Positions 1 to 64,000 of a stretch of DNA of 64,000 nucleotides are shown here, piece by piece. Made by a program: the position numbers and the translations under genes. The stretch's first letter is position 1. Every line of letters begins with the position of its first letter. The notes under the pieces are model-generated. The model ran no database searches. It was given only the letters and a program-made list of their open reading frames with translations, and was not told the DNA's origin. Source of the DNA: Adineta vaga (lineage: Eukaryota; Animalia; Rotifera); contig CP075494.1 in NCBI GenBank assembly GCA_021613535.1, forward strand, positions 3,348,001 through 3,412,000, in the 5' to 3' direction.

Positions 1-20
1 AAATAAATTATCTTTTTTAG

Positions 21-154
21 GATGGATTAACACAGGAAATATGAGTGTTGGACGAAGATATCATACAGCAACAATTTTATCAAATGGCACAGTTTTAGTT
101 ACGGGTGGAGACAATAGTGCTATTCATCTCAAAAGTGCTGAATTATATGAATAA
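21..154 (+). CDS. Last exon of a kelch-repeat protein; gene begins upstream of the window
   Basis: After the AG acceptor at 19-20 it reads WINTGNMSVGRRYHTATILSNGTVLVTGGDNSAIHLKSAELYE*, a typical kelch repeat (R..HTAT.L..G.VLV.GG...AELY). Confidence 0.8.
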
Positions 155-952
155 AATGTGATGAAAAGAGAAAAAACGAATTATTTTAAATTAAAACCTA
201 AAGCAAAATTTTTTGAAAAAGAAAAATAATTTTTAAAAGAAAAAAACAAAATAAATTTAAAAATTTGACGAAGAAAAGATGAAAATATTTAAATAAAAAT
301 AAATTCGAAATGAAAAATTGTAAAGAATATTTTTTTTTAAAATAAAAACAAATTCAACAAAATCTTTTCGTATTTTTATTTTAATTTAACTTTTAATTAA
401 GTAATTTTCGATAAAACGATGAAATATTTGCTTTTATTATTTATTTATAACGAAATTTTTCTTTGATCATCTTTTTAATTTTGAAATATTTATAAAATAA
501 TACAAAGATTTCTTTTAAATTTATTATTAATAAGGAGAAAGATTTATTAATTATTAATACAATTCAATAAAAATCGATCATATTTTCTATGAAAATAATA
601 CAAAAACATTGAAATATTCAATAGAAATTTCATTTGCGTATTTTATATTTTTAATTGAAAAAGAATACACCAAAATAGAAAAGATAAAATAACACTGGTA
701 CGTATCATCGGTAAAAATAACATTACGAAAAAGCAGATCGTTTCTGTAAATGTGCTCGAAATACAGATCGTAGAATTCTTTCAATGGGCTAATACAACAG
801 CTCCAAAAGCATTAGCTGATATATTCGAGGCATTGGGTGGTGCCGTTTTTCTCGATTCGAATAATTCATTAGAAGTCGTATGGAATGTGTTTGAACCATT
901 ATTTCGCCACTATATTGGTATTGAGTTTGATCAAAATAAATTTTACCTTCTA

Positions 953-2269
953 ACCCCTGTTGCATAAGTTTTGAGACAAATTTGTTTTATATATATCTCG
1001 GGTTAAACAAACTTTTTTTCCTTTCTCCCTATATCACGTGATAGAGCGTTGAAAGAAGTTCAGTTTGATCTAAAATAAATTAGTTCATCTTTATTCATAA
1101 TAAAATGGTACGTTCAGAAAGAGAATTCCTTGAAAAACGCATTGTACAACACTACGTGAACTTTGCTAAACATGAAAAAAGAATTACCGTAAATCATTTT
1201 TTACAAGAACAAATTCCACGTCCAACTATATATCGAATCATTAAAAAGTATGAACAATTTGGTGCTATTGGTGATAAGCCTAGAGTTGGTCGTCCTAAAA
1301 AATTATCAACACAACAATTAAATCGACTAAAACGCTTGACTGACCAAAAGACTGGAGTTTCATTACGTCAAATTCAACCAGAATTTAATGTCGATATTTC
1401 TACACTTAGTCGACAATTAAAAGCTATGGGTATTACGTATCGAAAAAAGAAACGAGCACCCAAATACACCGACAAACAACTTGATGAAATTCCAACACGT
1501 GCAAGACGATTATGCCGAGCATTATCTGAAGATAATGTTGAATTAGTGTTGGATGATGAAAAGTATTTCCTATTACATAATGAATCGATATCTGCTAACC
1601 GTGGTTTTTATACATCTGATCCAAGTGCTGCACCACCAGAAGTAAAATTTAAACGAACGAAAAAATTTGAACCCAAAATTATGGTGTGGATTGCCGTGTC
1701 CGAATATGGTATCTCCGAGCCCTTCTTCTCACAACAAAAACAAGCTATTACCAAAACTACTTATTTAAATAATTGTATTAAAGCTCGTTTGATGCCATTT
1801 ATTCAAAACAATCATTCTAAACAAAATGTGTTGTTCTGGCCTGATCTGGCGAGAAGCCATTATGCTCATCAAGTGATCGAATATTTAGATGAAAATAACA
1901 TTCGTTTTGTATCTGAACAAGAAAATCCACAAAACTGTCCACAAGCTCGACCAATCGAAACATTTTGGTCTATTCTTGAACAAATGGTATATGCTGGTGG
2001 TTGGGAAGCACAAAACATTGATCAATTGAAGAGAAGAATTAGGAAAAAATTAGATGAAGTTGATATTAAAGTTGTACAAACCATGTTTTCAGGCATAGCA
2101 AAACAGCTTCGACGAATTGCTGATAAAGGACCTTATGAAGCCTGTTCTTTTTGATTTTTTGTACAGTAGCATTAGTACTTTTGTTATATAGGAAAAATAA
2201 AAAATGAAAGCTTGTTGCTCGAAAAAAACGGATAAAACAAATTTGTCTCAAAACTTATGCAACAGGGGT
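953..2269 (+). mobile_element. Full-length Tc1/mariner-superfamily DNA transposon, DD37E (ITmD37E-type)
   Basis: Perfect 38-bp TIRs (ACCCCTGTTGCATAAGTTTTGAGACAAATTTGTTTTAT at 953-990; reverse complement at 2232-2269), TA target duplications at 951-952 and 2270-2271, and a single transposase ORF. Confidence 0.95.
1105..2154 (+). CDS. DD37E transposase (349 aa)
   Basis: N-terminal HTH with a GRPKKL AT-hook-like motif. Catalytic segments LDDEKYF, FWPDLARSHY and PQARPIETFW, with 37 residues between the second D and the E. Confidence 0.93.
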   Translation: MVRSEREFLEKRIVQHYVNFAKHEKRITVNHFLQEQIPRPTIYRIIKKYEQFGAIGDKPRVGRPKKLSTQQLNRLKRLTDQKTGVSLRQIQPEFNVDISTLSRQLKAMGITYRKKKRAPKYTDKQLDEIPTRARRLCRALSEDNVELVLDDEKYFLLHNESISANRGFYTSDPSAAPPEVKFKRTKKFEPKIMVWIAVSEYGISEPFFSQQKQAITKTTYLNNCIKARLMPFIQNNHSKQNVLFWPDLARSHYAHQVIEYLDENNIRFVSEQENPQNCPQARPIETFWSILEQMVYAGGWEAQNIDQLKRRIRKKLDEVDIKVVQTMFSGIAKQLRRIADKGPYEACSF

Positions 2270-2427
2270 TATTTAACTTTTATTTAGATAAAACGATTCA
2301 AAATCCAAATTTAAATCCTATTTGACTATTATCAGAACATGGTGGTAAAGTTATTAAGTATAAATTCTCATTTTTTTTAATCAAAAGAATATTTTTATAA
2401 ATGATCTTTTATCAATAGAGAACATAC

Positions 2428-2479
2428 GGTGTGGGTGCGGGTGACAGTATATTCTCTTGACTATCACTCTCACATCACA
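2428..2479. repeat. Telomere-like junction motif (G arm plus degenerate C arm)
   Basis: GGTGTGGGTGCGGGTGA at 2428-2444, followed by CACTCTCACATCAC. Confidence 0.6.
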
Positions 2480-2651
2480 GTTACAAGAATTAGGCGGCTC
2501 ATGAACTTCGAATTCTCTTTAAAAAAAAACGATTTTAAACTTCTTTTTCGTTCTTATCTAATTGGAGTTATTTCACAACTAAACTGCAATACTTTTCAAG
2601 TCAAATATATAAGATCTGCGCTAAAGAATTCAAATATTCACCTTCGAAACT

Positions 2652-3350
2652 ATGTCACTCTTTCAACTTGCGCATGCAAACGAGGTACCCGATGGAAATA
2701 TGTGTGAATATGAGATCAAACATTATTTTCTACGAGCACGCGACTTACATCATGCTCACGTTTATGTAACACTCTATGGCCATCAAATTACACCTGGATT
2801 TTATGAAGATACAATAGAAGACATGCCAGAGACATATCACGAGTACGCAAAGAAAGCAGCAGACGAACGAAATTTGGAAATGTATGAGACAATGAACGAG
2901 GAGTGTTCAAAAGGTGAACATTTTTGGCACTCGATTAAAAAAGCCGATCAGGAGAAATATGACGGACAAGTTATTAAGGTAAGCACTGGTGATGGACAGC
3001 TTTTCAAGCTTTCAGTTCAGTTCTGTACACCTTGTAAAAACGAATTTACAGAAGAAAACTTTGATAAATACAATCAATATCAAATGGAACAAAAGAAAAA
3101 CATTTTTCAGTTGCGAGCACAAAATGAAGATTTGGTTCTAAAATACATATACCAAAATTTAGAAAAGTTTGATTTACGTTTGGAACAGTTGCCTGTTAAT
3201 GGTGAAAAGATCACAAAGTGGAAAGATATTCAAGAACTTTTCGAAAAAGAAACGAACTGTTTAGGCGATGGTCATAGACACGGCGAATTTGTTGTGCTTA
3301 AATTAGAAATATTGAGTGAACCAATTGGAATAATTGATTGTGATGATTAA
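2652..3350 (+). CDS. Hypothetical protein (232 aa), intronless
   Basis: Long ATG-initiated ORF with protein-like composition; no family recognised. Confidence 0.65.
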   Translation: MSLFQLAHANEVPDGNMCEYEIKHYFLRARDLHHAHVYVTLYGHQITPGFYEDTIEDMPETYHEYAKKAADERNLEMYETMNEECSKGEHFWHSIKKADQEKYDGQVIKVSTGDGQLFKLSVQFCTPCKNEFTEENFDKYNQYQMEQKKNIFQLRAQNEDLVLKYIYQNLEKFDLRLEQLPVNGEKITKWKDIQELFEKETNCLGDGHRHGEFVVLKLEILSEPIGIIDCDD

Positions 3351-3868
3351 TATTTTTTTCATCAAAATGTAAAAGCATATTTAATAACCAAGCTTAGTTA
3401 TACATCACGTTTCTTACAATATAGTCTTGTACTTTGTTCATAGAAATTGGTATGAAATGTGGCGGGGGTAGGAGAGAGCAGACTTTCGTACTTCAAGTAA
3501 CTTTGTTATCGAATCGAGAAAAACAGAAGAGAAAAACAGTATGTATTTTGATCTATTAATGCCGTAATTTTCTACTTCGCCCCCTCCCCTTGGTAAAAAG
3601 ACTCAAACATTACTGGAAAGTAGCTGTTGCACATCAATTTTCTTGATGTTCGTAGTGTTTTATTCCTTCGAATTTTATGTGGTTTGATGCAGTTTAAATA
3701 GCTCTACAAGAATTGGATAAAATCATGTTCAAATTCTTTTCTTTTTTTTCAACTCCAATTTTGATAAATTCTATGTTTACAAATATATATTCCAATGATT
3801 TTTAATCAATTTACATTTCTGTTTCAATGTTTCTCAATACAAAATATTACTATTCGTATTGATCGTGT

Positions 3869-4855
3869 TTACGCGTTCGCTGGACTAATTGTCTTCAAAG
3901 GAATTATGTGTTGTCTATTAAATTTCTTAAATTTCGCTTGAATCTCTGGAAGACCAATTAATGCTAAAAATGGTGATGTAAAACTAGAAAAATATGGTAA
4001 ATAGTGAATAATTATATCGATAAATTGTTGAGCAAATGATGGATCATAAAAATTTTGTCCTAAAGTAATCACAACCCAAGGCATCCATGTTATTAAACTT
4101 AAAAAACTAATCGCCAATAATTGTAAAATCATTCGTCGATTTTTTTTCAAAATATTTGGTACTAAAACTGTTGACGACACATTTCGTTTACGAATAACAA
4201 CACGAATTATTATTAATAAATTAAAAAATAAAATAATAAAAGGTGGTAACATGACATCAACAATTGTATCATAAATATTTGGAAGAAAATCACTAAAATA
4301 ACATGCTCCTCCACAAACAAATACATTTAGATCATATTCATGATTTGTTTTACATGGAATGAATAGAACAAGATATGCATTGATACCAATTGTGTACAAA
4401 CAAACAATTATTATTGGAATATAATGGAACAGGATTTTGTGTTTTATTATGAAACGTTTATGAAATATTAAGAGATAACGTTCAATTGAAGCATACATTG
4501 TTAAAAATAATGGAATTGCTTCAGAAGTATAATTCCAAAATATCCAAAATTGACAAAGATTTTTTGTTTGAAAATATCCCAATGAGAGAAAATGAAATGT
4601 AAATGGTAACTCACTGATAATGATTAAAAAATCAGCAATTAAAATACATAAAATAATATGATGATTTATACGATCAAGAAGTAAACTTTTTCGTAATCGA
4701 ATAAAATAATAGAAAATAAGAAGAAAACAAATTATTGATGGAATAGAAAATATTCCTAACAATGATATTGTTATCACACGTTGTTTTAAACTTATTCGAG
4801 ATAAATTGTCTTCAAATATCAATGATGTGTTAGATGTTACACTATTCATGTTCAT
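3869..4855 (-). CDS. Rhodopsin-like (class A) orphan GPCR
   Basis: Seven hydrophobic segments, YASIERYLLIFH (DRY-like motif), TM6 WMP and TM7 SPF. Confidence 0.85.
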   Translation of the reverse strand: MNMNSVTSNTSLIFEDNLSRISLKQRVITISLLGIFSIPSIICFLLIFYYFIRLRKSLLLDRINHHIILCILIADFLIIISELPFTFHFLSLGYFQTKNLCQFWIFWNYTSEAIPLFLTMYASIERYLLIFHKRFIIKHKILFHYIPIIIVCLYTIGINAYLVLFIPCKTNHEYDLNVFVCGGACYFSDFLPNIYDTIVDVMLPPFIILFFNLLIIIRVVIRKRNVSSTVLVPNILKKNRRMILQLLAISFLSLITWMPWVVITLGQNFYDPSFAQQFIDIIIHYLPYFSSFTSPFLALIGLPEIQAKFKKFNRQHIIPLKTISPANA

Positions 4856-5814
4856 TTCAAGATTCTACTTTTATAATGGTTATTAATAGTTTAGTATTTT
4901 CTACAAAATGAGGAAAGAGTAAAAGACTATATTTTTTATCTTAATTGTATTAGAGAAAAGCGAGCCTTCGTCTACTTCAGGAGTATTTGAAGTACGAATA
5001 AAGGAAGACGCAGTATTTAAATCCAGAAGTGTCACTTTTTCCCTTGAGAAAACGCCGTTGAACACGCAAATCTTTTTGTACTTTCTATTTTTTTAATAAT
5101 GAAAGTCATGAAAGAAAAAATAAACATAATCGTTACTAAGTTTTAAATAATTATAGCTATGACGTCCTCCATCTTTGTAAAAAAATATACTTTGTTTGCC
5201 TATAGGAACTATGAAAATGAGATCTACAAGCGAATATTCTAAATGGAGAGGCTCATTAGAATTCGCTTAGAAAATATTAAAATAAAGAAAAAAGTTTAAC
5301 TTGGTTTCTCTTAAAACGACAGTTTGCGATGAAGAAGGCAAAACTTCATATAATGGACTAAAAATCTCAATGAAAGTTTTGTTTTTCTCATTTCATGGAG
5401 TAATTGATGGAATAAGCGCTTCATGAGTACATGTGAAAACTTGAAATGAGTTAAATCTGCTTTTCCATTTGATTCAATAGGCCAATGCATACACAAAAAT
5501 CCATACCTTCATACCAACAAATTTTGATTTGCGATTCTCAATATTCTTTGCCTATTTGAATCTAAAGAAAACATTAACTGAAAGATTTAAGGTTATATGT
5601 TGTAAAGGCGATCATAAAATATCACGAGCGGGGCAATGTCGTTTTTCTAAAAGAAGAAATTATATTTTCAAACTAATAAAACTAACTATTTATATAAACA
5701 AAGATATCATTTGTATAAATAAATGCTTTATGATGATCGTTAATTGATGTCACTAAGAAATGTTGAGTTGTATGATTTTTGTGGAACTCACATGTATTTT
5801 TCTTCGAAAAATAA

Positions 5815-5887
5815 GTGAGTGAGGGTGATGGTGTGAATGCAGGTAAGGGTAGCATATTTACATGTCAGTCCCACCCATACTCTCAAG
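5815..5887. repeat. Telomere-like inverted junction motif
   Basis: GTGAGTGAGGGTGATGGTGTG ... CCCACCCATACTCTCAAG. Confidence 0.65.
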
Positions 5888-6563
5888 ATGATTTATTCTT
5901 AGCAATAAAAGAATTTCGAATGTAGATATTACTAAAAAAATAAGCAGTGTGAGTTCAACATTTTTTAGCCCCAAAGAAGCTGCGCTGACACGCTTTTTAT
6001 CTACTTTATTTGTATCATTAACGTTCATTATTGAAGAAATAAATGTCAAATGTCATTTGTTCTCACATTAATTTTGTGATCTTTTGTAAGATAAGAAGAG
6101 TTTGTTGATTTCAATTATCTCTCTAATACGAAAAAAACAACAAAATGATTTTTGTTTTCGTTCAATAAATTAGTGCCAAGCGACTTTCGATGTAGTGAGA
6201 TCAAGAAATGTTATACAAATATTCGGGGTAAACGATTGCTTTCCTTCGCGTATACGACGCGCTGCCAATGTCGAATATTGAAGTGATCATATGAGAGCTT
6301 CTTTCACTCTATCATCTCTCACACTTCATCTTAAATCCAATATAATCTAGGAAAAAAATGGTGAAGTGTGTTGTGTATCCATATATTTTATCTATTGAGT
6401 TTGATCAAACGGATTAGAATATCGTTAATCCATGATAAATATTTATTTCAACATGATGACGTGAAAGAATATTGAAATAAAGATAAGAACAATGAAAAAA
6501 AAGGATTTGATTTTTAAAACTAAAGTTTGGATATAAATGGTATTGACATCCTAACGAATTTGT

Positions 6564-8711
6564 ATGTTACAGATTAAAATCATGTTGTTTGTACTGGTTA
6601 TTCTGCAATTCTTTCTATATTCATTTGGAGAGAATAAACCAAAATTAAGTTTGGATGAATTTTTCAATTATGTCGATTATCCAACTGTAAGTGTTTCTCC
6701 AACAGGGGAATATTTATTCTACGAAGATAAGAGACCATCGTGGGAAAATAATTCCTATGTACGAAATTTATGCTTATATGATATTCAAAAACAACAAAAC
6801 CGATTGATTACAACAGATTCAACTGATTTCTTCCTTCCCATGTGGTCACCAAGTGGAAAATGGATCTCATTTTTCGTCAAAAATCATTTAATGACAAACA
6901 CTTCTCGACGTTCACTTGAAAGATTTGAAACAATCGAACAATACATGTATTTTTATTCAGTAATCACAAACAAAATCATTCCTGTTCAAATCTATAATAA
7001 TATTCAACCATCGTTTGCTACATGGTCAAATGATGATGAAATTCTTTACATCGTTGCAACAGGATTATCATCTAAAGAAGAAAACGATGGGTATAGAAGA
7101 GAATGGAAAGATGTAATTAATTATCGGCAGACTAAACCAAGTGAAGGAAGTGTTATCTATCGAATGGAAATCGATACAAATAGTTCACTTTTATCTGCAA
7201 AATTAAAGATTGCTTTCAATACGTCTTTACTTATCAATGAACTTTTGTATGTTCCATACGAAGAACAACTTGTTTTCACATCCGGAAGCAAACTTTATGA
7301 AGATTTAAATAATTTTGAAATATATTCCATTCATTTGAATAATTCATTTTCATCATTATCAAGATTGACTTATATAGAAGGAATTGAACAAAATTTACAG
7401 TTATCAAATGATGGAAAGCATATTTTATTTCGTTTATGGGCTTTAAGTTCAGGTCAAGTACAAACTACTCAACGGCGACTGTATTCATTGAATTTAATTA
7501 CCCGTCAAATTGATCGATTAGGAACAAATTTTAATGGAGTTATTACACAATTTACAGTCAAATCTGGAAGTGGAGTTCATTTTATCGGACAATTGGGACT
7601 TAATGTTCAAGTTTATACTCAAGAATCTTTAATAGATGATGCAATTTATCAACAAGGATGGAATGGAACGTATGAACAATTTTCTTCATCGTCAAATCGA
7701 ATATATGGACCAATTGCATTTGCTTTTTCATCGTTCCAACAGCCAAAAGAAGTTTATGTAGCGGAAAATATTCATCGACTCAGATTTGCTAAGGCAATTA
7801 CGAATGAAAATCAATTATTCACACAACGAGATTTGCCGAAAGCAAGAGCATATCATTGGAAAAATATGGAAGATAATCGAGAAATAGAAGGAATTTTACA
7901 TTATCCACCAGGAAAGTTTAATGAGAAAAATTTGCCTCTATTAGTTCTTATTCATGGTGGTCCGAATGCTGCAAGTGTTAATGAACTTCAAGCTACTTGG
8001 AATTGGGCCACGTTGGCTGCGACGGAAGGTTGGCTAGTCTTAGAACCGAATTATCGAGGATCAGCTGGTTATGGAGATGAATTTCTGGAAGAAATTCGTC
8101 ATCGATTACTTTCATTGCCTGGTCAAGATATTCTAATGGGAGTTGATCAATTGATTAAAGATGAGATTGCTAATCCTCAAAGACTTGCCATCGGAGGTTA
8201 TAGTTACGGTGGTTATCTAACGAATTGGCTCATCACTCAAACAACACGTTTCAATGTTGCTTTATCAGGTGCTGGAGGTATTGAACATACTTCGGGCTGG
8301 GGAACAATGGATTTACCAGTACTTCTTAGTTATTTACATGGAGGCTTTCCTTGGCAAGTACCACATGTTTATCAAAGGGAATCTGCAATTTATTATATGA
8401 ATAAAGTACGTACACCAACACATATTGTTGTTGGGGGAAACGATGTACGAGTCGACCCTGATCAAAGTTTTATATTAGAACGTTGTCTTCATTATCTTGG
8501 AATACCTGTTCAATTATTAATTTTTCCAAATGAAGGTCATGGTATTGAGAATTATCCTTGGAATGGAAGAATTAAAGTACAAGAAGAACTTAAATGGTTA
8601 CATAAATATGGAAATCAATCATTACCAAAGGAATCTGCAGCCAATACCATCTCTTTCTCTTTCCTTTTCACATCGCTATCATTATTTGTCTGCAAGGTTT
8701 TCTCTTTTTAA
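6564..8711 (+). CDS. Secreted S9-family (prolyl oligopeptidase / acylaminoacyl peptidase-like) serine peptidase, intronless
   Basis: Signal peptide, beta-propeller with WSPSGK-type repeats, IHGGP, PNYRGSAGYG, nucleophile GYSYGG, NDVRV (Asp), EGHG (His), hydrophobic C-terminal tail. Confidence 0.92.
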   Translation: MLQIKIMLFVLVILQFFLYSFGENKPKLSLDEFFNYVDYPTVSVSPTGEYLFYEDKRPSWENNSYVRNLCLYDIQKQQNRLITTDSTDFFLPMWSPSGKWISFFVKNHLMTNTSRRSLERFETIEQYMYFYSVITNKIIPVQIYNNIQPSFATWSNDDEILYIVATGLSSKEENDGYRREWKDVINYRQTKPSEGSVIYRMEIDTNSSLLSAKLKIAFNTSLLINELLYVPYEEQLVFTSGSKLYEDLNNFEIYSIHLNNSFSSLSRLTYIEGIEQNLQLSNDGKHILFRLWALSSGQVQTTQRRLYSLNLITRQIDRLGTNFNGVITQFTVKSGSGVHFIGQLGLNVQVYTQESLIDDAIYQQGWNGTYEQFSSSSNRIYGPIAFAFSSFQQPKEVYVAENIHRLRFAKAITNENQLFTQRDLPKARAYHWKNMEDNREIEGILHYPPGKFNEKNLPLLVLIHGGPNAASVNELQATWNWATLAATEGWLVLEPNYRGSAGYGDEFLEEIRHRLLSLPGQDILMGVDQLIKDEIANPQRLAIGGYSYGGYLTNWLITQTTRFNVALSGAGGIEHTSGWGTMDLPVLLSYLHGGFPWQVPHVYQRESAIYYMNKVRTPTHIVVGGNDVRVDPDQSFILERCLHYLGIPVQLLIFPNEGHGIENYPWNGRIKVQEELKWLHKYGNQSLPKESAANTISFSFLFTSLSLFVCKVFSF

Positions 8712-8738
8712 AACTGAGATTATTTTTTGAAATCGGTC

Positions 8739-8787
8739 GGGTGAGGGTGTGGGTGTCGTTCTTCTCTTCACTTACTCACACCCTCAA
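8739..8787. repeat. Telomere-like inverted junction motif
   Basis: GGGTGAGGGTGTGGGTGTC ... CTCACACCCTCAA, starting 28 nt after the peptidase stop codon. Confidence 0.8.
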
Positions 8788-9016
8788 AATGCACAGAATA
8801 CGTTTCAGTTTTAGTAGTATTTCATCACAAGTTAACTAAAATAGAAACTTGTTTAAATTTGTAATGACAAGTAAAATTTATTATAACTTCGTTTAAAATG
8901 AAGCGCTCCACTAAACCTAATGACATACAAAAACTGTCAAATACAACTACACAGACGTTCATCCAATGATTTCAGTTTTTCTTTTTGAAAAATATTTGCG
9001 CCTTTTTTATTCTTTT

Positions 9017-11188
9017 TTAGAAATATACGATCATTGAGTCATTCTCGTTTTCTTTGACGTCGTTACTTTTATGCATTTTAGATTTTTGATATCGAAGTAT
9101 GTATTCTTGACGTTGACGAGTCAATATCTTACTAGCACTATATTCAATAATCTCTTGATCCTTCATTGATGCTAATAAACCACGATGTCGACCCAGGAGC
9201 ATAGTTATAATAAGTATGATTTTACTTCCAAAGGAGAGAACAGTTGCGAAACTTGTTGTCTTATTTGAATAGCCTAATGACATACCAACACCACCAAATG
9301 CAGAAATAATTTCGAAGATAATTTTTAAAAGTGTTATTTCCGGATCGATTGGTGCCATCCGACGATATTCAATAGCACAAATCAGAAAAATAAAGGCAAA
9401 CAACCAAGTTCGTGTCAATAGAAAAACGTTAAATGTATGTTTAAATAATGCTCGAATAAAATGAATAAGAAATAAACGTAAACGTAAAACGTTAATATGT
9501 TTTGAATATGTTGAATTTCTTCTCCTATCATTAAAATTTCGTGAAAATTCTTTTCTTGCGAGTTTTTTCGTGGTAACACTTTGACGACGTAAAAATTGTT
9601 GCATTTGATTGAAGAACGAAACATTAGCATTTGCTCCTGATACGACTGACATTGCACGTTGGAACATCCATGGCATAGATATCGATACATTTGTTTCGCT
9701 ATCGGCTTCTGCTTGAGCATCTAACGTCAGCCAATAGATTTCTAATGGTGATTCATCGAGTGCACACAGCATTTGTGGTTTAGTAGCCATCAATAGTAAA
9801 TAAACGAGCAATGTTGCTGTTGCAAACAGACTGATATCAAATGTTTGAAAACCACAAAATCGAAGATTTATTGTTTGAAAAAGAAATATCACGAACTGTA
9901 TACCAGAACTATATTGTTGTAAATCTTTGTTATTCAGATCGAGTATTAGTGAAATACTTATTGACATTGAATATAATATGATGGTAACAAAAAAATAGAT
10001 ACGAGTTTGTAATGTAGGATACAAAAGAGTTGATAGATGATGATTGTTTAAAAGAATATATTCGAATATGACTTTGTGACGCCAAGGAGCAAGACGACGT
10101 AATAGAAAAACGAAATTACGTAGAATAATTGGAAAGAAAGATGAACCGCTTATTACTAACTAGAATAAAAACAAGTATATCGTTATGAACATATGACAAT
10201 ACATGTAACACACACTAGACATTACCAAAACGATGACTATATTGAGAAAAACATCATCAACATATCGTATCAAACTTGTTGAGAAAGGTGTTAAACCATT
10301 TTGATTGAAACTGAAAAGAGTTAACATGCTTGATACATACCATGGACTGAGAGTAATATTGTTTTGCAATAAATATTCTGGACTTCTATGTGTATGAAGC
10401 CATATTCCAATAGCAAGGAAACCAGTAATATAAATAGTGAAATAGAGAGTTAGTATGAGAATAATACATGTAATATATGCCTGATAACGCAATTTATCCG
10501 GTGTTGGTAACCGTGCCAATTCGGTACGAATATGTGATGGTAAATTTTGATCATATTGAAGATCGGACGTTTCTGATTCATCATACTTTTCATTATCATT
10601 ATCGACATCAGTACTATGAGCAGGTTTGTATATTTTAGCTTTGATGACTATTGCTGGCAATGTACTAATAGCAAAGCCTGATATGAATGCAAACCCCATC
10701 ATAATAAGCTGTGATGTACGAGAAAGTTGCGCAAAATCTATCGTAGTCAAGCCACAGCTACATATGGTTGAGACAGCCGTAAACCAGGCGTCAAGGTATG
10801 TTACGACCATGAATGTATTACGTGATGATGAATAGTTTTCAATTAAAAAGATGATGAGACCACCAAAAAAACCATTGAAAATAAAAGCCATCAAATGAAT
10901 GTAGAAATAGTAACTCATTTTCCAGCGATACTTTCCAAATAGAGACTTTTTCAATTTTGAGATATTTCTATGCACTGCTTGAGGTTCGACCTTGTAGATT
11001 GCGTTAGGTGTTGTCACTGTTGAAATTGTTGAGTGACAAAAGCTATGTCTTTCATGAAATGATGCATCATTTAAACTAGTATTGTTCGTACTGAACAAAT
11101 CTAAGTTTTCGCTAATTGCTGCGAGTGTTTCAATAGCGATGCGCGAAGCACGTCTCTCTCTTTGCAAATCACGTGTTGATACTGGCAT
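9017..11188 (-). CDS. Trk/Ktr/HKT-family cation (K+/Na+) transporter, 2 coding exons (11188-10226, 10159-9017)
   Basis: Four P-loop motifs: AVSTICSCGLT, SFNQNGL, NLRFCGF and FEIISAFGGVGMSLGY. Also contains MLLGRHRGL. A 66-nt GT-AG intron joins the two ORFs in frame. Confidence 0.88.
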
Positions 11189-12510
11189 CAATTGTACTGT
11201 TGAGTTCTATAAATACAAATATCAACAAATTTATCTATTAATTTATGAATAGAAAAAAAAGAAAAAGTTTACTCTAAAGAAGTAGCGGATATGAGAATGC
11301 ACATGTTTACTTCATCTTATTACTATCAGAACCAGCTCGATCAGAACAGTTACAATGACAAAACTATTATTATACTCACTCATTGAACGTTTTGAAACCT
11401 ATGCAATCTCAATCTATTCTATTAGATAGAGCTCAGAAAGCTGCATCGACTAACATTTATTGTTATCTAATATGCAAATAAGATCATAAAAATCCATAAG
11501 AAAAATACTTTTTTGATGATAGTTTGGTGCCAATCACTTTTATTCCATTATGAGATGAAATGTTAACTGTTTAAATGAATACAGTATGTTGAAAACGTGC
11601 TTATCGATTGCCAATCAAAAGTTTATATATTATAGAAGAAAAGCAACCAAATGTCAATATAGAAAAGGTCAGTATTGCAGAAAAGAACAAGAGTAAATTA
11701 CGATTAAATTCTATTGTACGATAAGTTAAGTTGTAATGCATATAGATAAGAATGATGGGATCGATTCGCCTTTTTTCAAACAGAGCCGAATTGATTTTAT
11801 TATTAAAATCTCTCTTATTTTGTGCCGTCAATCGTCGAAAATTATCGGAACCAAAAAATCTTTCATTTACATGTGTGATATTGCAATATCTTTGAACTAT
11901 ATAGAAGTGACTTACTTCATATTCGCCTTAACAGTATATATAGTCAATGTTGTAGAGGTTTCTAAAGTCTTTTTTATTGAGGATTTGGGTATCAGATACC
12001 TATCCTCATCTTCATCCTTATACATAAACATATGGAATAGTTTTGTAGCTAATTGAGAAACTAGTTTAGAGTTCATTTGAAATACTTGATAGACACAAAT
12101 TTTTGCCCAAAGATAATCGTAAATAGGTTCATTCTGATAATAATTGATCATTGATGTTTGAATCGTTAATGAAGAAAAAAATGAACCTTTTTTCTAATAT
12201 GAATTGAATTGATAATGAAAAGATTGAAAAAAATAATCATGTTTGATTACCATAAACCGAGTTTTCAATTGTACAGTTGAACTATGAAGAAATTATTCAA
12301 ATCGATTATTTAATTTAGAAGTAATTTATATTTAGTTTACAGATCATTTCTTCATTTCGATCGTAGATATTTATATATTCATCCTTACACAATAGACTAC
12401 ACAAATTGCCATAGACAAGTGAATCATTTTTCTAGTTTATTCAAAGAAAACAGAGTAAATAAGCATATAATGAATTTGTTCATGATTAAAATAAACTTTA
12501 AAAGTCATAA

Positions 12511-12636
12511 TCATTTATGATCTCTCTGAGAATGTCTACACGTTCCACATTCACTGTTTCCTGGCTATCAGTTCCACCATTTTTGACAATCACATTTTTC
12601 ACATTTACCATCGCCTTGTTCAATTTCTTCGGCCAT
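12511..12636 (-). pseudogene. Tiny Cys/His zinc-binding peptide ORF with two in-frame stops
   Basis: Reads MAEEIEQGDGKCEKCDCQKWWN**PGNSECGTCRHSQRDHK*, a CxxCxC...CxxCxH...H pattern. Confidence 0.45.
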
Positions 12637-13357
12637 GTTACTTTCTTCAAAAGATGTGTGCAATAATATTGAAAATTTCAATTGATTGAAACTTCGTTAC
12701 CTTTCGAAATAGTTTACAAACTACGATCGAAAAATACCTGCGATATTTATACACGTCTATAACTCACAAATACACCTACGTATACAAATCGAGAAAAACT
12801 CGTTTGCATATACTCATTTCTTCTATTTAACTTTCTGAGTTAGTGTGATTCTATCGTTAATTTGTAATCATAACCTGGACCTTGTAAAACTAATAAAAAA
12901 GAATTTTCCAACATACACAAAGCTCGATAAATAAATCAAATAAGAAAGCAGCCCTATGAATTTTTGAAATAAATTAAAGTTGGAAATAACCAACTCGAAT
13001 TACAAAGTTTATTGGTTGACAATCTGGAGAATGTGACACAATCCGAAAGTAAATTCAGTTTGACAAAAATGGTATCAGACCAATGTACCTAAATGAAGAA
13101 TTTATTCAAAAGTATCTCAATGTACTTCTGAGTTACAACAAACATACGAATTATAGAGTATGGAGAAACATCAAGCGCTATTAAAAAATGAGAAGAAAGA
13201 TGTAGCTATGATAATTAACTAAGCATGTCAGGTATTGCGTAGAATAACAGTGAACATTATATAGTGAACATCTTATATGCTATATACATCAGAAATGAGA
13301 AAAAGGGAAGAAACATCATTGCTATTGCAATACAAAGAAATTCGACAAACATTTTAG

Positions 13358-13440
13358 TTTGAGCTGAGTGAAGGTCTGGGTAAAATGTTATCCGTTTCAA
13401 CCTACATTCTTACCCACACCCACACACCCACACCCTCAAG
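13358..13440. repeat. Telomere-like inverted junction motif
   Basis: Degenerate G arm TTTGAGCTGAGTGAAGG; strong C arm ACCCACACCCACACACCCACACCCTCAAG at 13412-13440. Confidence 0.8.
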
Positions 13441-13999
13441 ACTTTGACTGCGAGAAAATATTGTCTCGTTTGTGCATTATTGAATAAATAGAATAAAATA
13501 TTCATCTACAAGAAATTTCAGTGTGTGATTAGAACAGGAATTTTAAATAAATGAAAAAGAAATAAAACTAACAAGTAAAAAAATCTCATCGTCTTTTCTT
13601 TTCCCAAACAATTATAATCGCAAAATGAACTGCGTAACAACATTTCACAAATACTATCAGTGATAAAAAACAACGATAACTTTTCTAAGCTGATAACATG
13701 AGAAACATTTTCGATATAAACTCCAATAAAAATAAAACACGAGCAAGAAAATGAAATCAAAGCAATTAGCTTCGATTCGCCATCAATGACAAAAGTTATT
13801 AATGAAGTAAAAATATAAACAATGTTATAAATTGTACAAGCACTTTTCAAATCTTTCTTTTATCATTGTTTCCAGAGATTGTTGTTTAACGAAGTTATCT
13901 ATAGTCTCACAACCCATATGGTAGACAGTCGAGACAATATGTTTCATCTTGGGTCATGTTTGAGAAAATGTTAAATAGTTTTTCTTCATTAATATCATT

Positions 14000-14330
14000 G
14001 TATAAATCGTATTGATCACCTGTGAGTAGACCTTGTCGCACTTCTCGTTCAGCAATTTGTGACAAAGACAATGATTCGTTTTCGCATATTTTCTCTTAAA
14101 TTTCGTATTTCTAACACAGCTGGATTTGGTAAATATGTGTTCACTTTGTTTCTTCGAAAATCACACAAATTCACCATTCAGATCTATATGTAAGATAATG
14201 TTGCCAGAACTTCATAGTTTTTGTTTTGTCGTCATCTTTCATTTGAAAATGACAGCCATCAATTGTTAACATAGTTTTGCGTTTATTTGACATTGTTTTA
14301 CTAATTGTAGGTTTCTTTCACGAAGATGAG
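14000..14330 (-). pseudogene. Decayed FLYWCH-like / Mutator-transposase-type fragment
   Basis: Broken frames read SNKRKTMLTIDGCHFQMK..KFW..LHIDLNGEF..EH..PNPAVLEIRNLRENMRKR, resembling a FLYWCH zinc-finger region. Confidence 0.4.
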
Positions 14331-14757
14331 GATGACGATGTGTCTCGTCAATCATAACGAAATCACTCGACGCCATTTAAGGATATTACAGCGTCATCTA
14401 TGTTTGATGCATACGCTTCGTTCGAAATTCTTTCAGTTTGGCGTAAAGGACATTCCTGAGGGTGAGGTTGAGTGTAAAACTTATTGATATGCTCAAAATT
14501 TTATATGATTTAACTTTAAAAGCATGTTTCCGAGGGAATGAATTGTGTTGTTAAAGTTCAAAGAAAAAACTAAGTTTTAAATTTCTTTTAATCATTTGTT
14601 GATCAAAAGAAAATGTATAAAAAGACATAGTGGCCATTGATCAAACAAATAAAAAATATAAATTAATCATCCGTGCATCTAATTAATTTTTTCTATTTTA
14701 GAAGTGTTACATCTGAAGAAAGGACATTTTCAAATCACATTTGAAAAGTTAAAGCAT

Positions 14758-15788
14758 ATGAAAATGTCGTCGTTAGCCTTCGCAGCACAGAAACTCTCAA
14801 TTTACATGGGTATATTTTCTTTAATCACTGGTATCATTGGTGGATTTCTCAATATAGTTGTTTTTCTTAGTTTGAAAACATTTCGACAAAGTTCATCAGC
14901 ATTTTATTTAATTATTATGTCAATGTCTAATCTTGGAATATTAATTAGTGGTCAATTAACTCGAATATTAATCAGTGGATATTCAATTGATTGGACACAA
15001 ACATCTTTATTTTATTGTAAATTTCGAATATGTTCAGTGCAAATATTTTCAAATGTTTCACTTATATGTTTGAGTTTAGCAACACTTGATCAGTATTTCT
15101 CAACAAGTTCGCGTCCACGATGGCAACAATGGAGTAATATTAAAGTTGCTCATCGGTTAACCATTATTGTCATTTTGCTTGCGTTAGTTTTCAATATTCC
15201 TTATGCAATCTACTATACACATATGGTTTTACCGACAACAGGTCAAATCACGTGTACAAACACAGATTACATTTTTCAACAATATATGATTTTTGTTTCC
15301 GCTATAACTTTGACAAGAATTTTACCGATTAGTTTAATAATCTTATTTGGAATGTTAGCTTATAAAAATATTCAACAATTAGCATATCGAACAATATCTT
15401 TGGTTCGACGTGAGTTAGATAAACAAATTACTATCATCGTTCTTGTACAGAGTATTATTACCTTTTTAACAATAACACCATATATTATTGTATATTGTCT
15501 TTTATTGATATTCGATACGAAAGATTATCCAACTGTTTCTGACAACTTACGACACGTGAATTCGATTACTTTTTCTATCTATTATCTGTATTTTGCAGTA
15601 AGTGTATTGCACTATATTTCAAATGTTTGAACAGGAGTGTTTTTTCTATTTAGAGCCCATTTTATATTTATTTCTGTACCTCCGCTCGATTTCGGCGACA
15701 ATTCAAACATGTTTTACTTGATATTCATCTCAATCGATGTCGTCGACGCACTATTCCGCTGAATCAAATAGCAGCGAAAACGAATTAA
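14758..15788 (+). CDS. Rhodopsin-like orphan GPCR, 2 exons (14758-15597, 15654-15788)
   Basis: GIIGGFLNIVVFLS, LATLDQY and CKFR motifs. Spliced TM7 reads YFA|SPFYIYFCTSARFRRQ across a 56-nt GT-AG intron. Confidence 0.88.
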
Positions 15789-16065
15789 TCGAAGTTTTTC
15801 TTTGATCTAGAGAGTGTAGGTAATTTTTATAAAACCTTCATAGCTTTACTCACGATGTCACATAGTTTTCATGATTTGGTTGTTTTTTAAAAGTCACGTA
15901 ATAAAAGCAAAGAGGCTTTTTGTTTGTTGCTTGCAAAGTATGGCAAATGAATTGCGCAGAATTTTTCTTAATATACCTTAAATATGTAATTTTTAAAAGC
16001 ACGATTTATCAGAATTTTTTACTTCGGAAAATTGTAATATAAACTTATCGAAACATCGCACAAAA

Positions 16066-16384
16066 GAGGGTGTGGGTCGATCATGAAAGATTTCCAATAA
16101 TTCACGTATTTCAATTTCTGTCTTCAATAATTCAATTGCACGATCAAATGCTTGTATAGCATCACTGATAGATGTTTGATTATTTTTAATATTAATATAA
16201 CATGGTACTGTATTGCAATGTGCAATGAAATCTTCTGAATCGATTTTCAAAGCTTCTTGTCTATTATCATACATCCCATCACTACATAGAGCATGAAAAC
16301 CAGCATAAATGAAATATTTTGGATGAAAAAGAAGTCGATCTTTTGCTTCAACTCGTTGAACTTCTTGAGGGTGTGGGTGTGAGT
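16066..16384 (-). pseudogene. About 290-bp coding fragment of unknown family, bracketed by two same-orientation telomere-like motifs
   Basis: Open frame EVQRVEAKDRLLFHPKYFIYAGFH...ELLEIFHD lies between CTTGAGGGTGTGGGTGTG (16364-16381) and GAGGGTGTGGGT (16066-16077). Confidence 0.55.
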
Positions 16385-16649
16385 TTCGAATAGACAGCGA
16401 AGTAATACACCCTACCATATCTTGTAACAAAAAAGATAAAACAATTGACTGATGTAATCAAGGAGACATCAAAGAAATTATCGACGGCGTAAACTTTCTT
16501 CGGACATGCATTGTTCTGTCAGATGAATCATCCGGTTAAAATGCAAATAAACTTTGCTGATAGTCATTGTTTCATTTTGATACATATAAATATCGTATGT
16601 CTCCATTGAACAATCAGAAATATCCTTTTCAATACAAAATTCATTTATT

Positions 16650-17142
16650 ATGGCAGTAAATAAAACCGAATGGAATCGTAAGTGAAATGTAGACTCTATA
16701 CTGATATGTCTTATGTGAATTTTCATTTAGAATCATTATTTGGTTGTATGGATGGTTGTAGTTCATGTTGTTACGGCTTTTGGTGTGAACCTTGTTTATT
16801 TGGTTCAAATGCAAATAAGATCGATGGTAGTAATTGTGTTTGTATGTGTTTAGCTTATACTTGTTTAGCGGAATGTTGCTTATGCTGGGTACTTCATTAT
16901 ATGAAACGGTGAAGTCTTCGAGATCAATATAATTTACGTGAAGATCCAAGTTGTGGTGATTGTTTAACAACATTTTGTTGTGGACCATGTGCTCTTTGTC
17001 AAGAAGCTCGTTTTCTTAAACAACAAGGTAAATCTCAATGAATGAATGAACTGTTTCTCTATTTATTTTCATTTAAGGTGAGCAAAAAGTCATGGTTGTT
17101 CCATATATCATTCAACCAACTGCTCCTCAAGGAAAATGGTAG
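16650..17142 (+). pseudogene. PLAC8/cornifelin-family Cys-rich gene, 3 exons, with one in-frame TGA at 16910-16912
   Basis: Reads W..SLFGCMD..SCCYGFWCEPCLFG ... [32 protein letters not shown]. Introns at 16678-16730 and 17028-17077. Confidence 0.82.
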
Positions 17143-18082
17143 TTCATTGTTTTATTTTTTTGATGTACATATTGATTGTATTTGAAAGATTGTCAATAAA
17201 TAAATGTTAGAAAGTTATTTCAGATAGTTGTAATAATCTAATTTAAGAATTAAAGAACTCTTTAAGACATCATGTGAGTGTTTACAAGGAATTTCTGTCG
17301 ATTTACGAAGAACATTCAATATTTCTTTATCTTTCGTCAAGTTATGATGAAAATGTATGTTGTTGATTTCTGAAAGTAAGTAATGATTTACTCCGACAAA
17401 AAAAACATACTTTTGATGTTCGTAACACTTCTTCAAAGTCAATTCTGCTCAAAACATACAAGATGTTGTAAGAGAGAGTTATCTTTCACCCTCTGTTGTT
17501 CCCTGATGTTTTTATTTTATTACTGTGTATAAATGCATACCATCGATTAAAACAAGATACTTGTTGATCATGTATGTCTGTTCGTTTTCTTTTTTTTCGA
17601 ATCTGTCGATGTTAAGGTAGAAGAAAGTTTGCCTTCTAGAAAATCTGTCGTATTATATATTAAAATAAGGTGTCCTTTTCTTTCCTATTCCATATTTGTA
17701 ATATCTATATTCATTGAAACCCATGTTGACTTCGTTGCTCTTTCGAAATAATACGTCGTTATTTTGGATATCATTGAGATATCTGCTGACTGGCTTATAT
17801 AGAACGATTAGGTTTATCTTTGATATGTTAGTGTTTATAGTGCAAGATGGGGAGTACTAGACTAGACTATCGGGTGAAAGCACTATTTTTTAGATCTAAA
17901 CACGATAAAATATCGAAAAAGGTTTCATCAAAAGCTCTCACTCTCAATCCTTCTAATTTGGGAAAGAAGAATCGATTTAACAATTCGTATTCACACTCAA
18001 AAGATATTCTATCCCTTTTATCAAAACCAAAGTCCAAGTATGACGTGTGAGATATCTTCTTGTTCTTTCTATTGATTAAATG

Positions 18083-18600
18083 CATAGATGCACTGTATTA
18101 CGAATACTCTGTATTCAAGCATTGCTTCTACTACTTCTTCTGATATCAAAACACGTAAGTCATTGTGACTTCTTCCGTCCATGATATATACATGTTCTTG
18201 TTACTTTAGCATGTGCTGCAACCTATTCGCAATCTTTTATGTATAAAACTATTCCAACGACACAATGCGCAGCATGGCAAGCATTCACATCTAGTTTGAC
18301 TTGCACGACATATAAACTCTTGGGTATCTATGGCTCGAATGATCCAATTGGTATTACTTTAACAGATCCTACCATTCTCACAGCAATCGCAATAGGTCTA
18401 CGTTATAATACTTCAATTGGTGCTGTTTCGAATGGAGTCAATTGTGGGAGTTGGTTCGTGTTGGTGGAATGTGCCGGGTGAGATAACTACAGTAGGAAGT
18501 ATTTGTTCTAATTCTTATGGTTACACAATCAGACCATGTGTGGTTTATGCGCGGGCTATTGGGGTGGTATTCAATCACAATCATTTTATTCTGCGAACCA
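18083..18600 (+). pseudogene. Small secreted Cys/Thr-rich protein gene, frameshifted
   Basis: Exon after the AG near 18209 reads CAATYSQSF..QCAAWQAF..GSNDPIG, and continues in another frame as GEITTVGSICSNSYGYTIRPC. Confidence 0.45.
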
Positions 18601-18919
18601 GACAATGTCTTTATATTTCGAATAAATACAATCTAAACACTTTTTTTTATATAAACTATATCTTTTTTCAGACTTTCCGTCTCGCTTTATTTTCTTGATA
18701 TTTCTATAGTGAAGAAAAATAAATATAAAAAAATCAAAATCTAACATCGAATGACTATTTTCACTCCTCATCGTAGTGGTACGACATCTAAACAAAATGA
18801 TTCAGAATACTTTTCTTTCATATAATATTTTGATTGGCCACATAGATTTATTCCCATTCATACTGTGTAGTCATTGTTATGAAAAACTTTCACATATTAT
18901 TTCATCGATTTCGACCAAC

Positions 18920-20682
18920 ATGTCGGCACTTTTTGAAAGATTGCCGACCGAATTATTGTATCAAATTTTCGATAATCTCGATGTTGAAACAATTGTCGTT
19001 TCGTTAAGACAAGTATGTCGATTGTTTCGTTCAGTTATTCAAACTTACAATCGTTACATATTCGATTTTCAATGGGTTTCGAAATCAAATTTGAATCTTA
19101 TTTGTCGAATAATTCGTCCTAAGAATGTCATATCATTGATACTAACCAATGATAAAACACCTGGTCTGGTAGATTTCTTTCTTTCGCTGGTTCGAATTTC
19201 TCGATTTACTCGACTTCAGTCTCTTATTCTTCGAGATATTGATGAACCTCATGTGGTCAGCATTTTAACACGAATAAAAGTTGATCGACTTAACTCATTT
19301 GTAATAAAAATAGAAAAATATGATCAACGACGGAAAATGACAACTGTCAAATTTATCAATTCCATTATTTCCCAATCAAATCTTCAAAAACTTGACTTAC
19401 AAATAGAAAGGGATAGATTTGATTTAATACAATGGCTCGAAAAAAGTGTTCTTCGTGATTTATCAACTAATGGTAATATGACTTGGAATAATTTATGCAC
19501 AATTATGCGATGTTCTTCACAATTACGAGCACTCACACTACGACGAGTATTGCCATTTATAGATGGTAAGAACAATTCCATATGTTTCGTTCAATTGACT
19601 TCGCTAACGATTGATCAAATGCATACAAATATCGGTGAACTTGAATCTTTTCTTTTGTTCACTCCATCACTTCTTCATCTGAAAATGATTGGCGTTATAA
19701 ATATTCTTGATGGAACAAGATGGGAACAATTTATTCAAATACATTTACCAATGCTGAATAAATTCGAAATTTTTCTATGGACAAATACAACACTGCATCA
19801 AAATCTTCAAGACATTGAATCAATCATTAAACCATTCCGATCTTTATTTTGGATTAAACATATAAATTGTTTTTTTACATGCGAATATGAAATTGAGTCT
19901 TCCAAAAAAATATATCTCTATTCATTACCAATTTGTCGAACACGAATGGAATATATACCATCGTCACAGAGAATGTCACTTTCCACTTCGACTTCTGATT
20001 TATCAAGAATGAACAATGTGAAGAATGTGAGTTTAACAATGACAAAAGCTTTGGCTGATGAGATAATAGAAAAAGTATGTGATAATAAGATGTATTGTTA
20101 CGGAAGTAATGATACTACAATACGTCTTTTTAGGAAACAAATCCTGTGTTTTGTAAAGCGACTAAACTGTTTGTTGATCTGGCTGACGACTGGCCATTTA
20201 TTTCTCTCAACTATCTTTCAGTTCTTATCGATCTTTCACATCTTGTTGAAATTGATTTTAATAGCTGTTCTCCGATCATATTGAATACAAATGTATTATT
20301 TGATATTATTACTTTAATTCAACAAGCACCTAATCTTTCGTCTCTCTTGATTGGTCAACATTTTGCCTATGGATACGGATTGAGTACGGAGGATATTTGT
20401 TGTATTATTTCGCGTCAGATCAAACACTTACAAGTACCTGTTAGTGATTTAAATGATATAAAAGTTGTCTTTGAACGATGTAATCATTTATCAAGTATTC
20501 AATTCAATATTCGTCAAAGAAAATTTTCGAAAGAGATTGTCCGATGGATAATCGATAATGCGACCGATTCAACATATCGAACAGATCCCAATTTTGTTAA
20601 AGTATGGGTTGGAAAGAATAAGATCGAATCAAATGAACTCAATGTCGGATCTAAAAGAATTAAATTAAGTGAACACTGTTAA
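18920..20682 (+). CDS. F-box / LRR-like protein, 2 exons (18920-20074, 20134-20682)
   Basis: N-terminal F-box (FERLPTELLYQIFDNL...LRQVCRLFRSVI) followed by LxxLxL repeats; a 59-nt intron joins the ORFs in frame. Confidence 0.85.
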
Positions 20683-21015
20683 AGTATTTTTATTTCTTAT
20701 GATTTTTATTAAAATAAACTCGAAACGACAGGAGATTCGTCATCTGATGAGGAATGATCCCCAACTGAAAAATCGCTTTACAGCTCGGACTCTATGCACC
20801 AAGTAGACCCCAATGAATTATGAAACAAAGATCGACTACTCCGAAAGTATTAAAATCGATAAATCATTTACAATGTAATATTATCACTCTAAATAATCCA
20901 TGTTTTATCTGTTTCTATTTTTTACTTCAGAATGTGCATCTCAGTAAGAATGGCACTTCACCATTCTCACCATCATCTTTTTCAATTTCATTCTCTTCGT
21001 TGCATTTATTTTAAA

Positions 21016-22101
21016 TTAAAAAACAAAAAAACTCCATTCAATAGGACGAATTTCTGGATAAATTTGTGTTTGTTTTATGATCTTCATTGTATCGAATTCC
21101 ACTTGAATAATCCAAGCGTTTTTTTCGGTAGTTAGTAAATTGCTCAATGTCATAAAGAATATCACTTGACGAGTTGATTCATCGAAGCTAGCTTGCAAAT
21201 TGCTCACACTCCAAAGTGGTGGTGCTTGAACAAATGATCTCTCTTGATGAAATTCACCTGTATGAGGATTCATATAAAGCATAACTATTCCTGTAAGAAT
21301 ATCATTAGTATCCCATATTACAAATGCACGTTTTGTTTTCATATCATATATCATTGAAAGGAGCATACCATGTTTGAGTATTGGATGATAAGCAGTAACA
21401 ATATTTTCACTTTTTCCAACAAGATTTAAATCCATTTTCATATAATATACAGGATTATGGCTTTCAAGGCCCACTCGAATGTCAACAAGCCAATTCTCAT
21501 CTGGATCAAATATTGATGCTCTAGGAGGATATCCATATTGTGATCTAGTTAGTTGTGTATATACTTGTACAAGATTTAATGTTGTTGTATTATACTCTTC
21601 AATAACAATCAGGGATATATTAACTTCACGTGAACCAAAAAGTCGTTGGCGACGTGGATCGTAATGTAAATAATCAAAATGTGAACTATTTAAGATCCAT
21701 AGACTCTGTATATACGTTTTTGTTGGAATATTATATCTAAACAGATGTAATGGTGTCCCAAAATCATTAGATTGTAGAGCTGTAATGATTGTTGATTGAT
21801 TCTGGTCTATAACAGCAACGGGACCTGGAGTAAACCAATGTACATCTGTGTGATTATCTGGAGGAAGATAGAAAGAAAAATTTGCATAAAAGTGAAGTGT
21901 TAACGATTGAAGATCAAATGTATCGATGGTGCCACCGTATGGCGGTCTATTAGATATACAAAGAGAAATATATAAAAAAAACCAATGTACACATATTTAT
22001 TGAATTCTATACCCTCGACTTATTAGCTGAATTGCAAAATATGAAGTTGATGATGCTAAAGCAATATTTTGAAATAATAAAAGAATAAATAAGACAAACA
22101 T
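21016..22101 (-). CDS. Secreted protein of unknown function (possible beta-propeller), 2 exons
   Basis: Signal peptide MFVLFILLLFQNIALA, a short intron near 21950-22012, and an open frame continuing into the 21016-21474 ORF. Confidence 0.65.
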
Positions 22102-22322
22102 TATAACGAATTTTTGAATAAAATGACGAATGTTTTTTTTTCATTTCATTTTATACATGTTCTTGTTCTATATCTCTTTCAACTCGAAAATCTTATCATC
22201 TAAGTTGATGACAGACACTTTTTTATTTGATAAGATCTTCTCATTCTCTGCGTGATGGTTTCATTTTAAATTGTTAAATATATGGTATGCTCTGCTCAAT
22301 ATTTTTCCGACAAGATATACAT

Positions 22323-22398
22323 TTGAGGTTGCGGGTGTGGATGTGGGCATTTGTGTTAAAACATCACCCCTCTCACACCCACACCTTCACCCGCAAGA
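22323..22398. repeat. Telomere-like inverted junction motif
   Basis: TTGAGGTTGCGGGTGTGGATGTGGG ... CTCACACCCACACCTTCACCCGCAAG. Confidence 0.75.
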
Positions 22399-23041
22399 GT
22401 GGATTTGAATATAGAAAATATCAGAACTAATTTCAAAATCTTACAAAATGATTTAATAATTTTCGAAAGAAATGTCATAGATAATCAATCGATCTTTTCA
22501 ACTAGAAATGTGATTAAGTCGTAGAAAATAATTGACATGCTTGATTTGCTGTTTACAATTTAAAGTAAGCTAAGAATAAAATTGTTCTTTAACAAAAAAT
22601 TAAAATATTTCATTTTGATAATTATATTCCAAATCGGATTAATCAAACTCTATTCAACACTATCGTCAGTTAATTTCTTTCTCATGAATAAGGATTTAAA
22701 GAAAAGATTATTAATAATCGAACATCTCGCACTAAAATCTGCATCTTTCAGTGGTGGGATAAATCCAAAACATAAGAAGAAGTTATATAAATAAGTTTTC
22801 TACGGGAAGGTAAAGTTTTTCTTCGTATTATATTTCTTGAATACATTCTAATGCGATGTTTTTATTTGTTCTAGTAAGTGAAATTTTCATAAACATTTCA
22901 TTTCTATATCTTGTTCATAGATTTTACTTATTCCTAGTTTTTCTCAATTAAATATGAATAAAGGAGGTAAATTTCCAACTTCTTTGTTTGTTTTTTTGAT
23001 AAAAAATTGTTACAATATAGAATTAACTTGGAAGTTACCTT

Positions 23042-23249
23042 TGGGATCATCTTTCAAATGAAAGCAAATCTGATAGAATTATAAAAATCGATGTTACTGG
23101 TGAAATACTGTCGACAACATATTCAACGTTGACATATATTCCAAATACAAAACTTTCTCTTTTTCATCTTTGGCTACGTGATGAAAAAGGTCATTCTGTT
23201 GTTGATTTTCCATCTAATCTTTTTAAAGATTTTCTTTGTCAACTTCGTT
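23042..23249 (+). pseudogene. BTB/POZ (KCTD / T1-type) domain fragment ending at the junction motif
   Basis: Reads RIIKIDVTGEILSTTYSTLTYIPNTKLSLF..RDEKGHSVVDFPSNLFKDFLCQLR, then immediately TTGAGGGTG. Confidence 0.7.
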
Positions 23250-23369
23250 TTGAGGGTGTTATGTGGTGTGGTGTGGAGTGAGGATGTGAGGGTGCAAATG
23301 AGGGTATATCTTCTTCACTCACATCTACACGCTCACCCATAAGTTCACCCACACCCACCCTCAAGATGG
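23250..23369. repeat. Telomere-like inverted junction motif (long copy)
   Basis: TTGAGGGTGTTATGTGGTGTGGTGTGG...GAGGGTG ... CACCCACACCCACCCTCAAGATGG. Confidence 0.85.
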
Positions 23370-23370
23370 T

Positions 23371-23751
23371 TGGTTTACAATTAAAGAACATGGAATGCAT
23401 AAATTAGTTCAATCAATTAAAAATAATTGTGATCAAGCACAATATTTAGCATATCTTTTATCAAAATATGAATTTATTCATGTATTTACTCCAGTTTCAT
23501 TAAATACTGACAATTTTTTATTAAAACCAATTGAATTAAAAGATCTCGATGAGGAAGAACTATGTTTATTCAATGATAAAACTGTTAATGACTTACAAGA
23601 CAAAGGAATTGCTGTTCCATCGAGAACTAGAATTTACAATCGACGTTTTTTTAAAATTCGTATTACAAATCATCGAAACGACTTTATCGGATTTTCAATT
23701 TTTTTGTTTCTTCTCTTATTGATTTATGTTAATGGAGAATTTCTTCTATGA
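23371..23751 (+). pseudogene. C-terminal fragment of a group II PLP-dependent decarboxylase
   Basis: Reads WFTIKEHGMHKL..SIKNNCDQAQYLA...PVSLN..F...KGIAVPSRTRI...IRITNHR. The whole N-terminal and PLP-lysine region is missing; the fragment starts right after the motif. Confidence 0.75.
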
Positions 23752-23992
23752 ATAAATTATTTTACTTATTTCAATGCTCGAGTTTTGGTTGTTTCAAAGT
23801 CCGTTTCTACCCGCTTAAAAAGAATATGACTCCGTTTCGATACAGCATATGTAGGGCGATAGGGTGACTATGTGAGTGTAAATTTAATTGATATATAAAT
23901 ATGCTACTGCCGCCCTCACCCTGACCTTCACTCATTTCTAAGAAAAGAACTGCATACCCACCGGATCATTGTGAAAGTTCTCGTTTGTAGTG

Positions 23993-25807
23993 TTATCCTC
24001 CCCTTACACGTCTAATTAAATAAATCATTTGCCCATTACTAGTTTCTCCCGATACTCCTGCTAGCTGTATGCTTTGACCTATATATAATGATGTAACCAG
24101 TCTCAATGGTTCCCCATTGATAGTTAGCCCTGATCCATCGAAAAGCCTACCGCTCTCAAAATCTCTAACTATTTCTTGTGGCATCTCATGATCTAATGTC
24201 CAACCTGGAATTTCATACTGGATGTTTCCATACAAAGTTTTCGTATCTTGACAAAGTTCAACCATTTTTGTATCAATTGTTCTGCTAATTCGTTGTGCTA
24301 AACTTATTGAATGATATGCACCATTATCCACTGAAATCACATTAATGCCTTTTTTTTGCAGTTGCGTTTTCCAAGCGTCAACAATTCTTGTCTGAGTGAA
24401 TACCAAATAAACAGGAAAGAATGCCTGCTTCGTTGAGATAACCTTTTCTGCTAGAAAAGTTTGACATTTCTGATTGTACTTATAGTTCTCTGATGTTTCT
24501 GATTTACCATCGTTCTTTGGAGTTCCGCTAATTATATAATACTCACTGGGTATCAAAGGCTTATAACCATCAATATTATGTAAAGACCCATGATGTGGAA
24601 TTTGTAATATTGCGGTCTGTTTAATGTCAAATTTGTTAAGTGCTTGGTCGATTTCATGAAAATGTTGATCTCCAGTCAACACAATTGTTCTATTGTTGGT
24701 GAAGATGATTGCGATCAGTGAGTTTTTGTTGTTATTCTTCTTGTCATGTTTGAATTTAGGATAGACTACTTGCAATTTGGATTCATCGTTTAAATTAATG
24801 ATAACTGAACCTGTGTTGAAGTTTCGTTCATCACCAAGCACTTTAATATCTTTATCAGCATCAAACTTTTTTTTGTCAAGAGGCGAGAGTAGAAACAGTT
24901 CTGGAACTGGTTTCAAATTTCGAAGATATGAAATCAGTTTTTTTAATCCATTAATATGATCACGATCATCATGTGAGATTATGAGAATAACTATTTGGAT
25001 GTCAATCTTTTTGCCTATTTTCCTCAAACATGCTGAAAGATGTTCAGCATATACCATGTAGCCGAAATCGTATATTATCACACATTTTCCAATGACGATG
25101 ACTGCCGAATCACCTTTTCCCTGATTGATCACGTTGTACGAGTTGTGTTCATCACTATCATTTCTATCAAACTCATAGAGGTTATCTTCCACCTCTCCTT
25201 CGTCAGAATAATCTCCACGTTCGTATAATATAGAATCGTTTTCTATAAAATAAAAATCCGATATAGTATCAATGATTTGACCGGGACACCCAAGACGAGG
25301 ACATGTTGTCTCACATTTATATTCTACTTCTTCACTGTCGTCAAATGAATCTATTATATTGTATATCGCATTGAATTTTCGTCTACAGTAAGAGCAGATA
25401 ACCGGTTTTTTTATTTGTTTTCGAATGGAAGAATCAATATCTTCTGAGTAAAAGATTTGACGGTCGTAGTTATATGCAATACCATTGGGATCAACATAAT
25501 AATCCACACTAATCTCTTGATCGGATGTGACTCCGCATTTTGGACACTCATCTTCACACATATAGGTGATCCATACATCCCAACCCATTTGTCTTTCTCG
25601 GCCGTATCTTTCTTTTTGTTTGACGAATTGTCCGTTGAACACGCTGTTGCAGTTATTGCAAACGATGGATTTTTGAAGTGTCTCTGGAGGACACATGCAG
25701 CTATTATCAATGACATCATCTTGATCTAAGTCTTCGTCATCGATGATGTCATTTTCATTGGAATTTTCGTCTTTATGAAGATTCTGCTTCGTATGAGACG
25801 ATGCCAT
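23993..25807 (-). CDS. ComEC/Rec2-type metallo-beta-lactamase-fold hydrolase with two N-terminal Zn-ribbon repeats and a ubiquitin-like C-terminal tail, intronless
   Basis: MBL motifs NQGKGDS, YDFG, SHDDRDHINGL, LTGDQ and QIPHHGS. Cys pairs CNNC/CPKC and CSYC/CPRLGC. Ends LIRRVRGG*. First ATG is at 25807. Confidence 0.85.
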   Translation of the reverse strand: MASSHTKQNLHKDENSNENDIIDDEDLDQDDVIDNSCMCPPETLQKSIVCNNCNSVFNGQFVKQKERYGRERQMGWDVWITYMCEDECPKCGVTSDQEISVDYYVDPNGIAYNYDRQIFYSEDIDSSIRKQIKKPVICSYCRRKFNAIYNIIDSFDDSEEVEYKCETTCPRLGCPGQIIDTISDFYFIENDSILYERGDYSDEGEVEDNLYEFDRNDSDEHNSYNVINQGKGDSAVIVIGKCVIIYDFGYMVYAEHLSACLRKIGKKIDIQIVILIISHDDRDHINGLKKLISYLRNLKPVPELFLLSPLDKKKFDADKDIKVLGDERNFNTGSVIINLNDESKLQVVYPKFKHDKKNNNKNSLIAIIFTNNRTIVLTGDQHFHEIDQALNKFDIKQTAILQIPHHGSLHNIDGYKPLIPSEYYIISGTPKNDGKSETSENYKYNQKCQTFLAEKVISTKQAFFPVYLVFTQTRIVDAWKTQLQKKGINVISVDNGAYHSISLAQRISRTIDTKMVELCQDTKTLYGNIQYEIPGWTLDHEMPQEIVRDFESGRLFDGSGLTINGEPLRLVTSLYIGQSIQLAGVSGETSNGQMIYLIRRVRGG

Positions 25808-26677
25808 ACCCCACACCCAAACAGAATCAGATAGAACACCGTTATCAAGAATACTTCTAAAAAACGAAAGATTATAGTGATACGCCGTGGAATAGACATG
25901 TTTCTAGTTCCAGTCCGTTTTGCACTAAGTCAGATTGAAACCCAGTTAACTGGTACTTTTACATGTCTAATGTAAACCCTTCAATTTAAATGGACTTTGA
26001 CGACCTTATTGTGACAACTTTTGATACGAAAGGGTCATCGTCGATAAAACTAGGTGTTATTGTATTTTTCCCTATCAGGAATCGCAATAATTGCATATAA
26101 AACATACACTTATATATTCGCGCATCGAAGAAAAGAAAAGAATATAAGAGAAGGTAATAAAATAAGGAAAAAGTAACACACAATCAAACACGATGTGTAC
26201 AGCATACGCTTAACAGGGAATATTACGCCAATAGTACGTTCGAAGAATTAATGTGTCTCATACCTAATATGTCAGTCATCACTCCTGCCATAAAACATTA
26301 TAACAAATATGTCGTATTTCACAATATATACGACGCATTACTATTCATATTTGTGTAATATTATGTGTCATTCACCTTTTCTCTTTTTACACGAGAAAAA
26401 AACACAGAGTTTTTCTTGTTCTCTATTCTTTTTCTTTCTCAATTATTTTGTGAGTCAGGTATTGCGTATGTTTTTAAGGTGTCTCAGTGTTAAAGTTGAA
26501 GCATTATCGAGAAACAAAAAGCTGAGAAGTTATATCAATATGTCAAAAAAGACTGCTGCATTTAAAGCGTGATCTAATTCCCTTTATGGTCCTCAATAGA
26601 TTGCTTTCGATTTCGCTCATTTTCACATATATGCTGAGGGCACTATTAGATGATGCTTTTCACAAATCGTATCAAAA

Positions 26678-26735
26678 AGGGTGTGGATGTGAGAGTGAGA
26701 TTGATGTTGAAATATGCTACCCTCACCCATACCTA
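26678..26735. repeat. Telomere-like inverted junction motif
   Basis: GGGTGTGGATGTGAGAGTGAG ... CTACCCTCACCCATACC. Confidence 0.65.
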
Positions 26736-27345
26736 CTAACTTTCATCACATACATTTCACAAAGAGACCTGTATCTCATAGAAGCCGTCTCTTGGCACCA
26801 TCGAGAAAAAATGCGACATCATTTTTTCTATTGGAGAGAAAACGATGAGCGAAGAAATACTTTTTATGAAAGGAAAGCAATAAGTCGTATACCATTTTTT
26901 ATTTTTTTCTCTTCTCTTTCTTTCATTTTATTTCTTTATTTTATTCACTTTTATTTCTTTGTCCTTAGTCTTTTTTGTAATCATTGGATTTTTCTTCTTC
27001 CTATATCATGTACTTTCAATGAAATAGAATATGCTACCACAATATGTTTCGCTCTTGATTAGAGTGACCATTAAGGTTGTGACGCTTCTTTCTATAGCTT
27101 AACAAAGAATAATCAACGGTTAAAGAAGTGACTAGCAACAATAAAACGCATTTGAATTATACGTTTCATCTGGAAAAAGAAGAGTATTAACAAAACATAA
27201 TTTCTTGAGATGTATTCAAATAGTGCAAGTTTACCATTCAAAACACTGACAAAATATTAGGATAAAATTCATTCTGTAAATATGCTGTGTGAGTCTTTTC
27301 GCTAATGAACGAACAGCAAAATAATAAAAGATTGGGATGGGTTTG

Positions 27346-27513
27346 AGTAAACGCCTCCCCAGATTAAAAGACCGCCTGCATTATAAGACCTCTTTCAGCA
27401 TATTTTCCCTAGTAATTTTGTGTTTTTCCCAGCAAAAAAGACCAAAAATTTTCAAAAGTTTGCGGGATCATATTAGAAGACCAGAAGTCTTTTAATCTGG
27501 GGAGGGGTTTACT
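27346..27513. mobile_element. MITE (168 bp) with 27-bp terminal inverted repeats
   Basis: AGTAAACGCCTCCCCAGATTAAAAGAC (27346-27372) versus GTCTTTTAATCTGGGGAGGGGTTTACT (27487-27513), one mismatch; no coding capacity. Confidence 0.8.
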
Positions 27514-27525
27514 ACATCTATCTGA

Positions 27526-27549
27526 CACCCACACCCACCCTCAAGATGG
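27526..27549. repeat. Telomere-like junction motif, C arm
   Basis: CACCCACACCCACCCTCAAGATGG, identical over 24 nt to 23346-23369. Confidence 0.85.
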
Positions 27550-27709
27550 ATAAACCGTCCTTCATTCTCCATTATCTTTTTGTTATATTTTCATACTAAT
27601 GAGTAAAATATGAATTCAATGAATAATAACAATAAAAGGTCTAAATCCTATAGTTTTTGTATATTTATTTTCATAATGTCGAAATTTTTTCCTAAAAATC
27701 TTTGTTCAT

Positions 27710-28900
27710 TTATTTTGTCGATACATTTGGTATTGAATTAATTTGATTTTTATTTGAATTTACTGAAATATTCGTTGAAGTGTCTTCATTTATTTTTAAA
27801 CATCTTCCAGGATGAATTATATTAAATAAAATTGTTGAAATAAATATAAGTAAAGCATCAAATATATAAATTGGCCATTCATTTGTTTGTAAATAACCTG
27901 TATTATCTTCACTAAATTCAATAACACGAAATATTGATCGAATCTAAAATGTTCCAAAAAGAAAAAAGATGAAATTTCTTCAATATAAATTATTTTACGA
28001 GAATCAATGCACAAGCGATATATAAAGTTCTCATTAACCATTTCCATTTTCCATCATTTTTTCCACTTTTAGTAGCAACAATATCAAAATGAATCGCACA
28101 AATTATAAAGAATATAAATGTTACAACTTGAATAACTAAACCAGCTAATAAAATATTTTTTCCAATATTCAAATTATTTGAATTATTTCGATTTAATAAT
28201 ATAATTGCTCCAATGATCTTCAAATTTAAAAAGAAACTAAGATATAATTTTCATTGAAATTGAATATATATTTACTTGAATTATAAATGAAATAATATCA
28301 CATATAACAAATACGATTGCAATCCATTTAGCTGGAATTATTGATGGATGGTTAACAAAACGAATACTAGAAGAAAAACAGCAAAGTTATATGAAATTTT
28401 CATCAAAATATTTCTTTACATTCAACCAAGAATTATATAAACACTTGCAGCAAGAAATATTGGAGCTAAGACTAAAAATGCATATTGAGCTGAATAAAGA
28501 CTTATATTATACGGATTTTGTCGAGATGCTAATCGTGTTGCATAACCAACAACTTCAGCTAAACGAAAAAATAATTCTTTTCTGTTTTAATTAAATTCTA
28601 TTTTTATTTTACCAATTCCACAAATAACAATTGGAATAAGATAGAATGTTTTATAACGAATTAATTGATAAATATGACAAATAGTTGCAAGAAAAAAAAC
28701 TCCTAAAAATATCGATGCTGCTGGTACAGATGGATCATATCGAAATGCAGTTTGAGAATCTGTTTAAAGAAGAGAAAAAAGAAAATGATTTATTTCAAAT
28801 GAATATTTTATAAATCTCCAGTAGCAGCATGACCGAGGAGACAATACGCTTCCCTGATTTTTAAATTAATATTCTAAGACTTACAATCAATAGTTGACAT
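27710..28900 (-). CDS. RTA1-like membrane protein (fungal lipid-translocating exporter family), multi-exon
   Basis: Motifs FRYDPSVPAA, EVVGYATR, LVLAPIFLAASVYIILG, FVICDIISFIIQ, GKNILLAGLVIQV, IRSIFRVIEF, EWPIYIFDA and HPGR, split by short GT-AG introns. First exon is uncertain. Confidence 0.85.
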
Positions 28901-29342
28901 ATTTTATATTTAAATCAGGTGAAAATGGTAAAAAATTTCGTTTGATAAATAATTGAATTGAATGTTTATATTATTTTACGTGGAGACAAATGTAAGAGTA
29001 CGATAATTTTTTTCTTTTGACGAACAGCAAAGAAAAAAACATGCCTTCTACTTTATCAGAGAAAAAAGTTCAGAATGCAGGAAAGTGCATTGACGATTAT
29101 CGTACTGAGAGTACGAGTGACCTTTTGTAACTTGACTACGAGTTTCTAAAGTGGTTGATGAAAAAAATTAAATATATATTTCTTCTAGAATTTCGAATGT
29201 TTTTCAAATGTAATATATTTGACATATTGTTACATACTGAATAACTGATTATTTTACAAGTAACGCTCATTCTTTTGAACTCGCGCACCCTTTTCTGAAA
29301 GAATTACAAGTGCCCAGGATATTTAGATATTTCGAATAACAA

Positions 29343-29409
29343 GGATGTGGTGAGGGTGTCGGCGTGTAGGAGAGTAGGAAAAATGCCCTCACACATCCAC
29401 ACCCTCAAA
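29343..29409. repeat. Telomere-like inverted junction motif
   Basis: GGATGTGGTGAGGGTGTC ... GCCCTCACACATCCACACCCTCAAA. Confidence 0.8.
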
Positions 29410-29450
29410 ATTATTAATTTTTTATTTATGAATGCAACGCACTTCATCGT

Positions 29451-31437
29451 TTAGTTATACAACTTGTTGTTATGTAATCTGACAAAAGTTATTAGATTTG
29501 AAGAGAGATACTTTTGATAATTGGTTCTTTTCGACACAATAATTTGAGCACATCGACATCTAAGTGAGAGATTTCGATTGGAACGAAGAAATTCTTTGAC
29601 CGTTGGTTCTAACGCTAAATCTTCTGGTAAATTACCTCTACTATCAATACAATCAGCATGAGCTCCTTGAGCATGAAGTAGTTGAATAATCGGCTTGGCA
29701 ATATCAATATTGGAGCATCTTGCAATCATATGCAATGGTCGAGTGAAGGACCAATCGGTATCGATTTCATTGACATTTGCGCCACAGAGAATGAGTAAAT
29801 GAATAACTGACAAAGTTGAGACACTAAATAAAAGACGAATAATTTTGCCAGTCTTGATTTATAAATTTGAGAAAACGACATACTTGAAAATAGGAAGTTC
29901 ATGAACAGAAGAGTTATTCGCATAAACTCTAATGTAGTAGATCAGAAAACTGTATTTCATTGTCTTATTTTGCACTATTCGTCGTGCGTTAGCGAGAAGT
30001 GAACGACGTTCGTAATTGTTCATTTTTACTGTTTTAAACATCTGTAAAATCATAAAAATCTATTTCTTATTGAGCACCTTCTAGATAAGTATACTGTCTT
30101 ACGTTAACGATCGTTGCCAGGAATTCAAAAATACGCCATATATTATGATACATGCCTTCGTCGAGTAACCAAGCCGTAACTATTTCAATTGAATAGATGG
30201 GTACTATACCAGTTTCGTTACATGTACCGCTCAGATCTGTGATGAGTTCATGAAAATGACTTCTGTGCCAATTGAAAAGTACATCATAATCGATTTGAGT
30301 GGACACAGCTATTTGATGAGCATGTATACGTAACTGAAGCGAGCGGTAAAATAAATGGTTACGTCGATAGACATTACATTGCCGATAGATAAATTTCAAC
30401 AAAAGATCAACATCACCAAGTCGAAGTAAAATTCGTTCACTAGCAAGTAAGGCATGCGTACGCATGGCATTATCATCATCTCGTATTGCTAACAATTGAT
30501 CGAGTGTCTGACACTCTTGACGGCATTCAGCTGCTTTGTGGAGAATAGTAGGCTCTCTTGATTCTTCCTTATTGACACCTTGGACAAAAAAATCAAATGC
30601 TTTCTGACGATTTTGTACATCGCCAGTGATAGTATAATGACAAGCAAGTAACACCAATTCATCCACAGCTTCTTGTAGTGGTAATCGTTCGAAAAGTAAA
30701 TCAACGAGTAAACTTAAATTGTGATGAGCTACTAACATTAATGCGGAGAATCCATCCCTATTTCTTCCAATTTCGCCATGACAAATGAGAGTTTTAGCAG
30801 TATCCATATATCCTGCGTTAATAACACAATCCAGAGCTGTTCGACCGAGGTGATCCTCCTGTCGAACATCACATCGAGCGGCCAAATAATTCATCAACGC
30901 TTCATTTCCTCCTTCAAATGCAATAAAGAAAGCTTTACAGAGAGCAGCACTTGCATGACCACGTTCAACAAGTTTTCGGACGAGATTCATATCGTTCCTC
31001 TCACATGCTATTGCCAGTGGTGATTGACCATTTCGTGGATGAATATAATTGACGATGTTTGGAGGAAGATCTTCGTAGTAGATTTTGTTTAGTATGACAT
31101 CAATGCAATCCGAGTGTTGAAGGTTAATGGCTTTCAGAAGAATATCTTCTCCACTAATGTATTTCCAGCGATAGAAATTGTTCGACCAATATTTTTCTTT
31201 ACTATTATATAGATTGATCGGTGGAAGAAGATCGTTGAGTTGACCAACATTATTCTGACGGATTGCTTGATGAATTTGATCCCATTGCGATTGAATATCT
31301 TGCTTCATCTCCCACTCTTCATCCCATTTCTCACATGATTGTGTATCAATATCATCATAAAAATGAATCGATTGACTTCTTCCATATAACGATTTGTTTT
31401 TTTTTCGAGACTTGCATCGTTCAGACTTCCATGCCAT
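29451..31437 (-). CDS. Fem-1-like ankyrin-repeat protein with a C-terminal BC/SOCS-box-like motif, multi-exon
   Basis: Ankyrin repeats GQSPLAIAC, GRTALDC, GFSALM and RPLHMIA; fem-1-like HALLASERIL; C-terminal LSLRCRCAQII. Exact splice sites were not resolved. Confidence 0.75.
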
Positions 31438-31712
31438 ACGGATTTTTCACTAAAAATACTAAGCAATATTTTATTTATATAGAAGCAATACAAAATGAAG
31501 TAAGTCTTTCCATTTAAACCAAAAAAACAAACTTTCATAATTTTGCATCGAAATGATAAAAACATATTTTTTGACATTAGTTAGAGAAAGGCAAATAATC
31601 ATAACAGTAATTTCATGTTGAAAGTGAAATGACACGTGGTTTGAAGAAAGAAAAACTAACGTATGTATCAATATAAACTTTGCATTGACAAATTCAATGA
31701 GAAGCATATACA

Positions 31713-33115
31713 ATGTTGTCAACTTTCGAAAGTCTACCAAATGAAATTATTATGATTATTGTGAAATATTCTGGTGATGTTTTTAGTATATTACGAACAT
31801 ATCTTGGTTTGCATGAACGTTTCAATCAAATTCTTTTGGATAAACGTTTGCATCTATTGACGGATTTTTTACATATTAATCTATGTCATGGAAACTTCGA
31901 TTATTACTACGATTCTCACGTATTTCGAGGAGTAACAGAAGAATTGTTCTCCATGAAACATTCGATCACAGATCAACAACTTCGTCAATGTTTTCAATCG
32001 TTGATTGTTTTTCACCTTAGAGAACGATATAATAAATTAAAAGAAGAATTTCAATAAAATGCAGAAAATATCGAAAATGTTTCAACGATGAGCAACTCTT
32101 GGAAGCGAATAACGAATTAAAAGAAATATTTAATAAATTACTATCGAAGCCCTTATCGAAAGGCGATATCAAACGTGTGGAATCTCTAATTTTTTTACGA
32201 GGTGCGCGTCTTGAATGTCCCGATAATCATGTTAGTGATGATTTAAATCTAGCAAAAGCGTTTAATAAGCTATTCTTTGCTCATATTGACAATACTCGAT
32301 TTATTAGTCGAGCACGTCTCAATATGAATTGTTATCGAGTGATAATTGATCTAGCATTGTTTATTTTTCAATATGCAAAACAGATAGTCACCGAAAACGA
32401 TTGGTGTGAATTGACCGTCTGGGAAATATTGGCAGAGCTAGTACATTCAAATATGTCTTGTGTTGAGGATGGATTATTTGTTCAAACTAGTCAATCGGAA
32501 CTATTGAAAATTCTCTTGAATGAACGTATTATACGAGCAAGTATTTATGATGAACTTTTATGTAATATTATCGAACGAACTATGAAAAATCTAATCAAAA
32601 AAACTCGTCTCGATCTAATCTTGTTGATCTGTGAACATCATAACTGTGTACAGAATATTTTTGAAAATCCTGAAAAAAATCGAATATTCGTTGATCAGAT
32701 GACTGGAGATCGGTCAGGATGAGAAATATTCACAATATTGATGGAGAAGAAAATATTTCCCAGTTGATTTATCGATAAACATTTAGTATTTACTCTATTA
32801 CAAAAGAAGGAACGTCGATTGTTAGAAAGATTGTTAACATTATCATCATCTTTAATTTTTCAATTGCATAACGATGGAAATGATCTTTTACTTCATCTTT
32901 GTCTCAAGGTTAGAGATTGTCGACATCGAATAGTTGAATTACTTCTTCGCATGGGATGTAATCCACAACATCGCAATTTGAAAGGAGAGAATTTTCTAAA
33001 TGCAATACACTTGAATAGAAATCGAAAAGTATTCAATGATCTAATTGAACGAGAAATAATCAAAATTCAATATATATCCGGTGAAGAGACACAGGTTATA
33101 CCTATGTTTCAATGA
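31713..33115 (+). pseudogene. F-box + ankyrin gene, interrupted by stops and frameshifts
   Basis: F-box-like FESLPNEIIMII and C-terminal ankyrin-like DGNDLLLHLC..VELLLRMGCNPQHRNLKGEN, split over three ORFs without clear introns. Confidence 0.65.
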
Positions 33116-33357
33116 CTATTTTGTTTATTTGTTAACTCATACGATTTTATCATATATCAGTGTAGAATAGGTATCTACACCTACATCCTCAAGAAGAGTA
33201 AACATGAGTAATATAATTAATAGGTACTTTGGATGTGGGTGTTACCCTTAAGAGAATATGTATTTTTTTATTATCTTTCGACGATTTATTCTTCCTTTTT
33301 CTACGAAACGTCATTATTAAAGCGTCATTTTGTATAAGTGCATAATATATTACAACG

Positions 33358-34345
33358 ATGGGTAATAATAATGGTATTACTACAATTAATGTTAATCAAC
33401 TTGATTTAACTTATATTAGTGGTGAAACGATTGTTGGAACAATTAATTTACATACCAATGAAAAACAAATAAAAATTTATGAAATTCGTTTAGATTTAAT
33501 TGGTGTACTTGAATATAAAATATATGAAAAAAACAGAATATATTCCATTTTATTCTGATAAAATAATTTTAGCAGAAGCTCTTTTAAAAAACTCAAAATA
33601 AATTTATACTGAAAAAGAATATTCATGGCCATTTAAATTTCAATTAGCAATGCATATTCCATCTTGAATAAATAGATCTGATATAAACATTTCTATTAAA
33701 TATTATTTTGAAGTTAAAATTCGTAAAAATGAAAATAAATTTAAAACAATAGAAACAAAATATTTAACAATCATTTCACGTGTTAATTTATTAGAAAATC
33801 CTCAATATTTACAACCAGTTTCATTTGTAAGATATTTTTCACACGATATTATATTCAATAGTATTTTAAATAAATGAGGATATATTTCTGATGAATCAGT
33901 TATTGTAAAAATAGAAATTGATAATCCAAAAAGAATTTTATTTAAAAATATTCAAGTAACTATTCATCAATTATTTGAAATTAATGAATATAAATATCAA
34001 TCTGAATTGTATTGGAAAAATTTAACAGATTTTATTAATTGTAATGATGAACAATTACAAAATACATATTCTATTAATATTCCAACAAAATTTATTCATC
34101 CAACATTTGAATTTCGACGAAATTTTAATAAAAATATCAATATTAAAATATCTTATATACTTAGATTTACGTCGGAATATTTTGTTGTTGATATTCCAAT
34201 TGTAATAGGAACAGAACCGGCAATTTCAAATTTAATGATTAATTCATCTGCTTTAAATAATGAACAATTTATGAATATTGACAATGATTTACCACCTAGT
34301 TATGAATCGATTATGTTAAATAACAATAATTCATTTTTTCATTAA
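33358..34345 (+). pseudogene. Arrestin-domain (ARRDC-like) gene with in-frame stops
   Basis: YISGETIVGTI, YSWPFKFQL, IKYYFEV, ISYILRF, DIPIVIGT and a PPSY motif; TGA stops at about 33556 and 33875. Confidence 0.75.
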
Positions 34346-34630
34346 TAAAAGACTCGAATATTTTATTCTATTAAATAAATCTATAAACTAATATAAAATC
34401 GTTCATCTTATATATACGAATGAACGGTCTTGATGGTGTGAGAGTGAAAAGATGAGAAATATACACATCTATACATGAAATACATAATATAACGTCTTGT
34501 CTTTAATAATCTATAGAGAAGCACTATATTGAATTTAGTTCTAACATCCTGTTTTTTAGTAAGATTATAACTTATCCTTTATGCTAATATTTCAATATAC
34601 TCCTTGTTCAATATTCAGGTCTATCTTCTT

Positions 34631-34673
34631 CACTCACACCCTCACCCACACACCCACATCCACACCCTCAAAA
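34631..34673. repeat. Telomere-like junction motif, long C arm
   Basis: CACTCACACCCTCACCCACACACCCACATCCACACCCTCAAAA. Confidence 0.8.
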
Positions 34674-36829
34674 TATTCAGATGAAGTCGATCATTTTATT
34701 CTAGTGATTTGTCTTTTAACAGAATCGATTATGTATTCATCACTAACATCCACGTCGATTTCCCTCATATCTTTCATTCTGTATGTCGAAGAAGTTATTC
34801 TGATGAAACTTGTGACAACAAGTATAAATATGCATATATCATCAGTTAATAATCCTATTAATGAAGTCTCACAAGAAGCTTATCTAATTCACCTATTCGC
34901 CAAATCTTTCCATAGGGTAATCCAATTACATCGATTCAGAACTTTCAGGTTATTAACCTAATGTCATTCATATTTTCATTTTTAAGGACTAGACTTTAAC
35001 AAATAGAAACAATTTGCAAAGATTGTTGCATATAAAAATGGAGAGAAAAAAATCAGTTGTCTTGCTCTTTTATATCTAAATGACGAGCCCATCTTTATAT
35101 TCATGAAAGACAGTAATATCTTAAAACTAAATATGATATATGCATCTATGTAGTGTTTTATTAACGTCTAATTTTCATCATTTCTCTCCTTTTCTAAATC
35201 GAAATGTTATTATGTAAATGTAAAGAGTCTACTTAATTAAGTCATTATATTTTTTTCACAATAATTAAGAAAGTACGAAAGGGTAAAACAAATATCAAAC
35301 TATATTATAATTATTCATTTGATTTGGACGATATTGATAACAATTTATGATCGAATGCATCGACGGTTAATCGATGACGTATAATAATGCAGATGATAGT
35401 GGTAAAATAGAAAAATGAATTTGATGTATAACGACATCGAAAATATTCATTTTGTTCCAATGGTTATGATAATCTATATATACGAAATGTTTTCTTATCC
35501 ACTTTCTTTTTGAATACAATATGGTCTTAGGATTTTTTCCATTGTCTTCAATTGTTCTGTTTCAATAGTTGATTCAGAAAAAAAGACTTCAGATAAAATA
35601 TTAGTTAACTCATTCGATTGGTCTGATTCGTTGCTGATGATGGACGAGCATTCTCAACAGCCCAAACACTTCGTCTCTATAGAACAAGAATGAATTTATT
35701 TTTCTCATTCGAAAATAAATTTTACTTCATTTTTTGGTTTTAAATGAATTTTTGGACTCGATGTTCTAGTATTTTCAGCACTCCATATACTTTCTTTCTA
35801 AAACATAATAGTATAATGATGACGATGATGTTAGAGAAGTTTACTGAGTGACGGTGTTCACTGACAGAGTCTTCTGTGCTAATTAGAACACAAAAATCAC
35901 GTTCTTATATATGGACGAGTAAAGCGTTTTCTCTGCCCTCTTTTTGTTAAAAAAACTAATTTCTTTATTTACATTGTATTATGATATTTTTCATCAGTAA
36001 AAGTCATCTGGAGTGCAAAGTATGGAATTTATTCATAGGCATGGTTCTTTTTCTTTTCCATGATTGTAAGTAAAACACATGTGATGAAACCTGAAAACAT
36101 CGGATATTTGTTTACTTCCATTGAGTTTTATTCAAATAATATCTGCATTAGGAACATAGTTGGTAACTGTACTAGATATGCAATTGAAGACATCAATCAA
36201 AGCAAAACGCTTTTCGTATAAGATCACGTCGAGCTAATAGTCCGTGCAAACTTCTTTTCGAGTGGATGAGACAAGAGTAGAAAAGTGAAATTACGCAGTA
36301 CTCCATAGAAATTGTGGAGTATGAGTGAAGTATCGGAGTGTCGATTTCCTTTCCTTGCGGGATGAGAATGAGACGAGGCTTGAAGGTGTGATGATGGAGA
36401 TCAAAAAGTACATATACATTCATCTTCAAGCAGATTATAATATAAACATAAAAGAATAACATCGGCAATTTAAACAGTGTAACAGAACTCGATATTGTCG
36501 ATATAAGTAGAATGAAATAAATAAGCTATTTTATTTTATTTTGTTTCATATGAACTTTCCTTCATTTCAGAGAATATTGAAATTTACTGATTTTATATCC
36601 GTTCTTGAAGTATGAATTTCTAATGAGGAATTTTAATTTTTATCCGAGAAATCGTCCAAACGTGATGATGTTCGTATCAAGAAGATTATTATAAATGTAG
36701 ATTAAAGAAAATCCTTTCAGGGCATGTAAATTATCTTCAGTGTCTGCTTCAATAAACTTAATAATTCATGAAAAAGAGTAAATTTATTTAAAAGAAAATG
36801 TCGATACGATAGTCAACATTAATAAGAAT

Positions 36830-37747
36830 TTATCTAACTGTCGGGACAACAGTATTTGGTTGTTTACATATAAATTTCTTTAAAGTTGTTTTAAGTGACT
36901 CAGTAAATTTCAAGACAGCAATCATAACTGATAGTAATGATAAATCAATAAATATATAACCAATTCGAAAATGATATTTTGGTGGATTAGTAAAAAATGA
37001 GAGAAAAACAAAAATTGCATATGGAGAAGCGAGAACAAATGAAATAATTACAAATAAAACTAAACGACGCACCATCTTTAATTCTCTGTTTGCTCGTGGT
37101 AAAGCATTTATTGGCATAACACGTTCACTAATTTTCTTAACATATCGAACTAATTTTAAATAAATGAATACTGTCATTGACATTGGCATTACATAAACAC
37201 AAGTGGCTGCAAAAAGTAAAGAGAATGAAAATCGAAAAGGTAATTGACATATTTGATTGTCCATATTATAGATTATTTCTCCAGTAAATAGAAATACCAT
37301 AGGAAATAATAAAGCATAAATCCATGTTGCAATAATAAGTAAGAATTGTGTTCGTATCGATTGCCAAATCAAATGATTTGGATAAACAACAATTACATAT
37401 CGATATAATGCTTCCAATAAATACGAATAATTATGTAAAGCACATAAACTATAACTTAAATATCCTCGAAAAATACATAATGAATCTTGATATGAAATTT
37501 GTTTAAGATCATTTTGTAATGTAAATGTACCCATCCAAAGTGTATCAATTCCTAATACAAGTCCAGTTAAACATGAATTAGCAACAAGCATCATCGGAAC
37601 ATTACGACATGTTTTGTCGGAAATAATAATAATTAAGAAAAATATTGTAAGTCCAATGACAAAGACAGTACATATAACAATGATAATATCGATAGGAATA
37701 AACCAGGATTCTATAGTTAATCTAACAGAATCATTAACAGGTATCAT
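36830..37747 (-). CDS. Rhodopsin-like orphan GPCR, intronless
   Basis: Seven TM segments, LEALYRY motif, DSLCIFRGY; paralogous to 53136-54086. Confidence 0.87.
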   Translation of the reverse strand: MIPVNDSVRLTIESWFIPIDIIIVICTVFVIGLTIFFLIIIISDKTCRNVPMMLVANSCLTGLVLGIDTLWMGTFTLQNDLKQISYQDSLCIFRGYLSYSLCALHNYSYLLEALYRYVIVVYPNHLIWQSIRTQFLLIIATWIYALLFPMVFLFTGEIIYNMDNQICQLPFRFSFSLLFAATCVYVMPMSMTVFIYLKLVRYVKKISERVMPINALPRANRELKMVRRLVLFVIISFVLASPYAIFVFLSFFTNPPKYHFRIGYIFIDLSLLSVMIAVLKFTESLKTTLKKFICKQPNTVVPTVR

Positions 37748-38334
37748 TGATGATGTAAATGAAAGTAAGTTTATGTTTACAAGAAAATGAATCAACATAG
37801 ACTGAGTACGTCAGTAACAGCAAGAATTTAATTACTTCGTACTATTTTTGGAGGATTAATGCAATTACTTTTTCTCTAAACGTGTCTTTTATAAAACGTA
37901 TGAGAAACTAAAAATAAAGTAAATTTATTCTTTCATTAAACAGATTTGTGTATATATAGTCTGAAAATATTTCACATTTTGTTTTAACAACAATGAAAAT
38001 TTGTAAACGATCCTATCGAGGTCGAGAATATATTGAAAATATATTTATCTATGGATGATTTCATATAATTTGTTATAAAATGAAACAAATTCTATAATTT
38101 TCTTTTTTTTCTCATCCTTTTTCTTTGATTAATCATTAATAAAACATTTTCTCAATTAAGAAGATTTTGCTTTGTAATATTCTATTCGAATAAAACTAAT
38201 GTCTAATACATAAGTGTGACCATATAGAACAAGAAACTAGATGATGTAGATCAACCATCTGTTTGATGTTGTCTACATTCTTAATATGCATTGTATATTT
38301 ATTTTTTAAACAGATCATATTACATAAATCAGTT

Positions 38335-39612
38335 TCATGGTTGAAATTGTTCACAACTATTAAGAATTTGTTTACTTGTATCTACACCACCACACATTAG
38401 TACATTGCCTGTTGAAGGAATGAAACTAGCTGTATGAAAGAAACGTGGTACATTTAAGCATTTTACTATAACGGATGACATTGTTACTAAATTGAAGATT
38501 TCACATGGAGCCAATTCATCGTCAGTCATAGATGTACGACCACCAGCTAATAAAACTGCTTTGTTATTTCTCAGTAAAGTAGCTGTATGAAAAGTACGTT
38601 TACTTTTATTTGTTCCATTCGCTACAAATGAAAGAGTTGTTACATCGAAAATATCAAAAGTATCAAGAACATTTATTTCATCACTTCCACCACCAACAAT
38701 CAATACTTTATTAATAGGTGCTGGAATATAAGTCGCTGTATGTCCAGCTCGTTTTGACCACATATGAAGAGTCGATGTTTGAAACATATTTGTTGCTGCA
38801 TCATAAAATTCCAAAGTATTTGTATATTGTATATCATCTGGATTGTTATTTGATCCACCTATAATCAAGACTTTATTAATCGTAGGTAAAAAGGTTAAGG
38901 TATGACCAACACGTCCAATCATCATCGTATTTTTTACTGATTTAAACTGCATACCATCAAATACATCACCAGAAGTCAGGGCTGTATAACTTGAATTTTG
39001 ACCACCAATTAGAACTATCTTATTCAAATTTGGTATAACTGCTGATTTATGTGTTGCACGAGCAATAGACATTGGAATGATACTTGTTACACCGGTAGTC
39101 GAATTGAATAATTCAGCATTAACATGTGGCATGTATGTACTATTCATTCCGCCAGCGATTAACACGAGTTTCGATGATGGAACTACATCAGCAGTATGAT
39201 CGTAACGTGCTGTTGACATATTCTGACCAGATGTCATTGTTAATGTGTCATTTATGATTAAGAATTTATCTATTGTATTAAGTGCGGTAGTTGTCGATGG
39301 ATTAAAACCACCAGTAATTAGAATAGAAGTATAATTGGAAACAAATGTACTTGTATGGTACATGCGACATGATGTCATATTTCCAACAAAAGATACGGAA
39401 TGGATATTGATCGAACAGAGGCGAAATATATATAATATATTTTTTATTTGAATAGAAAATGATGAAAGTGATTCCAAACGTTGTTGAATTTGGTAACCAT
39501 GAACTATTTGGAAAGTAATTAATGGTCGAGTTCGATCCGTTGCATTTTGAATACATCGTATACTATAATAAATACAAAAGAATATTCGTTTGTCTTTGAA
39601 ATGGAATAACAT
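38335..39612 (-). CDS. Kelch-repeat (galactose-oxidase-type beta-propeller) protein; start uncertain
   Basis: About seven repeats of R..HT(A)....(VL)I.GG, e.g. ARYDHTAD..VLIAGG, KRAGHTAT..VLIVGG, PRFFHTAS..VLMCGG. Confidence 0.85.
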   Translation of the reverse strand: MLFHFKDKRIFFCIYYSIRCIQNATDRTRPLITFQIVHGYQIQQRLESLSSFSIQIKNILYIFRLCSINIHSVSFVGNMTSCRMYHTSTFVSNYTSILITGGFNPSTTTALNTIDKFLIINDTLTMTSGQNMSTARYDHTADVVPSSKLVLIAGGMNSTYMPHVNAELFNSTTGVTSIIPMSIARATHKSAVIPNLNKIVLIGGQNSSYTALTSGDVFDGMQFKSVKNTMMIGRVGHTLTFLPTINKVLIIGGSNNNPDDIQYTNTLEFYDAATNMFQTSTLHMWSKRAGHTATYIPAPINKVLIVGGGSDEINVLDTFDIFDVTTLSFVANGTNKSKRTFHTATLLRNNKAVLLAGGRTSMTDDELAPCEIFNLVTMSSVIVKCLNVPRFFHTASFIPSTGNVLMCGGVDTSKQILNSCEQFQP

Positions 39613-40253
39613 ACAATCGATTGCTATTCACTTTGTCAATCGTTATCCTTTGAATTTTTAGAATATTACGTTCTGATAAATGGATATTTTCTTCAATCTA
39701 AACAGATTTATAAAAATTTTCATATCCTCTCACATAACTTACATTGCGTGCTAATGCTTCTCGATCAATTGAAACCAGATCATTTGATGAAAGATTATCG
39801 CCATTTAATAACAAATAAGTGACATCCAAAGACGATCCTATATAAAATCTCTTGATACTAACGAAAAAGCTGTCTTTTCTATTTACCTATCGTTAGAGAA
39901 AAAATATTGATTAAACAACCAAATATATATATAAATCTATAGACAAACAAAATAAAAAGATAATAATCTTTTAAATAAAAACTACCGTTGTTTTTCACGA
40001 AAACTGAATAATCGCATCGTTTGAATATTTTGGTCTCTAAAGAAAAAAATAATTCTAATACGTACTGTTTACTACCTTTTATCAGTATAAAATGATAACG
40101 TAATTTATTTTCTCGTTTCTTATTATAGATACTTTTATGTGCGTCATCACTGTTATTTGAATCATGCTCTGTATGTGTAAAAAATGTTTGCACTTGCACA
40201 GTGGTCGATATACTAGTTTTAACGGCAATTGCGTTTCTTAAAACTTTACGATA

Positions 40254-40319
40254 TGAGGGTGTGGGTGTGTAGGAGTATCATTAGTCTCTTGATCCGCCAT
40301 CACCCAAACCCACTCTCAC
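40254..40319. repeat. Telomere-like inverted junction motif
   Basis: TGAGGGTGTGGGTGTGTAGG ... CACCCAAACCCACTCTCAC. Confidence 0.8.
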
Positions 40320-40981
40320 GAATATATTGACTGTTAGTTTTCTTTTCAATTGCACTAAGCAAACGTGATCAACCATTTCCCTCTCGATGTGTAAGTGAAT
40401 TTGTTTGTTTCAAAATTATTAATAATATAATGTATAGTCCTAAGTGGAATATTCGTTGCACGATGATTAGCAGAAGCAGACCGTATACCGTTGCTCCAGT
40501 AATGTATTCACTTTTTGAGTACACAAAAAGATTGTTATTGTATATGTTCTCAAGACTCAGTACTATTCACTGATGTTTTATTCATCATTTTCATTTATGC
40601 ACGATAGATTTCAATGAATTAGCAATTTTATCTGCTCTCTTTCTATGAGAAAAGTTTGTCAGTTATTAGGTCTTTTATCATATTTCTAACGGAAATGAAC
40701 TGGGAAAATAATCATTATGCATGTATGAATATACATCGTTAATCATTTTTCTTGCCAAATTACCGGTTCGTTAATCTTGGTGATGAACATAATCAAATGC
40801 GCTATCACAGTATGGGAGAAATTACGTTGCATATGTCGCAGTGTAGAAGAGTATAAAAACAGAGTGCATCCGTCTTTTCTTACTAATACTGAGAAACATC
40901 CTTCATTAGTAACGGTAGATATTTGTTTTTTTGTATACATTATCATTATATAACAAATATCTATTTGAAATCAAAACAAAA

Positions 40982-42473
40982 ATGGTTGAAGCAACTGCTG
41001 TTTTTCGTACCACAAATGCCGTGATCCTCTTGATTATCATCATATTAACTATCATCTATCTTCTGCCAACTATCTTAGTTCGACATTTTCATACTACGAA
41101 CAATATCTTAACGGGTAATATTTGTTTGACTACTATTATTGCTGCTGTCTTTTGGACTATATATAATATTTTAAATACCTATTATGAAAATATTTTGAAT
41201 GAATCTACTACTGGATGTGTTGTATCTATTTACTTTCCGGGACTAGTGAATTGCTTAGTAGTTTATGCCATGGCAATGATTAGCATAAATCGTTTTTGTG
41301 CAGTTATTTATCCAAGTAAAGCATTATTTAAAAGATTAACATGGTCCTTTATCTCTTCCGGAACACAATGGATTATAGCCATCATCCTAGCTGTACCTCA
41401 TCTTCTCATCGCATTTCAGGTAAATATTGGTTAAGAAGGAACATATAAAGGATGACCTAAAAGTTTTAGTACATCATAGAGAAAATTATTTTGAACTCAG
41501 AGAAAATACGAAGTACTATACGATTGGTCACAATTGATGTCTGTAATGAACAATCGTGTTTTCTATCTTTTGTTTCAATTTGTAATGTGTTTTTTCAAAG
41601 ACTAAGATATACCAGAAAATGTAGCAAGAAAAGCTCTACGATTTACAATAGTAAGCTTATTATAAATAGGAACCTTTAACGTTCACAATAGACAATTGTG
41701 CAAGTGGGAGAATTTGGACGACATTTTTTTACTTTTCGCCATTTTTATCTATATGTATATTAGATTTCTATTGTCAATAGTAAAACTTTTCACGCTGTAT
41801 TTTCTAGTATATTTTAGTCTTCGAAGAAATAAGTAATGTTCATCGTTTCAACTCACGTGATCCTCGACTGTCGACTACAGCAAAAGTTTTTCTTTTCGCA
41901 ATCTTTTCCCAAAGTTGAGGGCTTGGATGTTCGTGTGCCTGTTGATGAGATTCAATTGTAAATGCACCACACACACCCATCCCTTTTTGATCATCCTTTA
42001 AAAGTAATAAACGAATAGTAATTTAACTGTTTTGTATTTTATAGACATGTTTATATGGAAATCTAGTACCGTATTGGATTAGCTTCTATAATATGTTTAT
42101 TATTGCCATATTGCCTTGTGTTATTCATGTCGTTTTTAATTCGTTCATATTTATCAATGTACGTTCATCGACTCGTCGTGTTCATGCAGAAACGACGGCC
42201 ACCTCTGTTACTAATAAATCAAGACAGCATAATACTCGTGATGTTCGTCTGCTCAAACATATGCTTTTTATTTTCGTCGTATTTATTAGTGGATGGTCGC
42301 CTTTTTTTATTTTGTCAACGATTAGTATAAACGCACCTGAATGGATTAATTCATTGTTGCAAATGTTGCCAGTATTCAGTTTACTAATCAATATAGTGGA
42401 TTTGTTCTTATACAACCATGATCTTCGACAATATTTGAAAGGACGGTTTTGGAATCGAAATTTAAATAAATAA
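40982..42473 (+). CDS. Rhodopsin-like orphan GPCR, 2 exons (40982-41419, 42045-42473)
   Basis: MISINRFCAVIYP and FISGWSPF motifs; a 625-nt GT-AG intron joins the ORFs in frame. Confidence 0.85.
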
Positions 42474-42628
42474 ATAAATAAACGTCAATTATTTGACTAA
42501 TCTGACTAAATAATGTATGAATATATTAAAAATTTAATTGTAAAAATAGAAGATTTCTGTATCAGAACCTTGATTAGACTTTTTAGTTTCGAATTATGGC
42601 TAGATATGAATGTCGATATCTTTGCTTT

Positions 42629-42720
42629 TCCCACATCCACACTCTCAATATAAATGTCTTCGTTGAGGGTGTGGGTGTCAGTGTGAGTGAGAAATACGGG
42701 AATACCTACACGCACCCACA
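42629..42720. repeat. Telomere-like junction motif cluster (C arm, G arm, C arm)
   Basis: CCCACATCCACACTCTCAA ... TTGAGGGTGTGGGTGTCAGTGTGAG ... CCTACACGCACCCACA. Confidence 0.8.
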
Positions 42721-43845
42721 GGATTCTTATATCGGAATCGCATACGACAAGATTGCTGAATAAATATCAACAAACGTAACAATGTTCTAGTTTCTTTATC
42801 AATTACTATTAATGTATTTCTTTTCTTCTTTGGCTTCATTCTCATGTATAATATAAAGTGTGCCAGAGCACTCGCTTAATCATGTTGATGTATTCTACTA
42901 TTTCTCTCTTTTTCTGTCTCCCATTTCATACATAGTACGCAGTTGGGCTTCAGTCCTTTTTTGTACGTTTAACACCAACATTTAAGACGTAATTTACCAC
43001 AAACAATACCATTTCCTCACATAACAAGTCACATAAAAAAGGAACAGTACAAACACATTACTACAGACAAAAGACCTTCGCCATGTATCTGTTTCCTTTT
43101 CTTTTCTTCTATTTCAGCTTTTGTAACTATACGTCTTGTTCCGTTTCCGTTTACTCTAACTCGAGTTATCGTTAACTTTTACCATCAATAAAAGCGATGT
43201 CACTAGAAGGAGCGAAAAGCGAGACTTCATCTACTTCACACAACAATTGAAGTAAGATGAAGTATCGAAGAAATGCAAGTGGAATACGAATGGAGTAGAA
43301 TGAAATATTGATGAAGTACTTCACTGTCGAATTCTGTCCTTTTCTCCTTGAATAGTCCCTTCAGCATCCACTCCTTACAGGTGAATAGCTGAATAAGTAA
43401 GTAATTGCAAATTTCAACTATTCAAGTGCTACACTTGACTACTTGAATACATAGTTGAATTCAACTTTCTAATATCACATATATGCATCTCTTACATACA
43501 ACATATCTGCCAGATTCTCCGTAAACGAGCTAAAGCAACTTGATCTATATGTCTTGTTTATGATTTTCTCAATCATTAGAACAGAGTATGTGTGTACAAC
43601 TAAGTCCACTGATGAGACCCTTGAGCAAAGTCGAAATCGTCGTCACGGTGTGCTTTTTGACACACGTTGATTCTTTATAGTGTTAGGATCTTTATGAACT
43701 GACTCAAAAGTGTACATATATCTCAATCTGCCACGAGCCTTGAAAACAAATACTTTCGATAAACGTTTATTAGTGCATATAAGGAGCAAAAGATTTTACA
43801 AATACTCAAAAATATGTAGCAATGCCATGGGCCTCATCGCCGACA

Positions 43846-44161
43846 CTAGTAGTTAGAGCAGCAGCATTCGAAAAGGGCGCATTCACCCCGTCTAAAGCCC
43901 TTATCTCTGCAACCGCTAGCGCACGCTCCCCCGGGTAATGGGCAGCCATAACCAAAAACACAAGTACCACGACGAACTCTAATTGACCTGTTTTCGCCAT
44001 TATCTAATACCGACTTGGCTGCTAAAACGATATACATATATATATATATATATATATTATAAGAAAGAATCGATTCGCAATAATCTGCACAGTTACTTAC
44101 AGACCGAGAGGCTCAATGCTATGAGTGAAAAAGCGAAGAAGAGTAGTAAAATTCGTCGCAT
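43846..44161 (-). CDS. Defensin-like (CS-alpha-beta) antimicrobial prepropeptide, 78 aa, 2 exons (44161-44101, 44021-43846)
   Basis: Signal MRRILLLFFAFSLIALSLSV, phase-1 intron, propeptide ending RVRR, mature GTCVFGYGCPLPGGACASGCRDKGFRRGECALFECCCSNY with CxxxC, GxC and CxC. Confidence 0.8.
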
Positions 44162-44311
44162 TTTATTACTTGTGCAATATGAAATCGTTGAGACGAGCTT
44201 GGTAGTTAGTTCGAGAGAATGCAAATATATTGATATGCATTTTCGGCCTCTCTTTTATACATGACGTTATGTGAAAAGCAAGTGGAGGGGGGAGCGAGAA
44301 ATTGGTATTGA

Positions 44312-44398
44312 AGTACTTCATCAATACTTCACTGGTACTTCACCGGTACTTTATCGGTACTTCGCCAATACCTCACCCGTACTTTATCGGTACTTCAT
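44312..44398. repeat. Degenerate tandem repeat of about 11-bp GTACTT(C/T)A(C/T)CG units
   Basis: gtacttcatcaatacttcactggtacttcaccggtactttatcggtacttc... Confidence 0.6.
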
Positions 44399-46042
44399 CT
44401 TGCTTCAAATTGTGCTTAAAATAAATGAAGTCGTGCTTTTTCTCCCTTGGTGAAAATCCATGAGATTATTTGAATTATTTTGTCAATATTGCAATGTATA
44501 AAGTCTCTTTTCGATGAAAGACTATAGACACACAGATCCACATTAGATACATGAATCACTTCATGAAAATCACGACTAAAGTTGCTCAAACATGATTGTG
44601 AGATTTTGCTCATATACATATATATATATATTATGGATGAAAGCATTTGATGATTTTTAGAGATATTTAGCTATTCATGCAGACAAGCATTTCCTCGATA
44701 GAATTTGAATAGATGAAGAAAATTTTAAACGATGTGTAATATTTTCGTGCAATGAATAAAGAACAAAAAAAGATTCATGATTATTAATAGTTTCTTGTAA
44801 TGTTTTCATTCATCTAACTGATCTTATGTATTTGTAAGATCATTACGGATGAGTGTAGGTTTAGATGGGTAACTGCGTTGCTAGCAAACACACCCTCACC
44901 CAACAACAATAACAAGAGAGATAAATTTATTATTCGAGAAATCCAATAACTTTAAATCACTTATATTGACTGATGGTCAAACATTCACTGTCAAAAGTTT
45001 TCTGAACCATTTTTATAGTCATAGAATGGAATATCATTTATCAAGAAACATTTATTTGAAGAAACGTATAGAACAACGAATGGTAGCTTTAATATCAGCC
45101 AATTCCAGTTTTTCTGCACAACAATCGAAATAAAAACGCTTTTTAAAGATGATATAAACAAAACATTTTTCTTTTATTAACAACAGTTATACAAATAAAT
45201 CATCAGTGACTTTGATTTTGTCTTAGAAAAAGATTTTATTTATAAAATTGCACATTTTTGGACAGTATAAAAGTCATTAATAGTTCTTGAATATCAAAAA
45301 TCTAAATCATATCTTTCATGATTCATATAGGCCAGATAAATAAATAAATATAATAAGACACTAAACGAAAACGACAAAGAATTTCTTAAGTTTTTCTTTT
45401 TGTACTAACTTTCATTGTGAACAATGTAATTCATTGAGAAATTCAATCTATGTGTATTTTTATTCATTATTGAACAAATATCACGTAAATATATAGTATA
45501 AAAATATTTAATGCGAAACACGGAATAATTATTTGAGTAGTCATTTTAGTTTATATTTTATTTTCAATACACAAAGAATAATCTATTGATTTTAGAACTA
45601 TCAAATGATAAATTATGACTAGGAAAAAATATCGAAATATGTCATAAGTTTAACAGTATTCAGACTGAATTACATCGTCAAATAAATATTTTATCGGTAG
45701 AATAGAGGAGAAATAAGTTACAAATGATTTGTTTGTATTATTATTATTAGATTTTTGCATTGTGACGTTCTGTAGGTATTTACAGGAAAAATGTCAGTCT
45801 GATGGTCTCAACTGTTTGTAAAAAGAGGGTAAAGGAAAACCTTTTAGTCACTTGTGTCCTCTGAATTATCAAAATTTATTCAACCTTCAAGCGTGTTTGT
45901 TTTCTTTACTTATTGGAGAAGAGAAGAGAAAAAAGATGATATAATGGTTTTATTTTTAAAAGTTTTGGTACAAGGATAAAATCTTCATGATAGAATAGTA
46001 AAAGTTAGTTTTTATGTATTTTAAGGCGTATATGGAAAAGCT

Positions 46043-47047
46043 TTATCGAAAAAGAAGGCTATAATCATCTGCTCGAGTCTTATTGTATCCACCACCATTC
46101 ATAATAGGACGAATAGTCGTTTCAAATCCATTTTTGACCCTAGTAACAATCATTGTTTGATATTGATCAAAATTTTTAATATTAAAATGAAATTGTTTGG
46201 GTTCCCATTTCAAGCAATCTTGACATTGAGAACTTGTTTTATCTACTTGCCATTGAAGAGTCATTGTATCATTTCCATCTATGCGATGGGGTGGTGAAGT
46301 TAGACGAATTTTAACTATTGCACTTTCATTTAGTTTAATTATTGGACTTGAAAGTATAAAATCCAAAGCGAGATTAAGATCTGTACAGTTATTCATCCAA
46401 TTTCTTGGAATTGTTTCAAATAATTTGTCATCTGGTTTTCCAATTGATATTATTTTATAATTTATTGTTACTCTAAGTGCAAAAAATCCAGTACCTTCAA
46501 CAAAAATATATCTAAGAGGTATATCTGTATCTTTCTTAAAAAATATTTCTTCACATGGATATGTTTCTCCTGTTGATTCAAGTGTACAGTTTTGTTCAGA
46601 ATACCAATGATCTTCATCTTTAGAACTATTTGTTTTATGTATCATTTTTGAACTAAATTCCATATAATTTGCAATTTTAAATGTATCCATATTATAATAC
46701 CAATGCTCAGGAAATGAACCATGTATAGCACTACCATGTTTCCAAACTGATGTATAAACACAATATACTGGTTTGTATATTTCGAGTATAACATAATTTT
46801 TAGATTCAGGAGAATCAGGAGTTGCATATGGAAAATGTTGCATAGCATATGCATATGACTGATCATCTGAATCAATCAAATGCCAATGATAAGCTCGTTG
46901 ATTTATTTCATCGACTGCAAATAGATAAGTATTAGTAGAATCATTTGTTGTAAATGTTATTTGTGGAGGAAAATAAGGTTGAGAACATTCAACTCTCATA
47001 TTCCATAAGACAAATAATATTACATATAACAACATCTTTTTCACCAT
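46043..47047 (-). CDS. Secreted protein of unknown function (334 aa), intronless
   Basis: Signal peptide, PYFPPQITF start, several Cys and N-glycosylation sequons, beta-rich C-terminal domain. Confidence 0.75.
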   Translation of the reverse strand: MVKKMLLYVILFVLWNMRVECSQPYFPPQITFTTNDSTNTYLFAVDEINQRAYHWHLIDSDDQSYAYAMQHFPYATPDSPESKNYVILEIYKPVYCVYTSVWKHGSAIHGSFPEHWYYNMDTFKIANYMEFSSKMIHKTNSSKDEDHWYSEQNCTLESTGETYPCEEIFFKKDTDIPLRYIFVEGTGFFALRVTINYKIISIGKPDDKLFETIPRNWMNNCTDLNLALDFILSSPIIKLNESAIVKIRLTSPPHRIDGNDTMTLQWQVDKTSSQCQDCLKWEPKQFHFNIKNFDQYQTMIVTRVKNGFETTIRPIMNGGGYNKTRADDYSLLFR

Positions 47048-48224
47048 CTATCGTCTTCTTTCTTCACTTTTTATATATATATAGTTTAGCCAAAAGTACC
47101 TTTATCTTTTTTTCAATAATGCATTGTAAGCGCATCATCATTATTTGATGATAAAATGTCATATTCATTTTTGTTATTTATCAAAAATTTATCTTCTGTT
47201 CTCATTGGTTAAATCTTTTTTTGCGTGCTCAAAAAGTGAATACACAATACAATCAGCTAGTCTATCCGTCCGTCCGTCCGTTTATTATGAAGAAAAAAAA
47301 GTTTTGTTGATTTATATCTTCTGGATTTATTATTGAATAAATCATTACACTTTAGTGCTGCTCGGGTAGTTTCCATGGTTTCTTATTGATTGACATTGAC
47401 TACAATTTTTTTCACTTACAGAGCGATCCAAAGAATCTAAATCAATGTTTTGCTTATTTATGTAGTGTTAAATCGAAGAAAAAAAACGTATATTGTCGTC
47501 TTTTTTGTCAATGGTCGATGAAACCTGGTGGGATAGTAAATGAGTCTAAACTATTGAAGTTTTCAATATTTTCAAATGACAGATGCCCTAAAATTTGATA
47601 TCTTGGATAAATATAACCATGTTCATGACATCGAGAGTTGAAAAAAATACAGAAAAAAAACGTTTTAAACTGTTGATTTTGTATTTTCCGTAAGAAAACT
47701 GAATACAAATGCGTTATCTACAGGATTTGCGTATTTCCCATCCGGATAGATATTCTTTCACCTAAAATAAAGATATATCATGTGATGCTAATATTACTAT
47801 TGATCATTTTCTTCCTTTGTATTAAGAATAAAGTAAGAACTCTCACTCTGACATTCTCTATGTATAAATACGGACTTTTAGAATATGTGATTAGTTCTTT
47901 ATAAATATCTTTTTATAGTAGAAATATATCAAAATATAGAGACTAACTTCTTTTTATAAAGTATGCGTCGGTAATTTATATTTTAGGAGAACAATACATT
48001 CATCATAGAAAATAATCTGCAAGTTCAAAAGTGATTATGAGGCATCATTGAGATAACGTATTCTATTATATTATCAATGATAGTGATGATCTAGTTGGAT
48101 ATATCATTTCTTTATAACAGAAACTATAATTCCGAAAGAATTTTCAATTGTTTTTATGCTTATATTATTGATGATCATGATCCTGACAATAAACCATTGA
48201 TTCGTACTGATTATTTAACATATT

Positions 48225-48274
48225 AGGGTGTGTGTATGGGTACTACCTATCTAACATCCTCACCCACACCCTCC
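48225..48274. repeat. Telomere-like inverted junction motif
   Basis: AGGGTGTGTGTATGGGT ... CCTCACCCACACCCTCC. Confidence 0.7.
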
Positions 48275-48361
48275 ATTCGTATTATTTTATTGCTGATTTA
48301 AATTTTAGTCTAATCTTTTCATAAACAGGTTAGATTCACTATTGTGAATAGTTAAGCAGAT

Positions 48362-49893
48362 ATGGGACAGATACTATTACGACATTGGAAATCATCATCA
48401 GAATCATCAGTATCTCAGAGCAATGATCATAAAAGCAATGTACGACGGAAACCATCAGGTTGGTGTAAATTAGCTATATCAGCCTTAGTTCCATGTATAC
48501 TAGGCATCTTTACAATTGTTTTTACATTACAGCAACAAGAACTCTCCAAACAACAGCAAGAACAAGAACGTTGGCACCAACTCGATTCTCAACAACAAAC
48601 ATCATTTGGTACATACATCAATGATGTGTCAAACTATCTCGCACAACAACTAAACGTGCATACAGGTTTTGACAAAACCTCTCTATTATATATCCGAACA
48701 AAAACTTTAACTGTGCTACGAATTCTGAATGCTGAACGTAGAAAATATGTTCTCCTATTCTTGTATGAAAGTGGTCTCATCCGTGATTTTCATCTTGACT
48801 TGCGTGGAGCTGATTTAAGCAATGTTCAATTGATTGGACCATACAAATTAGACAACCTTTATCTGCCCGGTGTCTTCTGGTCGAATGCTATGTTTGTTGA
48901 TTGTCAACTAACCAATGCTACTTTCGATCGATCGATTATGAACAATACACATTTCATTCGATCGAAATTAGATTCCGCTTCATTTGTTGAAGCTATCTTG
49001 AACTATACAAATTTCAGAGGAAGCGACATTATGCAGGCAAACTTTACTGGAGCACATATGGTTGGTGCAAATTTTCTCGATGCAGAAGTAGTTCAAGGAA
49101 ATATATTTATAAATAGTGATTTATTGGGAGCTCGTTTCACCAAAGAACAATTTCAAGGACAACGACTGACTACAGTACCACATAAGCTAGATCATGCACG
49201 TTTACCTAATGGCACTTTTGGACCGATTGATGCGAAAAAAAATCTCGTTCGGAATGGTGATGCTGAATGGAATGTATAAGAACTTATCTTTCCATTTAAC
49301 ATTATGATTTACTCTCTTTGTCTTTTGTTTAGTGTTCGACAGAGAAGCCGGGAGCTTCGAAAATGATTTATTCCAATACTATACTGTACACTCGTGATGT
49401 ACGAAATATTTCCATAATGAACATGACATTCGGCGATTTTGAGCGAGCAAAATGCTCATTTGCAGTCGAACCCAAAGCTCGAGCTATTCAAAACATCGAT
49501 CTACGTCTTTATTCACTTCTCATCGATGCTGGTCTGGCTGTATTTACTGCATCAGCTCTGATAGGTTGTGATATCCCCGGTAATAATGCATATTTATCTG
49601 TGCTTATGCAACGTCCCGATGGACTAGCACAAGGTCAGCGATTATATTTAAGTGAGATTAGAATGAAATAGGTTTCTTTTCTTTCATCCTACACTTTGCT
49701 TTTGGCTTTTTCAGGCTCAGATGGAATCAAACTAGATGATAAATTTGTGATGCAACCATATCGAATATTAGCAAAACGAATGATGAAATATACACGTCAG
49801 GTCGCTATTACTTTTGGTGTTGAAACGTTGCGTCCACCAGGCAGTTGGTGTTACTTTGACAATATGACATTCAGCGTTCGACAAACGATCTGA
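48362..49893 (+). CDS. Membrane-anchored pentapeptide-repeat protein with a C-terminal NLV.NGDAE domain, 3 exons (48362-49273, 49333-49651, 49715-49893)
   Basis: One TM segment, YIRTKTLTVLR..LFLYESGLI, and A(D/N)(L/F)xx pentapeptide repeats; two short GT-AG introns keep the frame. Confidence 0.85.
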
Positions 49894-49975
49894 ATGTTTT
49901 GAAAAATGAAAGTGTCTATGGTTCATCGTCCTTGACTCAACTACAATCGCTCTCACCTTTTCTTTTGTTGTTTCC

Positions 49976-50013
49976 TGAGGGTGTGGGTGCTGGTGTGTTT
50001 TCCACCTACACCC
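49976..50013. repeat. Telomere-like inverted junction motif
   Basis: TGAGGGTGTGGGTGCTGGTGTG ... CCACCTACACCC. Confidence 0.75.
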
Positions 50014-50991
50014 TTACTGAATTGTTCGCTCGTGTATTTCGATAAGAAATATAAATATCAACGATGTTTCATAACATTTCGTTTTTTGAATTTGAATCTA
50101 TTTCAAATATTGTGAACATTTGTCATGGACTTCGTCCATGATTCTTCTACTCCTCTTCCATTCCACTCCTCTTCACTTATATTTCTCCCCATAGTAGATC
50201 GCTCTCTCACAAGACAACACACCCGGTCCAAATTATGTTAATGTTCCAAATATCTTCCTGATCAAATCGATCACTCTTGACTACACACAGGTTGTGGCAG
50301 CCTGTAGTCACTCATTTCCTCTCTTATAATTACGGTTTCATTATTTCATAACAACTTCTGTCAACAACTCAATTTGTTTCAATCTATGTTCCTTTTCGTC
50401 ACTCTGTAATTTCACATCGTTTTGTTTTTGTGCTGCTTTTGTCATACATTCTGATTCTTGATTTTATCTGGCGTTAATGCTTTGCCATTTCTCTCTTGAT
50501 GCTCAGTTCTGGATATAGATTTCTTCAGCTTCCTCTTTCATGAAATGTTTTCTGATTGTTCCTTTTGTTGTTTTTTTTCTGATGTCCTTTTTACCCTCCT
50601 ATGTCCAGCCGTGGCTTGGAGGGGGAAGGTGTCATGGCCTTCAGCCATGATAACTCATGAGTCAAGGAATCCATGAGTCATGTACATGTGATCACGGATG
50701 GGTGTGGGTGTGTTCCATCTCATAATCATTCCCTCAATAAAGCTTCCCGCCTCACAACATTCTTCAATATATTTTGTTGTCACTCCAAGTTTTTGTTAAA
50801 TACGGAAAAAAGACACATCAAGACAAAGTTTTCGCATTGTTTGTAAGAGAAAAAATGACGTCATGCATGTTGATAGTTGACTTCTAAAATGTAAATATTC
50901 TTATCAATAACTAATAAATATCGCACCTTTTTCACTTTTCTAAGCTCATTTTTCAACATCATTCTCGACAACAACAACAACAACAGCAAAA

Positions 50992-51561
50992 ATGATGAAA
51001 ATCTTCTTTATCGTTTTTATAAGTGTTCTATTACCAATGATGACTGATGCTCGGTGTAGTTACGGTTGTTATTGTATTGATGATAGTTCTTGCGATTATT
51101 ATTGTGAAAGCAATATGTGTCAAAATGAAACTCCATTATGGCAAAAATGTTCAGGTTATTATTCTCATCCTCGACAATGTGGAATTGTTTCGTATTGCGA
51201 TCCAGATTCTGGTTATACTTGCCAATTACAAAAGAATTACGGTGAATCATGTACATATGATTATTCATGTTTATCTGGCAATTGTGATTATAAAACGAAG
51301 ACATGTCAATCGAAACCATTTAATTTATTATATCCAATTATTATACCAAGTATAGCTGTCTTTTTTATTATTATAATTATTCTTATTTCTGTTACTGTAT
51401 GTCGACAAAGAATGCGTGCATCAGCACTCTATCGAGCTCCTTACGTGATTTTACCATCAGGTGCTCCATATTCATATCAAAGTCCTTATATCGTTGGAGA
51501 AGTTCCACCACCAGCTTATCCAAGTGCTACACCAACACCAAAACCATATCAAAGTGGATAA
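50992..51561 (+). CDS. Single-pass membrane protein with Cys-rich ectodomain and cytoplasmic PPAY motif
   Basis: Signal peptide, Cys-rich repeats (GESCTYDYSCLSGNC), TM segment, VPPPAYP. Confidence 0.8.
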   Translation: MMKIFFIVFISVLLPMMTDARCSYGCYCIDDSSCDYYCESNMCQNETPLWQKCSGYYSHPRQCGIVSYCDPDSGYTCQLQKNYGESCTYDYSCLSGNCDYKTKTCQSKPFNLLYPIIIPSIAVFFIIIIILISVTVCRQRMRASALYRAPYVILPSGAPYSYQSPYIVGEVPPPAYPSATPTPKPYQSG

Positions 51562-52099
51562 GATTGCATTTCTAAAAACACTACAGTTGTGATTTGATGT
51601 ATTGGGAAAACAATAAATATGTGTGATTTCTTCTAATATTCGATTGTACTCTTTTACATTATTCAATTTGATTTTGCTATATTAGTACTATTCAGTTTAT
51701 AGTGAGGCAAATCAGAGTAAAAACCGGACGATATAGCACGTGCTTTTCAAATTTGATCTACACGTTTTAAAATGATTAAGAATTATCAAACCCATAGATA
51801 AAATTCAATAAGGTTTGTCTAGAAAATTCATCTACGTAGAATAAAGATATATTTGCATAGAACTCGACGAGAGTATGGGTGTCAGTGTGCTTTCTTTAAT
51901 CGCTCTCGGTTACACTCTTGTCACCTATACGACATATGGAAAATATTTCATATTCATTTCCTACTAATTCGATTTATAGTGTATAAGAGAAACATTTAAG
52001 TATAAAAGCCTTGCATATATCTTCGATGATGTAATAGGATAAGTATTTTCTCTCAAAACTTCTTTTTGTCAAAAGAAAAATTTGAATAAAAATCTTTTT

Positions 52100-52649
52100 T
52101 ATCACAAATAACGTCAAATTTTTGTACTCGATGATATGCCCAACTGCTAACATAAAGATTTCTTCACATATCAATTGATTTGGCCTAGATCCATTTTCAC
52201 AAATAATAATTTCACCTTCTTTCGCTCCTTCACTCCAACGCATAATTCAATCATGTCTCCAATCTAAAACGTAAATTTAACGATAATTATCAACCACTAA
52301 AACCATGAAAAAAGTACAGTTGATTAAGATTCTCTCCTAATCCATTTCCTCCAGCTACAATGACACCTTCCTTTGCATCTTTTCTCTATTTCATAATATG
52401 ATGATTATCTTGATCAATAATAATTCCTATAGGATAGGCGAGTTGATTCAATTTATCTCCTCCTCTGTATTCTCCAGCGACGATCTTTTTCTCTTGTTTC
52501 CATTTGTTGCATTTGATCTCCATTGATAATTTACAGATACCAATCTTACCAGTACCTATCATCGGAATACATGCACAAGCACTATTACTCGAACATCGAC
52601 TATATGGAATTGAGTTGTTACATGTCTGAGAGTTAACTTGAACAAACAA
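52100..52649 (-). pseudogene. Degraded NHL-repeat gene with a Cys-rich N-terminus
   Basis: Fragments VAGEYRGGDKLNQLAYPIGIIID, VAGGNGLGENLNQL and MRWSEGAKEGEII in different frames. Confidence 0.7.
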
Positions 52650-52841
52650 ACCAATTATATTAAATTAAAACAAAATAAAATACATGTAGTTAATAAAAAG
52701 AATTCAGAAAGAGAGAAGATTTTCAGTACCTTAATAGAAAAAGAAGAAAATAAGTCATTCTGATTTTAGTTATTCTTGCAGATTGAATAATTTGAATAAG
52801 AAAATATTTTCACAAATTTATCTTTTCATTCTTTAGTATTT

Positions 52842-52866
52842 ACCCACACCCACACCCACACCCACC
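52842..52866. repeat. Perfect (CCCACA)n tract, i.e. (TGTGGG)n on the minus strand
   Basis: ACCCACACCCACACCCACACCCACC. Confidence 0.8.
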
Positions 52867-53135
52867 CTTTATGATGTGCCTGACATAAGACATAAGATAA
52901 AAATGTAAAACATTCTGCTTTTTTCATTTTGTATATTTATTTCTGCACCTTTTCAATAGAGACTTTCAGAAAAACTAATTCGAGAATAATGTTACTCGAT
53001 TCACATAGATGTTGACCATCAGATGATTAATCCTCTTCAAACAGTTTTTATTTTTCAAATCATATTTGACAACAAAAAATATCGTCAAGTAAGTTGAATT
53101 CCAACAAATCGCTGTGGTAATGTTCTGACTTTGCT

Positions 53136-54086
53136 TTAACTATTGGTTATTCTCACGACTGGAACAAACACTTCCGATCGTATATTAAGTATCTTCATCA
53201 CTGATAATTTCAACGGATCGGTAAATTGAAACACAGTAAGCATTGTACATAAGAATGATATAACAGCACATGTAAACAGTATTCGAAAGTAATAGATTGG
53301 TGGAGAGGTAAAAAATGATAATATAAAGAAGATAGTATAAGGAATACAGATTGGTATTAGAACTGTTACTATGATAACTATGCGTCGAATCATTTTCAAT
53401 TCACATTGAATACGATAGAGAACATTTGCCGGTGTTACACGTTTGTTCATCTTTTTAACATAACGAATAAGTTTCAGATAAATGAACATAACCAATGTGA
53501 GCGGAATGGAATAGACACATAGTGCAAGGAAAATTAATGCAAAAGAAAGTCGAAGAGGAACGTCACAAACATCAATGTCAGCATCATAGATGATGTCACC
53601 AGTAAACATAAAAGCCATTGGAAATATCAATCCATAGAACCACGTGAGAACGATAAGAAAGAATTGAATTCTTCCTGATAACCAATTGACACGTTTCGGA
53701 TAAAAAACAATAAGATATCGATAGATTGCTTGAAGAAGAAATGAACAGATAACGATAGTACAGAAAGCAAATCTTAAATAAGCTCGAAATACACACAAAT
53801 CATCTTGATATTCAGTTGCTTGAAGATCATTTTGCAATCGAAGTATACCCATCCAGCACATATTACTTGCATGTAACACTCCAATTACACATGAATTTCC
53901 CACAAATAACATTGGAACTGTATGGCATGTTTTATCAATTACGATGATTAATAAAAATAGTACAGACAGTATGATGATCAATATGAGACATATGATATTG
54001 AGAATATCGACTGGAATATACCACGATTCGATATTGATGATAATGGAGGAGTTTGAAGGAAAAACTAGATAGGATGTTGAATTCAT
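53136..54086 (-). CDS. Rhodopsin-like orphan GPCR, paralog of 36830-37747
   Basis: IESWYIPVDI, DKTCHTVPM, LQNDLQ..YQDDLCVFRAY and LQAIYRY match the corresponding segments of the 36.8-kb GPCR. Confidence 0.87.
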   Translation of the reverse strand: MNSTSYLVFPSNSSIIINIESWYIPVDILNIICLILIIILSVLFLLIIVIDKTCHTVPMLFVGNSCVIGVLHASNMCWMGILRLQNDLQATEYQDDLCVFRAYLRFAFCTIVICSFLLQAIYRYLIVFYPKRVNWLSGRIQFFLIVLTWFYGLIFPMAFMFTGDIIYDADIDVCDVPLRLSFALIFLALCVYSIPLTLVMFIYLKLIRYVKKMNKRVTPANVLYRIQCELKMIRRIVIIVTVLIPICIPYTIFFILSFFTSPPIYYFRILFTCAVISFLCTMLTVFQFTDPLKLSVMKILNIRSEVFVPVVRITNS

Positions 54087-54554
54087 TTTCCTTAACAAAT
54101 GAAGAAAAAATTGATATATTTTTCTTCTGATCTTATAGTTTTGAAGATATATCTGAATAGAGGAAGTCAGAAGTGATGCTTTCGATAAATAGTGACGTTA
54201 ACAAAACATATGGAAGTGTTTTTTTGTATGTATATATTCAACAACGATGTGTTTCAATGGAGAATATCAAATAATTATTTTCAAAGGAAATATTCTGTTG
54301 ATCGAATTTTCCATTTCAAATATATTAAGTATCATTTGAAATTCTTTCCGTTATTAATGTGAATGAAAGATTCATGACAATCAACTTTTTCTTTAGTAAA
54401 CTTGGTGAGATACTTGAAATATTATTATTATTTCTGTTTTTTTTTATTAGAAGAAAATAAACTAATAAAAAAATTGTGCAAATAAAATTAAAAGGTATCA
54501 GAGGATATTCTCTGAAATAATCTTGAAGATGATGCGAGTGTTATCTTATTATCT

Positions 54555-54572
54555 CCACACCCACCCCTCAAG
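54555..54572. repeat. Telomere-like junction motif, C arm
   Basis: CCACACCCACCCCTCAAG. Confidence 0.7.
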
Positions 54573-55084
54573 GTGTTAATAAATAGGTGGTCGTATGAAA
54601 ATGGCATATCATTATTTTATTAATTTTAAAATTTTGTATATTAAAAACATTTTGAGAGTGAGAATGTGAATGTTCGTTTAACCTAAAATCTCTTTAATTA
54701 AAAAAAATCGAGATTATTCAATGAAAATCGAAACTCCTATTGTCTCCTCGATGACTGCTGGCTCAGATTTTAGTTAAATCCGTGGAACTTGCTGGAGTTT
54801 TGCTGTCAGATCTTCGATGAATGTGTTAGCTTGTTTAAGTAAGTTGTTCGTCCAATTGTTGGAAAAAAGAGATGATATCGTGTTCAGTACTTCTTGAAAA
54901 TCAAAAATTTGTTTTCTAATCGGAAGAAAAACAATCGTTTCTACCACCACAATCCACCTTCTGTATATTTGCTACTGATTGGTCGCTTACTTCCCATCCT
55001 CGTTCGTATCCTGTCTCTTCTTAGTGACTCATACATAAGATTATGACACTTGTAATGTCACAGATCTCGGATTAATGTGGTTGA

Positions 55085-58000
55085 TCACGATGATCGTATT
55101 ATGTTTGAAAGATGTATACCCAATGAGGTGTCTTTGAGAAATATAGTGTAATACTGACTCGAAGGTACAATATAGAGAAAGAATATACTCATTTGTGGTG
55201 CGAAAGAAACATAGTAGCTGAGCAGAGTAAGTTTTGAAAACCAGATATCAGCATCATAGTCACATGCATTGAGAAAAAGAAACACAATTTCCGGCAACTG
55301 TGCCAGAAAACAAGCAATAGGACCGAGTAGGAGATCGATTCGCTTGCGTGTTTGGTCAATTAGAGTGTTGTGTGTCTTCTTTCGATGAGCATGAGTTTTA
55401 GATCGAGTGATTGCCAGAATGATGATCAATGCCGCGGTAATGTTCACCAGAAAAGGGACTGCTTGATGCATCAAAGCTAAAATTTGTGTAAGTAGTTGTT
55501 CATCCTGTGAAATTTCACGAATACACCAAGGAAACAAATCGTCAGGATGATTGACTAATTCGTATTGCTTGATAAATATGTAATTGGAACCCAGAACAAT
55601 CAATGCGACTATGACGATCAGTATGACGGCTTTCTTTGGCTTTTGCAATGAAGACCATCGAGAATATTGAATTGCAGCCAGTGCTCGTTCTACTGTGACC
55701 ATCGCCATCAACCATAGAGTGATATAGTAGAAAGTGTGCATGAGCATTGGTAAACCCTTGCACAGCACTATATTCATTTTATTCCAGATTATAATTCGTC
55801 GTACCATGTACAGGTAAATAATTCGTATAACTAACAATATGAGCACTAGTAAACTAAATATCGATGTTGTGAGAAGGTGAAGAGCAACTCCACTTTTACG
55901 AAGTTTTTGTTGTACAAAAGTAATTATCGACAGCGAATTGAAAATTAACCCGTTGATGAGGAGAAATGTTGGTGTTATAAAATGTTTGTGACCCCAGCCT
56001 GTTTTCTCAATGAGAAATTCAACTGAAATGGAGAAGCGACCGGATGAAAACTGACACAACACGCCTGAGATACATTTCGGACATACACAATTGAAATCAG
56101 TTCTGTTCGTTAGATCACCCTGAACACAATGCCCTTGATTCTGACAGTGACTACATGTAGTGTACCGTCGCTGATAAGAGAGACAGTTACTTATATTTTT
56201 ATGTGGATAACCACAGTAGCAGAGATATCCATCAGAGATAAAGCAAGTGCCATAGGTGAGATTTTGACAGAAACTATAAAATAAAGTAACGGCATGCCTT
56301 TCAGCTTCAGGTAAAATGTGACATTTGTTTAGTGCCAAGCTGAGATCAACTGAAAAGTTTCGTACTTGATCGGAACAATTGATAAAAAGTAAATATAAAG
56401 TGCTCTCGATTGAATTCATGGTCGATTCAAAAGTGAAGAGTAATCCAATTTCAGGAAGCATTGCAATTTGATAACGGTCATCACGAGTCTTGATCGTCTG
56501 AATTAATGGAAATGATGTCGATGGTGGAATAAGGATTTGCTGACGGATTGTTGGATAATCTCCTGCAAGTTGAAGTAATTGCAGAAGAAATAGTTGCTGA
56601 TTTGGTTCATTCCGATGGACGCTAATCACTGGCCGATTGATGTTACAATCAGATGTGTTACAGATGCAGATATGCCCATTGATAGGAGGATGTGACTTTG
56701 GAATGCAGATTTCATTCGAATCACAATTGTGCCATTGACATTTTAGATTCTGAACGTAACAGTAAGGTTCGAAATAGCCGCGAGGACAAACACAGATACT
56801 TTCTGTTCGGGCCAATGAATATGATGAACAATGAACATTTTCAATTCTCATCTCGCATAATCTTCCTTTCCAGTTGCGTGTACAAATGCAGAGAAACCCA
56901 ATATTCTCGCGTTGATAACAGGTTGCATTGTTTTGACAAAAGTTGTGTGAACAAAACCAGGGAAGTGAACGTGCAGGAAATCGAAGTACCTTGGCTATGC
57001 GAAGTACAGGCAAAAAGTCTAATGGACTCACTGAATACTCCCAGAAATGAATTAGTTCTATAGAATGATAGACTTCAATTCGCACTGAATACATTCCTGG
57101 AGGTTTTGGTCGAGAATAAATTAAATATGTATTATACTTTGATGGATGTTCCTTAGCTTCATCAAGGAAAAATCGATGATCGATTATCACGCTTTTGTTT
57201 AAAACAAGAGTGACCAAGACGTTCAAAACAATTGGAAGATCCTGACGATACGCTCGATCAAAGCGAAGCCGAACACTTACTCGTCGACTGTTGAATTGAC
57301 AACGATCACCGTAAAACGTCGGTGGACAAAAGCAAAAAAGTTCAGAGCTGTTAGCAGCTTGTAAATAAAAACCTCGATTACAATAGAAGTGCCTGATCGA
57401 TGATTGTTTAACTTCGTGATCCGAATGAGATGACATCTGCAAAAGTTTCATCTGCGATTCTGTTTGACCATAGCATGTTTTTTTGTTGTTGACAATTAGT
57501 TTGACCTTTTGTGTACGATAGACATAATTTTCGTTAGTCGAATTTGGACACCAAAAATATTGAGACTTATCTTTGCATGTGTTTTGTCTAGTACATCTAA
57601 TACTCTTACAACCATTTTGATCTGCACATGAAAACTGTCCAGCAGAACACCAACCAGTATTCCAATAACAAATTGATTCATCCGTACCATCTAGACAATC
57701 GCTGATTCCGTTACAAACTGCGGAATAATCGATACATTTCCTTCCATTATCACATAGGAAACGATCACCAAGCATTCGATAATCATGACACGATGCAACA
57801 TTGCGCTCATCACGAGCTCCTATACAGTCAATATTTCCATCGCCCACTTGATGCCATAGAATACAAGAACGATTCAGACTTTGATTTTTTAGATAATCAT
57901 CGGTAATACAAAAGTATTCGATACTATTGTTACATCTCTGTTCAAATTTCCATTGCTGTATTCTTTGAGAACAATTAACTTCATCTTCACCATCATTACA

Positions 58001-59908
58001 ATCAAATTCTCCATCACAAATAAATTTTTGTTCGATACATTGTCCTGTTCGGCTACATTGATACAAACCAGGGTCACAGATCCAGTTCGAGCAGTTTTTT
58101 TCATCGACACCATTCATGGTGTCCCAATTTGAATCACAGTAACGATGAAAATGTAGTCGGGTGTCTTTCAAACGATTTTCTTGGAAACGATCTCCTTGGA
58201 AAACCCAACATGCATAAGCATCATTCACATAACATTTGAGCGTAGACCAACGTAATTCGTTGGATATTTCATCACTTCCATCAGCGCAATCCTCTACGCC
58301 GTTACCTAACTTCGTATAGCTGATATATTGAGAAGGAGATGTGACAGTTTGACATCGATAGCGAAACGGTTGAGTCATTGGATAATTCGGATTTCTTTCA
58401 TCATCTCCGTAAAGACAATCAATGTAACCATCATTGATTCGACGCAATGCAATATGATCTGAGGTATTATCACATCGATAGAGAGACGATGTGATAGAAG
58501 AGTCTTGATTATAGTCAGGTCTCTTATCACTCAAGGATTGATTCATAATTTTCTGACATATAAAATGTAATAGCGGAAAAAATGGGTATAATGTAAGTTT
58601 TTGCAATTCTTGATGATCGAACCAAATTTTTCTCGATATTCTTAATGTTTCGTCGTCACATACAACATCACCAGTGAAATAGTAGAAATCAGGCGTCTTT
58701 GGTATCGGCTTGCGGAAATTATTTGTATTGTTGAAAAACTGGACGATTCGAGAACGATTGTAGAGCATCTTTAGACCTGGAAAAAAAGCATTTTGTTCTG
58801 AATACAGGATAAGGTCATCACAACGCGTTCTAAGATTGATAACAGCCAACTGACGAGATTGCTTAGCAGGATGAATTTGTAATAAATGTCCGAGAGTTTG
58901 TCTACAGTCTGAGTTGTTCGTTAAAGAAGTAAAAGCAAGTTTCATTGTATCTTTACAGATCCCAAACCACTCTCCAGACAACTGTTGTGTTCCCCATACT
59001 TCACAAATATAAGCAATATGGCGTGCGTTTTTACATCCGTTTTTATCGTTTAAAACGGCTGACCATGGTACGCATTCACCATTTCCACATGAAAACTGAT
59101 CTTTACGGCACAGTCGATCATCGCAATCGAATGTGGAATGTATAGGACAATCGGCATACCGTTTATAGAGTTCATCAAGTTCCTGCTCATCACTCCAATC
59201 TAAACAATCAGGCATCGCATCGAAGGCAAATTCGCTTGGAATACACATTCCATTGCGACATTGAAATTCGTCTGGTTCACATTGAAAATATTCTAACAGC
59301 TGACAATTAAGCTCATCAGCTCCATTCTGGCATTGAATGAATCCATCACAAATATGTCGCCATTCGAGAAACATATCTGCACCTGGACATATGATTCCAT
59401 CCACAAATCGTGTAAGTATTTCATCACTATCTAAATCGATGGTGGCCATTTGTTGATTTAACCAAGGGCCAGGTGTAACCGATGTGGACGGCAAACTGTA
59501 TTCGCAATGTCTGCCATTTCGATTGTGACTGCAGTTGCATATAGTTGTTTTGGCTGCTTGAGCATTCTCACCATCGTCATTTAAATGAGCAGCGTATTGT
59601 TCGATTAGATAAAAAGGTATTACCCAACTGATCAAATCATCAGTACTAACGTTAAGTTTCTTCAATTTGTCAAAGTTTAGTAACTCTCCATTATGACATG
59701 ATGTAATATTGTCAGTCAATATAACTGGACGGCAAAAATAGCGGTAGTCAAGAACGAAACATTCGGCTCGGATTGAATCTTTCGAAAAGATCATCCAAAG
59801 ATGACTAATACCTCCGTCGATCAATTGTAGTAAGCTGTATACGACTATAATCCATAGTTGGGAAGTATACATGTTTCTATTCCAACTTGTTTCAAAATTA
59901 ACAGACAA
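55085..59908 (-). CDS. Large LDL-receptor class A + EGF repeat GPCR, single ORF of about 1600 aa; start probably at the ATG near 59872
   Basis: Many LDLa repeats (CDGFIQCQNGADE, CDGEFDCNDGEDE), EGF repeats (CFCPPTFYGDRC, CQNNATC), and a C-terminal 7TM region with MVTVERA. Confidence 0.88.
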   Translation of the reverse strand: MSVNFETSWNRNMYTSQLWIIVVYSLLQLIDGGISHLWMIFSKDSIRAECFVLDYRYFCRPVILTDNITSCHNGELLNFDKLKKLNVSTDDLISWVIPFYLIEQYAAHLNDDGENAQAAKTTICNCSHNRNGRHCEYSLPSTSVTPGPWLNQQMATIDLDSDEILTRFVDGIICPGADMFLEWRHICDGFIQCQNGADELNCQLLEYFQCEPDEFQCRNGMCIPSEFAFDAMPDCLDWSDEQELDELYKRYADCPIHSTFDCDDRLCRKDQFSCGNGECVPWSAVLNDKNGCKNARHIAYICEVWGTQQLSGEWFGICKDTMKLAFTSLTNNSDCRQTLGHLLQIHPAKQSRQLAVINLRTRCDDLILYSEQNAFFPGLKMLYNRSRIVQFFNNTNNFRKPIPKTPDFYYFTGDVVCDDETLRISRKIWFDHQELQKLTLYPFFPLLHFICQKIMNQSLSDKRPDYNQDSSITSSLYRCDNTSDHIALRRINDGYIDCLYGDDERNPNYPMTQPFRYRCQTVTSPSQYISYTKLGNGVEDCADGSDEISNELRWSTLKCYVNDAYACWVFQGDRFQENRLKDTRLHFHRYCDSNWDTMNGVDEKNCSNWICDPGLYQCSRTGQCIEQKFICDGEFDCNDGEDEVNCSQRIQQWKFEQRCNNSIEYFCITDDYLKNQSLNRSCILWHQVGDGNIDCIGARDERNVASCHDYRMLGDRFLCDNGRKCIDYSAVCNGISDCLDGTDESICYWNTGWCSAGQFSCADQNGCKSIRCTRQNTCKDKSQYFWCPNSTNENYVYRTQKVKLIVNNKKTCYGQTESQMKLLQMSSHSDHEVKQSSIRHFYCNRGFYLQAANSSELFCFCPPTFYGDRCQFNSRRVSVRLRFDRAYRQDLPIVLNVLVTLVLNKSVIIDHRFFLDEAKEHPSKYNTYLIYSRPKPPGMYSVRIEVYHSIELIHFWEYSVSPLDFLPVLRIAKVLRFPARSLPWFCSHNFCQNNATCYQRENIGFLCICTRNWKGRLCEMRIENVHCSSYSLARTESICVCPRGYFEPYCYVQNLKCQWHNCDSNEICIPKSHPPINGHICICNTSDCNINRPVISVHRNEPNQQLFLLQLLQLAGDYPTIRQQILIPPSTSFPLIQTIKTRDDRYQIAMLPEIGLLFTFESTMNSIESTLYLLFINCSDQVRNFSVDLSLALNKCHILPEAERHAVTLFYSFCQNLTYGTCFISDGYLCYCGYPHKNISNCLSYQRRYTTCSHCQNQGHCVQGDLTNRTDFNCVCPKCISGVLCQFSSGRFSISVEFLIEKTGWGHKHFITPTFLLINGLIFNSLSIITFVQQKLRKSGVALHLLTTSIFSLLVLILLVIRIIYLYMVRRIIIWNKMNIVLCKGLPMLMHTFYYITLWLMAMVTVERALAAIQYSRWSSLQKPKKAVILIVIVALIVLGSNYIFIKQYELVNHPDDLFPWCIREISQDEQLLTQILALMHQAVPFLVNITAALIIILAITRSKTHAHRKKTHNTLIDQTRKRIDLLLGPIACFLAQLPEIVFLFLNACDYDADIWFSKLTLLSYYVSFAPQMSIFFLYIVPSSQYYTIFLKDTSLGIHLSNIIRSS

Positions 59909-60856
59909 TCAAATAACTTGTTCGTGTTATTTAATCGCATATGACATTTGTCACGTCTTTTATACCAACAAAGGATTTCCTGTAAAAAAAACTTTTTTTC
60001 TGTCCAAGCGGAATAAAATATGATCAAACTACGATCTATAGAACGTAAAAATATGAGTTCGAGGCAGTAATGGATTACAAATATCTTTTCTATGATAGCA
60101 CACATTTGTCTGAAATCTTGCTTTTATCTTGATTAAAGTGTATAGAAAAAGTAGAAAAAGATAAAGATATAATTAATTCGAGTTATCAGTAAGTTGAACT
60201 GTCTTTAGAGAACTTTGGCCATTGTTCCAGCCAGAAATCGAAGCTAATCGTTTTTGTTAAATGAGTGATGGCATGATGCAAATCGGTGTATGTGGTTGTC
60301 AAGGCCATGTTGATTGAAGAAACAAGTACTTCAACTGCAATTTCAGCTCTTTGAGCTGCTTCTGTTGCTACACTTGAAATGTTACTAGTCGATAGACTGA
60401 TATTTTTTTACAGAAATGATTTCTTCTTGTATGAGTGCATTGACAAAGATATTTTCGATTCCTTCACCTACTAACTATAAATAGATTCGCAAAGAAATTC
60501 AATATCAAAATCATGAAAAAAGTCACCCACTCGTGAATCATCATTAAGAGTAACATCGCTGATGCATCCTTGTCGTACTGCATCGACAAAGCACTAGTGA
60601 CAATCTGTGCATCAGTCATATTAGCTGTTCGTTCAATTAATTGCGATTGAATACTTCTTGCAATACGTTCTTGTACACACATTTCACTAGTACTTTCATC
60701 AGTAATATGATCAAGTATTGCGAATAATATAAGTTTATGGTGACTCTATATGAAACCATGTCTGAAAATTAATTCTTCTCATTTCTTCAAGATATTCTTA
60801 CACCCATATTTGGGATCCATGCTGAAAATTGATTCGTATCTATTGAATATTGATGC

Positions 60857-60917
60857 TTGAGGATGGGTGAGGGCGAGGTAGAAAGCAATAAAAATATTTC
60901 AGACTCACACCCACACC
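60857..60917. repeat. Telomere-like inverted junction motif
   Basis: TTGAGGATGGGTGAGGGCGAGG ... CTCACACCCACACC. Confidence 0.75.
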
Positions 60918-61091
60918 ATCGAACAAAAATGAGGAAATGACGTTTCGTACCAATCTTTCCAAACATCATCTGAAAATGTCCTGTAACTGGAGTTCGGAAT
61001 AACTAGATGGCACAAAACGTCATTTACCCAACAAAAATAAATTATATAATTTATTCTTCAGGCATTTGTTCTCTTTATTGATTGATCAATC

Positions 61092-61500
61092 GTGTCCTTC
61101 GTACAGTTAATCCGGATCTCATCTATCCTTACCGTTTCTTTATCAATGACATTAGGATATGCAATTAGTTCTGGTAATGATCGAGTTGTTCCAGTTCTAT
61201 TCGAGTTTCATCTTTATCCCACAATAAATAACACACGTCCGTATGCAAACGCAGTTGAACATAGTGCTCTACTCAATGAGTATGAAGTATTGCTTACATA
61301 TTGTATCATCTTTCGTCTTGTTTCTATAACTTACGATTGTGAACAAAATGTTTTGAATATAGTTGGTCATCTTTTTCGGCTATAGAATCATGACATCAAG
61401 AATTTATTGTCGGAAACACATGAAAATGAATTTAAATGGAATACATTCGATGCAGACACATGCTACTATCACAAAAAAGAAAGGTGAACTCTCAACTATA
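61092..61500 (+). pseudogene. Decayed ADP-ribosyltransferase (ART/VIP2-like) domain fragment
   Basis: VPVLFEFHL...TRPYANAVEHSALLNEYEVLL..IFRLVSI resembles the ExEVL catalytic segment of the ART domain; frames are broken. Confidence 0.55.
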
Positions 61501-62741
61501 CTCTCTCAAATAATACCAACAACAATACTCCTTTGATTACATCGGAGTCTATGCAATCGAACGATTTTCCAATCATATATGACTTTTTCGATGGTAATGG
61601 CATAGACGATGGTGTACATCCAGTCTTATGCCTGTCGGTACGTATAATCTTGCATTTGTTTACTACTAGAAATTTAACTGATGATGAAAATAATCTAACT
61701 GTGAAAGAAGAAATCAGTATAACCGGAAATTATCTAGATTACTTATTTAAGTTGTACGAAGGTAGATGGTGCCAAACCTCTCTTTCGCATGACTGACCTT
61801 GCATTTGATTTAATTAATAAAAAGTCAACCAGAATGCCGGCTATTATACTGGTGTATTTGTTTACAAAGGACAAATCTATAAGATACAGAGAATGGAACA
61901 AAAATAGAATAATCTTTTTCTCAAATCACTGCAAGATTTTCTATGGTATTAGTCTTCCTCTGATTTATATTTACACTCAACAAAACTCGCTATCTTTCGT
62001 ATTTTTTCATTAAATTTCATGATCGGCGTGATTTTCGTTGTCTGATCTTATATACATTTTTCACCTTATTTCTTCTATTATATCGGCGTACTGAATATAA
62101 ATGTATATTTTTTTTACTTATTCATTATAGAATATTTGATTTGTTCTAAAACATTTAAAAATAAATGAAACTTCATTATGAATTAGTCTTTGTTTAGAAC
62201 ACGAAAAATAAACCGTACTTTATTCCATTGTATTATACAATCCGATGAATAGCAATCTTTTATTAAACACAGAGACGTTCTACTGATTTTCAAAATCAGA
62301 TAATGAAAGCACGCAAAAAACAGAGCGTACAGTGTGGGGTACAGGTGAAGGTGGATCAGACAAAAATGCGCGCTCTTATCCATCCTCGCTCTTGTTCTCT
62401 ACTGCGGTCACACAGTGTCTCGCATTTACAATGAAATCATTAAAAAACTGAACACATACGTCTAACTCATGAAATGTTTTACCATACTGAATTATATGAT
62501 GTGGTAAGCAAACAAGTATTTATGGTTATTACGTATTGCTTTTCTCAAGTTAATTCTTTTGAAATTTATTGTTGCTGTCAAAACAAAGAAAAAGAAAGAA
62601 TTTTTTATCAGCAATAGGAGTAAATATTTGCAATAAAAGCTTCTCAATACACGTTCGATGTTGAATTAAAGAACAGAAGACAATGTAAGTTTTTTATTTC
62701 ACTCTGTGTCGAAATCCATTCTTAAATTGTTATTCATGATA

Positions 62742-62870
62742 CCAGAGATGGGCACGGTCGGATCAGTTTTTAGCTGTAGCGGTTCGGTTCAGTTTAACGA
62801 GACATTTTACTAATTTCTCTCGGTTTCGGTTCGGATTGGTTTTATGCATTTCGGTTTCGGTTCGGTTGAA
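62742..62870 (+). mobile_element. Possible single end of a hAT-like DNA transposon
   Basis: CAGAGATGGGC-type terminus followed by repeated CGGTT/CGGTTT subterminal motifs; no partner end found in the window. Confidence 0.4.
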
Positions 62871-63567
62871 TTTCAACTTAAACTGATTCATCGCAGACAA
62901 CTGTCGACATCGACCTACGTGCAACTAGAATCGTATTCCCTGCTATTTTTTGCTAGATCTGTAGCCTAAAACAAAATGAAGGTTTAGGATAAGAATAAGA
63001 TGAATGTATGTTAGAATATATAAAATAAAGTATGTGTTTATCTTAAATTGGTGTAAATCACAAAATAACGTTAACATTTTTATGAGTATCATGTTAAACA
63101 AAAGCCGTACCGCCAAAACTAACAAATTTTCATTACAGATTAGAAATTCGTCCACAGAAACTTGGAAGTTTATACTGTGCGTCTTTATATAAATGTGTCT
63201 CGATATGGAATATATCGAGAGAGCAATACCGTACTTAACTTTCTAAAAAAAACTTTTTAAATTTTAAAAAGCGTTGCGAATACTTTCTAAAACTTCCTAT
63301 GATTTTTCGAAACTGCTTGAAATTCCCACCACATTTTGAAGTATTCTTAATATTTGTCGAAAGTTTTAAAGAATTCGTATCACATTGAGAAAAAGGCGCA
63401 AATTATGTGATTGATTAATAAAGTCATCCATGGGCCACGGTAGCGGCGTAACCAGGATTTTGACGGTGGAGAGGCGGTGGGGGCTCAACCACCTAAATCG
63501 GTCTTCTAAGATGGGCTCATAGTATGAGGCTGTGGATGAGGATGTGATTATGCATAACAAAATAACA

Positions 63568-63599
63568 CTGACACACACACTCATCCACACCCACCCTCT
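63568..63599. repeat. Telomere-like junction motif abutting the RdRP fragment
   Basis: CACACACACTCATCCACACCCACCCTC. Confidence 0.75.
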
Positions 63600-64000
63600 T
63601 CATTATATGCTGAATCATCATCGATAAGAAGGACTGAATAAGGAAATTGATCAATATTGTTATGTTCTTCATCATTCAAATGAATGTTGATTTGAACCGA
63701 TTCATTGTATAATTTTCCTAAGATTGATGTTGATGAATGCGATGGTTTATCTCCTTTTTCCATGAAATGTGGATAGGTAGTAGGACGAAGTTCACGTGTT
63801 AAATTTTCAGCATGAACACCGCTCTTAGCAAAGTCAACCGCTACACTAAACAAATGAATTTTTGGAAAAGTCAAGATATCAGTTTAGCAAATATTATGTA
63901 CCTATGCATTTTGGCAAGCTGAATGCATCTCTCATTTTCCGCTCCGTCTGGAAGTTGATCAGCTAGTGCTAGATGACTATTAGCAATAAAGCCAAGACTT
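63581..64000 (-). pseudogene. Eukaryotic (RNAi-type) RNA-dependent RNA polymerase, 3'-truncated; continues beyond the window
   Basis: Reads LGFIANSHLALADQ...CIQLAKMHS|VAVDFAKSG...YPHFMEK...STSILGKLY with a 56-nt intron at 63846-63901. The frame runs into the telomere-like motif and stops at 63581. Confidence 0.85.

Follow-up and report, generated by a model that had tools for sequence, protein, structure and literature searches.

An expressed rotifer metallo-beta-lactamase gene ending in a Gly-Gly-terminated module held in common with bacterial proteins

Results

The window analysed here, a 64,000-nucleotide stretch of Adineta vaga contig CP075494.1, carries on its minus strand an intact reading frame of 604 amino acids (isoform A; Table 1), which opens with an ATG at 25807 and closes with a TAA stop at 23993-23995. 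The open reading frame of the initial annotation is thus real, and the protein ends in ...IYLIRRVRGG, as had been stated. The gene is present in a single copy in the rotifer genome and is transcribed. RNA-type contigs, from runs of three studies, span the gene alone, without its flanks, and cover isoform A in two stretches (23489-24234 and 24205-25848) that are gap-free and colinear with the genome; one of the contigs bears a cDNA adapter, and a GT-AG joint is visible among them. In the colinear contigs, the transcript is unspliced across the stop codon. A GTAAGG lying inside the RVRGG codons was considered as a splice donor, the use of which would remove the GG end; however, the contigs of two studies are colinear through the stop, so that this site does not serve as a donor in those contigs. 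Pfam matches among the other reading frames (20 of the 22 window ORFs of at least 150 aa were scanned) comprise GPCRs, F-box, ankyrin and Kelch proteins, one peptidase and TrkH; neither an E1, E2 or JAB domain nor an adjoining triple-module gene in the style of the 6A-MBL systems was found in this set.

Table 1. Features of the MBL gene and of the downstream gene D, in window coordinates
Feature	Position	Strand	Source
Isoform A coding sequence, 604 aa: two Zn-ribbon-like repeats, MBL domain, linker, GG-ended tail	23996..25807	-	
Zn-ribbon-like repeat 1, ~residues 43-125, CxxC ... C-x3-CPxC	25433..25681	-	
Zn-ribbon-like repeat 2, ~residues 126-201	25205..25432	-	
ComEC-type metallo-beta-lactamase (MBL) domain, ~residues 215-503	24299..25165	-	
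C-terminal tail domain, ~residues 519-604, beta-alpha-beta-beta-beta-beta core, then a floppy RVRGG end	23996..24253	-	
Alternative splice donor cag/gt, within the Gly codon of ...YEIPG/W	24204..24205	-	run X1 record 3
Acceptor tttag/CA and 43-nt exon of the fused isoform	22013..22055	-	
Last exon of gene D, 309 codons, no Pfam family	21016..21946	-	
GGGTGTGGG motif in the 5' UTR, 2 nt upstream of the ATG	25810..25818	-	
Second GGGTGTGGG copy, ~640 nt beyond the stop	23348-23356	-	

The two Zn-ribbon-like repeats at the N-terminus are the product of an internal duplication, with the same CxxC...C-x3-CPxC pattern in both (BLASTP of one half against the other, E 8e-5), and repeat 1 is kept in the relatives P0001, P0153 and P0004. 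In the MBL domain that follows, the metal motifs GKGD, SHDDRDH, LTGDQ and PHHGS occur in this order and align with those of the relatives. Hence, the architecture initially read from the sequence, namely, two zinc ribbons followed by ComEC-type MBL motifs, was recovered by the comparison of the halves and by the motif and family scans, and the proposed bacterial kinship of the enzyme also stands, given that its MBL domain is related to bacterial ComEC and defence MBLs. The domain matches the NCBIfam models Avs1a (1.3e-12) and ComEC_Rec2 (2.3e-11), the PADLOC model LmuA (1.4e-14) and Pfam Lactamase_B (E 7.8e-4; 19.9 bits against a cut-off of 22.7). Membership in the MBL superfamily is clear because of the motifs and the 424 library hits described below. 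The ComEC_Rec2 profile was matched in its MBL part alone (42.6 bits against a cut-off of 190), and the window protein is not a ComEC orthologue. The LmuA and Avs1a matches are likewise partial, covering residues 331-430 with no match over the full length, and no LmuB SMC or Avs STAND NTPase partner gene lies in the window. With every metal-binding motif intact, the domain most likely acts as a metal-dependent nuclease or phosphodiesterase.

The full-length protein had no match in word-index protein searches. A search of a library of 1.84 billion protein representatives yielded 424 hits, the best 150 of which were inspected. Among the matches listed, ~16 are relatives with the zinc-ribbon and MBL combination, one of them from a dictyostelid, and P0001 is 42% identical to the window protein over residues 29-503. 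The relatives P0001, P0153, P0002, P0005, P0006, P0008, P0009, P0011, P0014 and P0010 (Polysphondylium violaceum KAF2070248.1) end at about residue 503. Because this holds for all listed relatives in which the C-terminus is present, the ~100 aa beyond this point constitute an addition confined, among them, to this gene. By sequence, the body of the protein (residues 1-503) is assigned to a small, mostly eukaryotic family in which one or two four-cysteine zinc ribbons precede the MBL domain. Compared members of this unnamed family (P0001, P0153, P0004-P0006 and KAF2070248.1) display 27-42% identity, the same domain order and the same motifs, whereas the linker and tail are present in the window protein and in none of the listed members. 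The earlier view that this fusion had not been described before is upheld.

The tail has a different set of relatives. Among the matches listed from the 1.84 billion representatives, it was found only in P0017, P0020 and P0028/P0151, with 59%, 46% and 39% identity to the window tail, respectively. In P0017, P0020 and P0151 alike (3/3), it occupies the extreme C-terminus, with GG immediately followed by the stop, and in these bacterial proteins it is preceded by ankyrin or WD40 repeats. The terminal GG, the conservation of which had been put forward as a check, is kept in all four tails (window, P0017, P0020 and P0151); with four tail sequences known and about a quarter of all columns invariant anyway, this conservation is suggestive. 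At 23 of the 25 positions where the bacterial tails agree with one another, the rotifer tail, which is unique within its genome, has the same residue; with an intact frame and an overall identity of only 39-56%, this argues for continued constraint. When full-length proteins and tail fragments are aligned jointly with MAFFT, the tails end up in the wrong place. The initial annotation was silent on the status of the tail as a separate module that also occurs in bacteria.

The contigs encoding the tail homologues are bacterial: they are gene-dense and carry HxlR, TetR, ABC transporter, restriction-modification and integrase genes. By its gene content, at least one of the three (L009) is identified as Legionellales-like and effector-rich, with a neighbour gene that has 61-68% identity to genes from Legionellaceae, Tatlockia and gammaproteobacterial MAGs and a TcdA/TcdB-type glycosyltransferase (4e-13); a SET-domain match on the same contig is weak (E 0.001, below the cut-off). 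No E1, E2 or JAB gene adjoins the bacterial tail homologues; a RadC/JAB-like gene located three genes downstream of P0151 is a faint exception. Beyond these proteins, the tail was not recovered: the tail region alone had no match in word-index protein searches, where the tail of P0028 matched only itself; pattern scans derived from the tail alignment gave zero matches in GTDB species genomes, IMG/VR and JGI metagenome contigs; the tail profile gave zero matches among 203 genomes belonging to the Legionellales-type order; tblastn gave zero matches against plasmids and phages; the ESM Atlas contained no usable match by features or by shape, and BFVD contained none.

The likeness of the tail to ubiquitin, which was central to the initial annotation, is confined to the last ~10 residues. 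Over this segment, IYLIRRVRGG and the ubiquitin end LHLVLRLRGG are identical at 5 of 10 positions, and equivalents of ubiquitin Arg72 and Arg74 are present in the window protein and in P0017, whereas neither P0020 nor P0151 preserves Arg at -3 and -5. The purported ubiquitin-like opening KTLYGN did not survive comparison, with Tyr being its only residue conserved in the three homologous tails. The Pfam ubiquitin model PF00240 matched 110 places in the genome, the tail not among them; hmmscan found no Pfam match at E<=10 for any of the four tails; and hhalign of the tail against 18 ubiquitin-family sequences from the same genome returned a probability of 0.56%.

Two AlphaFold2 models of the tail, which rest on a four-row alignment and in which the segment containing the first invariant Tyr is of poor quality, are concordant (mean pLDDT 72.9 and 77.7, core ~90). 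The predicted order of elements is beta-alpha-beta-beta-(beta)-beta, compared with beta-beta-alpha-beta-beta-beta, with the helix packed across a mixed sheet, in the beta-grasp. With both models, Foldseek searches against the PDB and VIA-align searches against 48,161 chains retrieved neither a ubiquitin nor a beta-grasp entry. The best structural match was the N-terminal domain of RsmE (Z 3.9 and 4.3), and this PUA-like fold was discarded as the fold of the tail, as were ASCH and the aIF5A SH3-like barrel (E 0.11), the matches being below noise level. The last 3-5 residues are modelled with low confidence, consistent with a free tail. A beta-grasp, ubiquitin-like nature of the tail is thus not supported by either profiles or predicted structures, although, given the shallow alignment and the poorly modelled segment, an atypical beta-grasp retains a small probability. 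The initial annotation had named the failure of the beta-grasp model combined with loss of the GG as the outcome that would overturn it, and only the former occurred. Assignments of the tail as a T9SS-type or GlyGly-CTERM sorting signal, an RNase-type toxin domain or a ThiS/MoaD-type sulfur carrier were also rejected, with no support from Pfam, profiles or fold.

A second isoform, on which the initial annotation was likewise silent, lacks most of the tail, which is spliced out, and has the enzyme joined in frame to the downstream gene D. Record 3 of run X1 is common to the genome at 24205-24234 and continues with letters matching 22026-22055; the fusion product was read exon by exon against the reference. 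The last exon of gene D, a gene with its own ATG at 22101, is brought in frame with the MBL gene by the alternative splice, and the acceptor of the fused isoform coincides with the predicted signal-peptide cleavage site of gene D. Paralogues of gene D exist, including a 69% identical copy on contig 3, which has its own start codon, a signal peptide and the same intron, and is without an AG at the acceptor position. The tail-bearing isoform was seen in two independent studies, and a substantial share of the transcripts of one study bypass the tail; given that the RNA runs consist of assembled contigs, the depths (22.8, 22.1 and 36.5) give a rough measure of the isoform ratios.

Discussion

The explanation that we favour, giving it about an even chance of being correct, is that the gene is an expressed, lineage-specific rotifer chimera, in which a nuclease-type enzyme carries a captured bacterial-type C-terminal module with a non-covalent role and which also produces an isoform devoid of this module. 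Bdelloid rotifers are known for the uptake of foreign genes. The simplest history would be the capture of the end of a bacterial gene, through which the 3' end of a resident zinc-ribbon and MBL gene gained a linker and a compact ~85-residue domain, although with four sequences the direction of transfer is unrooted. The tail would then be a small alpha/beta barrel-like module, rather than a beta-grasp, with a flexible basic end and an invariant Gly-Gly, and might function as a targeting or regulatory module through non-covalent recognition, the exposed ...GG being part of the recognised feature. The weakest step in this scenario is the assignment of the tail as a non-covalent recognition module and not a ubiquitin-type modifier. 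Splicing from the donor (24205/24204) to the acceptor (22056/22055) fuses the enzyme in frame to the mature part of a neighbouring secreted-protein gene.

If this scenario is correct, seemingly only a gene end was captured and welded to a resident enzyme, a clean example of capture at the level of a domain. The tail module represents an undescribed, very rare family through which an animal gene is connected with effector-like proteins from bacteria of an intracellular type. The strictly terminal Gly-Gly leads to the testable idea that eukaryotic C-terminus rules, namely, conjugation, DUB binding and C-end degrons, are being exploited. Furthermore, the swapping of the tail, by splicing, for the body of a secreted neighbour suggests that new C-terminal modules are tried on one enzyme. 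Should the tail be inert, the gene would be one more rotifer chimera and nothing beyond.

Alternatively, in a looser version of the initial proposal, the tail could, irrespective of its fold, be a conjugation handle, such that an E1-type enzyme adenylates the ...R-x-R-G-G end and the whole enzyme or effector is attached covalently to a target, with trimming by a DUB-type protease possible. All four tails stop exactly at the GG after a last strand and a flexible basic stretch, as do ubiquitin, NEDD8 and ISG15, half of the 10 end residues of the window protein are those of ubiquitin, and both ubiquitin-type arginines are found in the window protein and P0017. Unlike these modifiers, however, the tail shows no profile similarity to them and has a different predicted order of elements, without a beta-grasp, whereas eukaryotic E1s read the globular body of ubiquitin-like proteins besides the tail; in addition, the arginines are missing from P0020 and P0151. 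Conjugation of a whole enzyme is established in type II CBASS, where Cap2 (E1-E2) conjugates the cyclase via its C-terminal glycine (PMC10097602; bioRxiv 10.1101/2022.03.31.486616), so that the enzyme serves as its own 'ubiquitin'. The likeness is one of concept, considering that the enzyme fold is different, the system is a bacterial operon and the conjugated end is disordered instead of forming a domain. In the bacterial '6a' operons, a specialised MBL accompanies an E2-E1-JAB protein (Iyer et al. 2006, PMC1779556), and 6A-MBL has been reported as an anti-phage system. In both cases, an MBL-fold enzyme would be tied to ubiquitin-type machinery; the 6A-MBL enzymes have a conserved Gly-containing tail, three intact ones ending in ...PPRAG or ...PPRAGAWK. 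We infer by analogy with CBASS that the 6A-MBL tail may be conjugated, and the ...PPRAG end would be a loose precedent for conjugation of the tail described here. Yet, the 6A-MBL enzymes have a short tail only, as opposed to a folded terminal domain, and the window protein falls outside their family (NF058524; 15.1 bits against a cut-off of 220, with residues 256-292 alone matched). Given that no E1, E2 or JAB partner is encoded in the window or beside the bacterial homologues, conjugation remains speculation, and we consider it unlikely.

Equally improbable, in our estimation, is the possibility that the tail is a passenger or relic: its bacterial function, for example as an export or translocation signal domain of effectors, would be meaningless in an animal cell, and in the rotifer it would persist as a recently captured, tolerated 3' end. 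Compatible with this possibility are the position of the tail at the very end of effector-like proteins that are unrelated otherwise, where secretion signals usually lie, its uniqueness in the rotifer genome and the share of transcripts that bypass it. However, the retention of the bacterially invariant positions in an intact frame argues for constraint, and it is the isoform with the tail that two independent studies show. Moreover, type IV secretion signals are short and disordered, unlike the folded, conserved core of the tail.

More doubtful than either of these alternatives is a scenario in which the tail is a new, non-beta-grasp modifier handle that copies only the last strand of ubiquitin together with RxRGG, allowing both the Legionellales-type effectors and the rotifer to make use of host machinery: the effectors would be loaded onto, or read by, a host E1, a DUB or C-end readers, and the rotifer would attach the nuclease to targets or direct it to them, defence being one conceivable use. 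The least probable reading is that of a turnover signal, with the exposed -GG acting as a C-terminal degron for a Kelch-type cullin adaptor (KLHDC2-like) that keeps the nuclease or effector short-lived: the -GG is invariant in the tails, di-glycine C-ends act as degrons in animals, and the genome encodes Kelch proteins of the KLHDC2/KLHL20/DRC7 Pfam type, but a few residues suffice for a degron, which leaves the conserved 85-residue fold unexplained, and the Kelch gene in the window (38338-39612) is 14 kb away, probably a coincidence.

Regardless of the role of the tail, the enzyme that we regard as a resident partner in the chimera shares its MBL subtype with ComEC/Rec2 and with defence-associated relatives (LmuA, Avs1a, the DRT-associated MBL and PDC-M48B), including the motifs GxGD, HxDxDH, TGD and HHGS. 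By contrast, it scores far under the cut-offs of these families (47 against 420 bits and 43 against 190 bits), lacks the membrane part of ComEC as well as a STAND, SMC or reverse-transcriptase partner, and is distinguished by its eukaryotic host, the N-terminal zinc ribbons and the extra tail. As a minor observation on the locus, the GGGTGTGGG motif that flanks the gene on either side occurs in the window in 16 copies, compared with 0.02 expected.

The enzyme body belongs to a small Zn-ribbon and MBL family

Residues 43-125 and 126-201 of the window protein form a duplicated unit, each copy with a CxxC ... C-x3-CPxC pattern (BLASTP E 8e-5), followed at residues 215-503 by a ComEC-type metallo-beta-lactamase (MBL) domain with intact GKGD, SHDDRDH, LTGDQ and PHHGS motifs; both assignments agree with the initial annotation. 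Pfam gave only weak zinc-finger hints for the ribbon units. The MBL domain matched Pfam Lactamase_B (E 7.8e-4), NCBIfam Avs1a (1.3e-12) and ComEC_Rec2 (2.3e-11), and PADLOC LmuA (1.4e-14), PDC-M48B (3.3e-12) and RTasMBL (3.5e-11), all six matches being partial and far under the family cut-offs.

An exhaustive HMMER search of the protein against 1.84 billion representative proteins yielded 424 matches at E<=0.001, 17 at E<=1e-10. The best match, P0001, encoded on a gene-poor metagenome contig, is 42% identical across residues 29-503. Among the matches listed, the close relatives that combine ribbon(s) and MBL domain are P0001, P0002, P0004-P0006, P0008-P0016 (P0010 being a Polysphondylium violaceum protein), P0153 and related fragments, and those with the C-terminus present all stop at the ...YHSISL of the window protein, about residue 503; outside this set lie ordinary bacterial ComEC-like MBLs of 20-30% identity. 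The shared ribbons and MBL domain place the window protein, as judged from sequence, in a small Zn-ribbon and MBL family found in eukaryotes. The body adds a member to a known superfamily and, given this relationship and the intact motifs, most probably acts as a nuclease or phosphodiesterase.

The tail is a rare module with a strictly terminal GG

Just three other proteins among the matches listed in the same search cover window residues 517-604: P0017 (577 aa; tail 495-577, 59% identical to the window tail, ending ...YLIRRVRGG), P0020 (301 aa; 226-301, 46%, ...YLIQRLVGG) and P0028 (205 aa; 122-205, 39%, ...WLIKALKGG), the latter with a full-length cluster mate, P0151 (652 aa). In each of the three, the tail is the extreme C-terminus and its last residues are GG. 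The four tails have 23 invariant columns (Y..Y..WT.D.E.P...DFE.G.L..G..IN...L..S...T..G..LI...GG), and the preceding regions differ: a WD40 propeller in P0020, ankyrin repeats and an unknown region in P0151, and ankyrin repeats with an HSE...CGAC region in P0017 (gene at L008 1947-3680). By language model, P0017 lies nearest to toxin-type deaminases (score 0.87, no more than a lead), and the protein looks like a combination of ankyrin repeats, toxin-type deaminase and tail.

All three relatives are encoded on bacterial-looking contigs. That of P0017 (L008) carries HxlR, arylamine N-acetyltransferase and SAP/DUF6434 genes; that of P0151, methyltransferase, ResIII helicase, Mrr-type nuclease, integrase, RadC and exonuclease VII genes; and that of P0020 (L009), TetR, ABC transporter, TcdA/TcdB-type glycosyltransferase (4e-13) and C92 peptidase genes. 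On L009, a neighbouring housekeeping gene shares 61-68% identity with genes of Gammaproteobacteria, Legionellaceae, Tatlockia and Legionella MAGs, and a single GTDB order, of 203 species, includes two of the matching MAGs; this makes L009 Legionellales-like, and in gene content it resembles a Legionella-style effector island. The glycosyltransferase gene and a weak SET-domain match (E 0.001, below the cut-off) lie near the WD40-tail gene, at L009 4353-5324 and 1802-2140.

The tail domain is very rare: pattern scans found no match in 185,579 species genomes, IMG/VR and JGI metagenome contigs, the profile found none in 203 genomes of the Legionellales order, plasmids and phages gave none, and the rotifer genome holds no second copy. 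These comparisons identify the tail as an apparent lineage-specific C-terminal addition, a module common to bacterial effector-like proteins and probably derived from the end of a bacterial gene. It is an undescribed domain family, and its fusion with the Zn-ribbon and MBL body is unique so far, in line with the early view that this architecture is not a described family. That the tail has become an inert relic we consider unlikely. Where the three bacterial tails are invariant (25 columns), the rotifer sequence matches them in 23, at an overall identity of 39-56%, which speaks for continued constraint.

The tail resembles ubiquitin only at its end

The tail had initially been annotated as ubiquitin-like from its opening and its di-glycine end. 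Its end is indeed like that of ubiquitin (last strand, basic flexible stretch, GG), five of ten residues being identical between IYLIRRVRGG and LHLVLRLRGG, and the anticipated conservation is found, the exact GG end point being kept in all four tail proteins. This conservation is suggestive, not decisive, because about a quarter of all tail columns are invariant and the GG amounts to two columns plus a shared stop position. The opening KTLYGN, likened to ubiquitin KTLTGK, is not kept in the other three tails.

Neither sequence nor predicted structure supports the ubiquitin-like, beta-grasp proposal. The four tails had no Pfam match at E<=10, and the 110 places in the genome that match the ubiquitin model PF00240 do not include the tail locus. 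The tail profile retrieved aIF5A alone (E 0.11) from all PDB sequences, and hhalign against 18 diverse ubiquitin-family sequences of the same genome aligned five last-strand residues at 0.56% probability. AlphaFold was run twice, on four-row alignments that differed in their first sequence; the tail models have mean pLDDT 72.9 and 77.7 (core 83-93), and both comprise a short strand, helix, tight hairpin, variable loop, second hairpin and low-confidence RVRGG end. No ubiquitin or other beta-grasp protein came up with Foldseek on PDB (E 0.26 and 0.11 at best), with VIA-align on 48,161 chains (top Z 3.9 and 4.3), in ESM Atlas or in BFVD. Weak matches that recurred, to ASCH domains and to the PUA-like domain at the N-terminus of RsmE, lie under the tool's stated noise level and were set aside. 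On these models and profiles, the tail is without a detectable ubiquitin fold or profile; the alignment is thin (four sequences) and the stretch with the first invariant Tyr poorly modelled, which leaves some chance of an aberrant beta-grasp.

The gene is expressed, and a second isoform lacks the tail

The rotifer gene lies in an AT-rich (GC about 32%), gene-sparse window devoid of tRNA genes, on contig 5 of the six-contig, 100.8-Mb genome, the whole of which contains no second match. Contigs from public runs of three studies (X1, X5 and X6) overlie the gene, its flanks being without cover, and one X6 contig has a cDNA adapter as a loose end, so that the runs behave as RNA; the locus is a genuine, expressed, single-copy gene. 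Its transcript begins about 40-50 nt 5' of the ATG, and the coding region of the tail form has no intron. A GTAAGG donor within the RVRGG codons, which could remove the GG end, is excluded for the assembled forms because the contigs are colinear through and past the stop codon. X1 cover is absent from 22800 to 23488; hence, the tail form ends near 23460-23490 and is not simply an unspliced precursor.

Features of the rotifer locus (window positions)
Feature	Position	Strand	Detail
Window-protein ORF	ATG 25807; TAA stop 23993-23995	minus	604 codons
X1 contigs on gene	23489-24234; 24205-25848
X5 contigs on gene	23459-24430; 25616-25858
X6 contigs on gene	25130-25606; 25657-25818
Alternative intron	donor 24205/24204 (cag/gt); acceptor 22056/22055 (tttag/CA)	minus	canonical GT-AG, 2,149 nt
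Fused-isoform exon	22013-22055	minus	43 nt
Gene D	21016-22101	minus	own ATG at 22101
Gene D last exon	21016-21946	minus	309 codons
3' UTR region	23459-23650
Overlapping ORF	23395-23751	plus
X10 contig	26152-26359		208 nt
Kelch-repeat protein	38338-39612	minus	KLHDC2/KLHL20/DRC7 Kelch Pfam match, 8.7e-24
GGGTGTGGG example sites	25810-25818; 23348-23356; 16068-16076; 16369-16377; 52843-52863

A third X1 contig matches the gene only at 24205-24234; the sequence that follows is found at a single place in the window, 22026-22055. With this splice, the tail is lost from the residue next to ...YEIP onwards, and, read exon by exon, the fused isoform stays in frame through the 43-nt exon, a 66-nt intron and the last exon of the downstream gene D. 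The X1 contigs have depths of 36.5 (shared part), 22.8 (tail form) and 22.1 (spliced form); on this measure, only a rough one for isoforms, the spliced form is about as deep as the tail form and makes up a considerable share in that study. Gene D also stands as a separate gene: its product, about 325 aa long and secreted-looking, has a predicted signal peptide and no Pfam family, and five or six paralogues occur in the genome (loci L093-L097). A 69% copy on contig 3 shares the start and the intron of gene D but has no AG where the acceptor would lie. Because the acceptor coincides exactly with the predicted cleavage site of the signal peptide, the fusion puts the enzyme in place of that peptide, ahead of the mature part of the gene D protein.

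The 3' UTR region overlaps a plus-strand ORF and attracts diverged (85-90%) RNA contigs of X5, which makes it part of a repeated, transcribed element. Just 5' of the gene, a contig of X10, a run labelled as a different organism (B), matches with zero differences and could reflect a shared mobile element or cross-contamination.

Possible roles of the tail

Taken jointly, a nuclease or phosphodiesterase body, a bacterial-derived tail and a recognition or regulatory role have, in our estimate, about an even chance of being correct; the tail would act as the recognition or regulatory module.

Covalent conjugation through the GG end has parallels. In type II CBASS, whole enzymes are conjugated through their own C-terminal glycine (PMC10097602; bioRxiv 10.1101/2022.03.31.486616), and operons pairing an E2-E1-JAB protein with a specialised MBL (Iyer et al. 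2006, Table 1 row 6a; PMC1779556) now go by the name of 6A-MBL anti-phage system. In gammaproteobacterial genomes (L116, L117, L118), three intact enzymes of the 6A-MBL family terminate in a conserved ...PPRAG (two) or, with AWK added, in ...PPRAGAWK (one). The ...PPRAG ends resemble the Gly-ended handles of CBASS cyclases, may themselves be conjugated, and offer a bacterial precedent for an MBL enzyme with such a handle. The window protein is not of the 6A-MBL family (15.1 bits against a cut-off of 220) and has a folded terminal domain where those enzymes have a short tail; no E1, E2 or JAB genes were found near the rotifer gene or its bacterial relatives. We regard conjugation as improbable.

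KLHDC2-type adaptors read -GG ends, and a role of the tail GG as a C-end degron seems to us quite improbable. The window also encodes a Kelch-repeat protein, probably by coincidence.

A repeated short motif

The motif GGGTGTGGG occurs at 16 sites in the window against 0.02 expected, in copies that we take to be units of the bdelloid telomere hexamer. One copy lies 2 nt 5' of the rotifer gene ATG and another, on the same strand, about 640 nt beyond its stop, the two roughly framing the transcription unit. A longer flank is common to the copies at 23348 and 27528.
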